Source of the DNA: an uncultured bacterium
GTDB taxonomy: Bacteria > Bacillota_I > Bacilli_A > RF39 > UBA660
Assembly: GCA_949291455.1 (NCBI GenBank)
Contig: CASEVQ010000004.1
Location: 1 to 57,055 of the forward strand
DNA length: 57,055 nucleotides
Direction of reading: 5' to 3'
Position 1 is the first letter of the stretch, and every line of letters starts with the position of its first letter. This document shows, piece by piece, positions 1 through 57,055 of the stretch. A program made the position numbers and the translations under genes. The notes beneath the pieces are model-generated. The model made no database searches. It was given only the letters and a program-made list of their open reading frames with translations, and was not told where the DNA came from.

Positions 1-270
1 GACACAACTTCCTGGTATATAGTATGTTGTCTCTTTATCATAGACTGGTATTTCTGCTGCATTTATCTTATTTCTTACTCCATCTATATATCTTGATGCT
101 GTTGTTATATAAGCATTTTTTCTTGATGATGATATATATTCTGTTACTGCTGGTATTGCTATTATCATTAATATTCCTAATATTATTATTACTGCTAATA
201 GCTCTATTAAGGTAAAGCCGTTTTCTTTAGTAAAGTACCTATCATGTTTGTTTTTATTTTTACTATTCAT
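1..270 (-). CDS. prepilin-type N-terminal cleavage/methylation domain protein (type IV pilin / ComGC-like); 3' end cut by window edge
   Basis: Own translation of the minus strand from ATG at 270. It is absent from the ORF track because there is no stop in the window. Sequence: MNSKNKNKHDRYFTKENGFTLIELLAVIIILGILMIIAIPAVTEYISSSRKNAYITTASRYIDG... It has a class III signal G|FTLIE with Glu at +5, followed by a hydrophobic helix. AGAAGG RBS-like sequence upstream. Confidence 0.8.
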   Translation of the reverse strand, partial: MNSKNKNKHDRYFTKENGFTLIELLAVIIILGILMIIAIPAVTEYISSSRKNAYITTASRYIDGVRNKINAAEIPVYDKETTYYIPGSCV

Positions 271-336
271 TCTTTTACCTTCTTTCTACTTTATAGTTTT
301 AGTTTACTATATTTTCATTTTTTTCGCAATAATTCC

Positions 337-362
337 ATAAAAAATGAGCAACTAAATTGCTC
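337..362 (-). terminator. rho-independent terminator after rlmH
   Basis: Hairpin GAGCAA-5 nt loop-TTGCTC (346-351/357-362), followed on the minus strand by ATTTTTT. Confidence 0.5.
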
Positions 363-383
363 TTTTAATTAATATAAATTTTA

Positions 384-839
384 TTACTTATGATATTCTT
401 CATTATTATTAATTTTAAATGCTCTATATATTTGTTCTAACAATATTATTCTGAATAATTGATGTGGAAAAGTTAGTTTAGAAAAAGATAATTTTAGATT
501 TGCTAAATCTTTTATTGAGTCATCAATACCATATGATCCACCAATTATAAATGTTATGTTACTATTTGATATAAATATTTCATCTATTTTTTTTGCTAGT
601 TGTATTGAGTTCATTTCTTTTCCATTTATATCTAATGCTATTAAATAATCTTTTGAATTTATTATTTTTAATATTTTCTCTTTTTCTTTTTTTATTGTTG
701 TTTGTTTGTCTCGTAACCCTTCATCTTGTAATTCATAAATTTCAATATTATGGTATTTAGAAATTCTTTTTTTATACTCATCTATTCCTTTATTTAAGTA
801 ATCTTCTTTTATTTTTCCTACGCATATTATTTTTATCAT
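384..839 (-). CDS. rlmH: 23S rRNA (pseudouridine1915-N3)-methyltransferase RlmH
   Basis: 151 aa. SPOUT/RlmH-like: MIKIICVGKIKE N-terminus, IIGGSYGI loop, C-terminal PHQLFRIILLEQIYRAF. Adjacent to yycJ as in Bacillus. Confidence 0.9.
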   Translation of the reverse strand: MIKIICVGKIKEDYLNKGIDEYKKRISKYHNIEIYELQDEGLRDKQTTIKKEKEKILKIINSKDYLIALDINGKEMNSIQLAKKIDEIFISNSNITFIIGGSYGIDDSIKDLANLKLSFSKLTFPHQLFRIILLEQIYRAFKINNNEEYHK

Positions 840-1600
840 TATACTTCCACCATTTCAGTTTCTTCATATTGTTTTGCTATAATTATTTTTTCATAATTAA
901 ATTCTATATCTGATAATTGTTCTTTTACCTGTTCTAAGGCTAATTCTGGTGTATTATTATTTTCACTTAAATGTGCAAGTATTATGTATTTTGTATTATT
1001 TCCAATTGTTTTATTTAAATATCTTCCTGTATATCTATTTGATAAATGTCCTTTATCACTTAATACTCTTTGTTTTAAAATATAAGGATATTTTCCTTCC
1101 ATTAACATTTTTTCATCGTGATTTGACTCTATTATGTATATTGTTTTATTTTTAGTTAGTTCATAGTATTTTCTATTTATATATCCAGTATCGGTTAAAT
1201 AAACAACACTATTTATTCCATCATCTATTATAAATCCAAATGCAGGAACATCGTGAGATGCTGTTATAAGCTTAATGTTAATGTTATTTATAAAAAAATC
1301 ACTATTTATTATTTTTATATTTTCAATTGGTATTATCTTTTTTATTTCTGAATATAAATCTTCGTGAATGTATACAGGAATATTTATTTTTTTTATTAAT
1401 GAAGCTAAACCACTGATATGATCATTATGAATATGGCTTATTAATATTCCATTTAATGATTCTGGTTTAATATTTATTTTCTCTAGTTCATTTTTTATTC
1501 TTAAAAAACTAATTCCACAATCAATTAATATTTTTGTATTTGTTGTTTCAATATATGTACAATTTCCTTTGGAACCACTTGCTAATACTTGTATTTTCAT
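839..1600 (-). CDS. yycJ: MBL-fold metallo-hydrolase, YycJ/WalJ-like
   Basis: 253 aa with the HxHxDH motif (SHIHNDHISG). Overall resemblance to Bacillus YycJ. Confidence 0.85.
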   Translation of the reverse strand: MKIQVLASGSKGNCTYIETTNTKILIDCGISFLRIKNELEKINIKPESLNGILISHIHNDHISGLASLIKKINIPVYIHEDLYSEIKKIIPIENIKIINSDFFINNINIKLITASHDVPAFGFIIDDGINSVVYLTDTGYINRKYYELTKNKTIYIIESNHDEKMLMEGKYPYILKQRVLSDKGHLSNRYTGRYLNKTIGNNTKYIILAHLSENNNTPELALEQVKEQLSDIEFNYEKIIIAKQYEETEMVEV

Positions 1601-3066
1601 TAGTAAAAACTTAAAGGATTAACAGAATATCCACCCAAAAATGGATAACCTTTATATATTCCAAAATGTAAATGTGTTCCAAAAGCATAACCAGACTGTC
1701 CCATTGTACCTATTTTATCTCCCATTGATACTGCTTGCCCTGCTGTTACGTTTATTGATGCAAGATGGGCATATATTGAATAATATCCATTATTATGATT
1801 TATATATATATAATTACCGTTAGTAGAAGTGTATCCTGCTTTTTCTATAGTTCCATTATTTGCTGCATATATTGGAGAACCATATCCTGTACCAGAAATA
1901 TCTAGTCCTTCATGAAGTTTTCCCCAACGCCATCCATACGTACTAGTGATGATATATGGTTTATTTGTAGGCCAATACCATACACCAACGTTACCTACAG
2001 TAGGAATAACTTTACTTCCTTTAACTACTATTTTTGATACAGTCGGTTTAACAACTTCTGTAGTTGCTATTATAGCCGATTCAATTTCTCCATTTGATTT
2101 TTGTACTTTTTTAGTTACTTTAACTGTACCATCGACACCTTCTTGTACTACTTTCTCATACCCCACCAACAATGAAGAATCATATTCAATTATAGTATCA
2201 TATTTTTGGGTTTGTATTTCTACTACATGATCTTCTTCAATTAAATTAAACATTGGGTCTATTAACCCTAAATTAACTATTTGTCCTTCATACAATAAAT
2301 TATTTTCACTAGTAAATTCTGGATTAGCTATTAAAAATTCTTCTACAGATAATTTATTATTATAGGCAATATCACTTATTATATCACCATCTTTTACAGT
2401 ATATTTCTGTTGTTCTTCTGTCGTACCAAATAATAAATACTTATTTAATTCATCTAAATCAGTAAATATTTTCTCTTCTGTCGATATTCTACCTTCTTTT
2501 ATTGTTATTTCATTTTTTATGTAGATATCTTCTATAATTGTTCCAACATCAGTTATTTCTTTTTGAGTATTATTTACAAAATTATTATAATTTTCTTCTG
2601 AAACAAAAACTTCTACTGTATTTTTTACTGCTTCATTAAATAATTCTTTATCTAAAACATAAACAATTGTATCTTCTGTAGTAATTTCCCCTTGTTCTTC
2701 ATCAACGATATCAATACCTTTAATAGTTATTTTATAACCATTAATTGTAAATGGGGATTTATCTTTTATTTTTTCATATATTTCTTCTTCTGTTGAAATT
2801 TTTTGATTATAAGTTATTTCTTTTATAACATCTAATTCATTAGGTGCATATACTTTATCAACATCATATTTTTCTTTTAAAGATACTTGCGCATCATCGA
2901 TATATTTTTCTAATAATTCTTTATTTTCTATATACCCAATAGTTTCCCCTTTTAAGTAAACTCTATATAATTCTTGGGGATTGTCCATTTTTTTATAACC
3001 AACAAAGAATACAAATGAACTTAGTATTAAACATATAAATGTTATAAAAATTGTTTTTTTATTCAT
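1600..3066 (-). CDS. secreted M23 family metallopeptidase with LysM and G5-like domains
   Basis: N-terminal TM/signal helix. LysM-like YTVKDGDIISDIAYNNKLSVEEF. G5-like VVQEGVDGTVKVTKKVQKSNGE. M23 motifs HEGLDIS and THLHFGIY. Start placed at the ATG (MNKKTIF) overlapping the dnaB stop; the ORF track extends to 3090. Confidence 0.85.
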   Translation of the reverse strand: MNKKTIFITFICLILSSFVFFVGYKKMDNPQELYRVYLKGETIGYIENKELLEKYIDDAQVSLKEKYDVDKVYAPNELDVIKEITYNQKISTEEEIYEKIKDKSPFTINGYKITIKGIDIVDEEQGEITTEDTIVYVLDKELFNEAVKNTVEVFVSEENYNNFVNNTQKEITDVGTIIEDIYIKNEITIKEGRISTEEKIFTDLDELNKYLLFGTTEEQQKYTVKDGDIISDIAYNNKLSVEEFLIANPEFTSENNLLYEGQIVNLGLIDPMFNLIEEDHVVEIQTQKYDTIIEYDSSLLVGYEKVVQEGVDGTVKVTKKVQKSNGEIESAIIATTEVVKPTVSKIVVKGSKVIPTVGNVGVWYWPTNKPYIITSTYGWRWGKLHEGLDISGTGYGSPIYAANNGTIEKAGYTSTNGNYIYINHNNGYYSIYAHLASINVTAGQAVSMGDKIGTMGQSGYAFGTHLHFGIYKGYPFLGGYSVNPLSFY

Positions 3067-4414
3067 TTTTTTCACCACTATTTTCATCAAATATTGAAAA
3101 GAATTTAGATATATCTTTTTTAAATCTTAATGGAATTGTACCAGTTGCACCATTACGATGTTTTGCAACAATAAATTCACAATCACTAACTTGATCTTTT
3201 TTCTCTAAATCTTTTTTATAATAATCTTCCCTATAAAGAAATGCTACTATATCAGCATCTTGTTCTATAGAACCAGATTCTCTTAAATCACTAAGAATAG
3301 GTCTAGGATTTTCTTTTCTTTGTTCAGCAGAACGCGATAATTGTGCTAATGCTACTACTGGAACTTTTAACTCTAATGCCATAAGTTTTAAAGCACGAGA
3401 TATATCAGATACTTCTTGTTGTCTATTTGTTCCATAATTAGCTGATGAAGTTATTAGCTGTAAATAGTCAATAATAATCAAATCCAATCCTTTATCACTA
3501 TTAGCTAATCTTCGGCATTTACTTCTTATTTCACCAATAGTTATTCCTGCTGTATCATCCATATATATATTAGTACTTTCTAGTTTACTTAAAGCTTCAT
3601 TTACTTTATCCCAATCATTTTTTAAATTACCAGTTGCTAGTTTATAACCTTCAATGTGCCCTAAAGATGCAATCATTCTTGATGCTAGGCTTTCAGCACT
3701 CATCTCCAAGCTAAATATAGCTACTGTTTTATTAGAATTAATTGCTGCATTTGTTGCTAAATTTAAAGCCCAAGCACTTTTTCCCATGGCAGGACGTGCT
3801 GCTACTATTATAAGTTGTCCTTCATGAAGACCAGCTGTTAATTTATCTAAACGTTCCCATCCTGTTGAAAGTCCTGTTACTTCTCCTTTTTGCATTGATA
3901 GTTTTTCTAAATTGTTTTTTGTACTATTTAATACTTCTTTTATATCTCTAAATTCAGTAGATCTTCTATTCTTTACTACTCCTAATATTTTTCTTTCAGC
4001 ATCATCTAAAACATTATTAATGTCAAATGACTTATCATAAGCAGTTGTTGTAATATCTGTTGATACTTCTATAAGTCTTCTTAATATTGCAGAATTTTCA
4101 ACTAATCTTATATAATGTTCGATATTAGCTGCTGTTGGAACAATATTAAATATTTCTGTTAAATATTCAACACCACCAACTTGTCCTAGTATTCCTTTAT
4201 TTTTTAATTCAGAGGTAACTGTTGTAGCATCAATTGGTATTTTATGATCAAACATTTCTTTTATTGTTGAAAATATTTTTGCATTATTACTATAATAAAA
4301 AGATTCTTCGTTTAAAGCATCACAAGCTTTTTGTAAGGCGTATGTTGATAAAAACATTGATCCTAATACCGATTGTTCAGCTGTTATATCATTAGGTATT
4401 TCTCTTAATGCCAT
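3059..4414 (-). CDS. dnaB: replicative DNA helicase (DnaB family; DnaC in Bacillus nomenclature)
   Basis: 451 aa. Walker A ARPAMGKSA, and DnaB N- and C-terminal domain similarity throughout. rplI lies immediately upstream, as in Bacillota. Confidence 0.95.
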   Translation of the reverse strand: MALREIPNDITAEQSVLGSMFLSTYALQKACDALNEESFYYSNNAKIFSTIKEMFDHKIPIDATTVTSELKNKGILGQVGGVEYLTEIFNIVPTAANIEHYIRLVENSAILRRLIEVSTDITTTAYDKSFDINNVLDDAERKILGVVKNRRSTEFRDIKEVLNSTKNNLEKLSMQKGEVTGLSTGWERLDKLTAGLHEGQLIIVAARPAMGKSAWALNLATNAAINSNKTVAIFSLEMSAESLASRMIASLGHIEGYKLATGNLKNDWDKVNEALSKLESTNIYMDDTAGITIGEIRSKCRRLANSDKGLDLIIIDYLQLITSSANYGTNRQQEVSDISRALKLMALELKVPVVALAQLSRSAEQRKENPRPILSDLRESGSIEQDADIVAFLYREDYYKKDLEKKDQVSDCEFIVAKHRNGATGTIPLRFKKDISKFFSIFDENSGEKNE

Positions 4415-4424
4415 TTTCTACCTC

Positions 4425-4865
4425 CTATTTTTCTAATTTTACTTTTACAACTCCATAAACATCTTTGTACAATTGAACATTAACATTATGATATCCAAGT
4501 GTCGATAATCCTTCTTGCATATCAATCTGTTTTTTATTAACAAATATTCCTAATTTTTCTAAGTCTTCTTTTATTTGCTTTGAACTAACACTTCCAAAAA
4601 CTTTATCCATTTTTCCGGTTTTTACTTTAAAAACCAATTCAACTTTTTCTAGTGCTAGCTTTGTTTCATTTGCTTCTTTTCTATTTTTCATATCTTCTTC
4701 TTGTTCTTCTTTTTTGTCATTCAAATATTTTTTATATGAAGATTCTGTCAGCTTATCGGCATAACCATTTTTTATCAAATAATTTTGAGCATAACCATCT
4801 TTTACTTCTTTAATTTCACCTTTTTTTGCTTGCCCCTTTACATCTTTTAAAAATATTACTTTCAT
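4425..4865 (-). CDS. rplI: 50S ribosomal protein L9
   Basis: [31 protein letters not shown] is the canonical L9 N-terminus. 146 aa. Confidence 0.95.
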
Positions 4866-4879
4866 AATTTACTCCTTTC

Positions 4880-5848
4880 TTATAAATTTTTTAATAATTC
4901 TTTTAATTGGTTCTCTACTTTTTTTATACTTATATTTTCAATTCTTGCACCTGCTTCGTGGTTATCTCCACCACCCTGAAAATTTTCTAGTATTTTTCCA
5001 ACATCTATATCTCCTATTGATCTAGCACTTATTCCAGTAGTTTTTTTATCTAGTTTACCGATTACAAAAGATGCTTCTATTTTGTTAAACAATAATAATG
5101 TATCCGCTATTTTTGCTAAGTCTTCTCTTCGATATGTTATAGTTGACTTTGCTGAAGAGATAGCAATATTTTTTATTATTTTTACATTAGTTATTACTTT
5201 TTGTCTTGCAATATAATCCTTAATGTTCTGTTTTAACAAATATTGCACGTATGTTGGATCAGCACCTTTTTGTGTTAAATGGTAAGACGCCTTAAATGTA
5301 TTTGTTGTTGTCTTTAATACATAATTATTAGTATCTAATACTATACCAGCAAGTAATACTGTAGCAACATCTTCATCGATATAAGTTTTACTTTCGTCAA
5401 TAAAATCAGCTACCATTTCACAAGTACTAGAAGAATCCTCATCAATTATTATTATTCCTTTTTTTATTGAATTTTCACTTAAATCATGATGATCAATTAC
5501 TACTACATTATTAAAATAAGAAAATAATTCACTATCTTGTAATAATTGTTCTTTGTTTGTATCTACTATTATTAATAAACTTTTATCAGTTATTTTTAAT
5601 TTAATTTTTTTGCTCTTATTTATAGAATATAAATCACCCATTTTATCAATTATTTTTTTTACACCGGGTTCTAGCTTTCGGTCATTTATAATAATAGTTG
5701 ATTTTTTATTAAATGTTTCTATATACTTATAAATACCAATTGCACTTCCTATTGCATCTAAATCTAAATATTTATGTCCCATTATAAATATAGAAGTTGC
5801 TTCATTTATTAAATTGTCAATTTCTTTTTTCTTATCTATAATTTGCAT
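4880..5848 (-). CDS. DHH/DHHA1 phosphoesterase, equivalent to the catalytic half of GdpP (c-di-AMP phosphodiesterase) without the TM/PAS/GGDEF part
   Basis: IMGHKYLDLDAIGSAIG, VIDHHD (DHH motif) and GGGDNHEAGA (DHHA1). It occupies the gdpP position upstream of rplI-dnaB but is only 322 aa. Confidence 0.8.
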   Translation of the reverse strand: MQIIDKKKEIDNLINEATSIFIMGHKYLDLDAIGSAIGIYKYIETFNKKSTIIINDRKLEPGVKKIIDKMGDLYSINKSKKIKLKITDKSLLIIVDTNKEQLLQDSELFSYFNNVVVIDHHDLSENSIKKGIIIIDEDSSSTCEMVADFIDESKTYIDEDVATVLLAGIVLDTNNYVLKTTTNTFKASYHLTQKGADPTYVQYLLKQNIKDYIARQKVITNVKIIKNIAISSAKSTITYRREDLAKIADTLLLFNKIEASFVIGKLDKKTTGISARSIGDIDVGKILENFQGGGDNHEAGARIENISIKKVENQLKELLKNL

Positions 5849-5889
5849 AATATACCTCCATAATTACTATACTAGTATACTATAAATAT

Positions 5890-5920
5890 TAAAAAATTAA
5901 AAGAGCAGAATATTTGCCCT
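5890..5920 (-). terminator. possible terminator after asnB
   Basis: Minus-strand hairpin AGGGCA..TGCTCT (one G-U pair) followed by a T-rich tract. Weak. Confidence 0.35.
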
Positions 5921-5936
5921 TTTAAAACTTAATAAA

Positions 5937-7520
5937 TTATTCTCCGCTCGTTCCATAGTTAGATAGCACTCTAGCGCTTGGATCATTAACATTACATCCT
6001 TCCCATTCTTTATTTGGCATCCAATAATCAATTATTAAATTATCTCTATTGGTATAATATTTTTCAAAAATTTCTCTATACATTAATGATTCTTTTGTAA
6101 ATGGTACATGACTTTTATATTTTTTTATTTTTAATTGATAATCGTCATCACTATATAATTCATTGGCTAATTCTTTTAAATCATCTACTAAAGAGTGTCC
6201 TACTGCATCACTAAACGCAGCTTTTTCTCTATATAAAATATTTTTAGGTAAATAGTCATCTTTAAATGCCTGTCTCAATAAATATTTTCCCATTTTATAT
6301 TTATTTAATTTTTTTTCTGGATCAATTCCCATTACATAGTCAACAAATTCTAAATCTGCAAAAGGCACTCTTGCTTCTATTGATACTCCCGATATACATC
6401 TATCAGCACGCAATACATCATACATATATAATTCTCTTATTCTTTTTTCACTTTCTTTTTGAAATTCTTTTGCATTTGGAGCAAAATCTGTATATTTATA
6501 TCCAAATAATTCATCGCTAACTTCCCCTGTTAATAATACTTTAATATCTGTATTTTCTCTAATCCATTTACATAATAAATACATTCCAATTGAAGCTCTT
6601 ATTGTTGTTATATCCCATGTTTCTAGCTTATAAATAACTTCTTCTAGAGCTTTTTTTATATCTTCTTTTGTTATTATTACTTCAGTATGATTACTGCCAA
6701 TGTATTTTGCAACTTGTTTAGCATATTTTAAATCAATTGCATCTTTATCCATTCCTATAGAAAATGTTCTTATAGGCTTTTTTAAATATTTTGTTGCAAT
6801 GCTACAAACTAAACTAGAATCAAGTCCTCCACTTAATAGAAAACCTAAAGGAGCATCTGAGTCAAGTCTTTTTATAACTGCTTTTGTTAGTCTTTTATTT
6901 ATTTCTTTAAAAATAGTATTCAAATTGTCATTATTTCTTTTATGAACTTCTGTTGCATCATAGTATTTAGTAAAAATACCATTTATGTAAAAATATCCAG
7001 GTGGAAAGGGGTGCACTTCTTTGCATAAATCGTTTATTGCTTTTACTTCACTTGCAAACATTATTTCACCACTTATTTTTGAAAATCCATAAAACATTGG
7101 TCTTATTCCAATTGGGTCTCTGGCAGCAATTATTTTTTTAGCATTTTCATCATACATTACAAGTGCGTATTCTGCATCTAGTCTATTAAACATTTCAATT
7201 CCATATGTTTCATACATAGGTATTAAAATTTCACAATCACTTTCACTTTCGAATGTATATCCTTTTTTCATTAGAATTTTCTTTTCTTTTCGAAAACCAT
7301 ATAATTCTCCATTACATACAACTATCTTATTATTTTTTTCAAATGGTTGCATTCCTTTTTCATCCAATCCCATTATTGCTAATCTATGAAAAAGAAACGT
7401 ATTTGAATCTTTTTCGATTATTTTATTCATATCTGGTCCACGATGTTTTATTTTTTTAAATTCCTTTTCTAATTCTTCTTTTGATATATCTTTTTTTGTA
7501 TATACCATAAATCCACACAT
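5937..7520 (-). CDS. asnB: asparagine synthase (glutamine-hydrolysing)
   Basis: 527 aa. MCGF N-terminal nucleophile Cys2 and SGGLDSS PP-loop. Confidence 0.9.
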   Translation of the reverse strand: MCGFMVYTKKDISKEELEKEFKKIKHRGPDMNKIIEKDSNTFLFHRLAIMGLDEKGMQPFEKNNKIVVCNGELYGFRKEKKILMKKGYTFESESDCEILIPMYETYGIEMFNRLDAEYALVMYDENAKKIIAARDPIGIRPMFYGFSKISGEIMFASEVKAINDLCKEVHPFPPGYFYINGIFTKYYDATEVHKRNNDNLNTIFKEINKRLTKAVIKRLDSDAPLGFLLSGGLDSSLVCSIATKYLKKPIRTFSIGMDKDAIDLKYAKQVAKYIGSNHTEVIITKEDIKKALEEVIYKLETWDITTIRASIGMYLLCKWIRENTDIKVLLTGEVSDELFGYKYTDFAPNAKEFQKESEKRIRELYMYDVLRADRCISGVSIEARVPFADLEFVDYVMGIDPEKKLNKYKMGKYLLRQAFKDDYLPKNILYREKAAFSDAVGHSLVDDLKELANELYSDDDYQLKIKKYKSHVPFTKESLMYREIFEKYYTNRDNLIIDYWMPNKEWEGCNVNDPSARVLSNYGTSGE

Positions 7521-7560
7521 ATAAAATCCTCTCTTTCTTTATTCAGTTAAATTGAGAGAA

Positions 7561-7782
7561 TAAAATAAAAAGTTATTCTTCCCAACAATGAGACGAATAA
7601 CTGAAAATCCGCGGTACCACCCAAATTATCATATTTACATGATCACTTTTAGTTCTAACAAACCTAGTAATATGATAACGGATTACAATCCGGTCTAACC
7701 TACTTGAATTCTTTCGATAGACAACTCCGAAGTGTTCTTTCATATTAACTCTATTACTAAGTTCACACTATCCTTAGCTCAC
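7561..7782 (-). promoter_or_regulatory. T-box riboswitch leader (candidate tRNA-Asn specificity) controlling asnB
   Basis: The minus strand carries the T-box sequence AATTTGGGTGGTACCGCG (plus 7610-7622 = CGCGGTACCACCC). A terminator AGTTATTC..GAATAACT plus a T-run follows (7561-7602). AGTA/AGAG motifs lie in the Stem I region. AAC codons occur in loop-like contexts (GAAAG-AAC-A). Upstream promoter candidate TTGATG-17-TAAAGT (7787-7815). Confidence 0.8.
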
Positions 7783-7840
7783 TTTAACTTTATTAATATT
7801 ACTTTTCTTCATCAAAGTTATTAATTTAATAATATATTTT

Positions 7841-8134
7841 TTATTTTTTTTTGTCAACTACTTTTGTTCTTATTTTTTTTGTGCTTTTATTTCCTATTAA
7901 AAAACCACTTATAAGAGAAATTAAAAAATAAATATGTATAGTTCCTTTATTTATTAGCATTAATATAAAAAAATAAGTTAATGAATTTATTATAGTAAAT
8001 AAACAATTTAATAATACTTTTATAATTACTTTCTTTGAATATAAATATTTATAAAATATATTATACATTAATGAAATATATAATCCATATACAAATGAAG
8101 ATATTAATGATTGTATTTGTATCTCTAAATTCAT
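7841..8134 (-). CDS. yabQ: spore cortex biosynthesis protein YabQ-like small membrane protein
   Basis: 97 aa with three hydrophobic helices. Translationally coupled directly downstream of yabP, which is the conserved yabP-yabQ pair. Confidence 0.6.
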   Translation of the reverse strand: MNLEIQIQSLISSFVYGLYISLMYNIFYKYLYSKKVIIKVLLNCLFTIINSLTYFFILMLINKGTIHIYFLISLISGFLIGNKSTKKIRTKVVDKKK

Positions 8135-8433
8135 TATTTAAAAAGTCTATTAAATATACTTTGTTCTTTGTTTTTTTCTTTATTTTTAATATCTTCAATA
8201 TAATTAAGTCCTTTAATAGTTCCTTTTATTGATACATTTCCTTTAACTGTATCTAGCTTTATTAGTTCTAATTCTTCTCCTTTAACTATTAAAAAACCCA
8301 TGCTCGTTTCCATTAAAAATTCTTCGTCATCAAAATTTTCGATTTTCTTTACACCAGTAACAATTAAACTTTTTCTTTCTACTAATGTTATTCCATGATT
8401 ATAGTTATTAATTGTATCATCTGTTTTCTCCAT
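8134..8433 (-). CDS. yabP: sporulation protein YabP
   Basis: 99 aa. ITLVERKSLIVTGVKKIENFDDEEFLMETSMGFLIVKGEELELIKLD matches the YabP family pattern. Confidence 0.8.
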   Translation of the reverse strand: MEKTDDTINNYNHGITLVERKSLIVTGVKKIENFDDEEFLMETSMGFLIVKGEELELIKLDTVKGNVSIKGTIKGLNYIEDIKNKEKNKEQSIFNRLFK

Positions 8434-8600
8434 AAAGTCCTCCTAATCAACTTTATGCTTTTTTTTAATGGATATTACATAATTTTTTTATATTCTTCTT
8501 TTATACTATTTATAATTAACTTTTTAAATTTATTTTTTATATAGTTTAAATTAACGTAATATTTTTTATCAAAAAAAAACTGCTAAGATATTTGCAGCTT

Positions 8601-8882
8601 TTACTCTGTTTTATTATATTCATTTAATATTGCTTCTTCAAACATAGCACGTACTTCTGGATTAATTGGATGAACTGTATCACGATGAACAGTTACTGTT
8701 TCTCCATTTTCATTTTCTACTTCTCTTGAAGTGCTTGGCATAGCAATAAATAAACCATTTTTACCTTCAATTATTCTAATATTATGAATTGCTAGACCAT
8801 CATCTATTAAAACAGATGCTCTTCCCTTCATGCGTGATCCTTCGCGTTCTTCTTTTTTTACTTTTACTGATGTAATTTCCAC
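8601..8882 (-). CDS. spoVG: septation protein SpoVG
   Basis: (GTG start) MEITSVKVKKEE...ASVLIDDGLAIHNIRIIEGKNGLFIAMPS is the canonical SpoVG core. Confidence 0.95.
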   Translation of the reverse strand: MEITSVKVKKEEREGSRMKGRASVLIDDGLAIHNIRIIEGKNGLFIAMPSTSREVENENGETVTVHRDTVHPINPEVRAMFEEAILNEYNKTE

Positions 8883-8956
8883 TTTAATATTCCTCCCTCT
8901 TAAAGTATATAACTTTATATAGTTATAGTATAATATTTTTTTGAAAAATGCAACTA

Positions 8957-9178
8957 TTATTGTATAAACAATTCTAAAATTTCAGTTAAAATATCGCTAT
9001 AAGTGAATGACTTTATCTTATTATTAGAATCTTCTAATCTTATTGTAAAAATAGCATTATATGTATCCTCAATTATTCCATTAAATTCTTCTATTTGATT
9101 TCTTGCACCGTTGTATCTAAAATGTATTGTCTTTCCTTTATTTTTTTCAAGGTTTTCTCTTATCTTTGCTATATTCAT
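8957..9178 (-). CDS. veg: Veg protein
   Basis: 73 aa. IAKIRENLEKNKGKTIHFRYNGARNQIEEFNGIIEDTYNAIFTI...SFTYSDILT is the Veg family pattern. Overlaps the yabG stop, in conserved order. Confidence 0.85.
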   Translation of the reverse strand: MNIAKIRENLEKNKGKTIHFRYNGARNQIEEFNGIIEDTYNAIFTIRLEDSNNKIKSFTYSDILTEILELFIQ

Positions 9179-9957
9179 CTTGGATACCCCACATACATTG
9201 TACCATTTGTAATAATTCCACCAATACCTTCTTCTTTATATTTTGTACTATTAATTATTTTTAGTAAATCTATTGATTCATTTTTATTCGATAATGCAAT
9301 TAATGATGCTACTATTGCTGGATCTAAAGCATGAATATTTATTCTTTTGGGACTACTTGCAAAATTAGCACCAGCTTTTATTAATTCTTCATAGTTTGAT
9401 TGACAAGCACCAGCAATTATAATTAATTTTTCCTGACTTTTTTCATATTTTCTTGCTTCTAATACAGCATTTATAAAATTGTTACTATTTTTATATACGT
9501 CCTCTTTTAAAGTATTTTTTCTTTTTTTAAAATAAGCGTCATGCCCTGTTATTACTACTATATCAGGATTAATTTCTTTTAAATATTCATAAATGTTAGA
9601 ACTAATATCTTTTTCTTGTAAAGTTACACCATATGCCATTATTTTTAATTTTTTATATAGCGACATGCACCTTTTTAGATATTCATTGTCAGCATCAATA
9701 TGTAATACTTTTCCTGGTAAGTAAAAATATTCATTTCTATCTAAATTTATTTCATTATTAAGATTTTTTGACATTTCTTCGTCTTCATTTCTTCCAGGGT
9801 CATTAACTTTTTTTAGGTCATCTAAGTAACTATCTGCAATAAGTCTAACATCTAAACCTTTCAAGTATGCAATATTGTTTTCTATAGAAGTTATTTTAAA
9901 AACTATATCATTACCATGAGATTGTCTAGTTACTAAATCTCCAACATTAAAAAGCAT
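9175..9957 (-). CDS. yabG: sporulation-specific protease YabG
   Basis: Matches Bacillus YabG by eye: VRLIADS, PGKVLHIDAD, VITGHDAY, AGACQS, AGANFASSPKRINIHALDP. Confidence 0.9.
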   Translation of the reverse strand: MLFNVGDLVTRQSHGNDIVFKITSIENNIAYLKGLDVRLIADSYLDDLKKVNDPGRNEDEEMSKNLNNEINLDRNEYFYLPGKVLHIDADNEYLKRCMSLYKKLKIMAYGVTLQEKDISSNIYEYLKEINPDIVVITGHDAYFKKRKNTLKEDVYKNSNNFINAVLEARKYEKSQEKLIIIAGACQSNYEELIKAGANFASSPKRINIHALDPAIVASLIALSNKNESIDLLKIINSTKYKEEGIGGIITNGTMYVGYPR

Positions 9958-9991
9958 ATAATCATCTCCTATTGATTATATGCTTTTTAAG

Positions 9992-10777
9992 TTATAGATT
10001 ATTACTTATTTCTATAAAGTCTTCAATACAAAGTGCCTCTGCTCTAACATCAACTCTCTTATTATTTTTTAGTAATATTTCTTCGATTTTACTAAAATTA
10101 TAGCTTTTTAAATTATTTTTTAACGTTTTTCTTTTATATTTGAAACTATCTTTTACAAGTTTAAAAAATATTTCTTCATTTTTTACTTCATATTTTTCTT
10201 GTTTCCTAGTTAAAGATAATATTACACTATCTACTTTTGGTTTTGGAATAAAAGAGTTTTTGGAAACGATAAATTCTTGTTTTATATTATAATAATAATT
10301 TAAAAATACAGTTATTGAAGAGTAATCTTTAGTACCCACTTTAGCTGAAAATCTTTCACCTACTTCTTTTTGTACCATAATTACCATCTTTTCTAAATTT
10401 ATTTTTTCTTCTATTAATTTTATAATTATTGGAGTTGTTATATAATATGGTAAATTTGCTATAACATATAGATTATCGTATTTATATTTTTCTAAATCTT
10501 TTTTTATATTTCTGTTTAAAAAGTCATCATAAATAATTTCTATATTGTTTATATTAGAAAACTCATTATCGAGAGTTTTTCTTAATTCTGTATCTATTTC
10601 ATATGCTAATACTTTTCCATATTTAATAAGTTCTCTTGTTAAAGAACCACTTCCTGGTCCAATTTCTATTATTAATGAATTGTCTTTTATACTAGATACA
10701 TTTATTATTTTATTAATTATATTTTTATCTATTAAAAAGTTTTGCCCAAATTTTTTTTTAAAATTATGTTCTATCAT
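9992..10777 (-). CDS. rsmA: 16S rRNA (adenine1518/1519-N6)-dimethyltransferase RsmA/KsgA
   Basis: KKKFGQNFL and EIGPGSGSLT SAM motif. Start set at the ATG (MIEHNF) preceded by GGAGG; the ORF track extends to 10810. Confidence 0.95.
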   Translation of the reverse strand: MIEHNFKKKFGQNFLIDKNIINKIINVSSIKDNSLIIEIGPGSGSLTRELIKYGKVLAYEIDTELRKTLDNEFSNINNIEIIYDDFLNRNIKKDLEKYKYDNLYVIANLPYYITTPIIIKLIEEKINLEKMVIMVQKEVGERFSAKVGTKDYSSITVFLNYYYNIKQEFIVSKNSFIPKPKVDSVILSLTRKQEKYEVKNEEIFFKLVKDSFKYKRKTLKNNLKSYNFSKIEEILLKNNKRVDVRAEALCIEDFIEISNNL

Positions 10778-10816
10778 ATATCCTCCAATAAAAAAGAAAC
10801 CTGATAACAATCAGAT

Positions 10817-11401
10817 TTATTTCTTTTTTGTAACTTCTAATGATATCATGTTTTTACCTTGATATCCTCTATCTAAAACACTACTTTTATTTGTTACATA
10901 TAAATCAATAATTTCATTTTTATAACATGCACCACAAGTATCTAGGATAATTCCTTCATATTCTACACCATCAATAGTTAAAAGTACTTCATCATAATAC
11001 TTAAAATATAACTTATTCTCTTTTACTCCAAATTTATTTTGCAAATATGTTGTCGCTGCTGCTAAAACTAATTTTCCATTATATGTGTACCACCCATGTT
11101 CATCAATAGTAAAATCTTCGACACAAAGACCTGACCCTGTACAGTGGCCACTATTACATTCATCATTAGGATAATAAGACGTAATTCTATATTTATAAGT
11201 TTCTATATTTGATAATATTTCTTCTGGTACATATTCTGTAGTTAAATGTGAAGACCTTAAAGAACTAACGCCAGATATATTATATGTCGTTATTTTTTTT
11301 ATACTTCCTACTTCAATCAATATAAAAAATATTAATATTACATACAGTAAGACAAATATTTCTCTTTTTAACATAGAAATTAGTCTTTTCACGGTATTCA
11401 C
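10817..11401 (-). CDS. 3D-domain (RlpA-like double-psi beta-barrel) cell-wall protein, YabE-like position
   Basis: N-terminal TM helix. ITSYYPNDE..SGHCTGSG and DTCGAC..IDLYV resemble the 3D domain. Sits between tatD and rsmA like Bacillus yabE. Start is ambiguous (GTG 11401, GTG 11392 or ATG 11374). Confidence 0.55.
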   Translation of the reverse strand: MNTVKRLISMLKREIFVLLYVILIFFILIEVGSIKKITTYNISGVSSLRSSHLTTEYVPEEILSNIETYKYRITSYYPNDECNSGHCTGSGLCVEDFTIDEHGWYTYNGKLVLAAATTYLQNKFGVKENKLYFKYYDEVLLTIDGVEYEGIILDTCGACYKNEIIDLYVTNKSSVLDRGYQGKNMISLEVTKKK

Positions 11402-11451
11402 CTCTACAACTAAAATATAGCATATATTTTTTTTAAAGTCAATTTTAGCTT

Positions 11452-12204
11452 TTATATTTGAAATAATTCTTTAACATTATTCTCTATTTTTAATTCTACT
11501 TCTTTAATATCAACATTCTTTTGTTTTGCTATTTCTTCTACTATTATTGGAATATTAACAGGGCTATTTTGTTTTCCACGATATGGTTCTGGTGCTAAAT
11601 AAGGACTATCTGTTTCTGTGATTATATATTTTAAATCAATAGATTTAATTACATCTTTTAATTTAGAGTTTTTAAATGTTATAACTCCTCCTATCCCTAA
11701 TTTGTAACCAATGGAAATATACATTTTAGCATTTTCTAAATTTCCACTAAAACAGTGAATTACACCTTTTAAATTTCTTTTTTTCAATATATCATATGTA
11801 TCTTGAAATGCTTCTCTAGAATGAATAACTACAGGTAAATTTAATTCTTCTGCCAAATTTAACATACAATTGAATAATTTTTTTTGTTTTTCTTTATTAT
11901 CCTTTGACCAATAATAATCTATGCCTATTTCTCCTATTGCTACTACTTTTTTATTTTGTATTATTTTATTTTTTAAATTTTCGATATCAATATTAGTTAC
12001 TTTACTTGCTTCACTTGGATGATATCCTAATGATAAATAAACATTTTCATATTTATTAGATATTTCAATTGCTTCATCAATGTTATTTAATTCACAACCA
12101 CTTATTATAATTTTTCTAACATTTTTTAAATTACATTCTTCTATTAATCTATCTATATTGCCATATTCTTCTTTTGATATATGACAATGAGTATCAATAT
12201 ACAT
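11452..12204 (-). CDS. tatD: TatD family metal-dependent hydrolase (YabD)
   Basis: MYIDTHCHI N-terminus, GEIGIDYYW, VIHSREA, ETDSPYLAP. Confidence 0.9.
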   Translation of the reverse strand: MYIDTHCHISKEEYGNIDRLIEECNLKNVRKIIISGCELNNIDEAIEISNKYENVYLSLGYHPSEASKVTNIDIENLKNKIIQNKKVVAIGEIGIDYYWSKDNKEKQKKLFNCMLNLAEELNLPVVIHSREAFQDTYDILKKRNLKGVIHCFSGNLENAKMYISIGYKLGIGGVITFKNSKLKDVIKSIDLKYIITETDSPYLAPEPYRGKQNSPVNIPIIVEEIAKQKNVDIKEVELKIENNVKELFQI

Positions 12205-12227
12205 ATTTTCACCTTAATTTTAAAATT

Positions 12228-13778
12228 TTATTTTTTTAATATTTCTTCAATTTCTTTTAGTTTTGCTTCTTTATCAATTCTTTGGAATAAAGGAGTTGGA
12301 GTTGAGGTTTTATAAATTATGTTATCTAAATATTTTTCTTCTTTGTTATCATTATTTAATTGTTCAAATATTTTTTTGCTAGTACTAGGTAAAAAAGATT
12401 GTAATTCAACAGCAGATACTCTTATAGCCTCTAACAAGTTATAAAGAATTGTTTCAAGTTTATTCTTTTCTTTTTCTTCTTTTGCTAAGGTCCAAGGTGT
12501 AGTTTCATCAATGTATTTATTGCTTCTTCTTAACAGATTAAATATTTCATCTAGTGCTGAACCAATTTCTAATTTGTTCATTCTATTTTCTACTGCTTTT
12601 TCTAGATTATTGATTGTGTTTATTAAATCGTTATCATACTCTGTTTTTTCTTTTTTATTTTCGATTTTACCATTAAAATATTTATTGGCCATTGAAATAG
12701 TTCTATTTACTAGATTTCCTAAAACATTAGCTAAATCACTATTTACTCTTTCAATAATTAAATCATAAGTTATTGATCCATCATTAGCAAATGGTATTTC
12801 ATGTAAAACATAATATCTTATTGCATCTGTTCCAAAAAAATTTACTAAATCATCAGCATAAATGATATTCCCTTTTGATTTACTCATTTTATCTTGTCCA
12901 AAAAGTAACCAAGGATGTCCAAATACTTGTTTAGGAAGTGGTAAATCTAAAGCCATTAATATTATTGGCCAATAAATGGTGTGAAATCTTATAATGTCTT
13001 TTCCAATTAAATGCAAATCAGCTGGCCAATATTTTTTAAATTCTTCTGTAGGATTATCTACGTCATATCCAATATTGGTAATATAATTAGTTAATGCATC
13101 AATCCAAACATATACTACATGTTTAGGATCAAAATCGACAGGTACTCCCCAAGTAAATGATGTTCTAGATACACACAAATCTTGTAATCCTGGTTTTAAA
13201 AAATTATTTATCATTTCATTTTTTCTTGATTCTGGTTGAATAAATTCTGGATGTTCTTCAATATATTTTATTAATCTATCTTGATATTTAGATAATTTAA
13301 AGAAATATGCTTCTTCGCTAGCGTTATGTACTTCTCTTCCACAATCTGGGCATTTACCATCTATAAGCTGACTTTCAGTGAAAAATGATTCACAAGGTGT
13401 ACAATATAATCCTTCATATTTTCCCTTATAAATATCTCCTTGTTCATAAAGTTTTTTAAATATTTTTTGTACTTGTTTTTCATGTTTTTCGTCTGTTGTC
13501 CTAACAAATCTGTCATATGTTGTATCCATTATATCCCATATATCTTTAATTTCTTTTGCTATTTGATCAACAAATTCTTTAGGAGTAATTCCCTTTTCTT
13601 CTGCTTTTAATTGAATTTTTTCCCCATGTTCATCGGTTCCAGTTTGAAAATATACATCAAACCCTTTTTGTCTTTTATATCTTGCAATTGCATCTGCTAA
13701 AACAATTTCATAAGTATTTCCAATATGCGGTTTTGCAGATGTATAAGCAATTGCTGTTGTTATATAATATTTTTCCAT
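12228..13778 (-). CDS. metG: methionine--tRNA ligase (short form without the C-terminal tRNA-binding domain)
   Basis: PHIGNTYE (HIGH), KMSKSKGN (KMSKS) and Zn knuckle CPDCG. 516 aa. Confidence 0.95.
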   Translation of the reverse strand: MEKYYITTAIAYTSAKPHIGNTYEIVLADAIARYKRQKGFDVYFQTGTDEHGEKIQLKAEEKGITPKEFVDQIAKEIKDIWDIMDTTYDRFVRTTDEKHEKQVQKIFKKLYEQGDIYKGKYEGLYCTPCESFFTESQLIDGKCPDCGREVHNASEEAYFFKLSKYQDRLIKYIEEHPEFIQPESRKNEMINNFLKPGLQDLCVSRTSFTWGVPVDFDPKHVVYVWIDALTNYITNIGYDVDNPTEEFKKYWPADLHLIGKDIIRFHTIYWPIILMALDLPLPKQVFGHPWLLFGQDKMSKSKGNIIYADDLVNFFGTDAIRYYVLHEIPFANDGSITYDLIIERVNSDLANVLGNLVNRTISMANKYFNGKIENKKEKTEYDNDLINTINNLEKAVENRMNKLEIGSALDEIFNLLRRSNKYIDETTPWTLAKEEKEKNKLETILYNLLEAIRVSAVELQSFLPSTSKKIFEQLNNDNKEEKYLDNIIYKTSTPTPLFQRIDKEAKLKEIEEILKK

Positions 13779-14266
13779 TATTTTTCCTCCTTATTAGTAG
13801 ATCCAAGTCCACCTTTTCTTTCATTTATTATTTTTTCTTCATTATCTACTGTTAAAAACTTAGTAAATATTCCTTGGCAAATCGCATCACCTTTTTTTAC
13901 TATATAATCTTTATCACCTTCATTTTGCAATTTTAACCAAGCATGGCCTTCATTATTAATATTATTATAATAATCACTTTCAAATATCCCTATTTGATTA
14001 CACATCCGTACATTGTATTTAAAACCCATGCTACTTCTAACAACTAACATTAACATTTCATCTTCATTCATACATATTTTTACACCTGTTGGAATTTTTT
14101 TTATTTCCCCTGGTTTTAAAATAAAATCGTATAAAGAAAAGAAGTCATAGCCAGCACTATATTTTGTGCTTCTTTTAGGTAATGAATAACTATTATATAA
14201 TTCTATATCGTCACTACAATCTTTTTTAAATTGTTCAAAACTTATTTTTTCAAAATATCTAGACAT
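13778..14266 (-). CDS. dut: dUTP diphosphatase (YncF/YosS-like)
   Basis: SAGYDF, VVRSSMG, GDAICQGIF and the C-terminal RKGGLGSTN motif. Its stop overlaps the metG start. Confidence 0.85.
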   Translation of the reverse strand: MSRYFEKISFEQFKKDCSDDIELYNSYSLPKRSTKYSAGYDFFSLYDFILKPGEIKKIPTGVKICMNEDEMLMLVVRSSMGFKYNVRMCNQIGIFESDYYNNINNEGHAWLKLQNEGDKDYIVKKGDAICQGIFTKFLTVDNEEKIINERKGGLGSTNKEEK

Positions 14267-14280
14267 AAAAAACCTCCTAA

Positions 14281-14501
14281 AAATAAAACACAGATAAATA
14301 TCCCTTAAGGACGAATTATCCGTGTTACCACCTTAATTCATAAATTAAATTAATTTATGCACTTATATTATAACGCTATTGCGGACTTTTAGTCTGTTCT
14401 GGAAATCATTTTCAAGAAAAACTTATGTCTTCTTTCACCTACAAGACTCTCTTTTTATAAGTTTTTTTCTATCTCTTTTCCTTCAACACATTTAAAAATA
14501 C
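14281..14501 (-). promoter_or_regulatory. T-box riboswitch leader, Met (AUG) specifier, upstream of dut-metG
   Basis: Minus strand: AG-bulge AAAGAGAG, distal loop GTAGGTGAAAG, then GAAA-ATG-A (specifier followed by A). T-box sequence AAGGTGGTAACACGG (plus 14320-14332). Terminator ACACGGATAA..TTATCTGTGT plus TTTTATTTT. RBS GGAGG follows. Confidence 0.75.
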
Positions 14502-14507
14502 GCATTA

Positions 14508-14536
14508 ATTATAACATTATTTTTTTTACTCTTCAA
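14508..14536 (-). promoter_or_regulatory. sigma-A type promoter of the Met T-box/dut-metG transcript
   Basis: TTGAAG-17 nt-TATAAT with an extended TGt. The -35 overlaps the last codons of spoVT. Confidence 0.55.
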
Positions 14537-15053
14537 CATTTTTTCCTAAAAATTGTGATGCGATATCAACAATATTTTTATCATTTTCGTTTAATTTTTC
14601 ATTGTTTATTAATATTACTAAACCAATTACATCCCCATTTGCTATTATTGGTGAAATAATATAATTACATTCTATAAAAGTATCTTCTGTTATATATAGT
14701 TTTTTTCTATCGTTTTCTTTTATTTTTGTTCTTTTAACAATGCATTCTTCTAAATATTTGCTAATAGATTTATTTAAATATTCTTTTTTTCTTAAATTTG
14801 GACAAGAAATTATATTATCTCTATCTGTTATAAACATTTCCATCTTCATCGTTGTATATATTGTTTCAGAATATACATTGGAAATTTCTACTAAATTATT
14901 CATCGTAGAATATTTTTTTAATGCTACAACATCTTTATCAATATATATTTCTAATGAGGCTCCATCTTTAATTCCTAGAGTTCTTCTAATTTCTTTTGGT
15001 ATTACTATTCTTCCTAGTTCATCTATTCTTCTTACTACTCCAGTTGTTTCCAT
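14526..15053 (-). CDS. spoVT: stage V sporulation protein T (AbrB-type N-terminus plus GAF-like C-terminus)
   Basis: METTGVVRRIDELGRIVIPKEIRRTLGIKDGASLEIY... and EYLNKSISKYLE..PIIANGDVIGLVIL align with Bacillus SpoVT. Start at the ATG preceded by GGAGG; the ORF track extends to 15071. Confidence 0.9.
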   Translation of the reverse strand: METTGVVRRIDELGRIVIPKEIRRTLGIKDGASLEIYIDKDVVALKKYSTMNNLVEISNVYSETIYTTMKMEMFITDRDNIISCPNLRKKEYLNKSISKYLEECIVKRTKIKENDRKKLYITEDTFIECNYIISPIIANGDVIGLVILINNEKLNENDKNIVDIASQFLGKNVEE

Positions 15054-15109
15054 TTTTGTCCTCCATTTCACCTATATAATTAGTTTTTACTTTAAGTCTA
15101 TTTTTATAC

Positions 15110-15137
15110 TTATAATTTACTTATAAGTAAATTATAA
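15110..15137. repeat. perfect 28-bp palindrome upstream of spoVT
   Basis: TTATAATTTACTTA|TAAGTAAATTATAA, checked base by base. It lies 57-84 nt upstream of the spoVT ATG. Confidence 0.9.
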
Positions 15138-15207
15138 TATTTTTATTAGCACTTTTCCTTTGGTAATTTTTACCAAATAAAAAACTTACTAATTTTTTTA
15201 GTAAGTT

Positions 15208-15837
15208 TTATTGTTCTATTGTTTGTTTATTAAGTGAAATATATTTATTGTAAGATTCAATTGCCATGTTTTTTAATGATTCGTCTCGAAATTTTATTTG
15301 CTCTTGAATCTTTTTAATTATATTATTATTAAATAAAATATTTATACGACTATAAATTCTTTCTTCTTGCTCTTTAGATTCTAATTTATATTTCCGTATA
15401 ATTTCTTGGGAAAATTCTGTACAAATTTCTTTTTTTAACAGTAAATCCAATTCATCATTTAACTGTTCTGTTTCTTTTGCAATAAATTCATTATATTCAT
15501 TCAAATATTCTTCTTTAACAATGTCATCCTCTATTTCTTTTTCTAAGAATTTTTCTTTTATTTTTTTCTTTTTTTCTTCTATTTTAGAATTTACTATGTT
15601 ATTTATTTTATTTTTTTCACGGAAAAGTATACCTAACAATTCTTCTTTTTTGTATTCAATCTCTATTTCCAAAAAATATTTTTTAAAAAACATAGCTAAT
15701 TTATTTATTTCTAATGCTACACAATTATCTGTTGTATTTTTTAATGCTTCTAAATTTCTTTCCATTTCAAGAATTAAACTGTTTTTTAATATTTCTTTAT
15801 TTTTATCTTGAAACATTTTATTTATATTCATTTCCAT
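15208..15837 (-). CDS. hypothetical coiled-coil protein (Lys/Glu-rich), no family recognised
   Basis: Long ORF on the same strand as its neighbours. ATG preceded by AAGGTG. Heptad-like charged sequence. Hairpin plus T-run at the stop. Confidence 0.5.
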   Translation of the reverse strand: MEMNINKMFQDKNKEILKNSLILEMERNLEALKNTTDNCVALEINKLAMFFKKYFLEIEIEYKKEELLGILFREKNKINNIVNSKIEEKKKKIKEKFLEKEIEDDIVKEEYLNEYNEFIAKETEQLNDELDLLLKKEICTEFSQEIIRKYKLESKEQEERIYSRINILFNNNIIKKIQEQIKFRDESLKNMAIESYNKYISLNKQTIEQ

Positions 15838-15901
15838 TAATAACACCTTTTTCTATTCTATTAAAATATTAGCAAATCTAATTCTACTAGTCAAGAAATT
15901 G

Positions 15902-18900
15902 CTATTTAAGAGTTATCTTATTTAATAATTCAGTTAATAAATAAATACTATTTTTTTCTAATTTAATTGTATCTAATATTATGATTAAATGACCACTTTT
16001 CATTTGAAATCTAAACATTCTAGATATATTAAATGCATCAATAAATAATTTTTCACCGTCTATTTTATTAGATATTTCTTGGGAAAAAATTAATTCTATA
16101 TAGTTTTTAGTTTGATTTACTTTTTCAACTTCTAATTTTTTAGCTATTTTTTCAAACCATTCTTCATACATATATATTAGTATTTTTTCATTTATTTTCC
16201 CAAATCTGTCTTCAAGTTCATCTTTTATTGCTATTAATTTATTATAAGAATCTATTTCATTAATTTTTTTATGAATTTCTATTTTTAAATCATTATCTTT
16301 TACATATTCATCAGAGATATGAGTATCAACGTTAATTAATGGTTTCTCCTCTACTGTTTCCTCTTCTTCAATTTTTTCTCCTTTTAATTTTGCAACTTCT
16401 TCGTTTAATATTTTTAAATATAGTTCTATTCCTATATTATCAATAAATCCAGCTTGTTCACTTCCTAAAATGTCTCCTGCTCCTCTTATAGATAAATCTC
16501 TTGTAGCAATTTTAAAACCACTTCCAAGTTCTGTAAATTCTTTAATAACATTTAATCTTTTTATCGCTGTTTCGTTCAACATTTTATTTTGCTGATACAT
16601 CAAATATGCATATGCTATTTTGTTACTTCTTCCTACTCTTCCTCTTATTTGATATAGTTGACTTAAACCAAAGCAATCTGCATTATATATTATAAGAGTA
16701 TTTACATTTGGAATATCGATACCTGTTTCTATAATTGTTGTGCAAAGCAAAACATCATATTTATTATTAATAAAGTCTATCATACGATTTTCTATTTCGT
16801 TTTTATTCATTTGTCCATGAGCTTCTATTATCCTTGCTTCTGGCAATAACCTTTGTAATTCTTGTTTTTTTGCTTCTAGTTTTTCTACTCTATTATATAA
16901 TATAAAAACTTGTCCTCCTCTAGATAATTCTTTATATACAGCATCTTTAATAATGTGTATATTTTCTTCTAACACGTAAGTTTGTACTGGGTATCTATCT
17001 ACTGGAGGCGTTTCTATTAAAGATAAACTTCTTAATCCTGTCATTGACATTTGTAATGTTCTAGGGATAGGTGTTGCTGTTAGTGTCAATACATCAACAT
17101 TTTCTTTATATTCTTTTATTTTTTCTTTGTGAATTACACCAAATCTTTGTTCTTCATCTATAATTAATAATCCTAAATTATTAGGTTTTACGTCATTACT
17201 CAATATTCTATGAGTACCAAATAATATATCTACTTTTCCATTTTTTAGATTTTCAATTATTTCTTTTGTTTTTTTTGATGAAGTAAAACGATTTAATAAT
17301 GCAATGTTCACAGGAAAATTTTTGAAACGTTGAATTGCATTTTCGTATTGCTGATTTGAAAGTATTGTTGTTGGACATAGATACAAAACCTGTTTTCCAT
17401 CATTAACAGCTTTAAACATTGCCCTAAATGCTACTTCAGTTTTACCATATCCAACATCACCACACAATAATCTATCCATTGGTATTGAGGATTCCATATC
17501 TTCTTTTATTTGTTTTGTTACATAAAGCTGATCCTTTGTTGGTTCATATGGAAATTCTGATTCAAACATTAACTGTAATTCATTGTCTTTGCTAAATTGA
17601 AAACCTTTTTTCATTTCTCGTAATGCGTATATTTTTAATAATTTAGCTGCAATGTCTTTTACTTTGCTTTTAACACGTAATTTTGTTTTTTCCCATTCTG
17701 TGCCACCTAATTTATTTATTTTGGGAACCATTCCTTCTTTTCCAGTATATTTACTGATTAAATCTATTTTTTCTACTGGTATATATAATTTGTCTTTACC
17801 AAAATATAGTATTTCTATATAATCTTTTAATACTTCACCTTGTTTTAAAGTCTTTATACCATTATATATACCTATTCCATGAAGTGTATGTACTACATAA
17901 TCTCCAATTTCTAAATTATTTATATTTTTTATTTTTGAAGAATATTTAAAGTTTGTTTTATATTTAGCTTTGTTAATATGTTTTATAAATAATTCGGATT
18001 CGGTTAATACAATAAAATCTTTGTATATAAATCCTTTATTTATTGGCATATCTATTATACTAACCTGATTTTTTAAAATATTTTTATAATTAGTCATAAT
18101 ATAGCTGTGTTCAATAAATTTTGTAAAACTTTTTATTTGATAATCTTTTATAGCAATTATTATAGTTTTATTTAAATAGATTTGTTCATTTATAAATTTA
18201 TTAATTGCATCTATATTTTCTGAAAAACTTCCTATTTCTTTTATTTGATAATCAGTAATATTTTCAGAAGATACATTATCAAAAATATTTTCGACTGTAT
18301 TATAATATATAACTTTATCTTGTTTTATTTCATTGAGATTATACATATACTCACTATCAAAATTAGTATCTTTATCAATTTTATATTCAAAGATTTGCTC
18401 TAATAGAGTATTAAATGATGTTTTTAACTGGTTATAATTTTTAAATATTGTTATTGGGTTTTCTAAATAATCATAAATTGAATTTATTTTTCCATTAGTA
18501 ATTTTTTTCAAATACTTTTGTTCTTCTTTATATTCTTCATCATATTCATCTATTAAAAATTCTGTATATGGTAATATTTTTACTTTTTCTATTTCTTCAA
18601 TAGTTTTTTGAGTATCTTCATCAAATATTCTTATTGAATCAATTTCATCACCAAAATATTCTATTCTTACTGGATGTTCAAATTCTATTGGAAATATATC
18701 TATTACAAATCCTCTAATTCCAATTTCTCCTGTTTTTGTTACAATGGTTTCTGTTTTATAGCCTATAGATATTAAGTCATCAATTAATTTTTCTCTTTTA
18801 TATTCTTTATTTTTTGTTAATTTTAATATTGAATTTTTATATTTTTCTTTTGTCGGTAAATATCTTAAATAACCATTTAAATGTGTTACTATTATTTTTT

Positions 18901-19207
18901 TTTCTATATCAAAAGTTCTATTTATTGTTTCTAAACGTGTTACTTTTAAATCTGGGCTTATCGCTATTGATTCACTTGTTAAAAAATCATCCATCGGAAA
19001 TAAATAGCTTCTATTTGTATAAGTTGATAAAGAATTATTTATTATATTTGCTTCAAATAAAGTAGGAGTTACAATGAGAATATTTTTATTTTGTTCTTTT
19101 AATAATTTATTTACATACAACGAAAAAAATTCGTCGTTTAGTCCGACCAACCCTATTGTTTTTTTATCAATATTATTTATTTTTATTAAATCATCGAGCA
19201 AATTCAT
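15902..19207 (-). CDS. mfd: transcription-repair coupling factor Mfd
   Basis: 1101 aa. GDVGYGKTEVA Walker A, IIDEEQRFG (DEEQ box) and an RNAP-interacting/TRCF-type architecture. pth lies downstream, as in Bacillus. Confidence 0.95.
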   Translation of the reverse strand: MNLLDDLIKINNIDKKTIGLVGLNDEFFSLYVNKLLKEQNKNILIVTPTLFEANIINNSLSTYTNRSYLFPMDDFLTSESIAISPDLKVTRLETINRTFDIEKKIIVTHLNGYLRYLPTKEKYKNSILKLTKNKEYKREKLIDDLISIGYKTETIVTKTGEIGIRGFVIDIFPIEFEHPVRIEYFGDEIDSIRIFDEDTQKTIEEIEKVKILPYTEFLIDEYDEEYKEEQKYLKKITNGKINSIYDYLENPITIFKNYNQLKTSFNTLLEQIFEYKIDKDTNFDSEYMYNLNEIKQDKVIYYNTVENIFDNVSSENITDYQIKEIGSFSENIDAINKFINEQIYLNKTIIIAIKDYQIKSFTKFIEHSYIMTNYKNILKNQVSIIDMPINKGFIYKDFIVLTESELFIKHINKAKYKTNFKYSSKIKNINNLEIGDYVVHTLHGIGIYNGIKTLKQGEVLKDYIEILYFGKDKLYIPVEKIDLISKYTGKEGMVPKINKLGGTEWEKTKLRVKSKVKDIAAKLLKIYALREMKKGFQFSKDNELQLMFESEFPYEPTKDQLYVTKQIKEDMESSIPMDRLLCGDVGYGKTEVAFRAMFKAVNDGKQVLYLCPTTILSNQQYENAIQRFKNFPVNIALLNRFTSSKKTKEIIENLKNGKVDILFGTHRILSNDVKPNNLGLLIIDEEQRFGVIHKEKIKEYKENVDVLTLTATPIPRTLQMSMTGLRSLSLIETPPVDRYPVQTYVLEENIHIIKDAVYKELSRGGQVFILYNRVEKLEAKKQELQRLLPEARIIEAHGQMNKNEIENRMIDFINNKYDVLLCTTIIETGIDIPNVNTLIIYNADCFGLSQLYQIRGRVGRSNKIAYAYLMYQQNKMLNETAIKRLNVIKEFTELGSGFKIATRDLSIRGAGDILGSEQAGFIDNIGIELYLKILNEEVAKLKGEKIEEEETVEEKPLINVDTHISDEYVKDNDLKIEIHKKINEIDSYNKLIAIKDELEDRFGKINEKILIYMYEEWFEKIAKKLEVEKVNQTKNYIELIFSQEISNKIDGEKLFIDAFNISRMFRFQMKSGHLIIILDTIKLEKNSIYLLTELLNKITLK

Positions 19208-19217
19208 ATTATCACCA

Positions 19218-19778
19218 TTATTTTTTATTATATTTACTCATTAATTTTTCGAAATCCATTATAATATAATCATTTAAAATATTAATAATTATAGGAGTAA
19301 TTTCATCTAATTTTACTTTTTCTTCTTTTGTGAAATTTCCAAGTACATAATCTTTTGTAGAAATATCTTTATTGTTAGAAATTCCAATTTTTAAACGTTT
19401 ATAATTACTAGTTTGCAAATGATATTCTATGTTTTTTAAACCATTATGTCCACCACTAGACCCTTTTATTTTTAATTTTATTTTTGAAATTTCTAAGTCT
19501 AAATCATCACTTATTATAAGAATATCTTCAGTATTTATTTTATAAAAATTTTTAAATTTTATAACTACTTCACCAGAAAGATTCATATATGATAAAGGTT
19601 TTAATAATATTACTTTTTCATCATTTATTAATAATTCATTATATAGTCCATTAAATTTTTCTTTATTAATTTTTATTCCTAATGATGATGCAAATCTATC
19701 TATGAATAAAAAACCTATATTATGTCTTGTGTTTTCATATTCTTTTCCTGGATTTCCTAGGCCTACTATAAGTTTCAT
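19218..19778 (-). CDS. pth: peptidyl-tRNA hydrolase
   Basis: MKLIVGLGNPGKEYENTRHNIGF is the canonical Pth N-terminus. Confidence 0.95.
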   Translation of the reverse strand: MKLIVGLGNPGKEYENTRHNIGFLFIDRFASSLGIKINKEKFNGLYNELLINDEKVILLKPLSYMNLSGEVVIKFKNFYKINTEDILIISDDLDLEISKIKLKIKGSSGGHNGLKNIEYHLQTSNYKRLKIGISNNKDISTKDYVLGNFTKEEKVKLDEITPIIINILNDYIIMDFEKLMSKYNKK

Positions 19779-19781
19779 TAT

Positions 19782-20510
19782 TTACTCCTTTACTTTAAAT
19801 TGTTTTTTTATTTCTTCTGTATAATTTCCACTACTATCATGGACTATTAAAGGAGGTAAAAATTTTAATCCACTGTTTCCATTTTTTCTTCCTTCTATTA
19901 ATACCATGTTTGATTCACTATTAACTTTTGGATATATTAATTGTATTTTTTTAGGTTCGATATTATTTAATCTAAACAGTTCTATTATTTCTATTAATCT
20001 TTCTGTTCTATGTATTAATGCAAAAGTTCCATTATTGTTTAAATATTTTTTTGCTATTTCTACTAATTCTTTTAATGTTATTTCTTTTTCATGCCTAGCA
20101 ATTGTCTTTTGAATAATTTCGTTAGTATTTGAATTTTCAGTTAATTTAAAATATGGTGGATTTGAAATTATTACGTCGAAACTATTTGGTTGAAAATATC
20201 TATCTAAATTTTTCATATTATCGTTTATTATTGTAATTCTATTTTCTAAGTTATTTATTCTTAATGATTCTACTGCTAATTCATATATTTCTTTTTGAAT
20301 TTCAATACCAAATATTTCTGCTTTAGTTCTAGTAGACAATATTATAGGAATTGGAGCATTACCTGTACCTAAATCTAATATTTTTTTTGTTTTTTTTGTT
20401 AAAGTAACAAAATTTGGCAATAATACTGAATCTAGAGAAAAATTAAAATACTTATTATTTTGTACTATTTTAAATCCGTTATAATCAAGTAAATCATTTA
20501 TTACTATCAT
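19782..20510 (-). CDS. SAM-dependent methyltransferase, YabB / tRNA (adenine37-N6)-methyltransferase-like
   Basis: DLGTGNAPIP SAM loop and the ISNPPYF (NPPY) motif. Follows ricT as yabB does in Bacillus. Confidence 0.8.
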   Translation of the reverse strand: MIVINDLLDYNGFKIVQNNKYFNFSLDSVLLPNFVTLTKKTKKILDLGTGNAPIPIILSTRTKAEIFGIEIQKEIYELAVESLRINNLENRITIINDNMKNLDRYFQPNSFDVIISNPPYFKLTENSNTNEIIQKTIARHEKEITLKELVEIAKKYLNNNGTFALIHRTERLIEIIELFRLNNIEPKKIQLIYPKVNSESNMVLIEGRKNGNSGLKFLPPLIVHDSSGNYTEEIKKQFKVKE

Positions 20511-21294
20511 TTCTCTTATTTTCCAATTCTATCGTAGTTTTGTCTTTTTTCTCTAGTATATAAGTATTTTTGAATAAATTGTGAGATATTACTTTTCCTT
20601 CAATTCCGTCTACTTTAATTTTAGCTCCAATTGGCGGAAAATCTTTTTTCATTTCTAAATAATTATCATCTTCATATTTTAAGCAACATAATAATCTACC
20701 ACAAATTCCATTAATTTTTGTCGGATTTAATGCCAGATATTGATTTTTAGCCATATTAATGGAAACACTATTAAAATCATTTAAAAAGCAATTACAACAT
20801 AGCTGTCTTCCACACGGTCCTATACCACCAATTTCTTTTGCTTTATCACGTACACCTATTTGTCTTAATTCTATACGTGTTTTATAAATAGATGCTAATT
20901 TTTTTGCTAATTCTCGAAAGTCTACTCTTTCATCAGAAACAAAATTGTATATTAATTGATTTTTATCAAGTGTAAAATTACAATCTATAAAATTCATATT
21001 TAAATTTAACTTTTTTGCTATTTTTTTTGCATTTTCTAAAGCTTCTACTGCTGTTTTTTCATTTTCCTCTTGTCTATTTATATCATCAATAGTTGCTAAT
21101 CTAACTATTTTTTTTAATACTTTTTCTATTTTTTCATTTGATGTATCTATTTCATTTGTTGTTATAATACCTAGTTGTAATCCTCTTTCTGTATCTACTA
21201 TAACTTTTTCTCCTTTTTTTACGTCTATATCGTCTAATAAAAAATAAAATATTCGATTAGAATTTTTAAATTTTACACCAACTACTTTACTCAT
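20494..21294 (-). CDS. ricT: PSP1-domain protein RicT (YaaT)
   Basis: VVGVKFKNSNRIFYF...GPCGRQLCC..GICGRLLCCLKYE are cysteine motifs typical of YaaT/PSP1. Confidence 0.9.
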   Translation of the reverse strand: MSKVVGVKFKNSNRIFYFLLDDIDVKKGEKVIVDTERGLQLGIITTNEIDTSNEKIEKVLKKIVRLATIDDINRQEENEKTAVEALENAKKIAKKLNLNMNFIDCNFTLDKNQLIYNFVSDERVDFRELAKKLASIYKTRIELRQIGVRDKAKEIGGIGPCGRQLCCNCFLNDFNSVSINMAKNQYLALNPTKINGICGRLLCCLKYEDDNYLEMKKDFPPIGAKIKVDGIEGKVISHNLFKNTYILEKKDKTTIELENKRNDSNK

Positions 21295-22141
21295 TTAAAT
21301 CAACTCCACTCATTGAAATAATTAATTTATCCAATAATAGTTTTATATTTGGATTGTACTTTATTCTATTTATGCACATATTAATTGCGTTTATTTTATT
21401 TTTTATTGTTTTTACATCGTTAAATTTAGCTATTTCAGATATTTTATCTTTGTAATTGTGAAAATAATTAAGTTCTACATTATTTATAAAATAAAGAGTA
21501 TCGCTATAAATGTATAATATATTTTTTAAAAATTCAGCTAGGCTTGTCCTGTCTAATATTTCTTTGGTATAAATATTATTTGTATATGCAATTGCCTTTT
21601 CTTTCTTATTTTCTATAGTTATAACAAATTTAAAAATCTTATTAATATAATCGATGTTATACTCATTATTAATGATTTCAGGAACATAAAACCTAATTAT
21701 TTGACAGCGAGAAATTATAGTATTTATGACAATATTTCTATTTACTGTAATTAAAATCGCAATAATATCTTCATTTGGTTCTTCTAAAAATTTTAATAAT
21801 GTATTTGCTGATGAATTATTTAATTTTTCTGCTTCTTCAATTACATATATCCTTTTTGAATTATAAATAGATTTTGTTTTAAATTTATCTTTTAAATTAA
21901 TAATTTCTTCTTTTTTTATTGTTTGTAAATTTGTTTTTATAAATTGAATATCAGAATTTTTTTCTAAATTCTCTATTTTTTCATTTTTTTCAAAGCTTAA
22001 TATTTTTTTAATCAATGTTTTGGCAATTTCTATCCTATCATTATAATTTGTTTCTATTAAATAGGCATGATTAATTTTATCTTTTTTTATATATCTGTCT
22101 AATAATATTTTAAATTCATCAATTTTATTTTTTTCAACCAT
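21287..22141 (-). CDS. holB: DNA polymerase III subunit delta-prime
   Basis: NHAYLIE, ANTLLKFLEEP and ISRCQIIRF motifs. Conserved position upstream of ricT. Confidence 0.8.
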   Translation of the reverse strand: MVEKNKIDEFKILLDRYIKKDKINHAYLIETNYNDRIEIAKTLIKKILSFEKNEKIENLEKNSDIQFIKTNLQTIKKEEIINLKDKFKTKSIYNSKRIYVIEEAEKLNNSSANTLLKFLEEPNEDIIAILITVNRNIVINTIISRCQIIRFYVPEIINNEYNIDYINKIFKFVITIENKKEKAIAYTNNIYTKEILDRTSLAEFLKNILYIYSDTLYFINNVELNYFHNYKDKISEIAKFNDVKTIKNKINAINMCINRIKYNPNIKLLLDKLIISMSGVDLNE

Positions 22142-22150
22142 AATGCCTCC

Positions 22151-22336
22151 TTAATAGAATAATTTAAGAATTATTAAAAGTAGAGCAAAACCTGGTAAAT
22201 CTAATAGTGTTACAATAATAACCGTAATACAGTTTATAGGAATTATCAAATTTATTGGTGCGCCAATTAAATTATATGTATATAACAATAAAATTGCAAA
22301 AATTATTTTTTTTATTATCATAGAAATTTTTTTCAT
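22151..22336 (-). CDS. bofA: BofA-family pro-sigma-K processing inhibitor (short)
   Basis: NLIGAPINLIIPINCITVIIVTLLDLPGFALLLIILK resembles the Bacillus BofA C-terminal half (..LGIHVPINLVTTAISGILGIPGIAALVVIK). Position after recR is conserved. Confidence 0.6.
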   Translation of the reverse strand: MKKISMIIKKIIFAILLLYTYNLIGAPINLIIPINCITVIIVTLLDLPGFALLLIILKLFY

Positions 22337-22374
22337 AATTCACCTCGTTAAAAATTATGAAAATTTTTTTATTT

Positions 22375-22971
22375 TTATTCTATTTCTTTTCTATCGTTAA
22401 GTGCTCTTTCCAAAGTCATTGTATCTATATATTCAATATCTGTTCCAATTGGAATGCCACTTGCAATTCTTGTAACCTTTATGTTCAAACCTTCAATTAT
22501 TTTTTTTATATATAATGCAGTTGTTTCTCCTTCAATACTAGGTTTTACAGCAATAATTATTTCTTGAAAACTATTATTATTAATTCTTTTTATTAATTTT
22601 TCAAGACCTATATCATCAGGATCAATACCATCAAGAGGTGATATTAGCCCATTTATTACATGATATTGTCCATTATATGTTCCTATTTTTTCAAATAAAA
22701 ATATACTTTTTGGATCTTCAACAATGCATAAAATTTTTTTTGAACGCAACTGATTGTTACATATATCACATATCTCTTTATCGGTTATACTATTGCATAT
22801 ACTACATCTTCGTATTTTTTCTTTGGCTTCTTTTATTGAGTTGGCAAAAAAATCTGTTTTTTCTATATCCTCATTAATTAAATAAAAAGCTAGTCTTTCT
22901 GCAGTTTTTTCACCTATTCCTGGTAATAATTTAAAACTTTCTATTAAATTTTTTAGACTTTCTGGATACAT
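22375..22971 (-). CDS. recR: recombination protein RecR
   Basis: LPGIGEKTAERLAF HhH, C4 zinc finger CSICNSITDKEICDIC and a Toprim region. Confidence 0.95.
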   Translation of the reverse strand: MYPESLKNLIESFKLLPGIGEKTAERLAFYLINEDIEKTDFFANSIKEAKEKIRRCSICNSITDKEICDICNNQLRSKKILCIVEDPKSIFLFEKIGTYNGQYHVINGLISPLDGIDPDDIGLEKLIKRINNNSFQEIIIAVKPSIEGETTALYIKKIIEGLNIKVTRIASGIPIGTDIEYIDTMTLERALNDRKEIE

Positions 22972-23267
22972 TAAAATATTCCTGGTATATTACCAAATTT
23001 TGACATTTTTTGTTCTTTCAAAGTATCTACTTTTTTAAAAGCGTTATTTATTGCAACCATAATCATATCTTCCAACATTTCTATATCTTCTTTATCCATA
23101 TTTGCTGATTTATCAATATTAATTGATAATATTTCTTTCTTTCCATTAACTTTTACTTTTACTAACGAATTTTCACCTTCAAATTCTGTTTTTTCTATTT
23201 CTTCTTGTATTTTTAACATATCTTTTTGTAAATTTTGCGCTTGGCGCATTAATGCTTGCATATTCAT
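22971..23267 (-). CDS. ybaB: YbaB/EbfC nucleoid-associated protein
   Basis: MNMQALMRQAQNLQKDMLKIQEEIEKTEFEG.. is typical YbaB. Start at the ATG after GAAGGA; the ORF track extends to 23336. Confidence 0.9.
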   Translation of the reverse strand: MNMQALMRQAQNLQKDMLKIQEEIEKTEFEGENSLVKVKVNGKKEILSINIDKSANMDKEDIEMLEDMIMVAINNAFKKVDTLKEQKMSKFGNIPGIF

Positions 23268-23283
23268 ATTTTTTTCCTTCTTT

Positions 23284-24813
23284 CTATATTTCTTCAAATA
23301 ATTCTCTTGCTTTTTTTCGTAAATTATTTTTTTCATTTTTTACTATATCATTTTCTTCTATATATTTAAAACTATTTTTATCTACTTTATACATTTCTAT
23401 GTATTGATTCCATTCGGTTTCTGATAAACAAATTGTTTTATATTTTTTTTGAAAAATTTTTTCAAATATTTCATCTACTTTATATATATCGTTATTTATT
23501 TGTTCTGAAATACCTATAAGCTTCGATGTTAAAATTATATTTTGACTACTTGCTGCTACTGGCATTATATCAGAACTTAATAATCTAGCTAAATTTCCAT
23601 ATTCTGTATCAAATGCTAAATTTTTCAACTCATTCCATTTATTCCTTATATCTATTATTATTTGTTTTTCCGGATTACACAATGTATTTGATACTCTTAT
23701 TTTTTTTAAATCGTTTTTTATATTTTGCGTTTGATTAATATTTATTTCTTCTTCATTTTTTTTAATTACATTCTTCTTATTATTACTACTATTATTATTT
23801 TCATCTAGCATCATATCCAATAGTGTTACCTCAAAAATTATTTTTGGGTTTTCTGACTTTTTCATGCTATTTGATAATTCATCTAATTTTTTTATAATCA
23901 AACATTTGTTTGAATTGTATTCTTTTTGATTAATTATTATATTTTTTTCATATTCTATTAAATCATTGGTTAATTTTATTAAATCTATTCCATTATTATA
24001 AAATTCGTTTATTTTATTTAAAATCGCTTCTATATTTTTATTTTCAAATAGCAATAAAAAATTTTGCAATTCTTCGTCTGATATGTTTCCAGATATTTCT
24101 TTTATTGTATTAATATTTATTTCATCTTCTGAATATGAAATTGCTTTTTCTAATAATCCTATTGCATCTCGTAATCCACCATTTGAATATTTTGCTATTT
24201 CTTCAATAGCATTATTTTCAATTTTTATTTTTTCTTTTTCCGATATTTCCTTTAATTTTTCTTTTATATCATTTTCTTTTATTTTCATAAATTCAAGAGT
24301 CTGACATCTTGATATAATTGTTGCTGGAACTTTATTAATTTCTGTTGTTGCTAATATAAAAATTATATGTTCTGGTGGTTCTTCCAATGTTTTTAATAAT
24401 GCATTAAATGCACCAATAGATAACATATGCACTTCATCAATGATATATACTTTATATTTTAATTCTGAAGGAACAAAATTAACTTTATTTTTTAATTCTC
24501 TAATTTCATCAACTCCGTTATTTGATGCAGCATCTATCTCAATTATATCAACGCATTCTTTTTCGTTTGATAATAAACAATTATTACACTTTTCACATTG
24601 TATTCCATTATTATTATCTAAGCAATTAACTGCTCTAGAAAAAATTTTTGCAATAGATGTTTTTCCTGTTCCTCTTGGGCCATAAAACAAATACGCATGA
24701 GCAATTTTTTTATTTCTTATTGAATTTTTCAATATTTTAACAGTAATTTTTTGTCCAGAGACTTCATCAAAGTTTTTAGGTCGATATTTTCTATATAATG
24801 CTTGATATTTCAT
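23284..24813 (-). CDS. dnaX: DNA polymerase III subunit gamma/tau
   Basis: YRKYRPKNFDEV, GPRGTGKTS, Cys cluster CEKCNNC and IIDEVHML. Start at the ATG after GGAGG; the ORF track extends to 24828. Confidence 0.95.
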   Translation of the reverse strand: MKYQALYRKYRPKNFDEVSGQKITVKILKNSIRNKKIAHAYLFYGPRGTGKTSIAKIFSRAVNCLDNNNGIQCEKCNNCLLSNEKECVDIIEIDAASNNGVDEIRELKNKVNFVPSELKYKVYIIDEVHMLSIGAFNALLKTLEEPPEHIIFILATTEINKVPATIISRCQTLEFMKIKENDIKEKLKEISEKEKIKIENNAIEEIAKYSNGGLRDAIGLLEKAISYSEDEININTIKEISGNISDEELQNFLLLFENKNIEAILNKINEFYNNGIDLIKLTNDLIEYEKNIIINQKEYNSNKCLIIKKLDELSNSMKKSENPKIIFEVTLLDMMLDENNNSSNNKKNVIKKNEEEININQTQNIKNDLKKIRVSNTLCNPEKQIIIDIRNKWNELKNLAFDTEYGNLARLLSSDIMPVAASSQNIILTSKLIGISEQINNDIYKVDEIFEKIFQKKYKTICLSETEWNQYIEMYKVDKNSFKYIEENDIVKNEKNNLRKKARELFEEI

Positions 24814-24919
24814 TTTGCCTCCTTTCATTTATTTATATTATTATATCATATAAATATTTATTATTATAAAATTTTTTCCACATTTTTATTTTATATATAG
24901 CATTATTTATTCTCCATTT

Positions 24920-24935
24920 TATTTCCCGGGAAATA
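24920..24935. promoter_or_regulatory. NBS-1, Noc-binding-site-type palindrome
   Basis: TATTTCCCGGGAAATA is a perfect 16-bp palindrome containing the B. subtilis NBS core ATTTCCCGGGAAAT. Confidence 0.8.
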
Positions 24936-24967
24936 TTTTAGTGTTTTAGCTTCGTTCTCTTTTTTTA

Positions 24968-24983
24968 TGTTTCACGTGTAACA
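24968..24983. promoter_or_regulatory. parS-1, ParB/Spo0J binding site
   Basis: TGTTTCACGTGTAACA. Its reverse complement TGTTACACGTGAAACA fits TGTTNCACGTGAAACA exactly. Confidence 0.8.
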
Positions 24984-25002
24984 TTTCTTTTTTCCACTGT
25001 TT

Positions 25003-25018
25003 TATTTCCCGGGAAATA
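25003..25018. promoter_or_regulatory. NBS-2
   Basis: TATTTCCCGGGAAATA, perfect. Confidence 0.8.
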
Positions 25019-25049
25019 TTTTGGCTTTTTAACTTCGTTCTCTTTTTTA

Positions 25050-25065
25050 TGTTTCACGTGTAACA
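25050..25065. promoter_or_regulatory. parS-2
   Basis: TGTTTCACGTGTAACA, identical to parS-1. Confidence 0.8.
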
Positions 25066-25084
25066 TTTCTTTTTTCCACTGTTT

Positions 25085-25100
25085 TATTTCCCGGGAAATA
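25085..25100. promoter_or_regulatory. NBS-3
   Basis: TATTTCCCGGGAAATA, perfect. Confidence 0.8.
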
Positions 25101-25131
25101 TTTTGGCTTTTTTGCTTCGTTCTCTTTTTTA

Positions 25132-25147
25132 TGTTTCACGTGTAACA
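25132..25147. promoter_or_regulatory. parS-3
   Basis: TGTTTCACGTGTAACA. Confidence 0.8.
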
Positions 25148-25166
25148 TTTCTTTTTTCCACTGCTT

Positions 25167-25182
25167 TATTTCCCGGGAAATA
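25167..25182. promoter_or_regulatory. NBS-4
   Basis: TATTTCCCGGGAAATA, perfect. Confidence 0.8.
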
Positions 25183-25212
25183 TTTTGCTTTTTTGCTTCG
25201 TTCTCTTTTTTA

Positions 25213-25228
25213 TGTTTCACGTGTAACA
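25213..25228. promoter_or_regulatory. parS-4
   Basis: TGTTTCACGTGTAACA. Confidence 0.8.
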
Positions 25229-25247
25229 TTTCTTTTTTCCACTGCTT

Positions 25248-25263
25248 TATTTCCCGGGAAATA
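25248..25263. promoter_or_regulatory. NBS-5
   Basis: TATTTCCCGGGAAATA, perfect. Confidence 0.8.
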
Positions 25264-25294
25264 TTTTAGCTTTTTAGCTTCGTTCTCTTTTTTA

Positions 25295-25310
25295 TATTTC
25301 ACGTGTAACA
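25295..25310. promoter_or_regulatory. parS-5, variant with a hybrid half-site
   Basis: TATTTCACGTGTAACA has one change (G to A at position 2). The left half becomes TATTTCAC, intermediate between the parS half TGTTTCAC and the NBS half TATTTCCC. Confidence 0.5.
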
Positions 25311-25329
25311 TTTCTTTTTTCCACTGTTT

Positions 25330-25345
25330 TATTTCCCAGAAAACA
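25330..25345. promoter_or_regulatory. NBS-6, degenerate
   Basis: TATTTCCCAGAAAACA has 3 mismatches to the perfect palindrome. Confidence 0.3.
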
Positions 25346-25379
25346 TTTTAGTTCTTTTTATCTTCGTTTTCTTTTTTTA

Positions 25380-25395
25380 TGTTTCACGTGTAACA
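25380..25395. promoter_or_regulatory. parS-6
   Basis: TGTTTCACGTGTAACA. Confidence 0.8.
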
Positions 25396-25414
25396 TTTCT
25401 TTTTTCCACTGTTT

Positions 25415-25430
25415 TATTTCCCGGGAAATA
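25415..25430. promoter_or_regulatory. NBS-7
   Basis: TATTTCCCGGGAAATA, perfect. Confidence 0.8.
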
Positions 25431-25461
25431 TTTTGGCTTTTTAGCTTCGTTCTCTTTTTTA

Positions 25462-25477
25462 TGTTTCACGTGTAACA
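25462..25477. promoter_or_regulatory. parS-7
   Basis: TGTTTCACGTGTAACA. Confidence 0.8.
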
Positions 25478-25496
25478 TTTCTTTTTTCCACTGTTT

Positions 25497-25512
25497 TATT
25501 TCCCGGGAAATA
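25497..25512. promoter_or_regulatory. NBS-8
   Basis: TATTTCCCGGGAAATA, perfect. Confidence 0.8.
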
Positions 25513-25544
25513 TTTTGGTTTTTTAGCTTCGTTTTCTTTTTTTA

Positions 25545-25560
25545 TGTTTCACGTGTAACA
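25545..25560. promoter_or_regulatory. parS-8
   Basis: TGTTTCACGTGTAACA. Confidence 0.8.
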
Positions 25561-25649
25561 TTTTTTTCCACTGTTTTATTTCTCTGAAAATTATCTTTTT
25601 CTCATATAAAGTTACTTTTTTTAATTTTTAGTAAAAAAAAAGAAAAGTT

Positions 25650-26090
25650 TTATTTTTCTTTATATTTTTTTCTTATTTTTAAAAATGCTTTTTTTATTAG
25701 TTCTGTAGTATTACTAACAATAGTATTTGAATTTATTTGAACTATTTTTGTTTTTAATATTACCTCATTATTTGATTCTGAAGAGTAAATTACCTTTTCT
25801 AATTTGCAACTATTTATAACTTCTTGACACATCCTACATGGTTTTAATGTAGTATAAATTCTGCAATTAATTAATCTCCAATTTTTCATTTTCTTATTTG
25901 CTTTTTCTATTGCAATAATTTCAGCATGTTTTGTTATTATTTGACTACTATCTCTTAAATTATGAGCTTTCGCTATTATTTTACCACTATCATTAGAAAC
26001 AATTATTGCACCCACTGGTACCTCACCTTTTTTATATGCCTTTAATGCTTCATTATATGCTATATTCATATAATATTCATCATTTTTCAT
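25650..26090 (-). CDS. tadA: tRNA adenosine(34) deaminase TadA
   Basis: CDA zinc motifs HAEIIAIE and PCRMC. 146 aa. Confidence 0.9.
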   Translation of the reverse strand: MKNDEYYMNIAYNEALKAYKKGEVPVGAIIVSNDSGKIIAKAHNLRDSSQIITKHAEIIAIEKANKKMKNWRLINCRIYTTLKPCRMCQEVINSCKLEKVIYSSESNNEVILKTKIVQINSNTIVSNTTELIKKAFLKIRKKYKEK

Positions 26091-26101
26091 ATAATCACTC
26101 C

Positions 26102-26184
26102 AAAAAAAAGATGCACATAAGTACTTATTACGTTAAGGCTGCTATTTTCCAATCCTGACCTGATTCCGCTGTACTTATTGCATC
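26102..26184 (-). ncRNA. ffs: small (4.5S-type) signal recognition particle RNA
   Basis: Minus strand: GATGCAATAAGTACAGCGGAATCAGGTCAGGATTGGAAAATAGCAGCCTTAACGTAATAAGTACTTATGTGCATC plus a T-run. It contains the conserved domain IV (CAGGUCAGG..GGAA tetraloop..AGCAGCC). The closing helix GATGCAATAAGTAC/GTACTTATGTGCATC pairs with one bulge. Confidence 0.75.
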
Positions 26185-26190
26185 AAAATT

Positions 26191-26219
26191 ATTTTACTAC
26201 ATATTTATTTAATTTTCAA
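26191..26219 (-). promoter_or_regulatory. promoter of the SRP RNA
   Basis: TTGAAA-17 nt-TAAAAT, ending 6 nt before the first base of the SRP helix. It begins 15 nt after the gyrA stop. Confidence 0.6.
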
Positions 26220-26233
26220 ATATATTTAGCTAC

Positions 26234-28669
26234 TTAACTATTTTCTTCCTCAATTTCTTTATCCACTATTACAACTGTAGAAACTTTTTGATTATTTTTT
26301 AATGTTATCAATCTTACTCCCTGTGTATTTCTACTTAATGTTGAAATTTGATCTAATGAAATTCTTATAGTCATTCCATTATCAGTAATTATTATTAAAT
26401 CTTCATCGCCATTTACTGTTTTTAATGAAATTAAATTTCCATTTTTTTCAGTTATATTTAATGTCTTAACTCCTTTACTTCCTCTATGTGTTAATCTATA
26501 TTCATTAATTGAAGTTTTTTTACCATATCCATTTTCTGTTACGTTAAGTACTTCTTCATTTTCTGTTACAATCTCTGCACCTACTACAACTTCATTATCT
26601 TTTAAATCTATTCCCCTTACTCCTGAACTTCCACGTCCCATTATTCTTACTTCTGTTTCAAAGAATCTTACTAAGCGGCCATTTGATGCACCAATTATAA
26701 CCTGTTTTTCTCCATTAGTTTTTCGAACAGAAATTAACTCATCGTTATCTTTCAATATAATTGCTTTTTTCCCATTATTTCTTATACTTTCAAATTCAGT
26801 CATTTCTGTTCTCTTAATTAATCCTAATTTTGTAACAAATACTAAATATTTATTTTCTTCGTTTGCCGCCATAATTGTTACAATAGAAGTTATTCTTTCA
26901 TCTTTTTCTAATGGTAATAAATTAACAATTGGCAGTCCTTTTGATTGTCTGCTAAATTCTGGTATTTCATATCCTTTCATTCTATATACTTTTCCGTAAT
27001 TACTAAACATCAATATATAATCATGAGTTTTCATTGTTACTAATTTTTCTGGAAAATCTTCTTCATTTGTTGTCATACCTTTTATTCCAACTCCACCACG
27101 ATTTTGAGTTCTAAAAGTATCATTTGGTACTCTTTTTATATATCCTTTGTTTGTAAGAGCTACTATAATATCTTCAACAGGAATTAATGATTCATCTTCA
27201 ATATAATCAATTGCAGACATATCTATTGTTGTTCTTCTTTCATCCGAATATTTTTCTTTTATTTCAAGCATCTCATTTTTTATTATGTTATTAATTTTTT
27301 CATCACTTGCTAATATAGATTTTAATTCACTAATTAATTCTAGTGTTTCTTTTAAATCTTCTTCAATTTTATCTCTTTCTAATCCTGTTAGTCTTCTTAA
27401 TTTTAATTCTAAAATTGCATCAGTTTGAGCTTCACTTAAATTAAAATTGCTCATTAGTTTGTCTTTTGCTTCTAAATCAGTTTCTGCATTTCTTATTATG
27501 TTTATTACAGCATCTAAATTGTCTAATGCTATTTTATATCCTTCTAGTATATGTGCTCTAGCTTCTGCTTTATTCAATTCAAATTTAGTTCTTCTTATTA
27601 TTACTTCACGTTGATAATCAATATATTTACTTATTATTTCTTTTATATTTAGTGTTTTTGGTACACCTTTGTCTAACATTAAGAAAATTATTCCAAAAGT
27701 TGATTGTAATGGTGTATGTTTATATAAATTATTTAACACTACATTTGGATTTGCTTCTTTTTTTAATGTAATTACTATTTTTACGCCATTTTCAATATTA
27801 GTTTCTTCGTGATAATCAGCAATTCCCTCTAATACTTTATCTCTTACTAGTTCAGCAATTCTATTTTTTAATTCCAAAGTATTTATTCCATATGGTATCT
27901 CGGTAATTACAATTCTGTGTTTGTTATTATTTTCTTCAATATTAGCTTTACATCTTATAGTTATTGTCCCTCTACCTGTTTCGTAAGCTTTTTTTATTCC
28001 ACTATTTCCTAGTATTATTGCTCCTGTAGGAAAATCTGGACCTTTTATATAATTCATTAGTTCCAATGGTGTTATTTCATTATTATCAATATATGCTATG
28101 CATCCATCAATTACTTCACCTAAATTATGAGGTGGGATATTTGTAGCCATACCTACAGCAATTCCCATTGTTCCATTAACTAATATATTTGGAAATCTAC
28201 TAGGAATTACTTCTGGTTCTTTTTCTGTTTCATCAAAATTTGCTACAAAATTTACTGTATCTTTATTTATATCTCTTAATAATTCAAGACTTATTCTAGA
28301 TAATCGTGCTTCTGTGTAACGCATTGCTGCGGCACCATCACCATCCATGTTTCCAAAATTACCATGACCATCAACTAACATGTATCTATAACTAAAATCT
28401 TGAGCCATTCTAACCATTGCTTCATATATACTAGAATCGCCATGCGGATGATATTTTCCCATTACATCTCCAACAATTCTTGCACATTTACGATGTTGTT
28501 TATCTGGAGTGTAACCTGATTCATACATTGAATATAATATTCTTCTATGAACTGGTTTTAATCCATCTCTTAAATCTGGTAATGCACGTGCTACAATAAC
28601 GCTCATAGAATATTCCAAAAAAGATGTTTGGACTTCTTTTACTATATTATTCTGTTCTAACCTATCCAT
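26234..28669 (-). CDS. gyrA: DNA gyrase subunit A
   Basis: 811 aa. [10 protein letters not shown] contains the active-site Tyr. QRDR-like [14 protein letters not shown]-terminal beta-pinwheel repeats. Confidence 0.97.
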
Positions 28670-28678
28670 AAAAACCTC

Positions 28679-30598
28679 CTATATATCCAAGTTACTTACA
28701 TATTTTGCATTCTTTTCAATAAAATCTTTTCTTGGTTCTACATCGTCACCCATTAAAGTTTTAAATACTTCATCAGCACTAATAGCATCTTCTACTGTTA
28801 TTTGTCTTAATATTCTATTTTCTTTTGCCATAGTAGTATCTCTAAGCTCATCAGCATCCATTTCTCCTAAACCTTTCATTCTTGTTATTGTATATTTTGC
28901 ATTTTCTGGAAGAGTTTTTAAATATTCATCTCGTTCTTCTTCATTTAAAACATATTTTATATTTTTTCCATAAACTACTTTAAACAATGGTGGTTGAGCT
29001 GCATATACATGACCTTTTTCAACAACTTCTCTAAAAAATCGATAAAATAATGTTAATAACAAAATTCTTATATGTGAACCATCAACATCGGCATCAGTCA
29101 TTATTATAATTTTGTCATATCTTAATTTTGAAATATCAAAATCTTCACCTATTCCTGTACCAAAAGCTGTAATCATTGTCCTTATTTCTTCATTACCAAG
29201 AGCTCTATCTAGTCTTGCTTTTTCAACATTTAAAATTTTTCCTCTTAATGGCAATATAGCTTGAGTCATATAGTCTCTTCCTTTTTTAGCAGAACCACCA
29301 GCTGAATCACCCTCGACAAGAAATATTTCTGACTCACTCGGATCTTTACTCTTACAATCAGTCAATTTACCATAAAAGTTAGTAATTTCAAGATCACCTT
29401 TTCTTCTTGTTAATTCTCGAGCTTTTTTAGCTGCTACTCTAGCACGTGAAGCTGTCATTGCTTTTTCAATAATTACTCTAGCTTGGTTAGGATTTTCCAT
29501 TAGAAATCTTTCTAAACCTTCTCCAAAAATTTTACTTGCAATTTGTCTTACTTCAATATTTCCTAATTTTGTTTTAGTTTGACCTTCAAATTGGGGATTT
29601 GGATGTTTACAAGATACAATTAATGTAATTCCTTCTTTAACGTCATCAAATAATAAACTATCATCATTATTTTTTAAAAGATTATTATTTGTAGCATATT
29701 TATTTAATATTCTAGTTAAGGCTAATCTTACACCTTCTTCATGAGTTCCACCTTCAGGTGTATTTATGTTATTTACAAACGAATATATGCATCCAGTATA
29801 TGATTCATTATATTGCATTGCAACTTCAATTGAAATATCATTTTCTGTACCATTTATATCTAAAATAGTTTCATGAATAGGAGTTCTATTTTGATTTATC
29901 ATTTTTACATATTCAGAAATTCCACCTTCATACATAAAAACATCTTCAGTGTCTGTCCTTTCATCATATAACTTTAAAGTTAAACCTCTATTTAAAAATG
30001 CTAATTCTCTTATTCTCTGTTTTAATATATCATAATCAAATATTGTTGTTTCTTCAAATATTTCAGGATCAGGCAAAAAAGTTACTATTGTTCCAGTATC
30101 ACTATTATCACATTCACCTATTATTTTCAAGGGACTTACTGGATGTCCGCCATTTTCATACCTTTGTTGATAAATATTACCATCTTTATGAACTTCTACT
30201 TCTAACCATGACGACAAAGCATTTACTACACTGGCACCAACACCATGTAAACCTCCAGATACTTTATAGCCACCGCCACCAAATTTTCCACCGGCATGAA
30301 GTACGGTATATACTGTTTCAACAGTTGACTTTCCTGTTTTAGGATGAATATCTGTTGGTATTCCACGACCATTATCAGTAACTCTTATTGTATTTTCTTT
30401 TCCTATTGTAATAGTTATTAAATCACAATACCCTGCTAAAGCTTCATCAATAGCATTATCTACTATTTCCCATACTAAATGATGAAGTCCTCTTGCGCCT
30501 GTTGTTCCTATATACATTCCAGGTCTTTTTCTAACTGCTTCTAATCCTTCTAAAACTTGGATTGATGATGAATCATATTTTTCATTATTTTTATCCAT
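28679..30598 (-). CDS. gyrB: DNA gyrase subunit B
   Basis: 639 aa. GHKL ATPase ([14 protein letters not shown]), Toprim EGDSAGG and [12 protein letters not shown]. Confidence 0.97.
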
Positions 30599-31716
30599 TA
30601 TTTTTTTCCCACCTTTTCTGTTACTATTCCATCTTTTACTTTAAATATTTTTGCTTCTTCTAAAAATTTTCTATTAATTCCTCTTGTATCATTAGTTGTA
30701 ATTATTACTTGTATATCTTTATTTATGTAACCTATTAGTTTATTTCTATTTTTTATATCTAATTCACTAAAAACATCATCTAATAATAATATTGGATATG
30801 TATTAGTCATCTCTTTAAATATTTCTATTTCTGATAATTTAAGGGCAATTATAGAAATCTTTTGTTGCCCTTGCGAACCATATATTTTTATATCGTCATT
30901 ATCTATTAAAAACCGTAAATCATCTCGATGTGGTCCATAAATAGTCATGCCGTTTTCTATTTCTTTTTTTAATGAGCTCTGATATTTTTGAATTAACTTT
31001 TTTCTTATTTTTTCTTTTGAGAAATCTTCCAAATCTACATTTGTTTCATATATTACTTTAAAATTTTTTATTCCTGTTATATTTTCATATATTTTATCAA
31101 TTCTATTATTAATAAAATCTATAAATTTCTTTCTTTCTTGATAAATCTCTATTTCTCTTTCAATTAAGTTTTCAGTAACACTATCTAAATATCTATAATC
31201 TGTATTAGAACTTTTATATAACATTTTTAAATAATTGTTTCTTATTTTTAAAATCTTATTAAATTCATTATATTTTTTTATATAATTTTTAGATAATTGA
31301 CTTAGTTCGATATTAAGAAAATTTCTCCTTTCTGCAGGTGTTCCTTGTAGTATATTAATATCTTCTGGAGACATTAATATTACATTTAAATTCGTAATAT
31401 ATTCTGATATTTTTTTTATTTCATTGTTATTAACCTTAACTTTTTTCTTTTCATGGCTTAATTCAATAGTTAAACTTTTAAATATGTTATTATTTTTTAT
31501 TTCCCCTTTTACTTTTGCATTTTCGTATTTTTTATTTATTAAATTTAAATCTGTTGTACGGTATGATTTAGTTAAAGCTAAAAAATAAATACTTTCTAGT
31601 ATATTTGTTTTTCCTTGAGCATTATCTCCTATAAAAATATTTATCTTTTTGTCAAAAGTAATGGTTATTTTTTTATAATTTCTAAAATTTATTAAATTTA
31701 ATTTGCGAATTATCAT
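30598..31716 (-). CDS. recF: DNA replication and repair protein RecF
   Basis: LNLINFRNY, Walker [10 protein letters not shown], signature GSQGQQK and [11 protein letters not shown]. Confidence 0.95.
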
Positions 31717-31811
31717 AAATAAACTTAAATTTGCCCATATTTACACCTTAACCTATTATTAGTATTCCCATACATACAATATAATTATATCATAAAATAA
31801 AGCTTTATACC

Positions 31812-31841
31812 AATAAAAAAAGGGATTAATCCCTTTTTTTT
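31812..31841 (-). terminator. bidirectional hairpin terminator at the comK stop
   Basis: AAAAAAAGGGA-TTAA-TCCCTTTTTTTT, a hairpin flanked by an A-run and a T-run. It overlaps the comK stop codon and separates comK from recF. Confidence 0.6.
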
Positions 31842-32284
31842 GCATTTATTCTTTTTTTTATTAATGATTCTAATCTAGTAGCTCTATAAATTTGATTATC
31901 TAACGATAGTTTGGATGTTTCAATTATTAATTCTTTTCCATTATTGAAAGTAATTTTTGTGTTTTTTCCTATTTTTTCAGTTTTTTTAATACTATTTAAG
32001 TTTATCCAACAACAATCAGCTAAAAGTGATGACTTTGTTGGGAAAAAAATTAAACAACTACTCTCTTCTATTAAAATTGGCAACTTATAACTGCATTCTA
32101 ATATACTTTTAGCTGCAGTTAGTCTTCCTTTGTAACTACTACCATAGTATTTACAGCTTTCATCCATTACTTTGTATGCATCGTTATTTATTGTTTGTTC
32201 ACCATATTTTTCTATTATTTTTGTTGTTCCTACACATAATGAAATAATTGCATACGTATCTTCATTAATTTCATAATTTTCCAT
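31826..32284 (-). CDS. comK: ComK-family competence transcription factor (short, 152 aa)
   Basis: Alignment by eye with B. subtilis ComK: SCKYYGSSYKGRL vs SCRFFGSSYAGRK; LIFFPTKSSLLADCCWINL vs IFLFPTLSSTRPQCGWISH; ITFNNGKELII..LDNQIYRATRLES vs VTFSNGKTMEL..FENQVYRTAWLRT. Confidence 0.8.
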   Translation of the reverse strand: MENYEINEDTYAIISLCVGTTKIIEKYGEQTINNDAYKVMDESCKYYGSSYKGRLTAAKSILECSYKLPILIEESSCLIFFPTKSSLLADCCWINLNSIKKTEKIGKNTKITFNNGKELIIETSKLSLDNQIYRATRLESLIKKRINAKKRD

Positions 32285-32356
32285 ATATATCCCCCTTTTG
32301 AAAAATATGGGATATATTTTATCATTAATATATGTCGTTTTTTGTCATTTTTTATT

Positions 32357-33487
32357 CTAATATGTTCTAATAGGTACCACTAATTGTATTAATCCATCTT
32401 CTTCAGTATTTTTTAAAGTTATTGGTTTAACTTCTCCTATAAATGACATTTCTACATTTTCAGTATTTAATGCATTTAAAGCCTCCATCATATATTTTGC
32501 ACTAAATGCTATCGTGATATCTTCGTTATTATTTTTTTCGATATTCATTTTCATTTCAGCTTTACCTTTTTCATTAGATACTGATTTCATAATTAAAAGA
32601 TTTCCATTTGTTGATAAAGATACAATATTTTTTTCTTTATCATTAGTTAATATACTAGCTTGTTCTATAACATTATATAATTGTGATAAATTTGCTGTTA
32701 TTTTTAATATAGAATCTTCAGGTATTAATTTTGATGTATTTGGATAATTACCGTTTATTAATCTAGATTGAAATAATAAATCATTTTCTTCTAATAATAT
32801 TTTATTGTTAAATATATGTAATTTTATTTCCCCTTCTTTATCATCAATTATTCTACTAAATTCAATTATATTTTTTCCCGGTATTATAATATTATATATT
32901 TCTTCTACAGGTTTTGTAAGTCTAATTTCTTTTTTAGCTAGTCTATATGAATCTGTTGCACTACATTCTAATATATCACCATTAATTTTAAAATTAATTC
33001 CTGTTAATACTGGTCTTGATTCATCTGTTGATGTAGCAAATGCTGTTTCTTTTACTATATTTAATAATTGTTCAGAACTTATTACTACATAATTGTCACT
33101 TTTTTCTAAATTAACATTTGGATATTCATTTTTGTTTATTACATTTAAATCATATTTAATTTTTTCATCATCTGTATATATTAATACTTTTAATTCGTCA
33201 ATTACTTCTATATTTATTTCTTCTTCTTTAATTATTCTTACTATATCAAGTATTTCTTTACCTTGTATTATAATTATTCCTTCTTTTTCCACTGACATGT
33301 TATTTTCTTCAATTTTTATAAATTTTTGAATTGTTATATCATTATTTGAAGCAGTTAATGTTAATCCATTATCTGTTAAATCAAATTTTATTCCTGCTAA
33401 GGTTGGTATTAAATTTTTTGTAGATATAGCTTTTGATACTTTGTTTAAATTTTCTAATAATAATTCTCTTTTTATTTTTAATTTCAT
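32357..33487 (-). CDS. dnaN: DNA polymerase III subunit beta (sliding clamp)
   Basis: 376 aa, three-domain clamp pattern. MKLKIKRELLLENLNKVSKAIS N-terminus and C-terminal QLVVPIRTY. Directly downstream of dnaA. Confidence 0.95.
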   Translation of the reverse strand: MKLKIKRELLLENLNKVSKAISTKNLIPTLAGIKFDLTDNGLTLTASNNDITIQKFIKIEENNMSVEKEGIIIIQGKEILDIVRIIKEEEINIEVIDELKVLIYTDDEKIKYDLNVINKNEYPNVNLEKSDNYVVISSEQLLNIVKETAFATSTDESRPVLTGINFKINGDILECSATDSYRLAKKEIRLTKPVEEIYNIIIPGKNIIEFSRIIDDKEGEIKLHIFNNKILLEENDLLFQSRLINGNYPNTSKLIPEDSILKITANLSQLYNVIEQASILTNDKEKNIVSLSTNGNLLIMKSVSNEKGKAEMKMNIEKNNNEDITIAFSAKYMMEALNALNTENVEMSFIGEVKPITLKNTEEDGLIQLVVPIRTY

Positions 33488-33618
33488 ATTTGTTCCTTCT
33501 TTCTTTTATTTATATATATTTTATTATTATTACTGTGGATATTGTTGATAACTTTTATTTTTCTTTATTTTTTAATATATTTTTATTTTTAATCTGTGAA
33601 TAAAGTGTTTATATAGTG
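33488..33618. other. oriC part 2 (dnaA-dnaN intergenic): DnaA boxes plus an AT-rich unwinding candidate
   Basis: DnaA-box-like 9-mers on the minus strand: ATATCCACA (33534-33542), the adjacent TTATCAACA (33543-33551) and TTATTCACA (33595-33603), each 8/9 to TTATCCACA. Pure A/T stretch at 33505-33530. Confidence 0.75.
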
Positions 33619-34986
33619 TTAATTATGAATATCTTTTTCTAGTTTATCAATAGTTTCAGCAAAGTTTTTGTTTGTTTTTATTTCTTGTTCTATTTTTTCA
33701 CAAGAATGCATAACAGTTGAATGATCTTTTCCTCCAAATTCTATACCTATTTTAGGAAACGATTCATCGGTAAGTTTTCTACATAAGTACATTGCTATTT
33801 GTCTTGGAAATGCAATATCAGCATTTCTTTTTTTTGATTTTAAATCTTCAATTGATATTTTAAAGTAATCTGCTACTATTTTTTGAATTCTACTAACATC
33901 ATTTTTTTCGCTAAATCCTTTATTTACGTAATCTTTTAAGGCTTCTATTGCTAAGTTTAAATCAATTTCTGCTCCCATCATTGTTGAATATGCCATTAAT
34001 CTATTTACACTACCTTCTAGTTGTCTTATATCTGTTCCTATGTTAGATGCCATATATTCTATTACTTGTTCTGGTATTTCTTTTGTTACTTGTTCTCCTA
34101 CTATTCTTTTTTTTAAAATAGCAATTTTTAATTCAAAATCTGGTGGATATATATTTACTGGTAATCCCCAACTAAATCTTGTACGTAATCTATCTTCAAA
34201 TACTTTTAAATCGTTTGGTGACCGGTCTGATGAAATAATTATTTGTTTATTTTCACCATATAAGTTATTAAATGTATGAAAAAATTCTTTTTGTGATTCA
34301 GTAGCACCAGCTAAAAATTGAATGTCATCTATTATTAATACATCTATATTTCTATATTTTTGTTTAAAAAAGTCAATGTATTCAAAATTATTTTTATTCT
34401 CTTGTTTTTTTGTTATTTCAACAAATTCTGATACAAAGGTTTCACTAGTTACGTAAAGAATTCTCTTTTTACTATGTTTTTCTATATAATTTCCAATTGC
34501 ATGCATTAAATGAGTTTTTCCTAACCCACTATTCCCGTATATAAATAAAGGATTATATGTTTCACCAGGTTTTTCTGCCACTGCTAAGGCAGCTGCATGT
34601 GCAAAACGATTACTGTTACCTACAATAAAGTTATCAAATGTATATTTTTTATTTAGATTAGATTCAAATGTATTATCATTATATATATTATTTTCAATTA
34701 TTTGAGAATTTGTTACTTCATCTTCTTGTGTTAAATCTTCTTGAATTAGAAATTCTAATTCGACGGATTCTCCAATTTCTTCTATAAAACAGGAGACTAT
34801 TAATTTTTTGTAATTATTTGCTAAATGATCTTTATGTAGTGCATATGGTACTAATATTTTTGCAACTCCCCTATTTAAATCATATAATTTTGTTTCTTCG
34901 AACCAGGTTTGATATGATAGAGAATTTATTTCACTTTTTATTTTTTCTAAAATTTTAGACCATAAAACAGAATTATCCATATTCAT
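33619..34986 (-). CDS. dnaA: chromosomal replication initiator protein DnaA
   Basis: Walker A GNSGLGKTH, IDDIQFL, box VII RTRFSWGL and C-terminal HTH GGKDHSTVMH. Start taken at the ATG after GGGGGTG; GTG 34992 or ATG 34980 are also possible. Confidence 0.97.
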   Translation of the reverse strand: MNMDNSVLWSKILEKIKSEINSLSYQTWFEETKLYDLNRGVAKILVPYALHKDHLANNYKKLIVSCFIEEIGESVELEFLIQEDLTQEDEVTNSQIIENNIYNDNTFESNLNKKYTFDNFIVGNSNRFAHAAALAVAEKPGETYNPLFIYGNSGLGKTHLMHAIGNYIEKHSKKRILYVTSETFVSEFVEITKKQENKNNFEYIDFFKQKYRNIDVLIIDDIQFLAGATESQKEFFHTFNNLYGENKQIIISSDRSPNDLKVFEDRLRTRFSWGLPVNIYPPDFELKIAILKKRIVGEQVTKEIPEQVIEYMASNIGTDIRQLEGSVNRLMAYSTMMGAEIDLNLAIEALKDYVNKGFSEKNDVSRIQKIVADYFKISIEDLKSKKRNADIAFPRQIAMYLCRKLTDESFPKIGIEFGGKDHSTVMHSCEKIEQEIKTNKNFAETIDKLEKDIHN

Positions 34987-34992
34987 AATCAC

Positions 34993-35262
34993 CCCCTGAT
35001 AGAATTCCGAGCAAATCTATATGATATTTTAACTTAAATGTGGAAAAAAGAAAAGCAAAAAATAATAAAAAAAAATATCCACAATTTATTAACAAAGTTT
35101 TCCATAGTTTTTTTGCTTTGTTTTGAATATTTTTTTGATTTTTCCACATTTTCCACATTTTTTTATTAACATGTTATTTTGTAGTTATTAACAAGTCTGT
35201 TAATTATGTTGATAACTTAAAATATGTATTGTAATCTTTATTTTTTAATGTTAATATTTTAA
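34993..35262. other. oriC part 1 (upstream of dnaA): DnaA-box cluster and strand-switch point
   Basis: Boxes: TGTGGAAAA (35039-35047, reverse orientation), ATATCCACA (35075-35083), TTTTCCATA (35097-35105), tandem TTTTCCACA TTTTCCACA (35140-35157) and TGTTGATAA (35207-35215, reverse orientation). Genes diverge here, dnaA leftward and rpmH rightward. Confidence 0.8.
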
Positions 35263-35291
35263 TTGACAAATAATTTATTGATTATTATAAT
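35263..35291 (+). promoter_or_regulatory. consensus sigma-A promoter of rpmH-rnpA
   Basis: TTGACA (35263-35268), a 17-nt spacer, then TATAAT (35286-35291). RBS GGAGGTGG follows. Confidence 0.7.
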
Positions 35292-35320
35292 AATATAGAC
35301 TTTAGTTTGGAGGTGGAATT

Positions 35321-35440
35321 ATGAAGAGAACTTATCAGCCAAATAATAGAAAAAAAGCTAAAAAGCATGGTTTTTTTGCACGTGTTAAGACAAAAGTTTT
35401 AAATAAAAGAAGAAGTAAAGGACGTAAAAAATTAGTTTAA
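35321..35440 (+). CDS. rpmH: 50S ribosomal protein L34
   Basis: Own translation; below the ORF-track size cutoff. [39 protein letters not shown]. Canonical L34 N-terminus and the conserved position before rnpA. Confidence 0.9.
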
Positions 35441-35444
35441 AATA

Positions 35445-35468
35445 CCACTGTTTTCAGTGGCTTTTTTT
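35445..35468 (+). terminator. rho-independent terminator/attenuator after rpmH
   Basis: CCACTG-TTTT-CAGTGG followed by CTTTTTTT. Confidence 0.7.
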
Positions 35469-35491
35469 GTTGAAATAAATTGAGGTGTCTT

Positions 35492-35848
35492 ATGAATCGT
35501 TATCATACAGTAAAAAAAAGCAAAGATTTTTATAATATAATTCATAATGGAAGATTTTTTAAAAACAAGAGTTATGTTGTCTATGTTTATGAAAATAAGT
35601 TAGATATTTATAGATTTGGAATTTCTGTTAGTAAGAAGTTGGGTAAGGCTGTTTATAGGAATAAATATAAAAGACAACTTCGTTATATTATAGATAAATA
35701 TAAAAAATACTACCAAAATGGTTTTGATTATATTATAATAATAAGGAATAGTTATATTGATTTGAATTTTGAACAAAAAGAAAGAGATTATAAATATTTA
35801 ATTGATATGATAAATAATTATTATAAGGAGAAAATTAATGAAGCATAA
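35492..35848 (+). CDS. rnpA: ribonuclease P protein component
   Basis: Basic 118-aa protein with FGISVSKKLGKAVYRNKYKRQLR (RNR-like motif). ATG after GAGGTG; the ORF track starts at TTG 35480. Confidence 0.9.
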   Translation: MNRYHTVKKSKDFYNIIHNGRFFKNKSYVVYVYENKLDIYRFGISVSKKLGKAVYRNKYKRQLRYIIDKYKKYYQNGFDYIIIIRNSYIDLNFEQKERDYKYLIDMINNYYKEKINEA

Positions 35849-36755
35849 AAATAAAAATAAGCTAATTGTTTTGTTGTTGTTGTTATTATTTGTTTCAGCT
35901 GGCTGTACAAAACAATTAAAAAATTCTGATAATAAGGTTGTTATGAATCCTACAACAGGTCAAAGTTTAACGGAAAATATATTATGTAGGCCAGAAGATG
36001 AAGAAACTATAAATTTATATATTGAGAATGAGGTTGATGTTAATAGTTTACCTAGTTGTAAAGATTTTAATGTTACTAGTGGCGGATATGAAGGTATTTG
36101 GACAAGTGTGTTTATAAAACCACTTGCTTGGGTTATTTTAACAATAGGTGAATTTGTTAAGAGTAATGGGTTAGCTCTTATTATTACAAGTTTGTTAATT
36201 CGTTTTATTGCTTTCCCAATTACTAGAAAAACAGCAATACAGTCTGAACTTATGCAAAAAGCAAAGCCAGAATTAGATAAATTAGAAAAAAAATATGCTA
36301 ATAAAAAAGATAATGATTCGATGATGAGAAAGTCTCAAGAGATGGCTTTCATTTATAAAAAGTATAATATAAATCCAATTGCTGGTTGTTTATATGCAAT
36401 GTTGCAACTTCCTTTGTTTATAGCTTTTTTAGAGGCTATAAATAGAGTACCAGCTATTTTTGAAGAGAATTTTATAGGTTTTCAATTGGGAACAACTCCA
36501 GTAACTGGTCTTACTAATGGAAATTTTATTTATATAATTATTACTATTTTGGTTGGATTGTCTACTTATTATTCATTAAAGTTTAATTCTGCAAGTAATC
36601 CTGACAATGAACAAGTTAAATCGATGAATAAAATTATGTTTGTTATGATTTTGGTTATGTCAGTATTTATGTCTTCAGCTCTTAATATTTATTGGATAAC
36701 TACTAATTTGTTTACAATAGGACAAAATTTATTAGTTAAAAGAGAGAAGGTTTAG
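35838..36755 (+). CDS. yidC: membrane protein insertase YidC/SpoIIIJ family (lipoprotein)
   Basis: Lipobox LLLLFVSAGC. Conserved ITSLLIRFIAFPIT, LQLPLFIAF and LNIYWITTNLFTIGQ. Confidence 0.9.
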   Translation: MKHKNKNKLIVLLLLLLFVSAGCTKQLKNSDNKVVMNPTTGQSLTENILCRPEDEETINLYIENEVDVNSLPSCKDFNVTSGGYEGIWTSVFIKPLAWVILTIGEFVKSNGLALIITSLLIRFIAFPITRKTAIQSELMQKAKPELDKLEKKYANKKDNDSMMRKSQEMAFIYKKYNINPIAGCLYAMLQLPLFIAFLEAINRVPAIFEENFIGFQLGTTPVTGLTNGNFIYIIITILVGLSTYYSLKFNSASNPDNEQVKSMNKIMFVMILVMSVFMSSALNIYWITTNLFTIGQNLLVKREKV

Positions 36756-36757
36756 AT

Positions 36758-37369
36758 ATGAAAAAATATGTTTTTACTGGAAAATCTGAAGAAGAAGCTT
36801 TAAATGAAGCTATAGAAAATTTAAAAGTATCAGAAGATGATATAATTTGTAAGTTTACTGAGCAGAAAAATGGAATATTTAAAGCAAAAAAATATGAAGC
36901 TGAAATTGTTAAAAAAAGTGATATTGATGACTTTATAAAAGAGTTTACATTAAAATTAACTAAAGATATGGGATTTGATACAAAGATAGAAGCTAAGAAG
37001 CGTGATGGTGTTTTAAGTATTACTTTATATAGTGATAATAACAGTTTATTGATAGGTAAAGATGGAAAAAATATGTCCGCATTAGGTATTGTAGTTCGTC
37101 AAGTTATTTATAATGAATTAGGCTTTTTTTATAAGTTTAATTTAGATGTTGGTGAGTATAAATTAAAACAACAAAAAAATCTTGAGAGAATGGTTTATAA
37201 AATTGCACGTGATGTTGCAAAGTCTAAAATTGAAGCTAAACTTGAACCAATGAATTCTTATGAAAGAAGAATAATTCATAATGCTTTAAACGATGATAAG
37301 TATGTTTATACAGAAAGTATTGGGGAAGAACCTAATAGATGTGTTGTTATAAAACCTAGAGAAGATTAA
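36758..37369 (+). CDS. jag: RNA-binding protein Jag/KhpB (Jag_N, KH, R3H)
   Basis: GKDGKNMSALGIVV (KH GXXG) and the R3H region MNSYERRIIHNAL. Conserved position after yidC. Confidence 0.9.
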   Translation: MKKYVFTGKSEEEALNEAIENLKVSEDDIICKFTEQKNGIFKAKKYEAEIVKKSDIDDFIKEFTLKLTKDMGFDTKIEAKKRDGVLSITLYSDNNSLLIGKDGKNMSALGIVVRQVIYNELGFFYKFNLDVGEYKLKQQKNLERMVYKIARDVAKSKIEAKLEPMNSYERRIIHNALNDDKYVYTESIGEEPNRCVVIKPRED

Positions 37370-37396
37370 TTTTATTATATATATAATGGTGATGTT

Positions 37397-38752
37397 ATGA
37401 ATGATATTATTGTAGCAATTTCAACAGCACTTTCTAAGGGCGCAATTTCAATTGTAAGACTTAGTGGTAATGGATGTATTGAACTTGTTAATTCTTGTTT
37501 TAAAGGTAAAGATTTAACAAAGGTTGATTCACATACAATAAACTATGGTCATATTATTTTTGAAAATAAAATAATTGATGAAGTTTTAGTTTCTATAATG
37601 AAGTCACCAAAAACTTATACTACTGAAGATATTGTAGAGATAAATTGTCATGGCGGGATAGCTACTACTAATAAAATACTTGAAATAATGATTTTAAAAG
37701 GTGCTAGGTTAGCAAGTGCTGGTGAATTTACTAAAAGAGCATATTTAAATGGGAGAATAGATTTAATAAAAGCTGAAGCTGTTATGGATATTATTAATTC
37801 AAAAACAGAAAAAGCAAGAGAAATTTCGATTAGTCAATTAGAGGGAAGACTTTCTAGCATTATTAGAAGTTTTCGTGAAGATTTGTTAAAATTATTAGCA
37901 AATATTGAAGTTAATATTGATTATCCAGAATATGAAGATGCAGAAGTTATTACAATAGAAAATATTAAACAACAAGTTAATATTATGAGAGAGTCACTTA
38001 ATAATATTGTTAAAGAATCTTTATCTAGAAAAATAATCAAAAATGGAATAAATATTGCTATAGTTGGTAAGCCAAATGTTGGGAAAAGTAGTATTTTGAA
38101 TAAAATTTTAGGGGAAAATAAAGCTATCGTTACAGATATTGCTGGAACTACTAGGGATATTGTTGAAGGAAGTATTACTTTAAATGGTATAGCAGTTAAT
38201 TTTATAGATACAGCAGGGATTAGAGAAACTGATGATGTGGTAGAAAAGTTTGGTGTAGAAAAGAGTATAGAACAAATGAATAAAGCAGATCTTGTTGTTC
38301 TAGTATTAAATAATAACGAATTATTGACTCTTGAAGAAAAAAATATTATTAGCAAATTAAAAAATAAGAAATATATAGTAGTTGTTAATAAAAGAGATTT
38401 AAAAAATAATTTAGATTTAAGTGAATTTGAATTAAAAAATGTAATTTATACTGATACAATTAGTATTGATGGTATTGAAAGTTTAAAAAATAAGATTGTT
38501 GAAATGTTTAATTTAGAAGAAATAGAAGAAAATAATTGTGAGATTTTTACTAATGTTAGGCAGATAACTTTAGCAAAAGATGCTTTAAATATTTTAAATG
38601 ATGTTGAAAAAGGCATTGAATTAAATATGCCTGTTGATATGATAGAAATTGATATCAAACAAATATGGACAAAATTAGGTGATATTTTGGGTGAAAATTA
38701 TAGTGAAGAATTAATAGATCAATTGTTTAGTCAATTTTGTTTAGGAAAGTGA
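37397..38752 (+). CDS. mnmE: tRNA modification GTPase MnmE
   Basis: G1 GKPNVGKSS, G3 DTAGIRE and the C-terminal FCLGK tetrapeptide. Confidence 0.95.
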   Translation: MNDIIVAISTALSKGAISIVRLSGNGCIELVNSCFKGKDLTKVDSHTINYGHIIFENKIIDEVLVSIMKSPKTYTTEDIVEINCHGGIATTNKILEIMILKGARLASAGEFTKRAYLNGRIDLIKAEAVMDIINSKTEKAREISISQLEGRLSSIIRSFREDLLKLLANIEVNIDYPEYEDAEVITIENIKQQVNIMRESLNNIVKESLSRKIIKNGINIAIVGKPNVGKSSILNKILGENKAIVTDIAGTTRDIVEGSITLNGIAVNFIDTAGIRETDDVVEKFGVEKSIEQMNKADLVVLVLNNNELLTLEEKNIISKLKNKKYIVVVNKRDLKNNLDLSEFELKNVIYTDTISIDGIESLKNKIVEMFNLEEIEENNCEIFTNVRQITLAKDALNILNDVEKGIELNMPVDMIEIDIKQIWTKLGDILGENYSEELIDQLFSQFCLGK

Positions 38753-38796
38753 TTGTAATTTAATATTATTAAATTAGTTAATGAAAGGAAGTAAAA

Positions 38797-39147
38797 ATGA
38801 AAAATAGTATTTTAAAAAAATCATTAGTATTTATATTAATCGTTGCATTAAGTTTTTTATTGTTTTTTGGTCTTGGAGATTTAGAGAAAACAACTAATGA
38901 ATTAATTTCTTTTGGATTTTTAATTTTTTCTGAGTTGTTGATATTTTTATCTGTTATTTTACCAAGTATAAAGAATAAATCGATTGAAGATTTGTTATCC
39001 GCAAGTGTTTTATATACTTTAATGATGATTATACTTAATTATATTATTAGACCTAGTGTAACTAAAAGTTTAATTGTTTGGAATGTTTCGTTATTTATTA
39101 TTTATTTAATAATTGTAATACTTGTTTGTTTTAAAAAGAAGAAATAA
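38797..39147 (+). CDS. hypothetical small membrane protein (3-4 TM helices)
   Basis: ORF with RBS AAAGGAAG. Hydrophobic helices. Followed by a terminator. No family recognised. Confidence 0.5.
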   Translation: MKNSILKKSLVFILIVALSFLLFFGLGDLEKTTNELISFGFLIFSELLIFLSVILPSIKNKSIEDLLSASVLYTLMMIILNYIIRPSVTKSLIVWNVSLFIIYLIIVILVCFKKKK

Positions 39148-39156
39148 TTTTTTTTG

Positions 39157-39181
39157 AAAGATATTTTATATCTTTTTTTTT
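39157..39181 (+). terminator. rho-independent terminator
   Basis: AAAGATAT-TTT-ATATCTTT followed by a T-run. Confidence 0.6.
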
Positions 39182-39227
39182 AATATTATTTATTATATAA
39201 TACAATAGATTTATTGGAAGTGATATT

Positions 39228-41087
39228 ATGAAATATGATATAATTGTTATAGGTGGAGGACATGCTGGATGTGAAGCTTGTCTTGCTAGTGCTAGGTTAG
39301 GTAAGAAAACAATTTTGATTACTGGTAATAAAGAAAATATTGCAGATATGCCTTGTAATCCTTCAATCGGTGGTCCAGCAAAGGGAATTGTTGTTAGGGA
39401 AATAGATGCTCTTGGTGGAGAGATGGGTAAAAATATTGATAAGAGTTTTTTACAGATGAAGATGCTTAATACAAAAAAAGGACCAGCTGTAAGAGCATTA
39501 CGAGCTCAGGCTGATAAAATTACTTATAAAAAGGAAATGTTAAAAACATTGGAAAATCAAGAAAATTTGGAAATTTTAGAAGCCATGGTCGAAGATTTAA
39601 TTGTTGATGATAAAAAAATTAAAGGTGTTATTCTAGCAGACGGAAAAGAAGTTTTTGGTAATTGCGTTATTATTACTACTGGAACTTATTTAAAAGGTAT
39701 GATTCTTTATGGTTCAACTAAAATTTCAAGTGGTCCTCATGATGAAAAACCTTCACTTTATTTAAGTGATAGTTTAAAAAGATTAGGATTTAATATAAAA
39801 CGTTTAAAAACAGGAACTCCTCCTAGAATTAAAAAATCATCAATTGACTATTCTAAAGCAGTTATTCAGCCTGGTGATGATAAGTTGTATAACTTTTCTT
39901 TTTCAAAAAAAGTGGAATATGATGTTGATAAACAAATTCCATGCTATTTAATTTATACTACTTTAGAAACGCATAAAATAATAAAAGAGAATTTAACAAA
40001 ATCTAGTATGTATGGTGGATATGTTGAAGGAGTTGGTCCTAGATATTGTCCTTCTATCGAAGATAAAATTGTTAAGTTTGCTGATAAAGATAGACATCAA
40101 ATCTTTTTAGAACCAGAAAGCTTATTCTATGATGATATTTATATACAAGGTTTTTCTACTAGTATGCCTCATGATGTACAAGAAAAAATGGTTCATAGCT
40201 TACCAGGTTTAGAGAATGCTGAAATAGTAAAATATGCTTATGCAATCGAGTATGATGCAATAGATTCTAAACAATTAAAGCCTACATTAGAATCTAAATT
40301 AATTGATAATCTTTATACTGCTGGACAAATAAATGGTACTAGTGGATATGAAGAAGCAGCAGGGCAAGGATTAATTGCAGGTATTAATGCTGTTAGAAAA
40401 TTAGATGGTAAAGCTCCTTTAATTCTTTCTAGAAATGAAGCATATATAGGAGTATTAATAGATGATTTAGTTACTAAAGGTGTAATTGATCCTTATCGTT
40501 TACTTACTTCAAGAGCAGAATATAGATTATTATTAAGGCATGATAATGCTGATATAAGGCTTATGAATTATGGTAGAGAAATAGGTCTTATGGACGACGA
40601 AGTTTATGAAAAGTTTAAAAATAAAGTTGCTAATATTGAAGTTTTGACTGAATTATTAAAGAATACTAAGATAACTCCTAAAGCAGATATAAATAATTAT
40701 TTAGAAAGTATTGGTAGTACAATTATTTATGATAGTATTAATTTATATGATTTGTTAAAAAGACCTGAAATAGAATTTTCTAATATTAATAGATTTCTAA
40801 ATAATGAGTTTGATACTGAAGTTATAGAACAGGTAGTTATTAATATAAAATACGAAGGATATATTTCTAAGGAATTAAGAGAAGCTAAAAAAATGTTGGA
40901 ATATGAAAAAATAAAAATTAATGATAATATTGATTATAATAAAGTTCCAAATCTTGCAAAGGAAGCAATTCAAAAACTTAATGAAATAAGACCTATTTCT
41001 ATTGGGCAAGCATTAAGAATTAGCGGAGTAAATCCTTCAGATATTTCTATGTTATTGTTATATTTAAAGAGGAATTATAATGAATAA
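39228..41087 (+). CDS. mnmG: tRNA uridine 5-carboxymethylaminomethyl modification enzyme MnmG
   Basis: FAD motif [23 protein letters not shown] and [14 protein letters not shown]. Confidence 0.97.
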
Positions 41088-41784
41088 AGAAATTTTTATT
41101 AATGAATTAGAAAAATTAAAAATAGAAGTTACTGAAGATAAACTTGATAAATTAGATAAATTTTATAAGTTATTATTAGAGTGGAATGAAAAAATAAACT
41201 TAACAACTATTGTTTCTTGTGAAGAAGTATATTTAAAACATTTTTATGATAGTTTGACATTAATAAAAGCAGTTAATTTAAATGATAATTTAGCTTTATG
41301 TGATGTCGGTAGTGGCGCAGGTTTTCCAGGAATAGTTTTAAAAATATTTTTTCCAAATTTAAGTATAACTCTTATTGATTCGTTAAATAAAAGAGTAATA
41401 TATTTAAATGATGTTATAAAAAAATTAAATCTTAATAATATAAAAACAATACATTCTAGAATGGAAGATTATGCTAGGATAAATGAAGAAAAATTTGATA
41501 TTATTACAGCAAGAGCAGTTGCAAATATTAGAATTCTTACAGAAATATCTGTTAGAGCGTTAAAATTAGAAGGTAATTTAGTTTTTATGAAAGCTAATTG
41601 TGATGAGGAATTAGAAAATATAGAAAATCTTTTAGAAAAGCTTTCGTTGAATTTAGTTGATGTTAAAAAGTTTAAATTACCAATTGAAAACAGTAATAGA
41701 TCTTTGGTTATTTTTAATAAAAAAAATCATACTTCTAGAAAATTTCCACGAACTATTGATAAAATAAAAAGAAATCCATTGTAA
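41080..41784 (+). CDS. rsmG: 16S rRNA (guanine527-N7)-methyltransferase RsmG
   Basis: DVGSGAGFPGIVLKI SAM motif and ITARAVA. Start overlaps the mnmG stop. Confidence 0.95.
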   Translation: MNKEIFINELEKLKIEVTEDKLDKLDKFYKLLLEWNEKINLTTIVSCEEVYLKHFYDSLTLIKAVNLNDNLALCDVGSGAGFPGIVLKIFFPNLSITLIDSLNKRVIYLNDVIKKLNLNNIKTIHSRMEDYARINEEKFDIITARAVANIRILTEISVRALKLEGNLVFMKANCDEELENIENLLEKLSLNLVDVKKFKLPIENSNRSLVIFNKKNHTSRKFPRTIDKIKRNPL

Positions 41785-41797
41785 ATTTGGATTTTTT
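41772..41797 (+). terminator. rho-independent terminator after rsmG
   Basis: AAATCCA-9 nt-TGGATTT followed by TTT. Overlaps the stop codon. Confidence 0.55.
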
Positions 41798-41848
41798 ATT
41801 TTATAATATATTTTAGATAATAGTTCAAAAGAATAGAGGGTGCTTAGT

Positions 41849-43333
41849 ATGGATAATGAGGTTGTATATTTATATTTGGATGATATTATACCTAATAGAT
41901 TTCAACCAAGAGAAGTTTTTGATGATCAAGCTTTAAAAGAATTGGCGATTTCTATAAAAGAACATGGTGTTATTCAGCCAATTATTGTTCGAAAAGTTGA
42001 AAACAAATATGAGATAATAGCAGGAGAGAGAAGATATAAAGCTTCTACTATGGCTGGTCTTACAAAAATTCCAGCTATTGTAAAAAATTTGGATGATAAG
42101 GAAAGCTCTAAAATAGCTCTTATTGAAAATTTACAAAGAAGAGATTTAACTCCAATTGAAGAAGCTAGAACATATCAGAAAATTTTAGAATTAGAACCTG
42201 GTATGACTCAAGAACAATTAGCAGCTACTATGGGAAAAACTCAATCAGTAGTTTCAAATAAGTTAAGACTTTTAGCATTACCAGATGAGATACAAGATGC
42301 TTTGTTAAAAGAAAAAATTTCAGAGAGACATGCGAGAAGTTTATTAAATTTAGTAAATAAGAATGATCAAATAAAAATGTTAGATAAAGTAATTGCAGAA
42401 AGAATGACTGTAAGAGAATTAGATAAGGAAATTAAGGAAATGAACGATAATCAAGGACAAAATTCAGAAAATAGTAATTTAATTAATACAATTGGAAATA
42501 TTAATAATAATTCAAATTCTGTTATAAATAGTAATTTAAATAATAATAGTGTTGGCATTAATTCTGATGTTAATAATCCATTTAATATTAATAATCCATT
42601 TAAGAGTATACCTTCGACAAATGGTTTATTAGATTCTAACAATACTATTAATTCTAATCAGGCAAATTCATTTGTTTCAGATAAAAATTCATTAAATTCT
42701 AATATAAATAATAATGGCTTTATCAATAATAGTATAAGTAATAACAATAATTTTAATAATAATGTGAGTAGTAATAATAATATTAATGGTATACCACCTA
42801 TGCAATCAACAAATACATCTGTTGGTCAATCAAATTTAATCAATCCTACAACTGTTGATATAAATAAAATAAGAGAAAATGCAATGGATATTAATAAGCA
42901 AAATACTTCACCAGTAAATGTTAAAGATTTAATGAGAGATACATCATCAAATTCTAATTTTAAATTTGTTCCTAATGAAAATTCTAATGTTAATAATAAT
43001 AGCTTTGTGCCTAATAATAATCAATCTTCTTTTTTGAATAATTCTTCAACTCAAAAAGAAAATACTAATGGTTCTGGTTCTATTATTAATTTATTTAAAG
43101 AAGTTTCAAAAATGCCAGTTAATAATTTAAATACTGTTAATAATACTTCTTCGGTTCCGACTTTTAATCTTAATGCTTTTAATAATTCAAATAAGAAAGA
43201 TGTTATGCCAGCAATTAATGATATAAAGTCAACAGTTAAGAATATTGAAAATAAGGGTTATAAAGTTTTGATTGAAGAAAATGACACGGATAATTCTTAT
43301 CAGATTGTTATTAAAGTAGATAAAAATATATAA
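41849..43333 (+). CDS. noc: Noc-type ParB-family protein (nucleoid occlusion protein homolog) with a long Asn/Ser-rich insertion
   Basis: IIPNRFQPREVF (Noc-type box I), IAGERRYKA (CTP-binding GERRxRA), HTH GKTQSVVSNKLRLL..ISERHARSL (resembles B. subtilis Noc GKGQSTIANKLRLL..ITERHARAL), and a C-terminal KGYKVLIEENDTDNSYQIVIKVDK (cf. Noc SGVKLNTEEEEFEEYIQLTIRIPK). Position between rsmG and soj is conserved. An in-frame TAG at 41834 precludes a longer N-terminus. Confidence 0.8.
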   Translation: MDNEVVYLYLDDIIPNRFQPREVFDDQALKELAISIKEHGVIQPIIVRKVENKYEIIAGERRYKASTMAGLTKIPAIVKNLDDKESSKIALIENLQRRDLTPIEEARTYQKILELEPGMTQEQLAATMGKTQSVVSNKLRLLALPDEIQDALLKEKISERHARSLLNLVNKNDQIKMLDKVIAERMTVRELDKEIKEMNDNQGQNSENSNLINTIGNINNNSNSVINSNLNNNSVGINSDVNNPFNINNPFKSIPSTNGLLDSNNTINSNQANSFVSDKNSLNSNINNNGFINNSISNNNNFNNNVSSNNNINGIPPMQSTNTSVGQSNLINPTTVDINKIRENAMDINKQNTSPVNVKDLMRDTSSNSNFKFVPNENSNVNNNSFVPNNNQSSFLNNSSTQKENTNGSGSIINLFKEVSKMPVNNLNTVNNTSSVPTFNLNAFNNSNKKDVMPAINDIKSTVKNIENKGYKVLIEENDTDNSYQIVIKVDKNI

Positions 43334-43350
43334 ATTTTAATTAATTAGTA

Positions 43351-43381
43351 AAAAAAGATAGAAATATACTATCTTTTTTTA
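43351..43381 (+). terminator. bidirectional rho-independent terminator after noc
   Basis: AAAAAAGATAG-7 nt-CTATCTTTTTTT. Confidence 0.6.
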
Positions 43382-43450
43382 AAAATGATTTATTAATTTT
43401 ATTTTGTTTGATAAAATAGAAGTACAGAGTTTTAGAAAAGGTGATGTTAG

Positions 43451-44233
43451 ATGGGAAAGATGATTTCTTTAGTTAATCAAAAAGGTGGGGTTGGTAAGAC
43501 TACAACAAGTATAAATCTTTCAGCATCTTTGGCATATTTAGGTAAGAAAGTTTTATTATTAGATTTAGATCCTCAAGGAAATACGACTACTGGCATTGGA
43601 ATGAATAAGGGGGATATTGATAAAACTATTTATGATGTTTTAATTGGAAGATGTGATATTAAAGAGGCAATAATTCATACAAAATATAGAAAATTAGATT
43701 TACTTCCAGCTACTGTTAATTTAAGTGGGTTGGATACGGAGTTTTTTGAAAGAAGTAAGGAAGAACCAAATTTTGTTAAAGGTGCACAGTTAAAAAATAA
43801 AATAGATCCTATAAGAGATGAATATGATTTTATTATTGTTGATTGTCCTCCATCTCTTAGTATTATTACTATTAATGCTTTAACAGCTTCTAATTCAGTT
43901 ATTATTCCTGTACAGTGTGAGTTTTTGGCATTGGAAGGAATTATGCAGTTGTTAAATACTATTATGATGGCACAAAGACAATTAAATCCTAATTTGGATA
44001 TTGAAGGGGTTTTGCTTACAATGCTAGATTCAAGAGCAAATTTAGGATTTGAAGTTGTTGAAGAAATAAGAAAATATTTTAAAGAACGTGTTTATAATAC
44101 TATAATACCTAGGTTAGTGCGATTAGCAGAATGTCCATCACATGGAAAACCTATTATAGCATATGATCCAAAATGTAGGGCAACTGATGCTTATTTAAAT
44201 TTAGCAAAGGAAGTGATTGAGAGAAATGGATAA
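43451..44233 (+). CDS. soj: chromosome partitioning ATPase ParA/Soj
   Basis: Deviant Walker A NQKGGVGKTT. LLDLDPQGN and VDCPPSL. Confidence 0.95.
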   Translation: MGKMISLVNQKGGVGKTTTSINLSASLAYLGKKVLLLDLDPQGNTTTGIGMNKGDIDKTIYDVLIGRCDIKEAIIHTKYRKLDLLPATVNLSGLDTEFFERSKEEPNFVKGAQLKNKIDPIRDEYDFIIVDCPPSLSIITINALTASNSVIIPVQCEFLALEGIMQLLNTIMMAQRQLNPNLDIEGVLLTMLDSRANLGFEVVEEIRKYFKERVYNTIIPRLVRLAECPSHGKPIIAYDPKCRATDAYLNLAKEVIERNG

Positions 44234-45107
44234 TAATTTTAAAAGAAGGGCTTTAGGTAAAGGACTTGAAGAATTATTTAATAATGAGCAATTAGATTTT
44301 AACAGTTTAGAAGAAAAAATAGTAGATACTACACCAAAAGAAGAAATAATTGAAATAGATATAAATGAACTTAGAAGTAATCCATATCAACCAAGAAAAG
44401 TTTTTGATGAAGAAAAATTACAGGAATTAGCAAATTCTATTAAAGAACATGGAATATTTCAACCTATAATAGTAAAAAAAAGCAGTATTAAAGGATATGA
44501 GATAATTGCTGGTGAAAGACGTGTTAAAGCTGCCAATATAGCAGGATTATCTAAAATACCAGCTATCGTACGTGATTTTTCTGACCAACAAATGATGGAA
44601 ATAGCACTTCTTGAAAATTTACAAAGAGAAAATTTAAATGCTATTGAAGAAGCAATGGCTTATAGAAGTTTGATTAATAGTATGCAGATTACGCAAGAAG
44701 TATTAGCTAATCGTTTGGGTAAAAGTAGAAGTCATGTTACTAATATATTAGGTCTTTTAAACCTTCCAGAAGAAGTTAAAGACATGATTGTTGATAATAA
44801 AATATCGATGAGTCATGCTAGAATTCTTAGTAAAATGGAAAAAAAAGAGGAAATTTTAGCATTGGCAAATAAGATTGTTAATGAAAATTTAAATGTTAGA
44901 GAATTAGAAGATGTTTCAAAAGATGAGTCTGTTGCAAAAACTCATAAAATTAATAAGAAAAATAATTCAGAATATTCTTATATTGAAAATATATTGTGTG
45001 AAAAATTAGGAACTAAAGTAAAAATTAATAATAATAAGATAAATATTTCTTTTAGTAATATTAATGATTTAAATAGAATTTTAGAAATATTAAATATAAA
45101 TGAGTGA
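44226..45107 (+). CDS. spo0J: chromosome partitioning protein ParB/Spo0J
   Basis: N-terminal ParA-stimulating peptide ALGKGLEELF. Box I SNPYQPRKVF, IAGERRVKA, and HTH GKSRSHVTNILGLL with the ParB-type Arg. Start overlaps the soj stop. Confidence 0.9.
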   Translation: MDNNFKRRALGKGLEELFNNEQLDFNSLEEKIVDTTPKEEIIEIDINELRSNPYQPRKVFDEEKLQELANSIKEHGIFQPIIVKKSSIKGYEIIAGERRVKAANIAGLSKIPAIVRDFSDQQMMEIALLENLQRENLNAIEEAMAYRSLINSMQITQEVLANRLGKSRSHVTNILGLLNLPEEVKDMIVDNKISMSHARILSKMEKKEEILALANKIVNENLNVRELEDVSKDESVAKTHKINKKNNSEYSYIENILCEKLGTKVKINNNKINISFSNINDLNRILEILNINE

Positions 45108-45297
45108 TTTTATGAATGATAAGAAGTATGATGTTGGTACTGTAGTTACAATGAAAAAGGGGCATCCATGTGGAACAAATGAATGGGAAATAGTTAGAAT
45201 TGGTGCTGATATTAAAATTAAATGTATCAATTGTGGTAGATTAGTTATGATGCCTAGAATAGAGTTTAATAAAAAATTAAAAAAGATTATTAAGTAG
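45100..45297 (+). CDS. DUF951 family protein (YyzM-like)
   Basis: VGTVVTMKKGHPCGTNEWEIVRIGADIKIKCINCGRLVMMPRIEF is the DUF951 signature. Conserved position after spo0J. The start may be the ATG at 45112. Confidence 0.75.
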   Translation: MSDFMNDKKYDVGTVVTMKKGHPCGTNEWEIVRIGADIKIKCINCGRLVMMPRIEFNKKLKKIIK

Positions 45298-45307
45298 GTG
45301 TAATATA

Positions 45308-46903
45308 ATGAGAAAGACAAAAGTTAAATTTAAAAAATTTACATTTCATCCAATTACAACATTTATTTTGTTGACTTTTGGTGTTATGATTTTAAGTTCA
45401 ATATTATCTTTTTTTGAAGTACAGGCAAGTTATTCTACTATTAATTCTACAAGTTTATCACTTGAGAATACTTTAGTTGCTGTTGAAGGATTATTTAATT
45501 TTGAGGGATTTAAATTTTTAATAAGTAATGCTGCAAGAAATTTTGTATCTTTTACACCGTTAAGTACGTTACTTATAGGTCTTATTGGATTATCTGTAGC
45601 ACATGCAAGTGGATTTATTGATACTTTTATAAAAAGAGGTACTTTAAATTTAAATAATAGAACTATTACTTTTATTTTAATTTTTATAGCGACATTATCA
45701 AGTATAATAAATGAAGTCGGATATGTTATTTTAATACCTTTATCTGCCCTTATATTTTTGGCAAATGGTAGAAATCCTTTATTAGGAATTACTGCAAGTT
45801 TTTGTGGAGTTGCTTTTGGATATGGTGCTACGATGTTTGCAGGATCTACTGAGATTAATTTAGTTCCTATTACTTCAGAAGCGGCATTGTTAATTGATGG
45901 AACTTTTCATGTAGGAATGCTTTCTAATTTAATAGCAATAATTATAGCTTCTATTGTTTTATCAATTGTTGGTACGTTTATCGTAGAAGAAATTATTATT
46001 AAAAAAATAGGAAAGTATAGAAATTCTGATTCGGTTATTAATTCTGAAACCAAAGAAATCAAATTAGAAAATGTCGAATTAGAAGAACAAAAGCGTTTAG
46101 AAATAGAGACAAGAGAAAAAAAAGGTTTAAAAAATGCTTTTATAGCTTTTATGGTTATAATTTTATTATTTATGTATATGATTATACCTGGGTTGCCTGG
46201 GTCAGGTTTGCTTTTAGATATGAATGAGTCTGCTTATATTAATCAACTATTTGGTGTTAATTCTTATTTTCAAGATGGTTTTACTTATTTAGTATCAATT
46301 TTATTTTTAGTTATGGGAATTGCTTATGCTATAGGGGCAAAAAGTATAAAAAATGATAAAGAATTAATAGAAAAATCTTCTTTTTATTTAAAAGATGTCG
46401 GTTATTTAGTTGTTCTTATATTTTTTGCAGCACAGTTTATAGCTGTATTTAAGAAAACAAATATTGGTACAATAATTGTTGCTTGGATATCTAATTTAAT
46501 TAAGGATTTACCGTTTACAGGATTACCACTTATTGTCACAATTTTAATTTTAATTGCTTTTTGTAGTTTGTTTATTGCTACTCAATCAGCTAAGTGGACT
46601 ATTTTGGCTCCTGTTGTTGTTCCTCTTATGATGCAAGCTAATATTTCACCACAATTTGCTCAATTTATATATCGTGCAGGTGATTCAATGACTAAGGGCT
46701 TTACTCCAATACTTGCGTATTTTGTTATATATTTGGGTTATTTAAATATTTATAATACTGAAAAAGAACCAATTACTATTAAAAAAGCCTTGTCTTTTGT
46801 ATCTCCTTATTGTTTAATAATAAGTATTACTTGGATTTTGATTGTTGTTCTAATGTATATAGTGGGATTACCAATTGGCCCAGGTGTTTATCCTAGTTTA
46901 TAA
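45308..46903 (+). CDS. AbgT family (p-aminobenzoyl-glutamate type) transporter
   Basis: 531 aa, polytopic. Regions resemble E. coli AbgT as recalled: FHPITTFILL.., VEGLFNF..NFVSFTPL, IPLSALIFLANGRNPLLGI, and the C-terminal VGLPIGPGVY. Confidence 0.7.
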   Translation: MRKTKVKFKKFTFHPITTFILLTFGVMILSSILSFFEVQASYSTINSTSLSLENTLVAVEGLFNFEGFKFLISNAARNFVSFTPLSTLLIGLIGLSVAHASGFIDTFIKRGTLNLNNRTITFILIFIATLSSIINEVGYVILIPLSALIFLANGRNPLLGITASFCGVAFGYGATMFAGSTEINLVPITSEAALLIDGTFHVGMLSNLIAIIIASIVLSIVGTFIVEEIIIKKIGKYRNSDSVINSETKEIKLENVELEEQKRLEIETREKKGLKNAFIAFMVIILLFMYMIIPGLPGSGLLLDMNESAYINQLFGVNSYFQDGFTYLVSILFLVMGIAYAIGAKSIKNDKELIEKSSFYLKDVGYLVVLIFFAAQFIAVFKKTNIGTIIVAWISNLIKDLPFTGLPLIVTILILIAFCSLFIATQSAKWTILAPVVVPLMMQANISPQFAQFIYRAGDSMTKGFTPILAYFVIYLGYLNIYNTEKEPITIKKALSFVSPYCLIISITWILIVVLMYIVGLPIGPGVYPSL

Positions 46904-46914
46904 GGAGGTTTTTT

Positions 46915-48012
46915 ATGAGTCTTAAAGCAGGTATAGTTGGTTTACCAAATGTTGGTAAGTCAACTTTATTTAACGCAATTACGAAAAAAAATATTTTAGC
47001 AGCTAATTATCCTTTTGCGACAATTGAACCTAATGTAGGAATTGTTATTGTTCCTGATAAAAGATTAGATACTTTAACAGAAATTTATCATCCTGAACGC
47101 ACTATTCCAACAGCTTATGAATTTACTGATATTGCTGGATTAGTAAAAGGAGCTTCGGTTGGTGAGGGTTTAGGTAATAAGTTTTTATCTCATATAAGAG
47201 AAGTTGATGCAATTGTTGAAGTTGTTAGATGTTTTGAAGATAGTAATATTATTCATGTTGAAAACGGAATTGATCCTATTAGAGATATTGAAATTATTAA
47301 TTTAGAACTTTCTTTGTCAGATTTGGAGATTATTAATAGTAGAATAGATAAAATTAAGAAAAAAGCAGAAACTAATCGGGACAAAGAGGCTATGGCTGAA
47401 TATGAAATATTAAAAAAAGTTAAAAGTTCTTTGGAAAATGGTTTTGCTCTTCGTAGAATAGAGTTTACTAAAGAAGAAAAAAATTATTTAAAAAGTTTTA
47501 ATTTACTTACAGCAAAACCTATTATATATTTAGCTAATGTTTTAGAAAATGAGTTAACAATAGATAATGATTATGTAAAAAAAGTTATTGAATATGCTAA
47601 AAATGAAAATTCTAGGGTTATAAAAATATGTGCTAAGATGGAATCTGATTTAAGTGATCTTTCTGATAATGATAAAAAAGAAATGCTAAATGCTATTGGT
47701 ATTGAAGATTCTGGTCTTGATTTATTGATTAAAGAAACATATGATTTATTAGGATTAGAAACTTATTTTACAGCTGGTAAAGATGAAGTTCGAGCTTGGA
47801 CTTACAAGAAGGGAATGAATGCCAAAGAATGTGCTGGTATTATTCATTCAGACTTTGAGAAAGGTTTTATTAAAGCTGAAATTATGTCTTATGACGATTT
47901 AGCTAAATATGGTAATGAATTGAAAGTAAAAGAAGCAGGTAAAACGCGATTAGAAGGAAAAGATTATTTGATGCAAGATGGAGATATTTGTTATTTTAGA
48001 TTCAATGTATAA
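46915..48012 (+). CDS. ychF: redox-regulated ribosome-binding ATPase YchF
   Basis: GIVGLPNVGKSTLFNA. A TGS-containing C-terminus ending DGDICYFRFNV. Confidence 0.95.
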   Translation: MSLKAGIVGLPNVGKSTLFNAITKKNILAANYPFATIEPNVGIVIVPDKRLDTLTEIYHPERTIPTAYEFTDIAGLVKGASVGEGLGNKFLSHIREVDAIVEVVRCFEDSNIIHVENGIDPIRDIEIINLELSLSDLEIINSRIDKIKKKAETNRDKEAMAEYEILKKVKSSLENGFALRRIEFTKEEKNYLKSFNLLTAKPIIYLANVLENELTIDNDYVKKVIEYAKNENSRVIKICAKMESDLSDLSDNDKKEMLNAIGIEDSGLDLLIKETYDLLGLETYFTAGKDEVRAWTYKKGMNAKECAGIIHSDFEKGFIKAEIMSYDDLAKYGNELKVKEAGKTRLEGKDYLMQDGDICYFRFNV

Positions 48013-48045
48013 ATCATTGAATCTTTAATGTTTTTTGGAGGTTTT

Positions 48046-48759
48046 ATGAGACCATTAATTGGTATTGTTGGAAGAGTTGAATATCCTGGAAATACAGATA
48101 AAATTGTTGAAAATGATGATATTAGAAGAGCAATAATAAAAGCTGGTGGCACTCCTTTTGTTATTCTTCCACCACAGATAGTTGATTATGGTAAAGTAAA
48201 AAATAGTGATATTCCTGAATTTAATTCTGAAGAAAAAAGGATGCTTATACAACAATTAATTCTCTGTGATGGTATAGTTATGCCAGGTGGTTTTAAAATG
48301 TTGAATAGTGATTTTTTTATATTAGATTATGCTATTAAGAATGATATTCCTATTTTAGGTATTTGTCTTGGTATGCAAGTTATGGCTAATTATGGAAGAG
48401 AAATTTGGAATGAAAAAAATAATAGTAATGGTATAAATCATTATGTAGAATCTGGTGAATTAGTTCATTTCGTATATATTAAGCATAATAGTAAATTGTT
48501 TTCTATTTTAAATAGAGATAAGTTTATGGTTAATAGTTTTCATCATATGCATATATTGGAAAGTAATGTTTATAATTCTGTTTGTTTTAGTGAAGATGGA
48601 CTTATTGAGGGTATTGAACATCCAGATAATACTTTTAATATAGGTGTGCAATGGCATCCTGAAAGAATGAATGATTTCACATCAAAAAAAATATTTAAAA
48701 GTTTGATAAAATTTGCAATTGATTATTCAAAAAAAGAAAAAACATTAGTTTATAAATAA
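48046..48759 (+). CDS. class I glutamine amidotransferase-like hydrolase (peptidase C26, gamma-glutamyl-GABA hydrolase family)
   Basis: Nucleophile elbow GICLGMQ and the His motif VQWHPE. ATG after GGAGG; the ORF track starts at 48028. Confidence 0.8.
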   Translation: MRPLIGIVGRVEYPGNTDKIVENDDIRRAIIKAGGTPFVILPPQIVDYGKVKNSDIPEFNSEEKRMLIQQLILCDGIVMPGGFKMLNSDFFILDYAIKNDIPILGICLGMQVMANYGREIWNEKNNSNGINHYVESGELVHFVYIKHNSKLFSILNRDKFMVNSFHHMHILESNVYNSVCFSEDGLIEGIEHPDNTFNIGVQWHPERMNDFTSKKIFKSLIKFAIDYSKKEKTLVYK

Positions 48760-48766
48760 AAAATAG

Positions 48767-48795
48767 TAGACAAATTTATTAATTGTTGATATACT
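48767..48795 (+). promoter_or_regulatory. promoter of rpsF-ssb-rpsR
   Basis: TAGACA-17 nt-TATACT with an upstream TGa (extended -10). The leader contains hairpins GAGTAT-TTCG-ATACTC and GCCAA-TAAT-TTGGC before the RBS. Confidence 0.5.
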
Positions 48796-48859
48796 ACTTT
48801 CGAGTATTTCGATACTCCTTGCCAATAATTTGGCCATATGTCCAGAAGGAGGTGTAATA

Positions 48860-49150
48860 ATGAAAAAATATGATGTTATGTTTATTGTTAAGCCTGATTT
48901 AGAGGAAGGTGCTATTAAAGAAGTTTTTGATTCTATGAAAGCTTTACTTGAAGATAAAAAAGCGAACATTGTTGAAACAAAAGAAATGGGTCAAAGAGAA
49001 TTAGCATATGAAATTAAAAAGTATAAAACAGGTTATTATTTCTATTTTTTAATTGAAGCAGATACAGCAGATGCTGTTAAAGAGTTTGATCGTGTTGCTT
49101 TAATTAATGAGAATATTATCCGTCATTTAGTTGTTAAAGTTGAAGGATAA
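48860..49150 (+). CDS. rpsF: 30S ribosomal protein S6
   Basis: MKKYDVMFIVKPDLEE...RELAYEIKKYKTGYYF. ATG after AGGAGGTG. Confidence 0.95.
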   Translation: MKKYDVMFIVKPDLEEGAIKEVFDSMKALLEDKKANIVETKEMGQRELAYEIKKYKTGYYFYFLIEADTADAVKEFDRVALINENIIRHLVVKVEG

Positions 49151-49165
49151 GAAAAGAGGTAATTA

Positions 49166-49654
49166 ATGAATAAAGTATGTTTGGTTGGACGTCTTGTTAA
49201 AGATCCAACGTGTGAATATGTTAATACAATTAATGGAAATGTAGCTCGTGCAAGATTTACTATTGCAGTTGATAGAAGTTTTCTTTCTAGTAATCAAGAT
49301 GGAAGAAATACTGCAGATTTTATTAATATTGTCGCTTGGAGAAAGCAAGCTGAAAATATAGCAAAGTTTCAGAAAAAAGGAAATCAAGTAGCAGTTGATG
49401 GTAGATTACAAGTTGATAGTTATACGGGAAAAGATGGTAATACTGTATGGTCAACTTATGTTGTTGCAGATTCTATTCAATTTCTTGATAGAAAAAGTGA
49501 TAGTGTAGCAAATAATAATTTTGATAGTAATAATTATGATAATGTTACACCAAGTGATTTTTCTAATGAATCATCTTCAAGTGAGCAAGGTGCTAGTGTT
49601 TGGGATGCTGGTTCTAATATAGAAATAGATCCTGATGAGTTACCTTTCTATTAG
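49166..49654 (+). CDS. ssb: single-stranded DNA-binding protein
   Basis: OB-fold [14 protein letters not shown].., an acidic C-terminal tip DPDELPFY, and a low-complexity linker. Confidence 0.95.
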
Positions 49655-49670
49655 AAAGGAGAGAATTTTA

Positions 49671-49886
49671 ATGGCAGAGTTTTTTAGAAAAAAGAAAAAA
49701 GTATGCTATATGTGTACTGGAAAAGATGTTGATTATAAAGATGTTGATACATTAAAAAAATTCGTTAATGAAAGAGGCAAAATATTACCAAGACGTGTTA
49801 CTGGTAATTGTGCAAAACATCAAAGATATATTGCTGAACAAGTTAAAAGAGCAAGAGCAATCGCTTTATTGCCTTATGCAAAATAG
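49671..49886 (+). CDS. rpsR: 30S ribosomal protein S18
   Basis: [44 protein letters not shown] after AAGGAGAG. Confidence 0.95.
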
Positions 49887-49907
49887 ACACTATTGTGTCT
49901 TTTTTTT
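49885..49907 (+). terminator. rho-independent terminator after rpsR
   Basis: AGACAC-TATT-GTGTCT followed by TTTTTTT. Confidence 0.7.
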
Positions 49908-49949
49908 GTAAATTGTCGTAAATTGAATCGTTTTGTTTTCTTATAATTA

Positions 49950-49977
49950 TTGAAAAAAACAAAAAAAATGTTAAAAT
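49950..49977 (+). promoter_or_regulatory. candidate promoter of divIC-tilS-ftsH
   Basis: TTGAAA-16 nt-TAAAAT with an extended TGt. Confidence 0.45.
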
Positions 49978-50005
49978 ATAATCGGAAGACTAGGTGATAA
50001 TTCGT

Positions 50006-50329
50006 ATGGCAAATAAAAAAGTTAAAGTTAAGGCTGTAAAAAAGCCTAAAAAGAAAGCTTTACGAGTTTTATTGTTTGGTTTTGGAAGTTGTGCTTTTAT
50101 AATTTATTTTTTTATTTTTATTTTTTCTGTTTCATTGAATATTGTCGATAAATATAAAGAAAAAGAAAAACTTACTAATGAACTGATTGAATTAAAAGAA
50201 AAAGAACAGGAATTAGCTGTCGATGTTGAGAAATTACAAGATCCTGAATATATTGCTAGATATTTACGAGAAAAGTTTTTTTATTCAAAAGATGGTGAAT
50301 ATATAATTAAGATTCCTAAAAATGAATAA
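50006..50329 (+). CDS. divIC: septum formation initiator family protein (DivIC/FtsB)
   Basis: Basic N-terminus, a single TM helix, then a coiled coil. DPEYIARYLREKFFYSKDGEYIIKIP is the typical DivIC/FtsB C-terminal motif. Confidence 0.7.
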   Translation: MANKKVKVKAVKKPKKKALRVLLFGFGSCAFIIYFFIFIFSVSLNIVDKYKEKEKLTNELIELKEKEQELAVDVEKLQDPEYIARYLREKFFYSKDGEYIIKIPKNE

Positions 50330-50338
50330 TTTTTTAAA

Positions 50339-50362
50339 AAGAAGGTTTTGCATCTTCTTTTT
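50339..50362 (+). terminator. possible terminator/attenuator after divIC
   Basis: AAGAAG-9 nt-CTTCTT followed by TTT. Confidence 0.45.
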
Positions 50363-50409
50363 CTTGCTATTAATTATTTTTTTTTATAGAATATATATGG
50401 TGACTGTTT

Positions 50410-51735
50410 GTGAAAGAAGTTATTAATTTTTTGATTAATGATATAAAATTGAAAAGTACTGATACTATTGTTTTAGGAAATTCAGCTGGACCAGATTCAA
50501 TGTGTTTGTTTAACATTTTATTAAAGCTTCGTGAAAAGTATAATTTTAATATTGTTTGTGCTCATGTTAATCATAATGTTAGAAAAGAAAGTTTAAAAGA
50601 AAAAGAATTTCTTATGCAATACTGTAATGAAAGAAACATAATTTTTGAGACTATGACAATTGAAAAATATGGTGATGATAATTTTCATAATCAAGCTAGA
50701 AAAATAAGATATAATTTTTTTTATGACTTAGTTAGAAAATATGATGCTAATTATTTAATGACAGCACATCATGGTGATGATTTGATTGAAACAATTTTAA
50801 TGCGTATTGTTCGAGGTTCAACTTTAAAAGGTTATAGTGGATTTAGTAAAATTGTAGTAAATGGTAATTTTAAAATTATAAGACCTTTAATATATGTTAC
50901 TAAAGATGATATTCTTAATTATAATAAAGAAAATAAAATTCCATATGTATTAGATAGTTCTAATTTTAAAGGAAAATATACTAGAAATAGATATCGAATG
51001 AATATACTTCCTTTTTTAAAAAAAGAAGATTCAAAAGTTCATGATAAATTTATTAAATTTAGTGAAACTTTAGAAGAATATGACGAATTTATAAATAATG
51101 AAATAAGCAAAACTATTACTAAAGTTTATAATGATAATAAAATAAATATAACTTTATATAAGAATTTAGATTATTTAATTCAAAAAAAATTAATATATTT
51201 TATATTGGAAGATATATATAAAGATGATTTAATGACTATTAATGATAAACATGTTAAACTTATTATGAATTTACTTAATTCTAAAAGGGCAAATGCAAAG
51301 TTATGTTTACCTAGAAATATTGAAGTTTATAAGTGTTATGATTATTTAGAATTTTCAAAAGAGATTAGAGAAATTGTTAACTATGAGATGGAATTGATGA
51401 AATTTGCTATATTACCAAATGGTCATAAGTTAGAGATAATAGATGAAATTGATAGTAATAATAATAATGTTTGTCGAATTGATTCTAGTGAAATATCATT
51501 GCCACTATATATAAGAACTAGAAAATTAGGCGATAAAATGTTCTTAAAGAAGTTGAATGGTTACAAAAAAGTTAAGGATATATTTATAGATTGTAAAATT
51601 CCTGTAAATGATAGAGATAAGTGGCCTATTGTTGTTGATTCACAAGATAGAATTATTTGGATTCCAGGTTTAAAAAAATCTAAATTTACAAAGCTAAAAA
51701 ATGAAAAATATGATATAATAGTTAAATATAGTTAA
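50410..51735 (+). CDS. tilS: tRNA(Ile)-lysidine synthase
   Basis: PP-loop NSAGPDS, AHVNHNVR and TAHHGDD. GTG start after TGGTGA. Confidence 0.9.
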   Translation: MKEVINFLINDIKLKSTDTIVLGNSAGPDSMCLFNILLKLREKYNFNIVCAHVNHNVRKESLKEKEFLMQYCNERNIIFETMTIEKYGDDNFHNQARKIRYNFFYDLVRKYDANYLMTAHHGDDLIETILMRIVRGSTLKGYSGFSKIVVNGNFKIIRPLIYVTKDDILNYNKENKIPYVLDSSNFKGKYTRNRYRMNILPFLKKEDSKVHDKFIKFSETLEEYDEFINNEISKTITKVYNDNKINITLYKNLDYLIQKKLIYFILEDIYKDDLMTINDKHVKLIMNLLNSKRANAKLCLPRNIEVYKCYDYLEFSKEIREIVNYEMELMKFAILPNGHKLEIIDEIDSNNNNVCRIDSSEISLPLYIRTRKLGDKMFLKKLNGYKKVKDIFIDCKIPVNDRDKWPIVVDSQDRIIWIPGLKKSKFTKLKNEKYDIIVKYS

Positions 51736-51747
51736 AGGAGACATGTT

Positions 51748-53721
51748 ATGAATAAAAAAGAAGTTAAAAGAGGAATGTTGCCATATTTATTATTAATAGT
51801 AATAGCTCTTGGCATTTATTATATGCTATCTATTGGTAGTATGAAAGTTAATGATTTAACATATGATGTGTTTTTATCTGAGATAAAAAATGGAAATGTC
51901 GAGGAAGTTGTTATAACACCTAATGCTAATGAAGGTACATATAATATAACTGGTAAATTAAAAAGTTATAATGAGAATGAAAGTTTTTATGTTAAAGCAC
52001 CACTTACTGATACAATTATTTCGCAAATCGTATCAATAGATGATGATTTAAACTATAAATTAGAAACAGAAGCTGATCCTGGTTCTAGTCCACTTTTATT
52101 TATTCTTGTTAATGTACTACCAATTGTATTGATAATTGGTGTTGGTTTTTGGTTTTTTTCTAAACAGATGAGTAATGCTGGAAAATCAATGGATTTTGGT
52201 AAGAGTAAAGCTAGACTTAATACTGAAAGAAATAAGGTTACATTTAAAGATGTCGCTGGGCTTAAAGAAGAAAAAGAAGAAGTTAAAGAATTAATTGATT
52301 TTTTAAAAAATCCAAAAAGGTTTCAAAAACTTGGAGCTAGAATTCCTAAAGGTGTTTTATTAGTAGGGCCTCCAGGAACAGGAAAAACATTACTTGCAAA
52401 AGCTGTTGCGGGTGAAGCTAATGTACCTTTTTACTATATAAGTGGTTCAGATTTTGTTGAATTATTTGTAGGTATTGGTGCTAGTCGTGTTAGAGATATG
52501 TTTAAACAAGCTAAACATAATGCCCCTTGTTTAATTTTTATTGATGAAATTGATGCAGTTGGTCGTCAACGTGGTACAGGCCTTGGTGGTGGTCATGATG
52601 AAAGAGAGCAAACTCTTAATCAGTTATTAACTGAAATGGACGGTTTTGGTGCTAACGAAGGTATCATAATCATTGCAGCTACTAATAGAGCTGATGTCTT
52701 AGATCCAGCTTTACTTCGTCCTGGAAGATTTGATAGACAAGTTACGGTTAATTTACCTGATGTAAAAGGAAGAGAAGAAATTCTTGAAGTACATGCTAGA
52801 AATAAAATTTTATCACCTAGTGTATCGTTGAAGAATGTTGCAAAGAGAACACCTGGTTTTAGTGGAGCTGATTTAGAGAACTTATTAAACGAAGCAGCTT
52901 TGCTTGCTGTTAGAACAAATAAAGATCAAATAACAATGAAAGAAGTAGATGAAGCTACAGATAGAGTTCTTATGGGACCTGCTAAAAAGAGTAAAAAATA
53001 TACAGAATCCGAAAGAAGAATGGTAGCATTTCATGAAGCAGGACATGTTGTTTTAGGTCTTAAATTAAACGATGCTAATGATGTTCAAAAAGTTACAATT
53101 ATACCTAGAAGTTATGCTGGTGGTTATGCTATGATGATTCCAAAAGAAGAACGTTATACTTCTACAAAGAAAGAATTAATAGAGCAGATAACTGGACTTT
53201 TAGGTGGTCGTGTATCTGAAGAATTAAATTTTGGTGAAATTACTACTGGTGCGCATAATGATTTTGAAAAAGCAACAAAGATTGCTAGAGCTATGGTAAC
53301 AGAGTATGGTATGAGTGATTTAGGACCAGTTCAATTAGAACAACAAGAAGGTGGAGTATTCTTAGGAAGAGACTATAATAAAAGTAGAAATTTCTCTAAT
53401 GAAGTTGCTCATGAAATTGACTTAGAAATGCGTAAAATTATAAATGATTGCTATGATAATGCTAAAAAGATACTTAAAGAAAATAGTGATTTAGTTAAGC
53501 TTGTAGCTGAAAACTTATTAGAATATGAAACTCTTACTAAGGAACAAATTGAATATCTTGTTAAGAATGGTCATATGCCTGAAGAAGAGGATAATACTAT
53601 TAGTTTAGATGATTTGAAAGAAATTGCTAAAGAAAAAGGTATTAAAGGTTATACAAAAATGACTAAAGAAGAATTATCTGAAAAAATAAAAAAATTAGAA
53701 GATAATAAGGATAATGATTAA
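51748..53721 (+). CDS. ftsH: ATP-dependent zinc metalloprotease FtsH with a short C-terminal Rho_N/SAP-like tail
   Basis: [23 protein letters not shown] and the zinc site HEAGH. Two N-terminal TM helices. Tail: [33 protein letters not shown]. Confidence 0.97.
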
Positions 53722-53724
53722 TAT

Positions 53725-53760
53725 AAACTATTAGTATATTTACTAATAGTTTTCCTTTTT
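53725..53760 (+). terminator. rho-independent terminator after ftsH
   Basis: 12-bp stem AAACTATTAGTA-TATT-TACTAATAGTTT followed by TCCTTTTT. Confidence 0.7.
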
Positions 53761-53781
53761 GTAATTTAAAGTGGTGATATT

Positions 53782-54765
53782 ATGTGGAAAATTGGAAATG
53801 TTGAAATAAAGAATAGAGTAGTTTTAGCGCCAATGGCTGGTATCTGTAATTCTGCTTTTAGAAGAATTGCTAAAGAAATGGGGTGTGGACTTATTTATGC
53901 TGAAATGGTAAGTGATAAGGCAATTTGTTATAATAATTGTAAAACGATAGATATGCTTTATATGACAGAAGAAGAAAGACCTATTTCACAGCAAGTCTTT
54001 GGCAGTGATAAAGAATCATTTGTAGAAGCAGCTAAATATATATATACTAATATGCATCCGGATATTATTGATATTAATATGGGTTGTCCTGTCCCTAAAG
54101 TTGCTCAAAGAGCTCAAGCAGGAGCTTCTCTTTTAAAAGATGTGAATAAAATTAAAGAAATAGTTTCTGCTGTTGTGAATAGTGTTCCTATTCCTGTAAC
54201 TGTTAAAATAAGAAGTGGTTGGGATTTTAATAGTATTAATGCTGTAGAAGTAGCAAAAGCATGTGAAGAGGCTGGTGCTAGTTGTATATGTGTTCATCCA
54301 AGGACTAGAAGTCAAGGTTATTCTGGTAAAGCTAATTGGGATATTATAAAAAATGTTAAAGAAAGTGTTAATATTCCAGTTATAGGAAATGGAGATATTC
54401 TTAATATATATGATGCTAAAAGAATGTTAGATGAAACTAAATGTGATGCAGTTATGATTGGTAGAGGAGTTTTAGGAAATCCTTGGTTAATAAGAGAGAT
54501 TATAGCATATATTGATGATGGTATAATTTTAGAAAAACCAAATTTTATTGAAAAAATTAATATGTGTCTTAAACATTTAAGATATTTACTAGAATTTAAA
54601 AATGAAAAAGTAGCAGCTTTAGAAATTAGAAATCACGTTGCGTGGTATTTAAAAGGAATGAAAGAATCTAATACAATTAAAAATAAAATCTTTCTTACTA
54701 AGAATATAAATGATATAATTAATATATTAGAAGAATATAAAGAATTTATAAAGGAGAATAGTTAA
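53782..54765 (+). CDS. dusB: tRNA dihydrouridine synthase DusB
   Basis: LAPMAGICNSAFR, DINMGCP and IGRGVLGNPW. Confidence 0.9.
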   Translation: MWKIGNVEIKNRVVLAPMAGICNSAFRRIAKEMGCGLIYAEMVSDKAICYNNCKTIDMLYMTEEERPISQQVFGSDKESFVEAAKYIYTNMHPDIIDINMGCPVPKVAQRAQAGASLLKDVNKIKEIVSAVVNSVPIPVTVKIRSGWDFNSINAVEVAKACEEAGASCICVHPRTRSQGYSGKANWDIIKNVKESVNIPVIGNGDILNIYDAKRMLDETKCDAVMIGRGVLGNPWLIREIIAYIDDGIILEKPNFIEKINMCLKHLRYLLEFKNEKVAALEIRNHVAWYLKGMKESNTIKNKIFLTKNINDIINILEEYKEFIKENS

Positions 54766-55355
54766 TGAAAGCATATTTTTTACAAAGACTTGTTTCATAT
54801 TTAATTGATTTTTTTATAATAATTTTTATAGTAACAGGAATAACATTTTTTATTCCTACAAGTGATACCTATAAAGAAGCCTATAAAGAAGCTAACGAAA
54901 TATCTGATTTGTATTTTAATGGAGAGATTAGTAATGTTGAATATTTGTCAAGATATGGCGATGTAAGTTATACTATGGCAAAAGAAACTATTGTTGTTAC
55001 TGTTATTCATTTAGTAGTTACAGTAGCATATTTTGGGACTTATGCTTATTATATGAATGGTCAAACTATAGGAAAGAAAATTATGAAAATTAGAGTAGTT
55101 AATAAAGATAATAGTAATGTTGGGCATAGTATACTTATTTTTAGAACAGCCATTATATATGGTGTTATTGAAAGTATAATTTCCTTAATAATATTACAGT
55201 TTATTAGTTCTAATATGTATTTATATGCTATTACGCCACTTGAATTTTTACAATATATTTTTGTTTTAATATCATTATTTATGATTATGTTTAGAAAAGA
55301 TGGAAGAGGACTTCATGATATTTTGTTTAAGACTAAAGTAATTTCATTAAAATAA
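54765..55355 (+). CDS. RDD family membrane protein
   Basis: QRLVSYLIDFFII at the N-terminus, GQTIGKKIMKIRV, and GRGLHDILFKTKV at the C-terminus (RDD pattern). 3-4 TM helices. Confidence 0.7.
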   Translation: MKAYFLQRLVSYLIDFFIIIFIVTGITFFIPTSDTYKEAYKEANEISDLYFNGEISNVEYLSRYGDVSYTMAKETIVVTVIHLVVTVAYFGTYAYYMNGQTIGKKIMKIRVVNKDNSNVGHSILIFRTAIIYGVIESIISLIILQFISSNMYLYAITPLEFLQYIFVLISLFMIMFRKDGRGLHDILFKTKVISLK

Positions 55356-55436
55356 TTGTGTATGTTTGATGAAATTTGGTTATATTTATTGTAATTGTTT
55401 TAAGTATTGTTGTATAATTAATAAGAGGAGGATAAA

Positions 55437-56843
55437 ATGAAAAAGCATAATTTATTTAAAGTTGTTATGATAACTATAGCAATAGCAGTAGTGTTATCGT
55501 GGTTATTGCCAATTACTTATTATTCTTCAAGTGTAGGATTAGTTGAAGAGTCAAGAGACTATATCGGTATATTTGATGTTATGAGTTATGTTGGTATAGC
55601 AGTGCAATATTTTAGTCATATTGGGATATATGTCTTAATTATTGGTGGATTATATGGTGTTTTACATAAAATATCAGGATATCGTAATTTGGTAGACAAA
55701 ATAGTAAAAGGATTTAAGAGTCGTGAATGGTTATTTATGACTATTGTAATGGTAATTTTTGCTGTATTATCTTCAATGGCTGGATTATCTTTGCCATTAT
55801 TAGTGATGTTTCCTTTTGTTATTGCTGTTGTATTGGCAATGGGATATGATAAAATAACTGCAACTATGGTTACAGCAGGAAGTGTAGCAATAGGACTTAT
55901 TGGAACAGTATTTAACGTTAATAATACTTATGGGATTGATGCTGTGATTGGATCAACTGCTAATGGTGATATCTTAGTAAAAGTATTATTATTAGTTATT
56001 TCATTAGCATTATTAATTTTTAATGTTATAACTTATTCTAATAAACATAAAGATACTAAGGCATTAGAAAAAGGTAGTTATATTCCTGAAGTTTCAAATT
56101 CTAAAAAAGAAAAATTTTGGCCAATTGTTGTTATACTTGATGTAGTATTATTAATACTAATTTTAGCATTTATTTCTTGGGATTTATTTAAAGTTACTTG
56201 GTTTTCGGATACTTTAAATAATATAATTGATTTTAAAATTGGTGATTTTCCAATATTTGATGCTTTACTTGGAGTAAGTAATCCTTTTGGTCTATGGACT
56301 TTAGTTGAAGGGTCAGTAGTATTACTTATTGCTAGTTGGCTAATATCATTTATTTATAGAATAAAGTTTTCTGATTATATAACTTATTTTATGAATGGTG
56401 CTAAACGTGCATTAAAAGCTGCTGTTTTAGTAGTATTAGTATATGTAGTATTAGTTTGTACAACATATGTTCCAACATTGTTGACAATATTTAAACCGAT
56501 GTTAGAATTAACTAGTGGCATAAATGTCTTTATAATGAGTTTAGTAGCATTTATTTCAAGTGTTTTTTCAGTGGAATTATATTATGCTGCAACAGGTGTG
56601 TTACCTTATGTAGTTGGAACACTATATACTGAATTAGCTACTAGTGACATTACGTTACTTTCTGTTATATGGCAATCATTTTATGGTGTAGCTATGTTAG
56701 TAGCTCCTACTAGTGTAGTTTTAATAGCAACTTTATCATACTTACATATACCTTATGGTAAATGGTTAAAAGCTATTGTAAAATTATTATTAGAATTAGT
56801 TGTTGTATTATTGATAATCTTTACAATAATGACAATTATATAA
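55437..56843 (+). CDS. YfcC family (putative basic amino acid / C4-dicarboxylate-type) permease
   Basis: 468 aa, polytopic. VLIIGGLYGVLHKISGYRNLVDKIV and FVIAVVLAMGYDKITATMV resemble E. coli YfcC regions as recalled. Candidate promoter TTGTAA-18-TATAAT at 55389-55418. Confidence 0.6.
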   Translation: MKKHNLFKVVMITIAIAVVLSWLLPITYYSSSVGLVEESRDYIGIFDVMSYVGIAVQYFSHIGIYVLIIGGLYGVLHKISGYRNLVDKIVKGFKSREWLFMTIVMVIFAVLSSMAGLSLPLLVMFPFVIAVVLAMGYDKITATMVTAGSVAIGLIGTVFNVNNTYGIDAVIGSTANGDILVKVLLLVISLALLIFNVITYSNKHKDTKALEKGSYIPEVSNSKKEKFWPIVVILDVVLLILILAFISWDLFKVTWFSDTLNNIIDFKIGDFPIFDALLGVSNPFGLWTLVEGSVVLLIASWLISFIYRIKFSDYITYFMNGAKRALKAAVLVVLVYVVLVCTTYVPTLLTIFKPMLELTSGINVFIMSLVAFISSVFSVELYYAATGVLPYVVGTLYTELATSDITLLSVIWQSFYGVAMLVAPTSVVLIATLSYLHIPYGKWLKAIVKLLLELVVVLLIIFTIMTII

Positions 56844-56850
56844 TAACAAA

Positions 56851-56873
56851 AGCTCCTATTTAGGAGTTTTTTT
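56851..56873 (+). terminator. rho-independent terminator
   Basis: AGCTCCT-ATTT-AGGAGTT followed by TTTTT. Confidence 0.6.
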
Positions 56874-56944
56874 ATGTGTTAATATTGTATTTATTAATTT
56901 ATAATGATAATATAATTATATAAAATAAAACTAGGAGTGATTAT

Positions 56945-57055
56945 ATGAAGAATAAAAAAGGATTTACTTTAATAGAACTATTAGCAGTAATAATAATATT
57001 AGGAATATTAATGATAATAGCAATACCAGCAGTAACAGAGTATATATCATCATCA
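56945..57055 (+). CDS. prepilin-type N-terminal cleavage/methylation domain protein; 3' part beyond the window
   Basis: Own translation: MKNKKGFTLIELLAVIIILGILMIIAIPAVTEYISSS. RBS AGGAGTG lies 5 nt upstream. G|FTLIE class III signal. Confidence 0.8.
   Translation, partial: MKNKKGFTLIELLAVIIILGILMIIAIPAVTEYISSS

Follow-up and report, generated by a model that had tools for sequence, protein, structure and literature searches.

The spacer between dnaX and tadA in the 57,055-nt stretch of DNA that was analysed (hereafter the window) holds a single tandem array at 24917–25582. Tandem Repeats Finder (TRF) describes it as 8.1 copies of an 82-bp period, with 93% matches and a score of 1133, the copy number being known from the one assembly of the window. 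The units run head to tail over 0.66 kb, with a single consensus parS and a single consensus Noc-binding site (NBS) in each. The SRP RNA gene, the oriC region and the genes rsmG-noc-soj-spo0J, in that order, are found elsewhere in the window. The features are listed below with coordinates, strand (omitted where none was assigned) and the evidence for each.

23284–24828, minus strand: dnaX, low-coordinate flank of the array (ORF list and profile match)
24916–24888: candidate dnaX promoter (sequence scan)
24917–25582: tandem array, one NBS and one parS per unit (TRF, sequence, unit alignment)
24920–24935: NBS 1, TATTTCCCGGGAAATA, exact (pattern match)
24968–24983, minus strand: parS 1, TGTTACACGTGAAACA, exact (pattern match)
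25003–25018: NBS 2, exact (pattern match)
25050–25065, minus strand: parS 2, exact (pattern match)
25085–25100: NBS 3, exact (pattern match)
25132–25147, minus strand: parS 3, exact (pattern match)
25167–25182: NBS 4, exact (pattern match)
25213–25228, minus strand: parS 4, exact (pattern match)
25248–25263: NBS 5, exact (pattern match)
25295–25310, minus strand: parS 5, one mismatch, TGTTACACGTGAAATA (pattern match)
25330–25345: NBS 6, decayed, TATTTCCCAGAAAACA, 3 changes (sequence, unit alignment)
25380–25395, minus strand: parS 6, exact (pattern match)
25415–25430: NBS 7, exact (pattern match)
25462–25477, minus strand: parS 7, exact (pattern match)
25497–25512: NBS 8, exact (pattern match)
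25545–25560, minus strand: parS 8, exact (pattern match)
25577–25592: NBS remnant, TATTTCTCTGAAAATT, 4 mismatches (sequence)
25650–26090, minus strand: tadA, high-coordinate flank of the array (ORF list and profile match)
26095–26194, minus strand: SRP RNA gene ffs (Rfam)
33534–35215: oriC region, with DnaA-box clusters on both sides of dnaA (33619–34992) and a change of sign in GC skew
41849–43333, plus strand: Noc orthologue, 494 aa (profile and structure-database matches, alignment, synteny)
43451–44233, plus strand: Soj/ParA ATPase (profile matches)
44226–45107, plus strand: Spo0J/ParB (profile matches, motif and residue alignment)

The parS pattern TGTTNCACGTGAAACA was found eight times in the window, against 0.02 occurrences expected by chance; seven of the sites, all on the minus strand, are exact, and the one at 25295 has a single mismatch. 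The NBS core ATTTCCCGGGAAAT, which forms the centre of the full palindrome TATTTCCCGGGAAATA, occurs seven times without mismatch (0.12 expected). The consensus sequences given in the first-pass annotation were correct, as they agree with the published TGTTTCAC-GTGAAACA for parS and TATTTCCC-GGGAAATA for NBS (Jalal 2020). Measured between centres, each parS follows its NBS by 48 bp, and the next NBS comes 35 bp after that parS. No further parS or NBS with up to two mismatches was found in the window outside the array, and matches with three mismatches were at chance level only. The pattern search thereby reproduced what had been read from the sequence by eye: eight full units of 80–85 bp plus a decayed one, all eight parS starts, the seven exact NBS together with the altered copy at 25330 and the remnant at 25577, both spacings, and no other full site in the window, spo0J included. 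When the units were aligned, leaving out the one with the decayed NBS, 1 of 32 columns was variable in the motifs, compared to 11 of 53 in the spacer.

Several other identities for the array were considered and rejected. As the first-pass annotation had argued, it is neither coding, since its period cannot be divided by 3, nor a CRISPR locus, since unique spacers are absent; the 82-aa open reading frame at 25103–25351 is a mechanical read across the repeats. Rfam gave the SRP RNA nearby and nothing within the clusters, and no terminator-like or promoter-like sites were found inside the array, which disposes of a known RNA family and of a terminator array. As to an origin in a plasmid or mobile element, no viral contig matched the composite pattern, and blastn of the array against plasmids and phages gave no match.

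The array is 8–10 kb from dnaA and oriC, the latter set by GC skew and DnaA boxes at about 33.5–35.5 kb. The skew switch and the DnaA-box clusters confirm the earlier placement of the tadA-dnaX spacer about 8–9.5 kb from the origin. The same species (99.7% nucleotide identity) was recovered in other metagenome samples, and at least six further assemblies enter the array from both flanks, two from the tadA side (L001, L002) and four from the dnaX side (L207, L208, L209, L211), the latter reaching up to three parS and three NBS with the 82-bp period. One scaffold (L205) crosses the array with a gap of 100 N. The array in the window is thus genuine and not an assembly artefact. The same-species look-up was done with RecR; DnaX has 514 aa here, and gene callers use a start that gives 509 aa. 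The host species was seen in samples ERZ17292904, ERZ28613881 and ERR10610578, and a 32-mer specific to the window unit had no matches in JGI metagenome contigs.

Both proteins that would be expected to read these sites are encoded in the window. Spo0J has the ParA-binding motif LGKGL and the CTP motifs GERR and ENLQR, and with Soj it forms a canonical pair, in agreement with the first-pass assignment of a Spo0J-type protein to 44226–45107. Its specificity residues (positions 173, 179, 184 and 201 in Caulobacter ParB numbering) are R-I-N-S, which is the parS type by virtue of the Arg173 equivalent, with Ser at the usual Gly201 position. The parS-type pattern is kept in relatives. Ser at position 201 was found in Spo0J of all four species examined, and positions 179 and 184 are Ile/Met and Asn/Ser, respectively. 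Gly201 has been described as invariant in ParB, and in a deep mutational scan Ser at 201 was tolerated for parS binding (Jalal 2020). The window therefore holds what characterizes a parS centromere: the consensus palindrome, an origin-proximal place, and a cognate ParB and ParA.

The second protein is a Noc orthologue. It has the Pfam domains ParB_N and HTH_ParB and a Noc-type C-terminal domain, its best PDB matches are Noc structures (7NG0, 7NFU and 7OL9), ahead of Spo0J, and its gene sits between rsmG and soj, the position of known noc genes. The specificity residues are Q-K-A-R, the NBS type, and Q-K-(A/T)-R in relatives; Ala replaces the Lys184 of Noc. Gln173 and Arg201 are enough for NBS specificity given a Lys at 179 or 184 (Jalal 2020). 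The protein scores 292.4 bits against NCBIfam TIGR04285 (nucleoid_noc), below the cut-off of 315. Neither the sequence nor the structure alignment contains the N-terminal amphipathic membrane-targeting helix (α1) or the conserved α2. The protein begins MDNEVVYLYLDDIIPNRFQPR, with a stop codon 15 nt upstream of the ATG, its residue 4 aligns with residue 27–29 of the Noc structures, and the helix-less N-terminus is common to 46 of 46 non-redundant homologues. With α1 and α2 missing, the activity of the protein may differ from that of Noc; and because the amphipathic helix is required for nucleoid occlusion by Noc (Jalal 2021), this function is not to be assumed here. Between its domains is a disordered, N/S-rich linker of about 235 aa (roughly 190–300 aa) with conserved islands (NPTxVDINKIREN, VKDLMKD, FKFVP and FxxFF). 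An AlphaFold2 model was confident only in the DNA-binding and C-terminal domains, and the linker was predicted to be disordered save for two short helices of low confidence; the model gave no hint as to function. The earlier description of 41849–43333 as a Noc-type protein thus stands with respect to orthology and the Gln/Lys/Arg residues, but the membrane-targeting helix that would go with it is absent.

Relatives were compared for synteny, as proposed in the first-pass annotation, and a pattern scan showed that parS and NBS form clusters at this one locus in no fewer than 119 species-level genomes from uncultured gut Bacilli of low GC content. All 119 loci share the order dnaA-dnaN-comK-recF-gyrB-gyrA-[cluster]-ffs-tadA-dnaX, with the cluster in the gyrA-ffs spacer in most relatives and in the tadA-dnaX spacer in the window. 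In 118 related loci, the interval from gyrA to dnaX (143 kb in total) contains 512 parS and 284 NBS, while the DNA outside it (737 kb) has 1 parS and 46 NBS. This corresponds to an NBS density 19- to 32-fold higher in the centromere cluster than outside, a figure that is biased upward because the 119 loci were picked for having an NBS beside a parS. Apart from the cluster, no parS was found in the 12–21 kb around oriC and spo0J in the relatives. Relatives carry names such as CAG-710, CAG-417 and CAG-1000, which may belong to the GTDB order RF39 or its neighbours; the NCBI lineage given for ‘Scybalousia’ contradicts itself.

A sample anchored on dnaX, and not selected for the motifs, gave a more even view. 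Two to seven parS were present in the spacers of all six loci with the clade synteny, and NBS were also present in three of these and absent from the other three; co-location of parS and NBS is thus common without being a requirement for the centromere. The cluster was not found at about 70 loci of other lineages in this sample. At the locus with the closest DnaX in the dnaX-anchored metagenome set (L125, 59%), the upstream neighbour of dnaX is another gene and sites are lacking within 2.4 kb, which may reflect a rearrangement or a contig artefact.

Clustering of parS and NBS is a clade-wide feature that takes several forms, the regular tandem array being just one. Tandem arrays were found at 30 loci, two of them from the species of the window, with periods of 42–393 bp, and the larger ones mostly have one parS and one NBS per unit. 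These related arrays were mostly drawn from short-read metagenome-assembled genomes (MAGs); a MAG that would be a long-read assembly, judging by its isolate name (L056), has 11 parS and 11 NBS in strict alternation. Between species only the palindromes are kept, extended to A-parS-T and AAAT-NBS-ATTT. In about 30 species a perfect NBS also lies within dnaX, in its variable portion, where two different reading frames encode it, and on this evidence NBS is under selection at the DNA level. Distances between adjacent parS and NBS recur with a periodicity of about 11 bp and peak near 26, 35–36 and 45–48 bp, and the 35- and 48-bp spacings in the window coincide with these peaks. For 103 non-redundant spacer families the periodicity gave R = 0.29, with p = 0.017 for a uniform null and p = 0.0006 for a jitter null, statistics that are weakened by the fact that related species are not independent observations.

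The parS part of the locus closely resembles the Spo0J-parS system of B. subtilis, with the same 16-bp parS, an origin-proximal site, a cognate Spo0J with its motifs and an adjacent soj. B. subtilis has solitary parS sites scattered around the origin, one of them within spo0J, whereas in the window all are in one 0.66-kb array, interleaved with NBS, and there are none in spo0J or elsewhere in the 57 kb. Clusters of the Caulobacter and Streptomyces type are kilobases long, with unrelated spacers, and are not known to include a site for a second paralogue. They likewise consist of several parS near oriC that act as one centromere (e.g., PMC5815017), but in the window parS recurs every 82 bp as part of a repeat, in alternation with NBS. 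The NBS consensus, the gene position, the Gln/Lys/Arg residues and the C-terminal domain are those of the Noc-NBS systems of B. subtilis and S. aureus, and the clade also has some NBS scattered outside the cluster. In the known systems, NBS are single and spread across half to two-thirds of the chromosome on the origin side, with 41 loci in S. aureus (Pang 2017). By contrast, the clade has its NBS concentrated in the centromere cluster, those of the window all lying in one array, and its protein has a long linker and no amphipathic helix. The sopC centromere of the F plasmid, to which the array had first been likened, consists of 43-bp repeats with one type of site for one protein. The likeness in architecture holds, both being regular head-to-tail arrays of short units, each with a palindromic binding site for a ParB-family protein; a plasmid or phage connection does not, as there were no matches to such elements and the locus is syntenic in at least 119 species. 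The array in the window also differs from sopC in having two types of site for two paralogues and in being chromosomal.

We consider it likely, with a probability of roughly 0.7, that the array is a chromosomal centromere, on whose densely packed sites two paralogous clamps, both CTP-dependent, are loaded together; binding, spreading and joint function of the two proteins are what we infer from the sequence. Spo0J dimers would nucleate on the eight parS, close upon binding CTP and slide outwards, forming a partition complex acted on by Soj and probably by SMC. Noc-type dimers would nucleate on the seven or eight NBS, at 35 and 48 bp from the parS centers, and spread out of the same 0.66 kb. 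Since both clamps would spread from the same DNA, a mixed ParB/Noc-type nucleoprotein complex would form on the origin-proximal region. Without the membrane-targeting helix, the Noc-type protein probably does not act here by classical, membrane-tethered nucleoid occlusion; recruitment or organization via the long linker with its conserved short motifs would be more likely than tethering. The strict alternation of sites is explained by tandem duplication of one unit containing a parS and an NBS, while the persistence of the palindromes as unit length and spacers turn over can be put down to selection on both of them. With the same two sites at one locus in more than 100 species, this is probably a conserved two-protein centromere. 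More tentatively, the Noc paralogue without its anchor might be a second, obligate partner clamp at the centromere, loading beside ParB in helical register from composite modules to give one mixed partition complex, with the linker coupling the complex to a further process, for instance division-site choice, replication control via Soj and DnaA, or condensation. If true, this would be a two-clamp bacterial centromere, in which a duplicated DNA-binding protein has come back to the locus of its ancestor.

The close packing of the sites (edge-to-edge gaps between parS and NBS are only 6–32 bp) would also suit an antagonism, in which the NBS-bound Noc-type protein would block or compete with ParB, so limiting its loading or spreading, or would insulate gyrA, ffs, tadA and dnaX from the ParB complex. 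ParB and Noc are both sliding clamps that entrap DNA (Jalal 2021) and would presumably be unable to pass each other. In 69 of 84 clusters, the three sites nearest gyrA include an NBS, NBS rank positions are slightly in excess at the cluster ends (58 and 45, compared to 32–41), and the additional NBS within dnaX in about 30 species are 1–3 kb off. We nevertheless consider this rather unlikely: in the arrays an NBS lies between every pair of parS and not at the borders only, an insulator would not need 8–11 interleaved copies, and the spacing periodicity suggests accommodation side by side, not exclusion. Very improbable is a single reader, Spo0J with Ser201 being specific for both parS and NBS and the Noc-type protein irrelevant to the array. 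Dual-specificity variants in the mutational scan mostly had Thr or Ser at 201 (Jalal 2020), and all four clade Spo0J proteins examined have this Ser. The same study, however, found that NBS binding requires Lys or Arg at 179 or 184, where Spo0J has Ile/Met and Asn/Ser, and classed R173 with a small polar residue at 201 as parS-specific. Moreover, a conserved Noc orthologue with Gln-Lys-x-Arg is present, and the NBS found away from parS (46 outside the cluster, compared to 1 parS) fit a separate, NBS-specific factor.

That the array acts mainly in the transcription or regulation of dnaX, tadA or ffs, or in titrating DnaA, with the ParB-family sites secondary, is in our estimation highly unlikely. 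It does lie on the transcribed strand between tadA and dnaX, just upstream of the candidate dnaX promoter; 25 of 84 species have clusters enriched in the DnaA-box-like motif TTWTNCACA (80 occurrences observed, 10.4 ± 3.2 expected), the strict form TTATCCACA occurs 19 times in clusters against 0.6 expected, and TTTTCCACT is present in every unit of the window array. However, the cluster is not tied to one promoter, as its spacer differs between species, promoter- and terminator-like sites are lacking inside the array, and the DnaA-box-like motif, present in only about 30% of species, looks like half of a parS and lies directly against parS. Both conserved elements, on the other hand, are exact ParB and Noc consensus sites. 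Hardly credible is a neutral minisatellite or assembly artefact, in which slippage or the assembler amplified one parS-NBS pair into an array devoid of function as such. Duplicating one unit would trivially yield strict alternation, and short-read assemblies do break within the array, but the at least six independent assemblies reach several units from both sides, with unit-specific variants, and unit lengths differ among many species, L056 included, with both palindromes intact and the spacers diverged.

How a duplicated DNA-binding protein acquires a new site and a new task is classically taught with ParB and Noc, of which one acts in segregation at a few sites near the origin and the other controls division from many scattered sites. 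The clade of the window keeps the two sites adjacent and often strictly alternating, and its Noc-type protein has lost the feature that defines nucleoid occlusion. It thus offers a natural system for studying how two paralogous sliding clamps, both gated by CTP, share one stretch of DNA or compete for it, which roles the Noc family has beyond membrane tethering, and how a centromere is built in gut Bacilli with reduced genomes, of which we know of no cultured model. The first-pass annotation was not aware of a described interleaved parS/NBS array, and we found none in the literature searched; the components (parS, NBS, ParB and Noc) are already known, and their combined clustering is a new variant. 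The nearest counterpart is artificial: in mParSpot, engineered 8×ParS and 8×NBS arrays are used for two-color labeling of DNA, with ParB-parS and Noc-NBS mutually specific (PMC11109969). These have the same two consensus sites in eight copies, but at separate loci in human cells, not interleaved and without a biological role. A single 82-bp unit of the natural array is a ready-made biochemical substrate for both proteins.

A single strong array, at 24917–25582, was identified in the window by Tandem Repeats Finder, with a period of 82 bp, 93% matches and 8.1 copies in this assembly. All eight matches to the parS sequence TGTTNCACGTGAAACA lie within it, seven of them exact and one with a single mismatch (0.02 expected by chance in the window), as do all seven exact copies of the NBS sequence ATTTCCCGGGAAAT (0.12 expected). 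A decayed NBS copy starts at 25330 and an NBS remnant at 25577. Measured between centres, an NBS lies 48 bp before the next parS, and a parS 35 bp before the next NBS. No further parS or NBS was found outside the array in the 57-kb window at up to two mismatches, and matches with three mismatches occurred at chance level only. Re-reading of the sequence, the repeat finder and the motif searches agree with the sites and spacing described in the first-pass annotation, and with its statement that no other full site was present in the remaining 56 kb. The consensus sequences it gave are those of Jalal 2020 (TGTTTCAC-GTGAAACA for parS and TATTTCCC-GGGAAATA for NBS, differing at two positions per half-site). 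With the decayed-NBS unit left out, 1 of 32 motif columns varied among the window's units, versus 11 of 53 spacer columns. An ORF of 82 aa (25103–25351, forward strand; TTG start codon) falls wholly within the repeats and is almost certainly not a gene.

The same annotation had raised the possibility of an assembly artefact. An exact TadA look-up returned two short-read contigs from other samples, which extend from gyrA across tadA and stop one or two units into the array. A RecR look-up added contigs from additional samples (99.7% nucleotide identity), of which four reach the array from the dnaX side and contain up to three parS and three NBS with the 82-bp period. The breaks are as expected, since short reads typically stop at repeats. 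One 57.8-kb scaffold bridges tadA, array and dnaX with a 100-N gap within the array. The units in these other assemblies have their own spacer variants, with both palindromes intact; thus, the array exists in several populations, while its exact copy number rests on the present assembly.

The window has a GC content of ≈25%, and the sign of the GC skew switches at ≈35 kb. The left arm has the order dnaA, dnaN, a ComK-like gene, recF, gyrB, gyrA, SRP RNA, tadA, array, dnaX, ybaB, recR, and the right arm rsmG, a 494-aa ParB-family protein, soj, spo0J. The relevant features are:

23284–24828, dnaX
25650–26090, tadA
26095–26194, SRP RNA
33534–33603 and 34973–35215, DnaA-box clusters flanking dnaA on either side
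41849–43333, 494-aa ParB-family (Noc-type) protein
43451–44233, soj
44226–45107, spo0J

The ComK-family gene (31826–32284, reverse strand), between dnaN and recF, is a conserved feature of the clade, present at this place in most related loci. A T-box leader (7586–7824, reverse strand; Rfam, 118.9 bits) lies upstream of an ORF at 5937–7520.

A pattern scan for an NBS core 5–35 bp from a parS, with one genome per species, yielded at least 119 stretches. Nearly all of the matches listed were low-GC (22–37%) MAGs, labeled as uncultured Bacilli, ‘Tenericutes’, ‘Erysipelotrichaceae’, Clostridium sp. CAG:710, CAG:417, CAG:1000 and similar, and every gene-containing locus among them had the synteny of the window. 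The order gyrA-[cluster]-SRP RNA-tadA-dnaX was found in 17 of 18 loci checked; a tadA–dnaX location is seen instead in the window and in L071, the closest available relative (GyrB 92% identical). The unit of L071 is homologous, repeats every 110 bp and contains sites that are partly decayed. Among the matches listed, the gyrA–dnaX intervals of 118 loci (143 kb) contained 512 parS and 284 NBS at up to one mismatch, versus one parS and 46 NBS in the remaining 737 kb, and the median cluster comprised four parS and two NBS in 431 bp. In at least 12 species, six or more sites alternate strictly within the cluster; L056 has 11 parS and 11 NBS over 2.5 kb in an assembly whose isolate name suggests long reads. 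At least 30 loci (two from the window's own species) contain tandem repeats, the period ranging between 42 and 393 bp, and the larger arrays mostly have one parS and one NBS per unit. Conservation between species is limited to the palindromes and one to four flanking bases, A-parS-T (99% and 96%) and AAAT-NBS-ATTT.

This set was chosen for the composite, and the relatives are mostly MAGs assembled from short reads, with arrays that are often cut off at contig ends. As a control for this bias, a sample was anchored on DnaX alone. In the six loci with clade synteny and GC content, the spacers contained two to seven parS in all six and NBS as well in three, and no parS/NBS cluster was seen in ≈70 loci from other lineages. 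A parS cluster thus appears to be a universal feature of the clade, and co-clustering of NBS with it is common, not universal. No sites were found in 12–21 kb around oriC and spo0J of relatives; the site distribution covers ≈1 Mb of origin-proximal sequence in all. Searches of viral contigs for the composite pattern, and of plasmid and phage collections for the array, gave no match. Two loci of a more distant lineage, L185 and L187 (GC 0.29, GyrA 57% identical), share the gyrB-gyrA-tadA-dnaX synteny and have three dispersed parS, one inside dnaX, with neither cluster nor NBS; this layout may represent the ancestral state. Within the metagenome set anchored on DnaX, the highest DnaX similarity (59%) was that of L125:1-2458. 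This locus differs from all others in the clade in that an unrelated ORF of 357 aa lies upstream of dnaX and neither parS nor NBS occurs within 2.4 kb.

The 494-aa protein matches Noc structures best (208 bits to 7NG0 versus 178 to Spo0J), has a Noc-like C-terminal domain and is encoded at the position of noc in Bacillus. Four residues fix specificity, R173/x/x/G201 in ParB and Q173/K179/K184/R201 in Noc, and a single Lys at 179 or 184 suffices for Gln and Arg to read NBS (Jalal 2020). The corresponding residues are Q-K-A-R in the window's Noc-type protein and Q-K-(A/T)-R in its relatives. The best match of Spo0J among structures is its B. subtilis namesake. The protein contains LGKGL, the ParA-binding peptide, as well as GERR and ENLQR motifs, and the specificity residues of Spo0J are R-(I/M)-(N/S)-S in four species. 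Ser occupies the position of Gly201, described as absolutely conserved in extant ParB proteins (Jalal 2020), in the window (motif KISMSHAR) and in three related loci (L122:12414-13298, L123:2803-3684 and L124:12128-13012). In the mutational scan of Jalal 2020, the combination of R173 and a small polar residue at position 201 was classed as parS-specific; Ser or Thr at 201 was typical of dual-specificity variants, which also need basic residues, and these are absent from the present Spo0J proteins.

The Noc-type protein starts with MDNEVVYLYLDDIIPNRFQPR, and its gene has a stop codon 15 nt ahead of the start ATG; the protein thus lacks both the amphipathic helix α1 and helix α2, which in Noc mediate membrane binding and are required for nucleoid occlusion (Jalal 2021). 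All 46 non-redundant homologues (387–518 aa) share this N-terminus and a long, variable linker with four conserved islands, NPTxVDINKIRENxVDI, VKDLMKD, FKFVP and FxxFF (IINLF in the window). In the window's protein the linker (≈235 aa, residues ≈206–440) is N/S-rich, and AlphaFold2 predicts disorder throughout it apart from two of the islands, each modelled as a short helix. The islands are also its most amphipathic 11-mers, and FxxFF is similar to FSRFF in the membrane helix of B. subtilis Noc.

Two exact consensus sites thus alternate at the only parS locus near oriC, both are conserved at the gyrA–dnaX locus across the clade (NBS not in every member), and two paralogues have cognate-type recognition residues and CTP motifs. 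ParB would load at parS and the Noc-type protein at NBS, and each would close into a CTP clamp and spread, as established for B. subtilis ParB and Noc (Jalal 2021). Such loading and spreading would produce a mixed complex on the origin-proximal region. Our best guess is that the Noc-type protein recruits or organizes via its linker; nucleoid occlusion is not assumed, because the membrane helix is missing. The main alternative is that it antagonizes ParB as a roadblock or insulator, and the sequence data are compatible with both a recruiting or organizing role and an antagonistic one.

In B. subtilis, Spo0J and Noc jointly act on Z-ring placement (Hajduk 2019), and S. aureus Noc controls replication initiation (Pang 2017), so that Noc-family proteins are tied to origin-region functions; juxtaposed sites are not described in either study. 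Known NBS are single and dispersed (41 loci in S. aureus; Pang 2017), whereas those in the window are clustered with parS. Chromosomal parS clusters described so far are not known to have a second site type, and engineered 8×parS and 8×NBS arrays are artificial and separate, whereas the window array is natural and interleaved. Its tandem form is that of plasmid centromere arrays. The parts (parS, NBS, ParB, Noc and plasmid tandem centromeres) are known, and the arrangement is new within the literature searched: we found neither interleaved nor co-clustered parS and NBS described, nor a Noc without membrane helix, in this literature, which included a 2025 survey of the ParB-CTPase fold and covered subscription journals thinly.

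Distances between adjacent parS and NBS are uneven, with peaks near 26–27, 35–36 and 45–48 bp and dips near 24–25, 30–31, 40–41 and 50–51 bp; the window's 35 and 48 bp coincide with two of the peaks. The periodicity (≈11.5 bp, R = 0.29, 103 non-redundant spacer families; p = 0.017 against a uniform null and 0.0006 against a jitter null) is only suggestive of a preferred rotational register of ParB and Noc-type dimers, since the species are related. At the gyrA end of the clusters in 84 loci (L003–L121), a tight parS-NBS-parS triplet is the commonest start (31/84), and 69 have an NBS within their first three sites.

A perfect 16-bp NBS also occurs ≈1.0–1.2 kb into dnaX, in a variable part of the protein, in ≈30 species (L004–L135; e.g., L127:7041, L006 and L026); the window's own dnaX has none. 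It is translated in two different frames (..IISREI.. or ..NYFPGN..), which argues that the DNA motif, not the peptide, is conserved. One locus, L126, has parS sites inside dnaX at similar offsets (≈1.09 and 1.19 kb). The DnaA-box-like motif TTWTNCACA is over-represented in clusters from 25 of 84 species (L017, L037, L055, L057, L094 and others), with 80 observed versus 10.4 ± 3.2 in shuffles, and the strict form TTATCCACA was found 19 times versus 0.6. These motifs mostly abut a parS and, being also like a parS half-site, could be either that or a DnaA box. The window's units carry TTTTCCACT (24990–24998 and the equivalent position in each unit), and TTTTCCACA lies just beyond the array (24874–24882).

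What the first reader, a model, noticed from the sequence alone, without database searches (positions are those of the whole stretch)
41849..43333. Atypical Noc: no room for the N-terminal membrane-targeting helix and a ~250-aa Asn/Ser-rich insertion before the C-terminal domain
SEEN: The rsmG-proximal ParB paralog has Noc-type signatures (PNRFQPR, GKTQS..SNKLRLL..SERHARSL, C-terminal KGYKVLIEENDTDNSYQIVIKVDK). Its reading frame is closed by TAG at 41834, so PNRFQPR starts at about residue 15 from the ATG. In B. subtilis Noc, as I recall it, about 38 residues precede this motif, including the amphipathic helix MKHSFSRFFGLG. Residues ~201-452 (nt 42440-43195) are an in-frame run dominated by N, S and short NNPF/NSN repeats. 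They sit between the HTH/DNA-binding module and the C-terminal domain, where Bacillus Noc has only a short basic linker. ESTABLISHED: The nucleoid-occlusion activity of B. subtilis Noc depends on CTP-dependent spreading from NBS plus membrane binding through its N-terminal amphipathic helix. INFERENCE: This protein may bind NBS, and so the array at 24912-25592, without tethering DNA to the membrane in the canonical way. The long disordered, prion-like N-rich linker could promote higher-order assembly or condensation. Together with the clustered NBS array, this suggests a repurposed Noc.
Basis: partly seen in the sequence, partly recalled or inferred. Interest (0 to 1): 0.65.

Follow-up and report, generated by a model that had tools for sequence, protein, structure and literature searches.

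The report
Helix-less Noc with giant disordered linker
This gene encodes a relative of the cell-division regulator Noc that has no membrane-anchoring helix and carries a 250-residue floppy linker with conserved short motifs, an architecture shared by a very large group of uncultured gut bacteria in which Noc sites sit interleaved with chromosome-segregation (parS) sites, so Noc has probably taken on a different job there.

Summary
CDS 41849-43333 (494 aa) follows rsmG and precedes soj-spo0J. An in-frame TAG at 41834 leaves 14 residues before PNRFQPR. Residues 201-449 are predicted disordered (N 32%, S 15%, against 7.7% and 5.6% in the other ORFs). Four independent chicken-gut assemblies show the segment without indels.

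The protein belongs to the Noc lineage. Its best PDB and fold matches are Noc, it is sister to canonical Noc in a tree (83% bootstrap), its C-terminal domain is Noc-type, and it carries NBS-type residues Q132/K138/R160. It is not an oddity. All 150 best cluster representatives and 69/69 related loci share the short N-terminus and a 90-550 aa linker. They come from uncultured genome-reduced gut Bacilli.

N-richness is not conserved. Five motif islands in the linker are conserved, and hydrophobic-Phe motifs are enriched. Perfect NBS sites occur in the window only in an 82-bp tandem array, alternating with parS, about 9 kb from oriC. NBS-parS juxtaposition recurs in at least 110 related species genomes.

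Best reading: a CTP clamp loaded at a composite origin-proximal centromere, using linker motifs instead of the CTP-gated membrane helix. The partner is unknown. I class it as a new variant of a known kind.

The parts
41834..41836 (+). In-frame stop codon TAG that closes the reading frame upstream of the start
   Evidence: Sequence. In 69/69 related loci the open frame before IIPNRFQPR is only 13-34 codons.
41835..41842 (+). Shine-Dalgarno AGAGGGTG, 6 nt upstream of ATG 41849
   Evidence: Sequence. The same element sits upstream of the orthologs' ATG.
41849..43333 (+). Noc-like CDS, 494 aa plus stop
41864..42136 (+). ParB N-terminal CTPase domain (aa 6-96). R62 and N94 correspond to B. subtilis Noc R89 and N121.
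   Evidence: PF02195, E 1.3e-35. R61, R62, E93, N94, Q96 and R97 are invariant in 90 sequences. Roles of R89 and N121 from PMC8429893.
42143..42445 (+). ParB-type HTH DNA-binding domain (aa 99-199). Specificity positions are Q132 (nt 42242-42244), K138 (42260-42262), A143 (42275-42277) and R160 (42326-42328).
   Evidence: PF17762, E 1.1e-31. Alignment to Noc 7NG0/7OL9. Specificity rule from PMC7383237. Q132, K138 and R160 are invariant.
42449..42841 (+). Spacer 1 (aa 201-331). It is 37% Asn and 17% Ser with about 5% charged residues, is not conserved, and varies in length.
42842..42973 (+). Conserved A-B-C motif module (aa 332-375): A is NPTTVDINKIRENAMDI, B is VNVKDLMR, C is FKFVP.
   Evidence: Conservation profile. 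Module alignment A3. Weak helices at 338-344 and 358-361, pLDDT 55-67. No PDB or Pfam relative.
42974..43195 (+). Spacer 2 (aa 376-449). It holds island D (aa 410-422, nt 43076-43114, SIINLFKEVSKM; family consensus N-x-F-x-x-F-F) and island E (aa 429-434, nt 43133-43150; family consensus N-V-A-S-S-I).
43196..43330 (+). Noc-type C-terminal domain (aa 450-494), a helix followed by two strands
   Evidence: pLDDT about 94. On its own it matches positions 210-255 of TIGR04285, E 6.8e-6, while the Spo0J C-terminal domain gives no hit.
24917..25582 (.). Tandem array of 8.1 units of 82 bp. Each unit has an NBS (ATTTCCCGGGAAAT; 7 perfect) and a parS (TGTTACACGTGAAACA; 7 perfect, 1 with one mismatch). 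This is the presumed loading site of this protein and of Spo0J.
41080..41784 (+). rsmG, the upstream neighbour as in Bacillus
   Evidence: TIGR00138, E 2.3e-48.
43451..44233 (+). soj/parA
   Evidence: ParA-family hits.
44217..45107 (+). spo0J/parB, with a normal N-terminal ParA-interaction peptide (RRALGKGLEELF) and ParB-type residues at the specificity positions

Best explanation
The gene encodes a Noc-lineage ParB-family CTP-dependent DNA clamp.

Shown:
- It keeps the CTP-binding and gate residues.
- It keeps the NBS-type recognition residues and the Noc-type C-terminal dimerisation domain.
- It starts directly at strand beta1, so it has neither the membrane-targeting helix nor the alpha2 helix that holds that helix in check.
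- Between the DNA-binding and C-terminal domains it has a 249-residue disordered linker with five conserved short motifs.
- This architecture is the norm in a large clade of uncultured, genome-reduced gut Bacilli.
- In that clade perfect NBS sites sit interleaved with parS sites, here as an 82-bp tandem array about 9 kb from oriC.

Inferred:
- The protein loads at the NBS sites of this composite centromere-like array and closes into a clamp on CTP binding.
- It slides onto flanking origin-proximal DNA alongside ParB clamps loaded at the neighbouring parS sites.
- It does not pull DNA to the membrane through a CTP-gated N-terminal helix. Instead it displays multivalent linker motifs (the A-B-C module and hydrophobic-Phe stickers).
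- These motifs recruit a partner that is still unidentified, or make the origin complex self-associate.
- Its role has therefore shifted from chromosome-wide nucleoid occlusion to an origin-specific function in organising, anchoring or segregating the origin region.
For: Noc identity:
- Best PDB sequence hits are Noc 7NG0/7NFU (208 bits) and 7OL9, ahead of Spo0J.
- Best fold match is 7NFU, TM 0.81.
- TIGR04285 scores 292.5 bits, against 241 for the window's own Spo0J.
- The C-terminal domain alone matches the Noc profile.
- In an NJ tree the family is 100% monophyletic, and the split of the family plus canonical Noc from ParB has 83% bootstrap.
- Gene order is rsmG-noc-soj-spo0J.

NBS specificity:
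- Q132, K138 and R160 are invariant.
- The published rule is that Q173 and R201 need a Lys at position 179 or 184.
- Seven perfect NBS lie in the window against a chance expectation near zero.

CTP switch: R62 and N94 (R89 and N121 in B. subtilis) are invariant.

No N-terminal helix.

Clade-wide architecture.

Disordered linker with conserved islands.

Non-random hydrophobic-Phe stickers: z = 8.8 and 15.3 against shuffles, with up to 9 copies per protein.

Clustered sites:
- In 57 kb, NBS and parS cores occur only in the array, and none occurs in 545 kb of related noc-flanking DNA.
- NBS-parS juxtaposition was found in at least 119 stretches. About 110 of them are from low-GC genomes of the same clade, and 48 of 122 loci hold at least 3 NBS and at least 3 parS.

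Published precedent: B. subtilis Noc lacking the helix still binds CTP but does not bind liposomes and cannot complement.
Against: - Nothing here is experimental. DNA binding, CTP binding and absence of membrane binding are all inferred from sequence.
- The partner of the linker motifs is unknown, and the motifs have no homolog in PDB or Pfam.
- The genome-wide NBS distribution could not be examined. Only the window and about 0.55 Mb of related origin-proximal loci were scanned, so dispersed sites elsewhere are not excluded.
- Island D is the most amphipathic stretch of this protein (muH 0.70, discriminant 0.99, similar to the B. subtilis Noc helix). It resembles the F-x-K-F-F cores of Firmicute membrane helices, so a relocated membrane anchor remains possible.
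- The tree uses only two canonical Noc sequences and a distance method.
- TIGR04285 scores below its trusted cut-off of 315.
- Interleaving of NBS and parS in this window could partly reflect duplication of one 82-bp unit.
Confidence: 0.55

Rival explanations
1. It is still a membrane-tethering nucleoid-occlusion factor. The membrane anchor has moved from the N-terminus into the linker (island D, F-x-x-F-F, and other hydrophobic-Phe motifs), and the long linker gives the reach from DNA to membrane.
For: Island D (IINLFKEVSKM) has the highest hydrophobic moment in the linker, 0.70, and a discriminant of 0.99, against 1.02-1.09 for the B. subtilis Noc helix. Orthologs show N-K-F-F-G and F-A-K-F-F cores like those I recall from Noc (SRFFGLG), MinD and SepF membrane helices. 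The motif is multi-copy in some branches.
Against: Net charge of the motif is about 0 or negative in most orthologs, whereas known helices carry +2 to +4. The maximal hydrophobic moment falls in island D in only 17 of 90 sequences and is usually within the range of shuffled linkers. Conservation is moderate, about 0.5. The motif context is acidic or polar (D, N, S, G after Phe). No CTP-gated autoinhibition is evident.
Confidence: 0.2
2. One reading: the Asn/Ser-rich, prion-like linker drives condensation or higher-order assembly of the NBS-bound protein.
For: In this protein the linker has low charge (9.6%), 47% N+S, and aromatic or aliphatic residues every 15-25 residues. Family-wide hydrophobic-Phe stickers are enriched. 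Some members have nine SLFG-like repeats, reminiscent of cohesive FG domains.
Against: N-richness and low charge are confined to a small sub-clade. The family has about 12% N and about 25% charged residues, and some linkers are Pro/Ala/Thr/Glu-rich. N content tracks AT content (rho = -0.48). Spacer 1 ranges from 55 to 131 aa among relatives with 98% core identity. That pattern fits drift better than a selected material property.
Confidence: 0.15
3. The linker is a neutral, slippage-prone spacer in an AT-rich reduced genome. The protein is a decaying or functionless Noc remnant, and the arrays serve ParB only.
For: Spacer sequence and length turn over very fast. A weak tandem repeat lies in the coding DNA. 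The lineage is genome-reduced, and some members are predicted to lack peptidoglycan (PMC10868615).
Against: The core is 74-98% identical across species whose spacers no longer align. Q132, K138, R160, R62 and N94 are invariant. The C-terminal domain and the A-B-C module are retained across the family. Perfect palindromic NBS sites are maintained in multiple copies in more than 100 species. No frameshifts or stops appear in 69 loci.
Confidence: 0.05

Closest known systems
Nucleoid occlusion protein Noc of Bacillus subtilis and Geobacillus thermoleovorans (PDB 7OL9, 7NFU, 7NG0, 6Y93)
   Same: ParB-type CTPase domain with the same CTP residues. HTH with Q/K/R NBS-recognition residues. An identical 14-bp NBS consensus in the genome. 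A Noc-type C-terminal domain. The position rsmG-noc-soj-spo0J. About 50% identity over the core, and sister position in the tree.
   Different: There is no alpha1 membrane-targeting helix, no alpha2 and no loop. The natural N-terminus lies within a residue or two of the engineered N-delta-26 construct. A 249-aa disordered linker (90-550 aa in the family) replaces a linker of about 12 aa. Position 184 is not Lys. NBS sites are clustered with parS near oriC rather than, as far as could be seen, dispersed. The TIGR04285 score is below the trusted cut-off.
Engineered B. subtilis NocN-delta-10 (Adams 2015; Jalal 2021, PMC8429893)
   Same: A Noc without the membrane helix. The laboratory variant still binds CTP and NBS.
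   Different: The laboratory variant is non-functional for nucleoid occlusion and forms no peripheral foci. The natural protein is under strong purifying selection and has gained a motif-bearing linker, which implies a different output.
Chromosomal ParB/Spo0J (PDB 6SDK, 1VZ0, 6T1F)
   Same: Same fold and CTP-clamp logic. Loading at clustered origin-proximal palindromic sites is ParB-like behaviour.
   Different: Specificity residues are Noc-type (Q and R at positions 173 and 201) rather than R and G. The motif is PNRFQPR rather than PNPYQPR. There is no N-terminal ParA-activating peptide. The C-terminal domain differs. A bona fide ParB is encoded two genes downstream.
KorB of plasmid RK2 (PDB 8QA8/8QA9)
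   Same: A ParB-family CTP clamp whose output depends on recruiting a partner protein rather than on ParA or the membrane. It is a precedent for repurposed ParB clamps.
   Different: Only distant similarity (28-31% identity), a different DNA site, and a known partner (KorA). No comparable giant linker.
Cohesive FG/GLFG-type disordered domains (a resemblance recalled from memory, not homology)
   Same: Uncharged Asn/Ser-rich spacers punctuated by Phe-containing stickers. SLFG-like repeats occur up to 9 times in family member P0131.
   Different: This is a bacterial DNA clamp, the composition is not conserved across the family, and no functional evidence exists.

Membership tests
Noc (nucleoid occlusion protein, ParB paralog of Firmicutes) | ParB/Srx-type N-terminal CTPase domain with a GERR box and the ENLQR motif (B. 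subtilis R89, N121) | tested here: met
   PF02195, E 1.3e-35. R62 and N94 align to R89 and N121 and are invariant in 90 family members.
Noc (nucleoid occlusion protein, ParB paralog of Firmicutes) | NBS-specificity residues Q173, K179, K184, R201 (Caulobacter ParB numbering; Jalal 2020) | tested here: met
   The residues are Q132, K138, A143 and R160, so three of four match. The paper states that one Lys at 179 or 184 suffices. Position 184 is never Lys among the representatives whose HTH motif could be read.
Noc (nucleoid occlusion protein, ParB paralog of Firmicutes) | N-terminal amphipathic membrane-targeting helix (about 10 aa) followed by conserved helix alpha2 | tested here: not met
   The frame is closed 5 codons upstream of the ATG. 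Residue 4 aligns to Noc residue 27 or 29. The N-terminal lipid-binding discriminant is negative. The helix is absent in 69/69 loci and in all 150 representatives, apart from a few probable miscalled starts.
Noc (nucleoid occlusion protein, ParB paralog of Firmicutes) | Cognate NBS sites (ATTTCCCGGGAAAT) in the genome | tested here: met
   Seven perfect sites at 24921-25511, where none is expected by chance.
Noc (nucleoid occlusion protein, ParB paralog of Firmicutes) | NBS sites dispersed over the chromosome and depleted near the terminus | tested here: inconclusive
   All sites in the 57-kb window are in one array. There are no NBS cores in 545 kb of related noc-flanking loci. Whole genomes could not be scanned.
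Noc (nucleoid occlusion protein, ParB paralog of Firmicutes) | Curated family model TIGR04285 at or above its trusted cut-off (315 bits) | tested here: not met
   292.5 bits in two stretches split by the linker. The window's ParB scores 241. Public records name the orthologs only 'ParB/RepB/Spo0J family partition protein'.
Noc (nucleoid occlusion protein, ParB paralog of Firmicutes) | Phylogenetic grouping with Noc rather than ParB, and the rsmG-noc-soj-spo0J gene order | tested here: met
   NJ tree with 83% bootstrap for the split of Noc plus this family from ParB. Gene order.
Noc (nucleoid occlusion protein, ParB paralog of Firmicutes) | CTP-dependent membrane binding and inhibition of division over the nucleoid | not testable with these tools
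   This needs liposome co-sedimentation and in vivo assays.
Chromosomal ParB/Spo0J | parS-type specificity residues, an N-terminal ParA-interaction peptide and the ParB_C dimerisation domain | tested here: not met
   The residues are Q and R instead of R and G/S at positions 173 and 201. No LG(R/K)GL peptide is present. There is no PF23552 hit, whereas the downstream Spo0J has one.

The most novel reading that the evidence does not exclude
In genome-reduced gut Bacilli the Noc lineage has become a second centromere-binding clamp. It is co-loaded with ParB at interleaved NBS/parS arrays next to oriC. It uses a giant disordered linker with multivalent motifs (the A-B-C module and hydrophobic-Phe stickers) to condense or anchor the origin region or to recruit a segregation, division or replication partner. 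This would be a two-clamp composite centromere with no described counterpart.
Probability: 0.35. Interest if true: 0.85.

Novelty: new variant of a known kind. Interest (0 to 1): 0.68.

Why it matters
[quoted passage not shown] This is a natural, strongly conserved and very widespread Noc lineage in which that output has been removed and replaced by a motif-bearing disordered linker. Its DNA sites have also moved into arrays shared with parS.

If the inference holds:
- ParB-family clamps can swap their effector module during evolution while keeping the site-specific loading and CTP gate.
- Chromosome organisation in a major, uncultured, partly wall-less group of gut bacteria uses two paralogous clamps on one centromere.
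- The protein offers a tractable in vitro system (recombinant protein plus the 82-bp unit) to ask what Noc does when it does not bind the membrane.
- Public annotation currently labels these proteins only as generic ParB.

Tried and rejected
- An upstream non-canonical start supplying a helix is rejected. TAG at 41834 closes the frame, and GTG 41840 adds only MLS and overlaps the Shine-Dalgarno. The frames are equally short in 69/69 loci.
- An assembly artefact or collapsed repeat is rejected, given four independent assemblies without indels and a near-identical database protein, P0001.
- ParB-type specificity is rejected.
- Asn-richness as the conserved, selected feature is rejected.
- A relocated membrane helix at island D was examined. 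The support is weak and inconsistent, so it is kept as a rival.
- Homology of the A-B-C module to anything known: the profile search against PDB gave only chance-level hits (ribosomal protein eS1, E 0.027), and Pfam gave nothing.
- The same motifs in other proteins of the clade: none in about 1.5 Mb of six-frame translation.
- BLASTP of the C-terminal domain against my remembered B. subtilis Noc sequence gave no alignment. The profile search did detect the Noc C-terminal domain.
- Naming the organisms of distant family members through cluster look-up was uninformative.
- Exact GTDB order assignment (RFN20, RF39 or ML615J-28) was not achieved. Only record titles and the literature context were available.
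Full report
**The sequence.** The window is the replication-origin region of a genome with about 25% GC. The GC skew changes sign at about 34-35 kb. DnaA-box clusters flank dnaA at 33534-33603 and 35039-35215. The gene order is recR-ybaB-dnaX | array | tadA-gyrA-gyrB-recF-dnaN-dnaA | ... mnmG-rsmG-[this gene]-soj-spo0J. The CDS runs from ATG 41849 to the stop at 43331-43333 (494 aa). Its frame is closed by TAG 41834-41836. The only other in-frame start, GTG 41840, adds three residues and lies inside the Shine-Dalgarno AGAGGGTG. PNRFQPR begins at residue 15.

**The N-terminus.** In alignments to solved structures, residue 4 pairs with residue 29 of B. subtilis Noc and residue 27 of G. thermoleovorans Noc. 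The protein therefore starts at strand beta1. It lacks the 10-residue membrane-targeting helix alpha1, the conserved helix alpha2 and the 8-residue loop described by Jalal et al. 2021 (PMC8429893). Its natural N-terminus nearly coincides with their engineered N-delta-26 construct (7NG0). An 11-residue amphipathicity scan of residues 1-18 gives negative lipid-binding discriminants (-0.1 to -1.16). Known membrane helices give 1.0-1.7.

**The linker.** Residues 201-449 are 32% Asn and 15% Ser, against 7.7% and 5.6% in the other 54 ORFs, and only 9.6% charged. AlphaFold2 with a 90-sequence alignment folds residues 1-204 and 450-492 confidently and leaves most of 205-445 below pLDDT 50. Contigs from four sequencing runs in three chicken-gut studies cover the gene with 0-3 substitutions and no indels.

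**Identity.**
- The best sequence matches among solved structures are Noc (7NG0/7NFU 208 bits, 7OL9 184 bits), ahead of Spo0J (178 bits).
- The best fold match is Noc 7NFU, with TM 0.81 and 2.5 Å over 200 columns.
- The NCBIfam Noc model TIGR04285 scores 292.5 bits. The window's own Spo0J scores 241, and the trusted cut-off is 315.
- The C-terminal 55 residues alone match positions 210-255 of that model (E 6.8e-6), whereas the Spo0J C-terminus does not.
- In a neighbour-joining tree of 38 core domains the family is monophyletic in 100% of bootstraps. The split joining it with canonical Noc against all ParBs has 83% support.
- The specificity positions defined by Jalal et al. 2020 are Q132, K138, A143 and R160. 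The paper states that Q173 and R201 recognise NBS provided a Lys is present at position 179 or 184 (PMC7383237). Q132, K138 and R160 are invariant in family alignments.
- R62 and N94 are also invariant. They correspond to B. subtilis R89 and N121, which are needed for CTP binding and spreading.

The protein is thus best called a Noc-lineage clamp predicted to bind NBS and CTP. It fails one defining Noc feature, the membrane helix.

**It is not an oddity.** Twelve related loci all show the same short N-terminus, an upstream stop next to the Shine-Dalgarno, and a long variable linker. The 120 best database hits are 387-518 aa long. I searched 1.84 billion cluster representatives with residues 1-205. 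All 150 best hits, down to 54-60% core identity, are 316-798 aa long (two shorter ones look truncated). Nearly all have only 9-21 residues before PNRFQPR, and the few with more look like miscalled starts. Wherever the HTH motif could be read they show the Q/K/R triad and a non-Lys residue at position 184, and they share the same C-terminal domain. In 69 non-redundant loci with DNA, the open frame before IIPNRFQPR is 13-34 codons and the linker is 90-321 aa with a median of 209. The 80 best genomes are all uncultured gut 'Bacilli', 'Tenericutes' or 'Erysipelotrichaceae' MAGs, Clostridium sp. CAG:417, or Candidatus Onthousia. These are the reduced-genome orders RFN20, RF39 and ML615J-28, some of which are predicted to lack peptidoglycan (PMC10868615). 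Public records call these proteins only 'ParB/RepB/Spo0J family partition protein'.

**What is and is not conserved in the linker.** Asn-richness is not conserved.
- Family linkers have about 12% Asn and about 25% charged residues, and some are Pro/Ala/Thr/Glu-rich.
- Asn content falls with locus GC (rho = -0.48).
- Against relatives with 98% core identity, spacer 1 is 131 aa here versus 55 aa there, with 15% identity. The A-B-C module stays 70% identical and the C-terminal domain 86-91% identical.

Five islands are conserved:
- A, residues 332-348: NPTTVDINKIRENAMDI.
- B, residues 356-363: VNVKDLMR. Distant members have ADLDSLLK.
- C, residues 371-375: FKFVP.
- D, residues 410-416: family consensus N-x-F-x-x-F-F.
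- E, residues 429-434: family consensus N-V-A-S-S-I.

A and B are weakly predicted helices with pLDDT 55-67, as expected for motifs that fold on binding. The module has no relative in PDB or Pfam and is not found in other ORFs across about 1.5 Mb of clade DNA. Across 194 non-redundant linkers, hydrophobic-Phe followed by a small polar residue occurs 263 times against 162 ± 12 in shuffles. F-x-x-[FL]-[FL] occurs 74 times against 15 ± 4. Some members carry nine SLFG-like repeats or five to six NEFLxFLNxFD repeats. The linker is therefore a fast-evolving spacer carrying multivalent short motifs.

**The DNA sites.** The window has seven perfect NBS sites and eight parS sites, seven perfect and one with a single mismatch. 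They alternate in an 82-bp tandem array of 8.1 copies at 24917-25582, between dnaX and tadA and about 9 kb from dnaA. CCCGGG occurs nowhere else in the 57 kb. Neither NBS nor parS cores occur in 545 kb of noc-flanking DNA from 92 related loci. An exact NBS-gap-parS pattern found five related species. About 110 of these come from low-GC genomes of the same clade. Of 122 loci, 48 hold at least 3 NBS and at least 3 parS within 8 kb, and several are tandem arrays with other periods. Juxtaposition of NBS and parS is thus a clade trait that coincides with the helix-less, long-linker Noc.

**Mechanism.**
- Shown: domain content, invariant CTP and NBS residues, absence of the helix, the disordered motif-bearing linker, and clustered interleaved sites.
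- Inferred: the protein loads at NBS in the composite array, clamps on CTP and slides onto origin-proximal DNA together with ParB. It acts through its linker motifs, either by recruiting a partner or by self-association, rather than through a CTP-gated membrane helix. It therefore serves an origin-specific role.
- Published work shows that B. subtilis Noc without the helix still binds CTP but neither binds liposomes nor complements. A strongly conserved natural helix-less Noc must therefore have another output.

**Rivals.** I weigh three alternatives:
- An internal membrane anchor at island D. It is the most amphipathic segment here, but it has low charge and this property is not conserved.
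- Condensation driven by Asn-richness. The composition is not conserved.
- Neutral decay. This is contradicted by strong purifying selection on the core, the modules and the sites.

**Limits.**
- No experiments were done.
- Whole genomes could not be scanned for dispersed NBS sites.
- The tree uses two canonical Noc sequences and a distance method.
- Whether the helix was lost here or gained in the Bacillales lineage is open.
- Literature searches found no description of this architecture or of NBS/parS arrays. The library is incomplete.

Noticed in passing
window 24917-25582: An 82-bp tandem array of 8.1 copies (93% matches) in the dnaX-tadA intergenic region. Each unit carries one NBS and one parS, with centres alternately about 48 and about 35 bp apart. 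Two NBS copies (25331, 25578) and one parS copy (25295) are degenerate.
   Followed up: partly
window 24874-24882 and each array unit (e.g. 24991-24999): Every array unit also contains TTTTCCACT, one mismatch from TTTTCCACA. TTTTCCACA is the DnaA-box variant that dominates the oriC cluster at 35039-35157, and a perfect copy sits just left of the array at 24874. The array may also titrate or bind DnaA.
   Followed up: no
L013-L017, L098-L214 (e.g. L014 7099-7738, L185 1141-2090, L150 2431-3685): Mixed NBS/parS clusters recur in more than 100 species genomes of the same uncultured clade. Some are tandem arrays with other unit lengths (75 bp in L014) and up to 12 NBS plus 12 parS within 950 bp (L185).
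   Followed up: partly
window 33534-33603 and 35039-35215: A bipartite oriC. DnaA-box clusters lie on both sides of dnaA, and the GC skew changes sign at about 34-35 kb.
   Followed up: partly
window 44217-45107 and all 92 noc-flanking loci: There is no parS core inside or near spo0J, unlike what I recall for B. subtilis. All parS cores of the window are in the array.
   Followed up: partly
window 23284-24828 (dnaX, aa ~344-404): DnaX has the second most Asn-rich 60-residue window among the window's ORFs (27% N), probably in its variable linker region. Asn-rich linkers may be a general habit of this genome.
   Followed up: no
P0131, P0220, P0247 (distant family members): Their linkers contain multi-copy motifs: nine [ND]-S-L-F-G repeats (P0131), five to six N-E-F-L-x-F-L-N-x-F-D repeats (P0220), and repeated F-x-K-F-[FL]-D-P (P0247). 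These suggest multivalent binding or FG-like cohesion.
   Followed up: partly
window 42721-42787: A 30-bp imperfect tandem repeat (2.2 copies) lies in the linker-coding DNA. Spacer 1 is 131 aa here but 55 aa in relatives with 98% core identity, which fits replication slippage as the source of linker length variation.
   Followed up: partly
window 25103-25351 (+): An 82-aa TTG-initiated ORF lies wholly inside the NBS/parS array. It is almost certainly a by-product of the repeat and not a gene.
   Followed up: no
window 45100-45297: A small 65-aa ORF with a CxxC...CxxC pattern directly after spo0J has no NCBIfam hit. From memory it resembles the DUF951/YyzM-type small protein found at this position in Firmicutes.
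   Followed up: no
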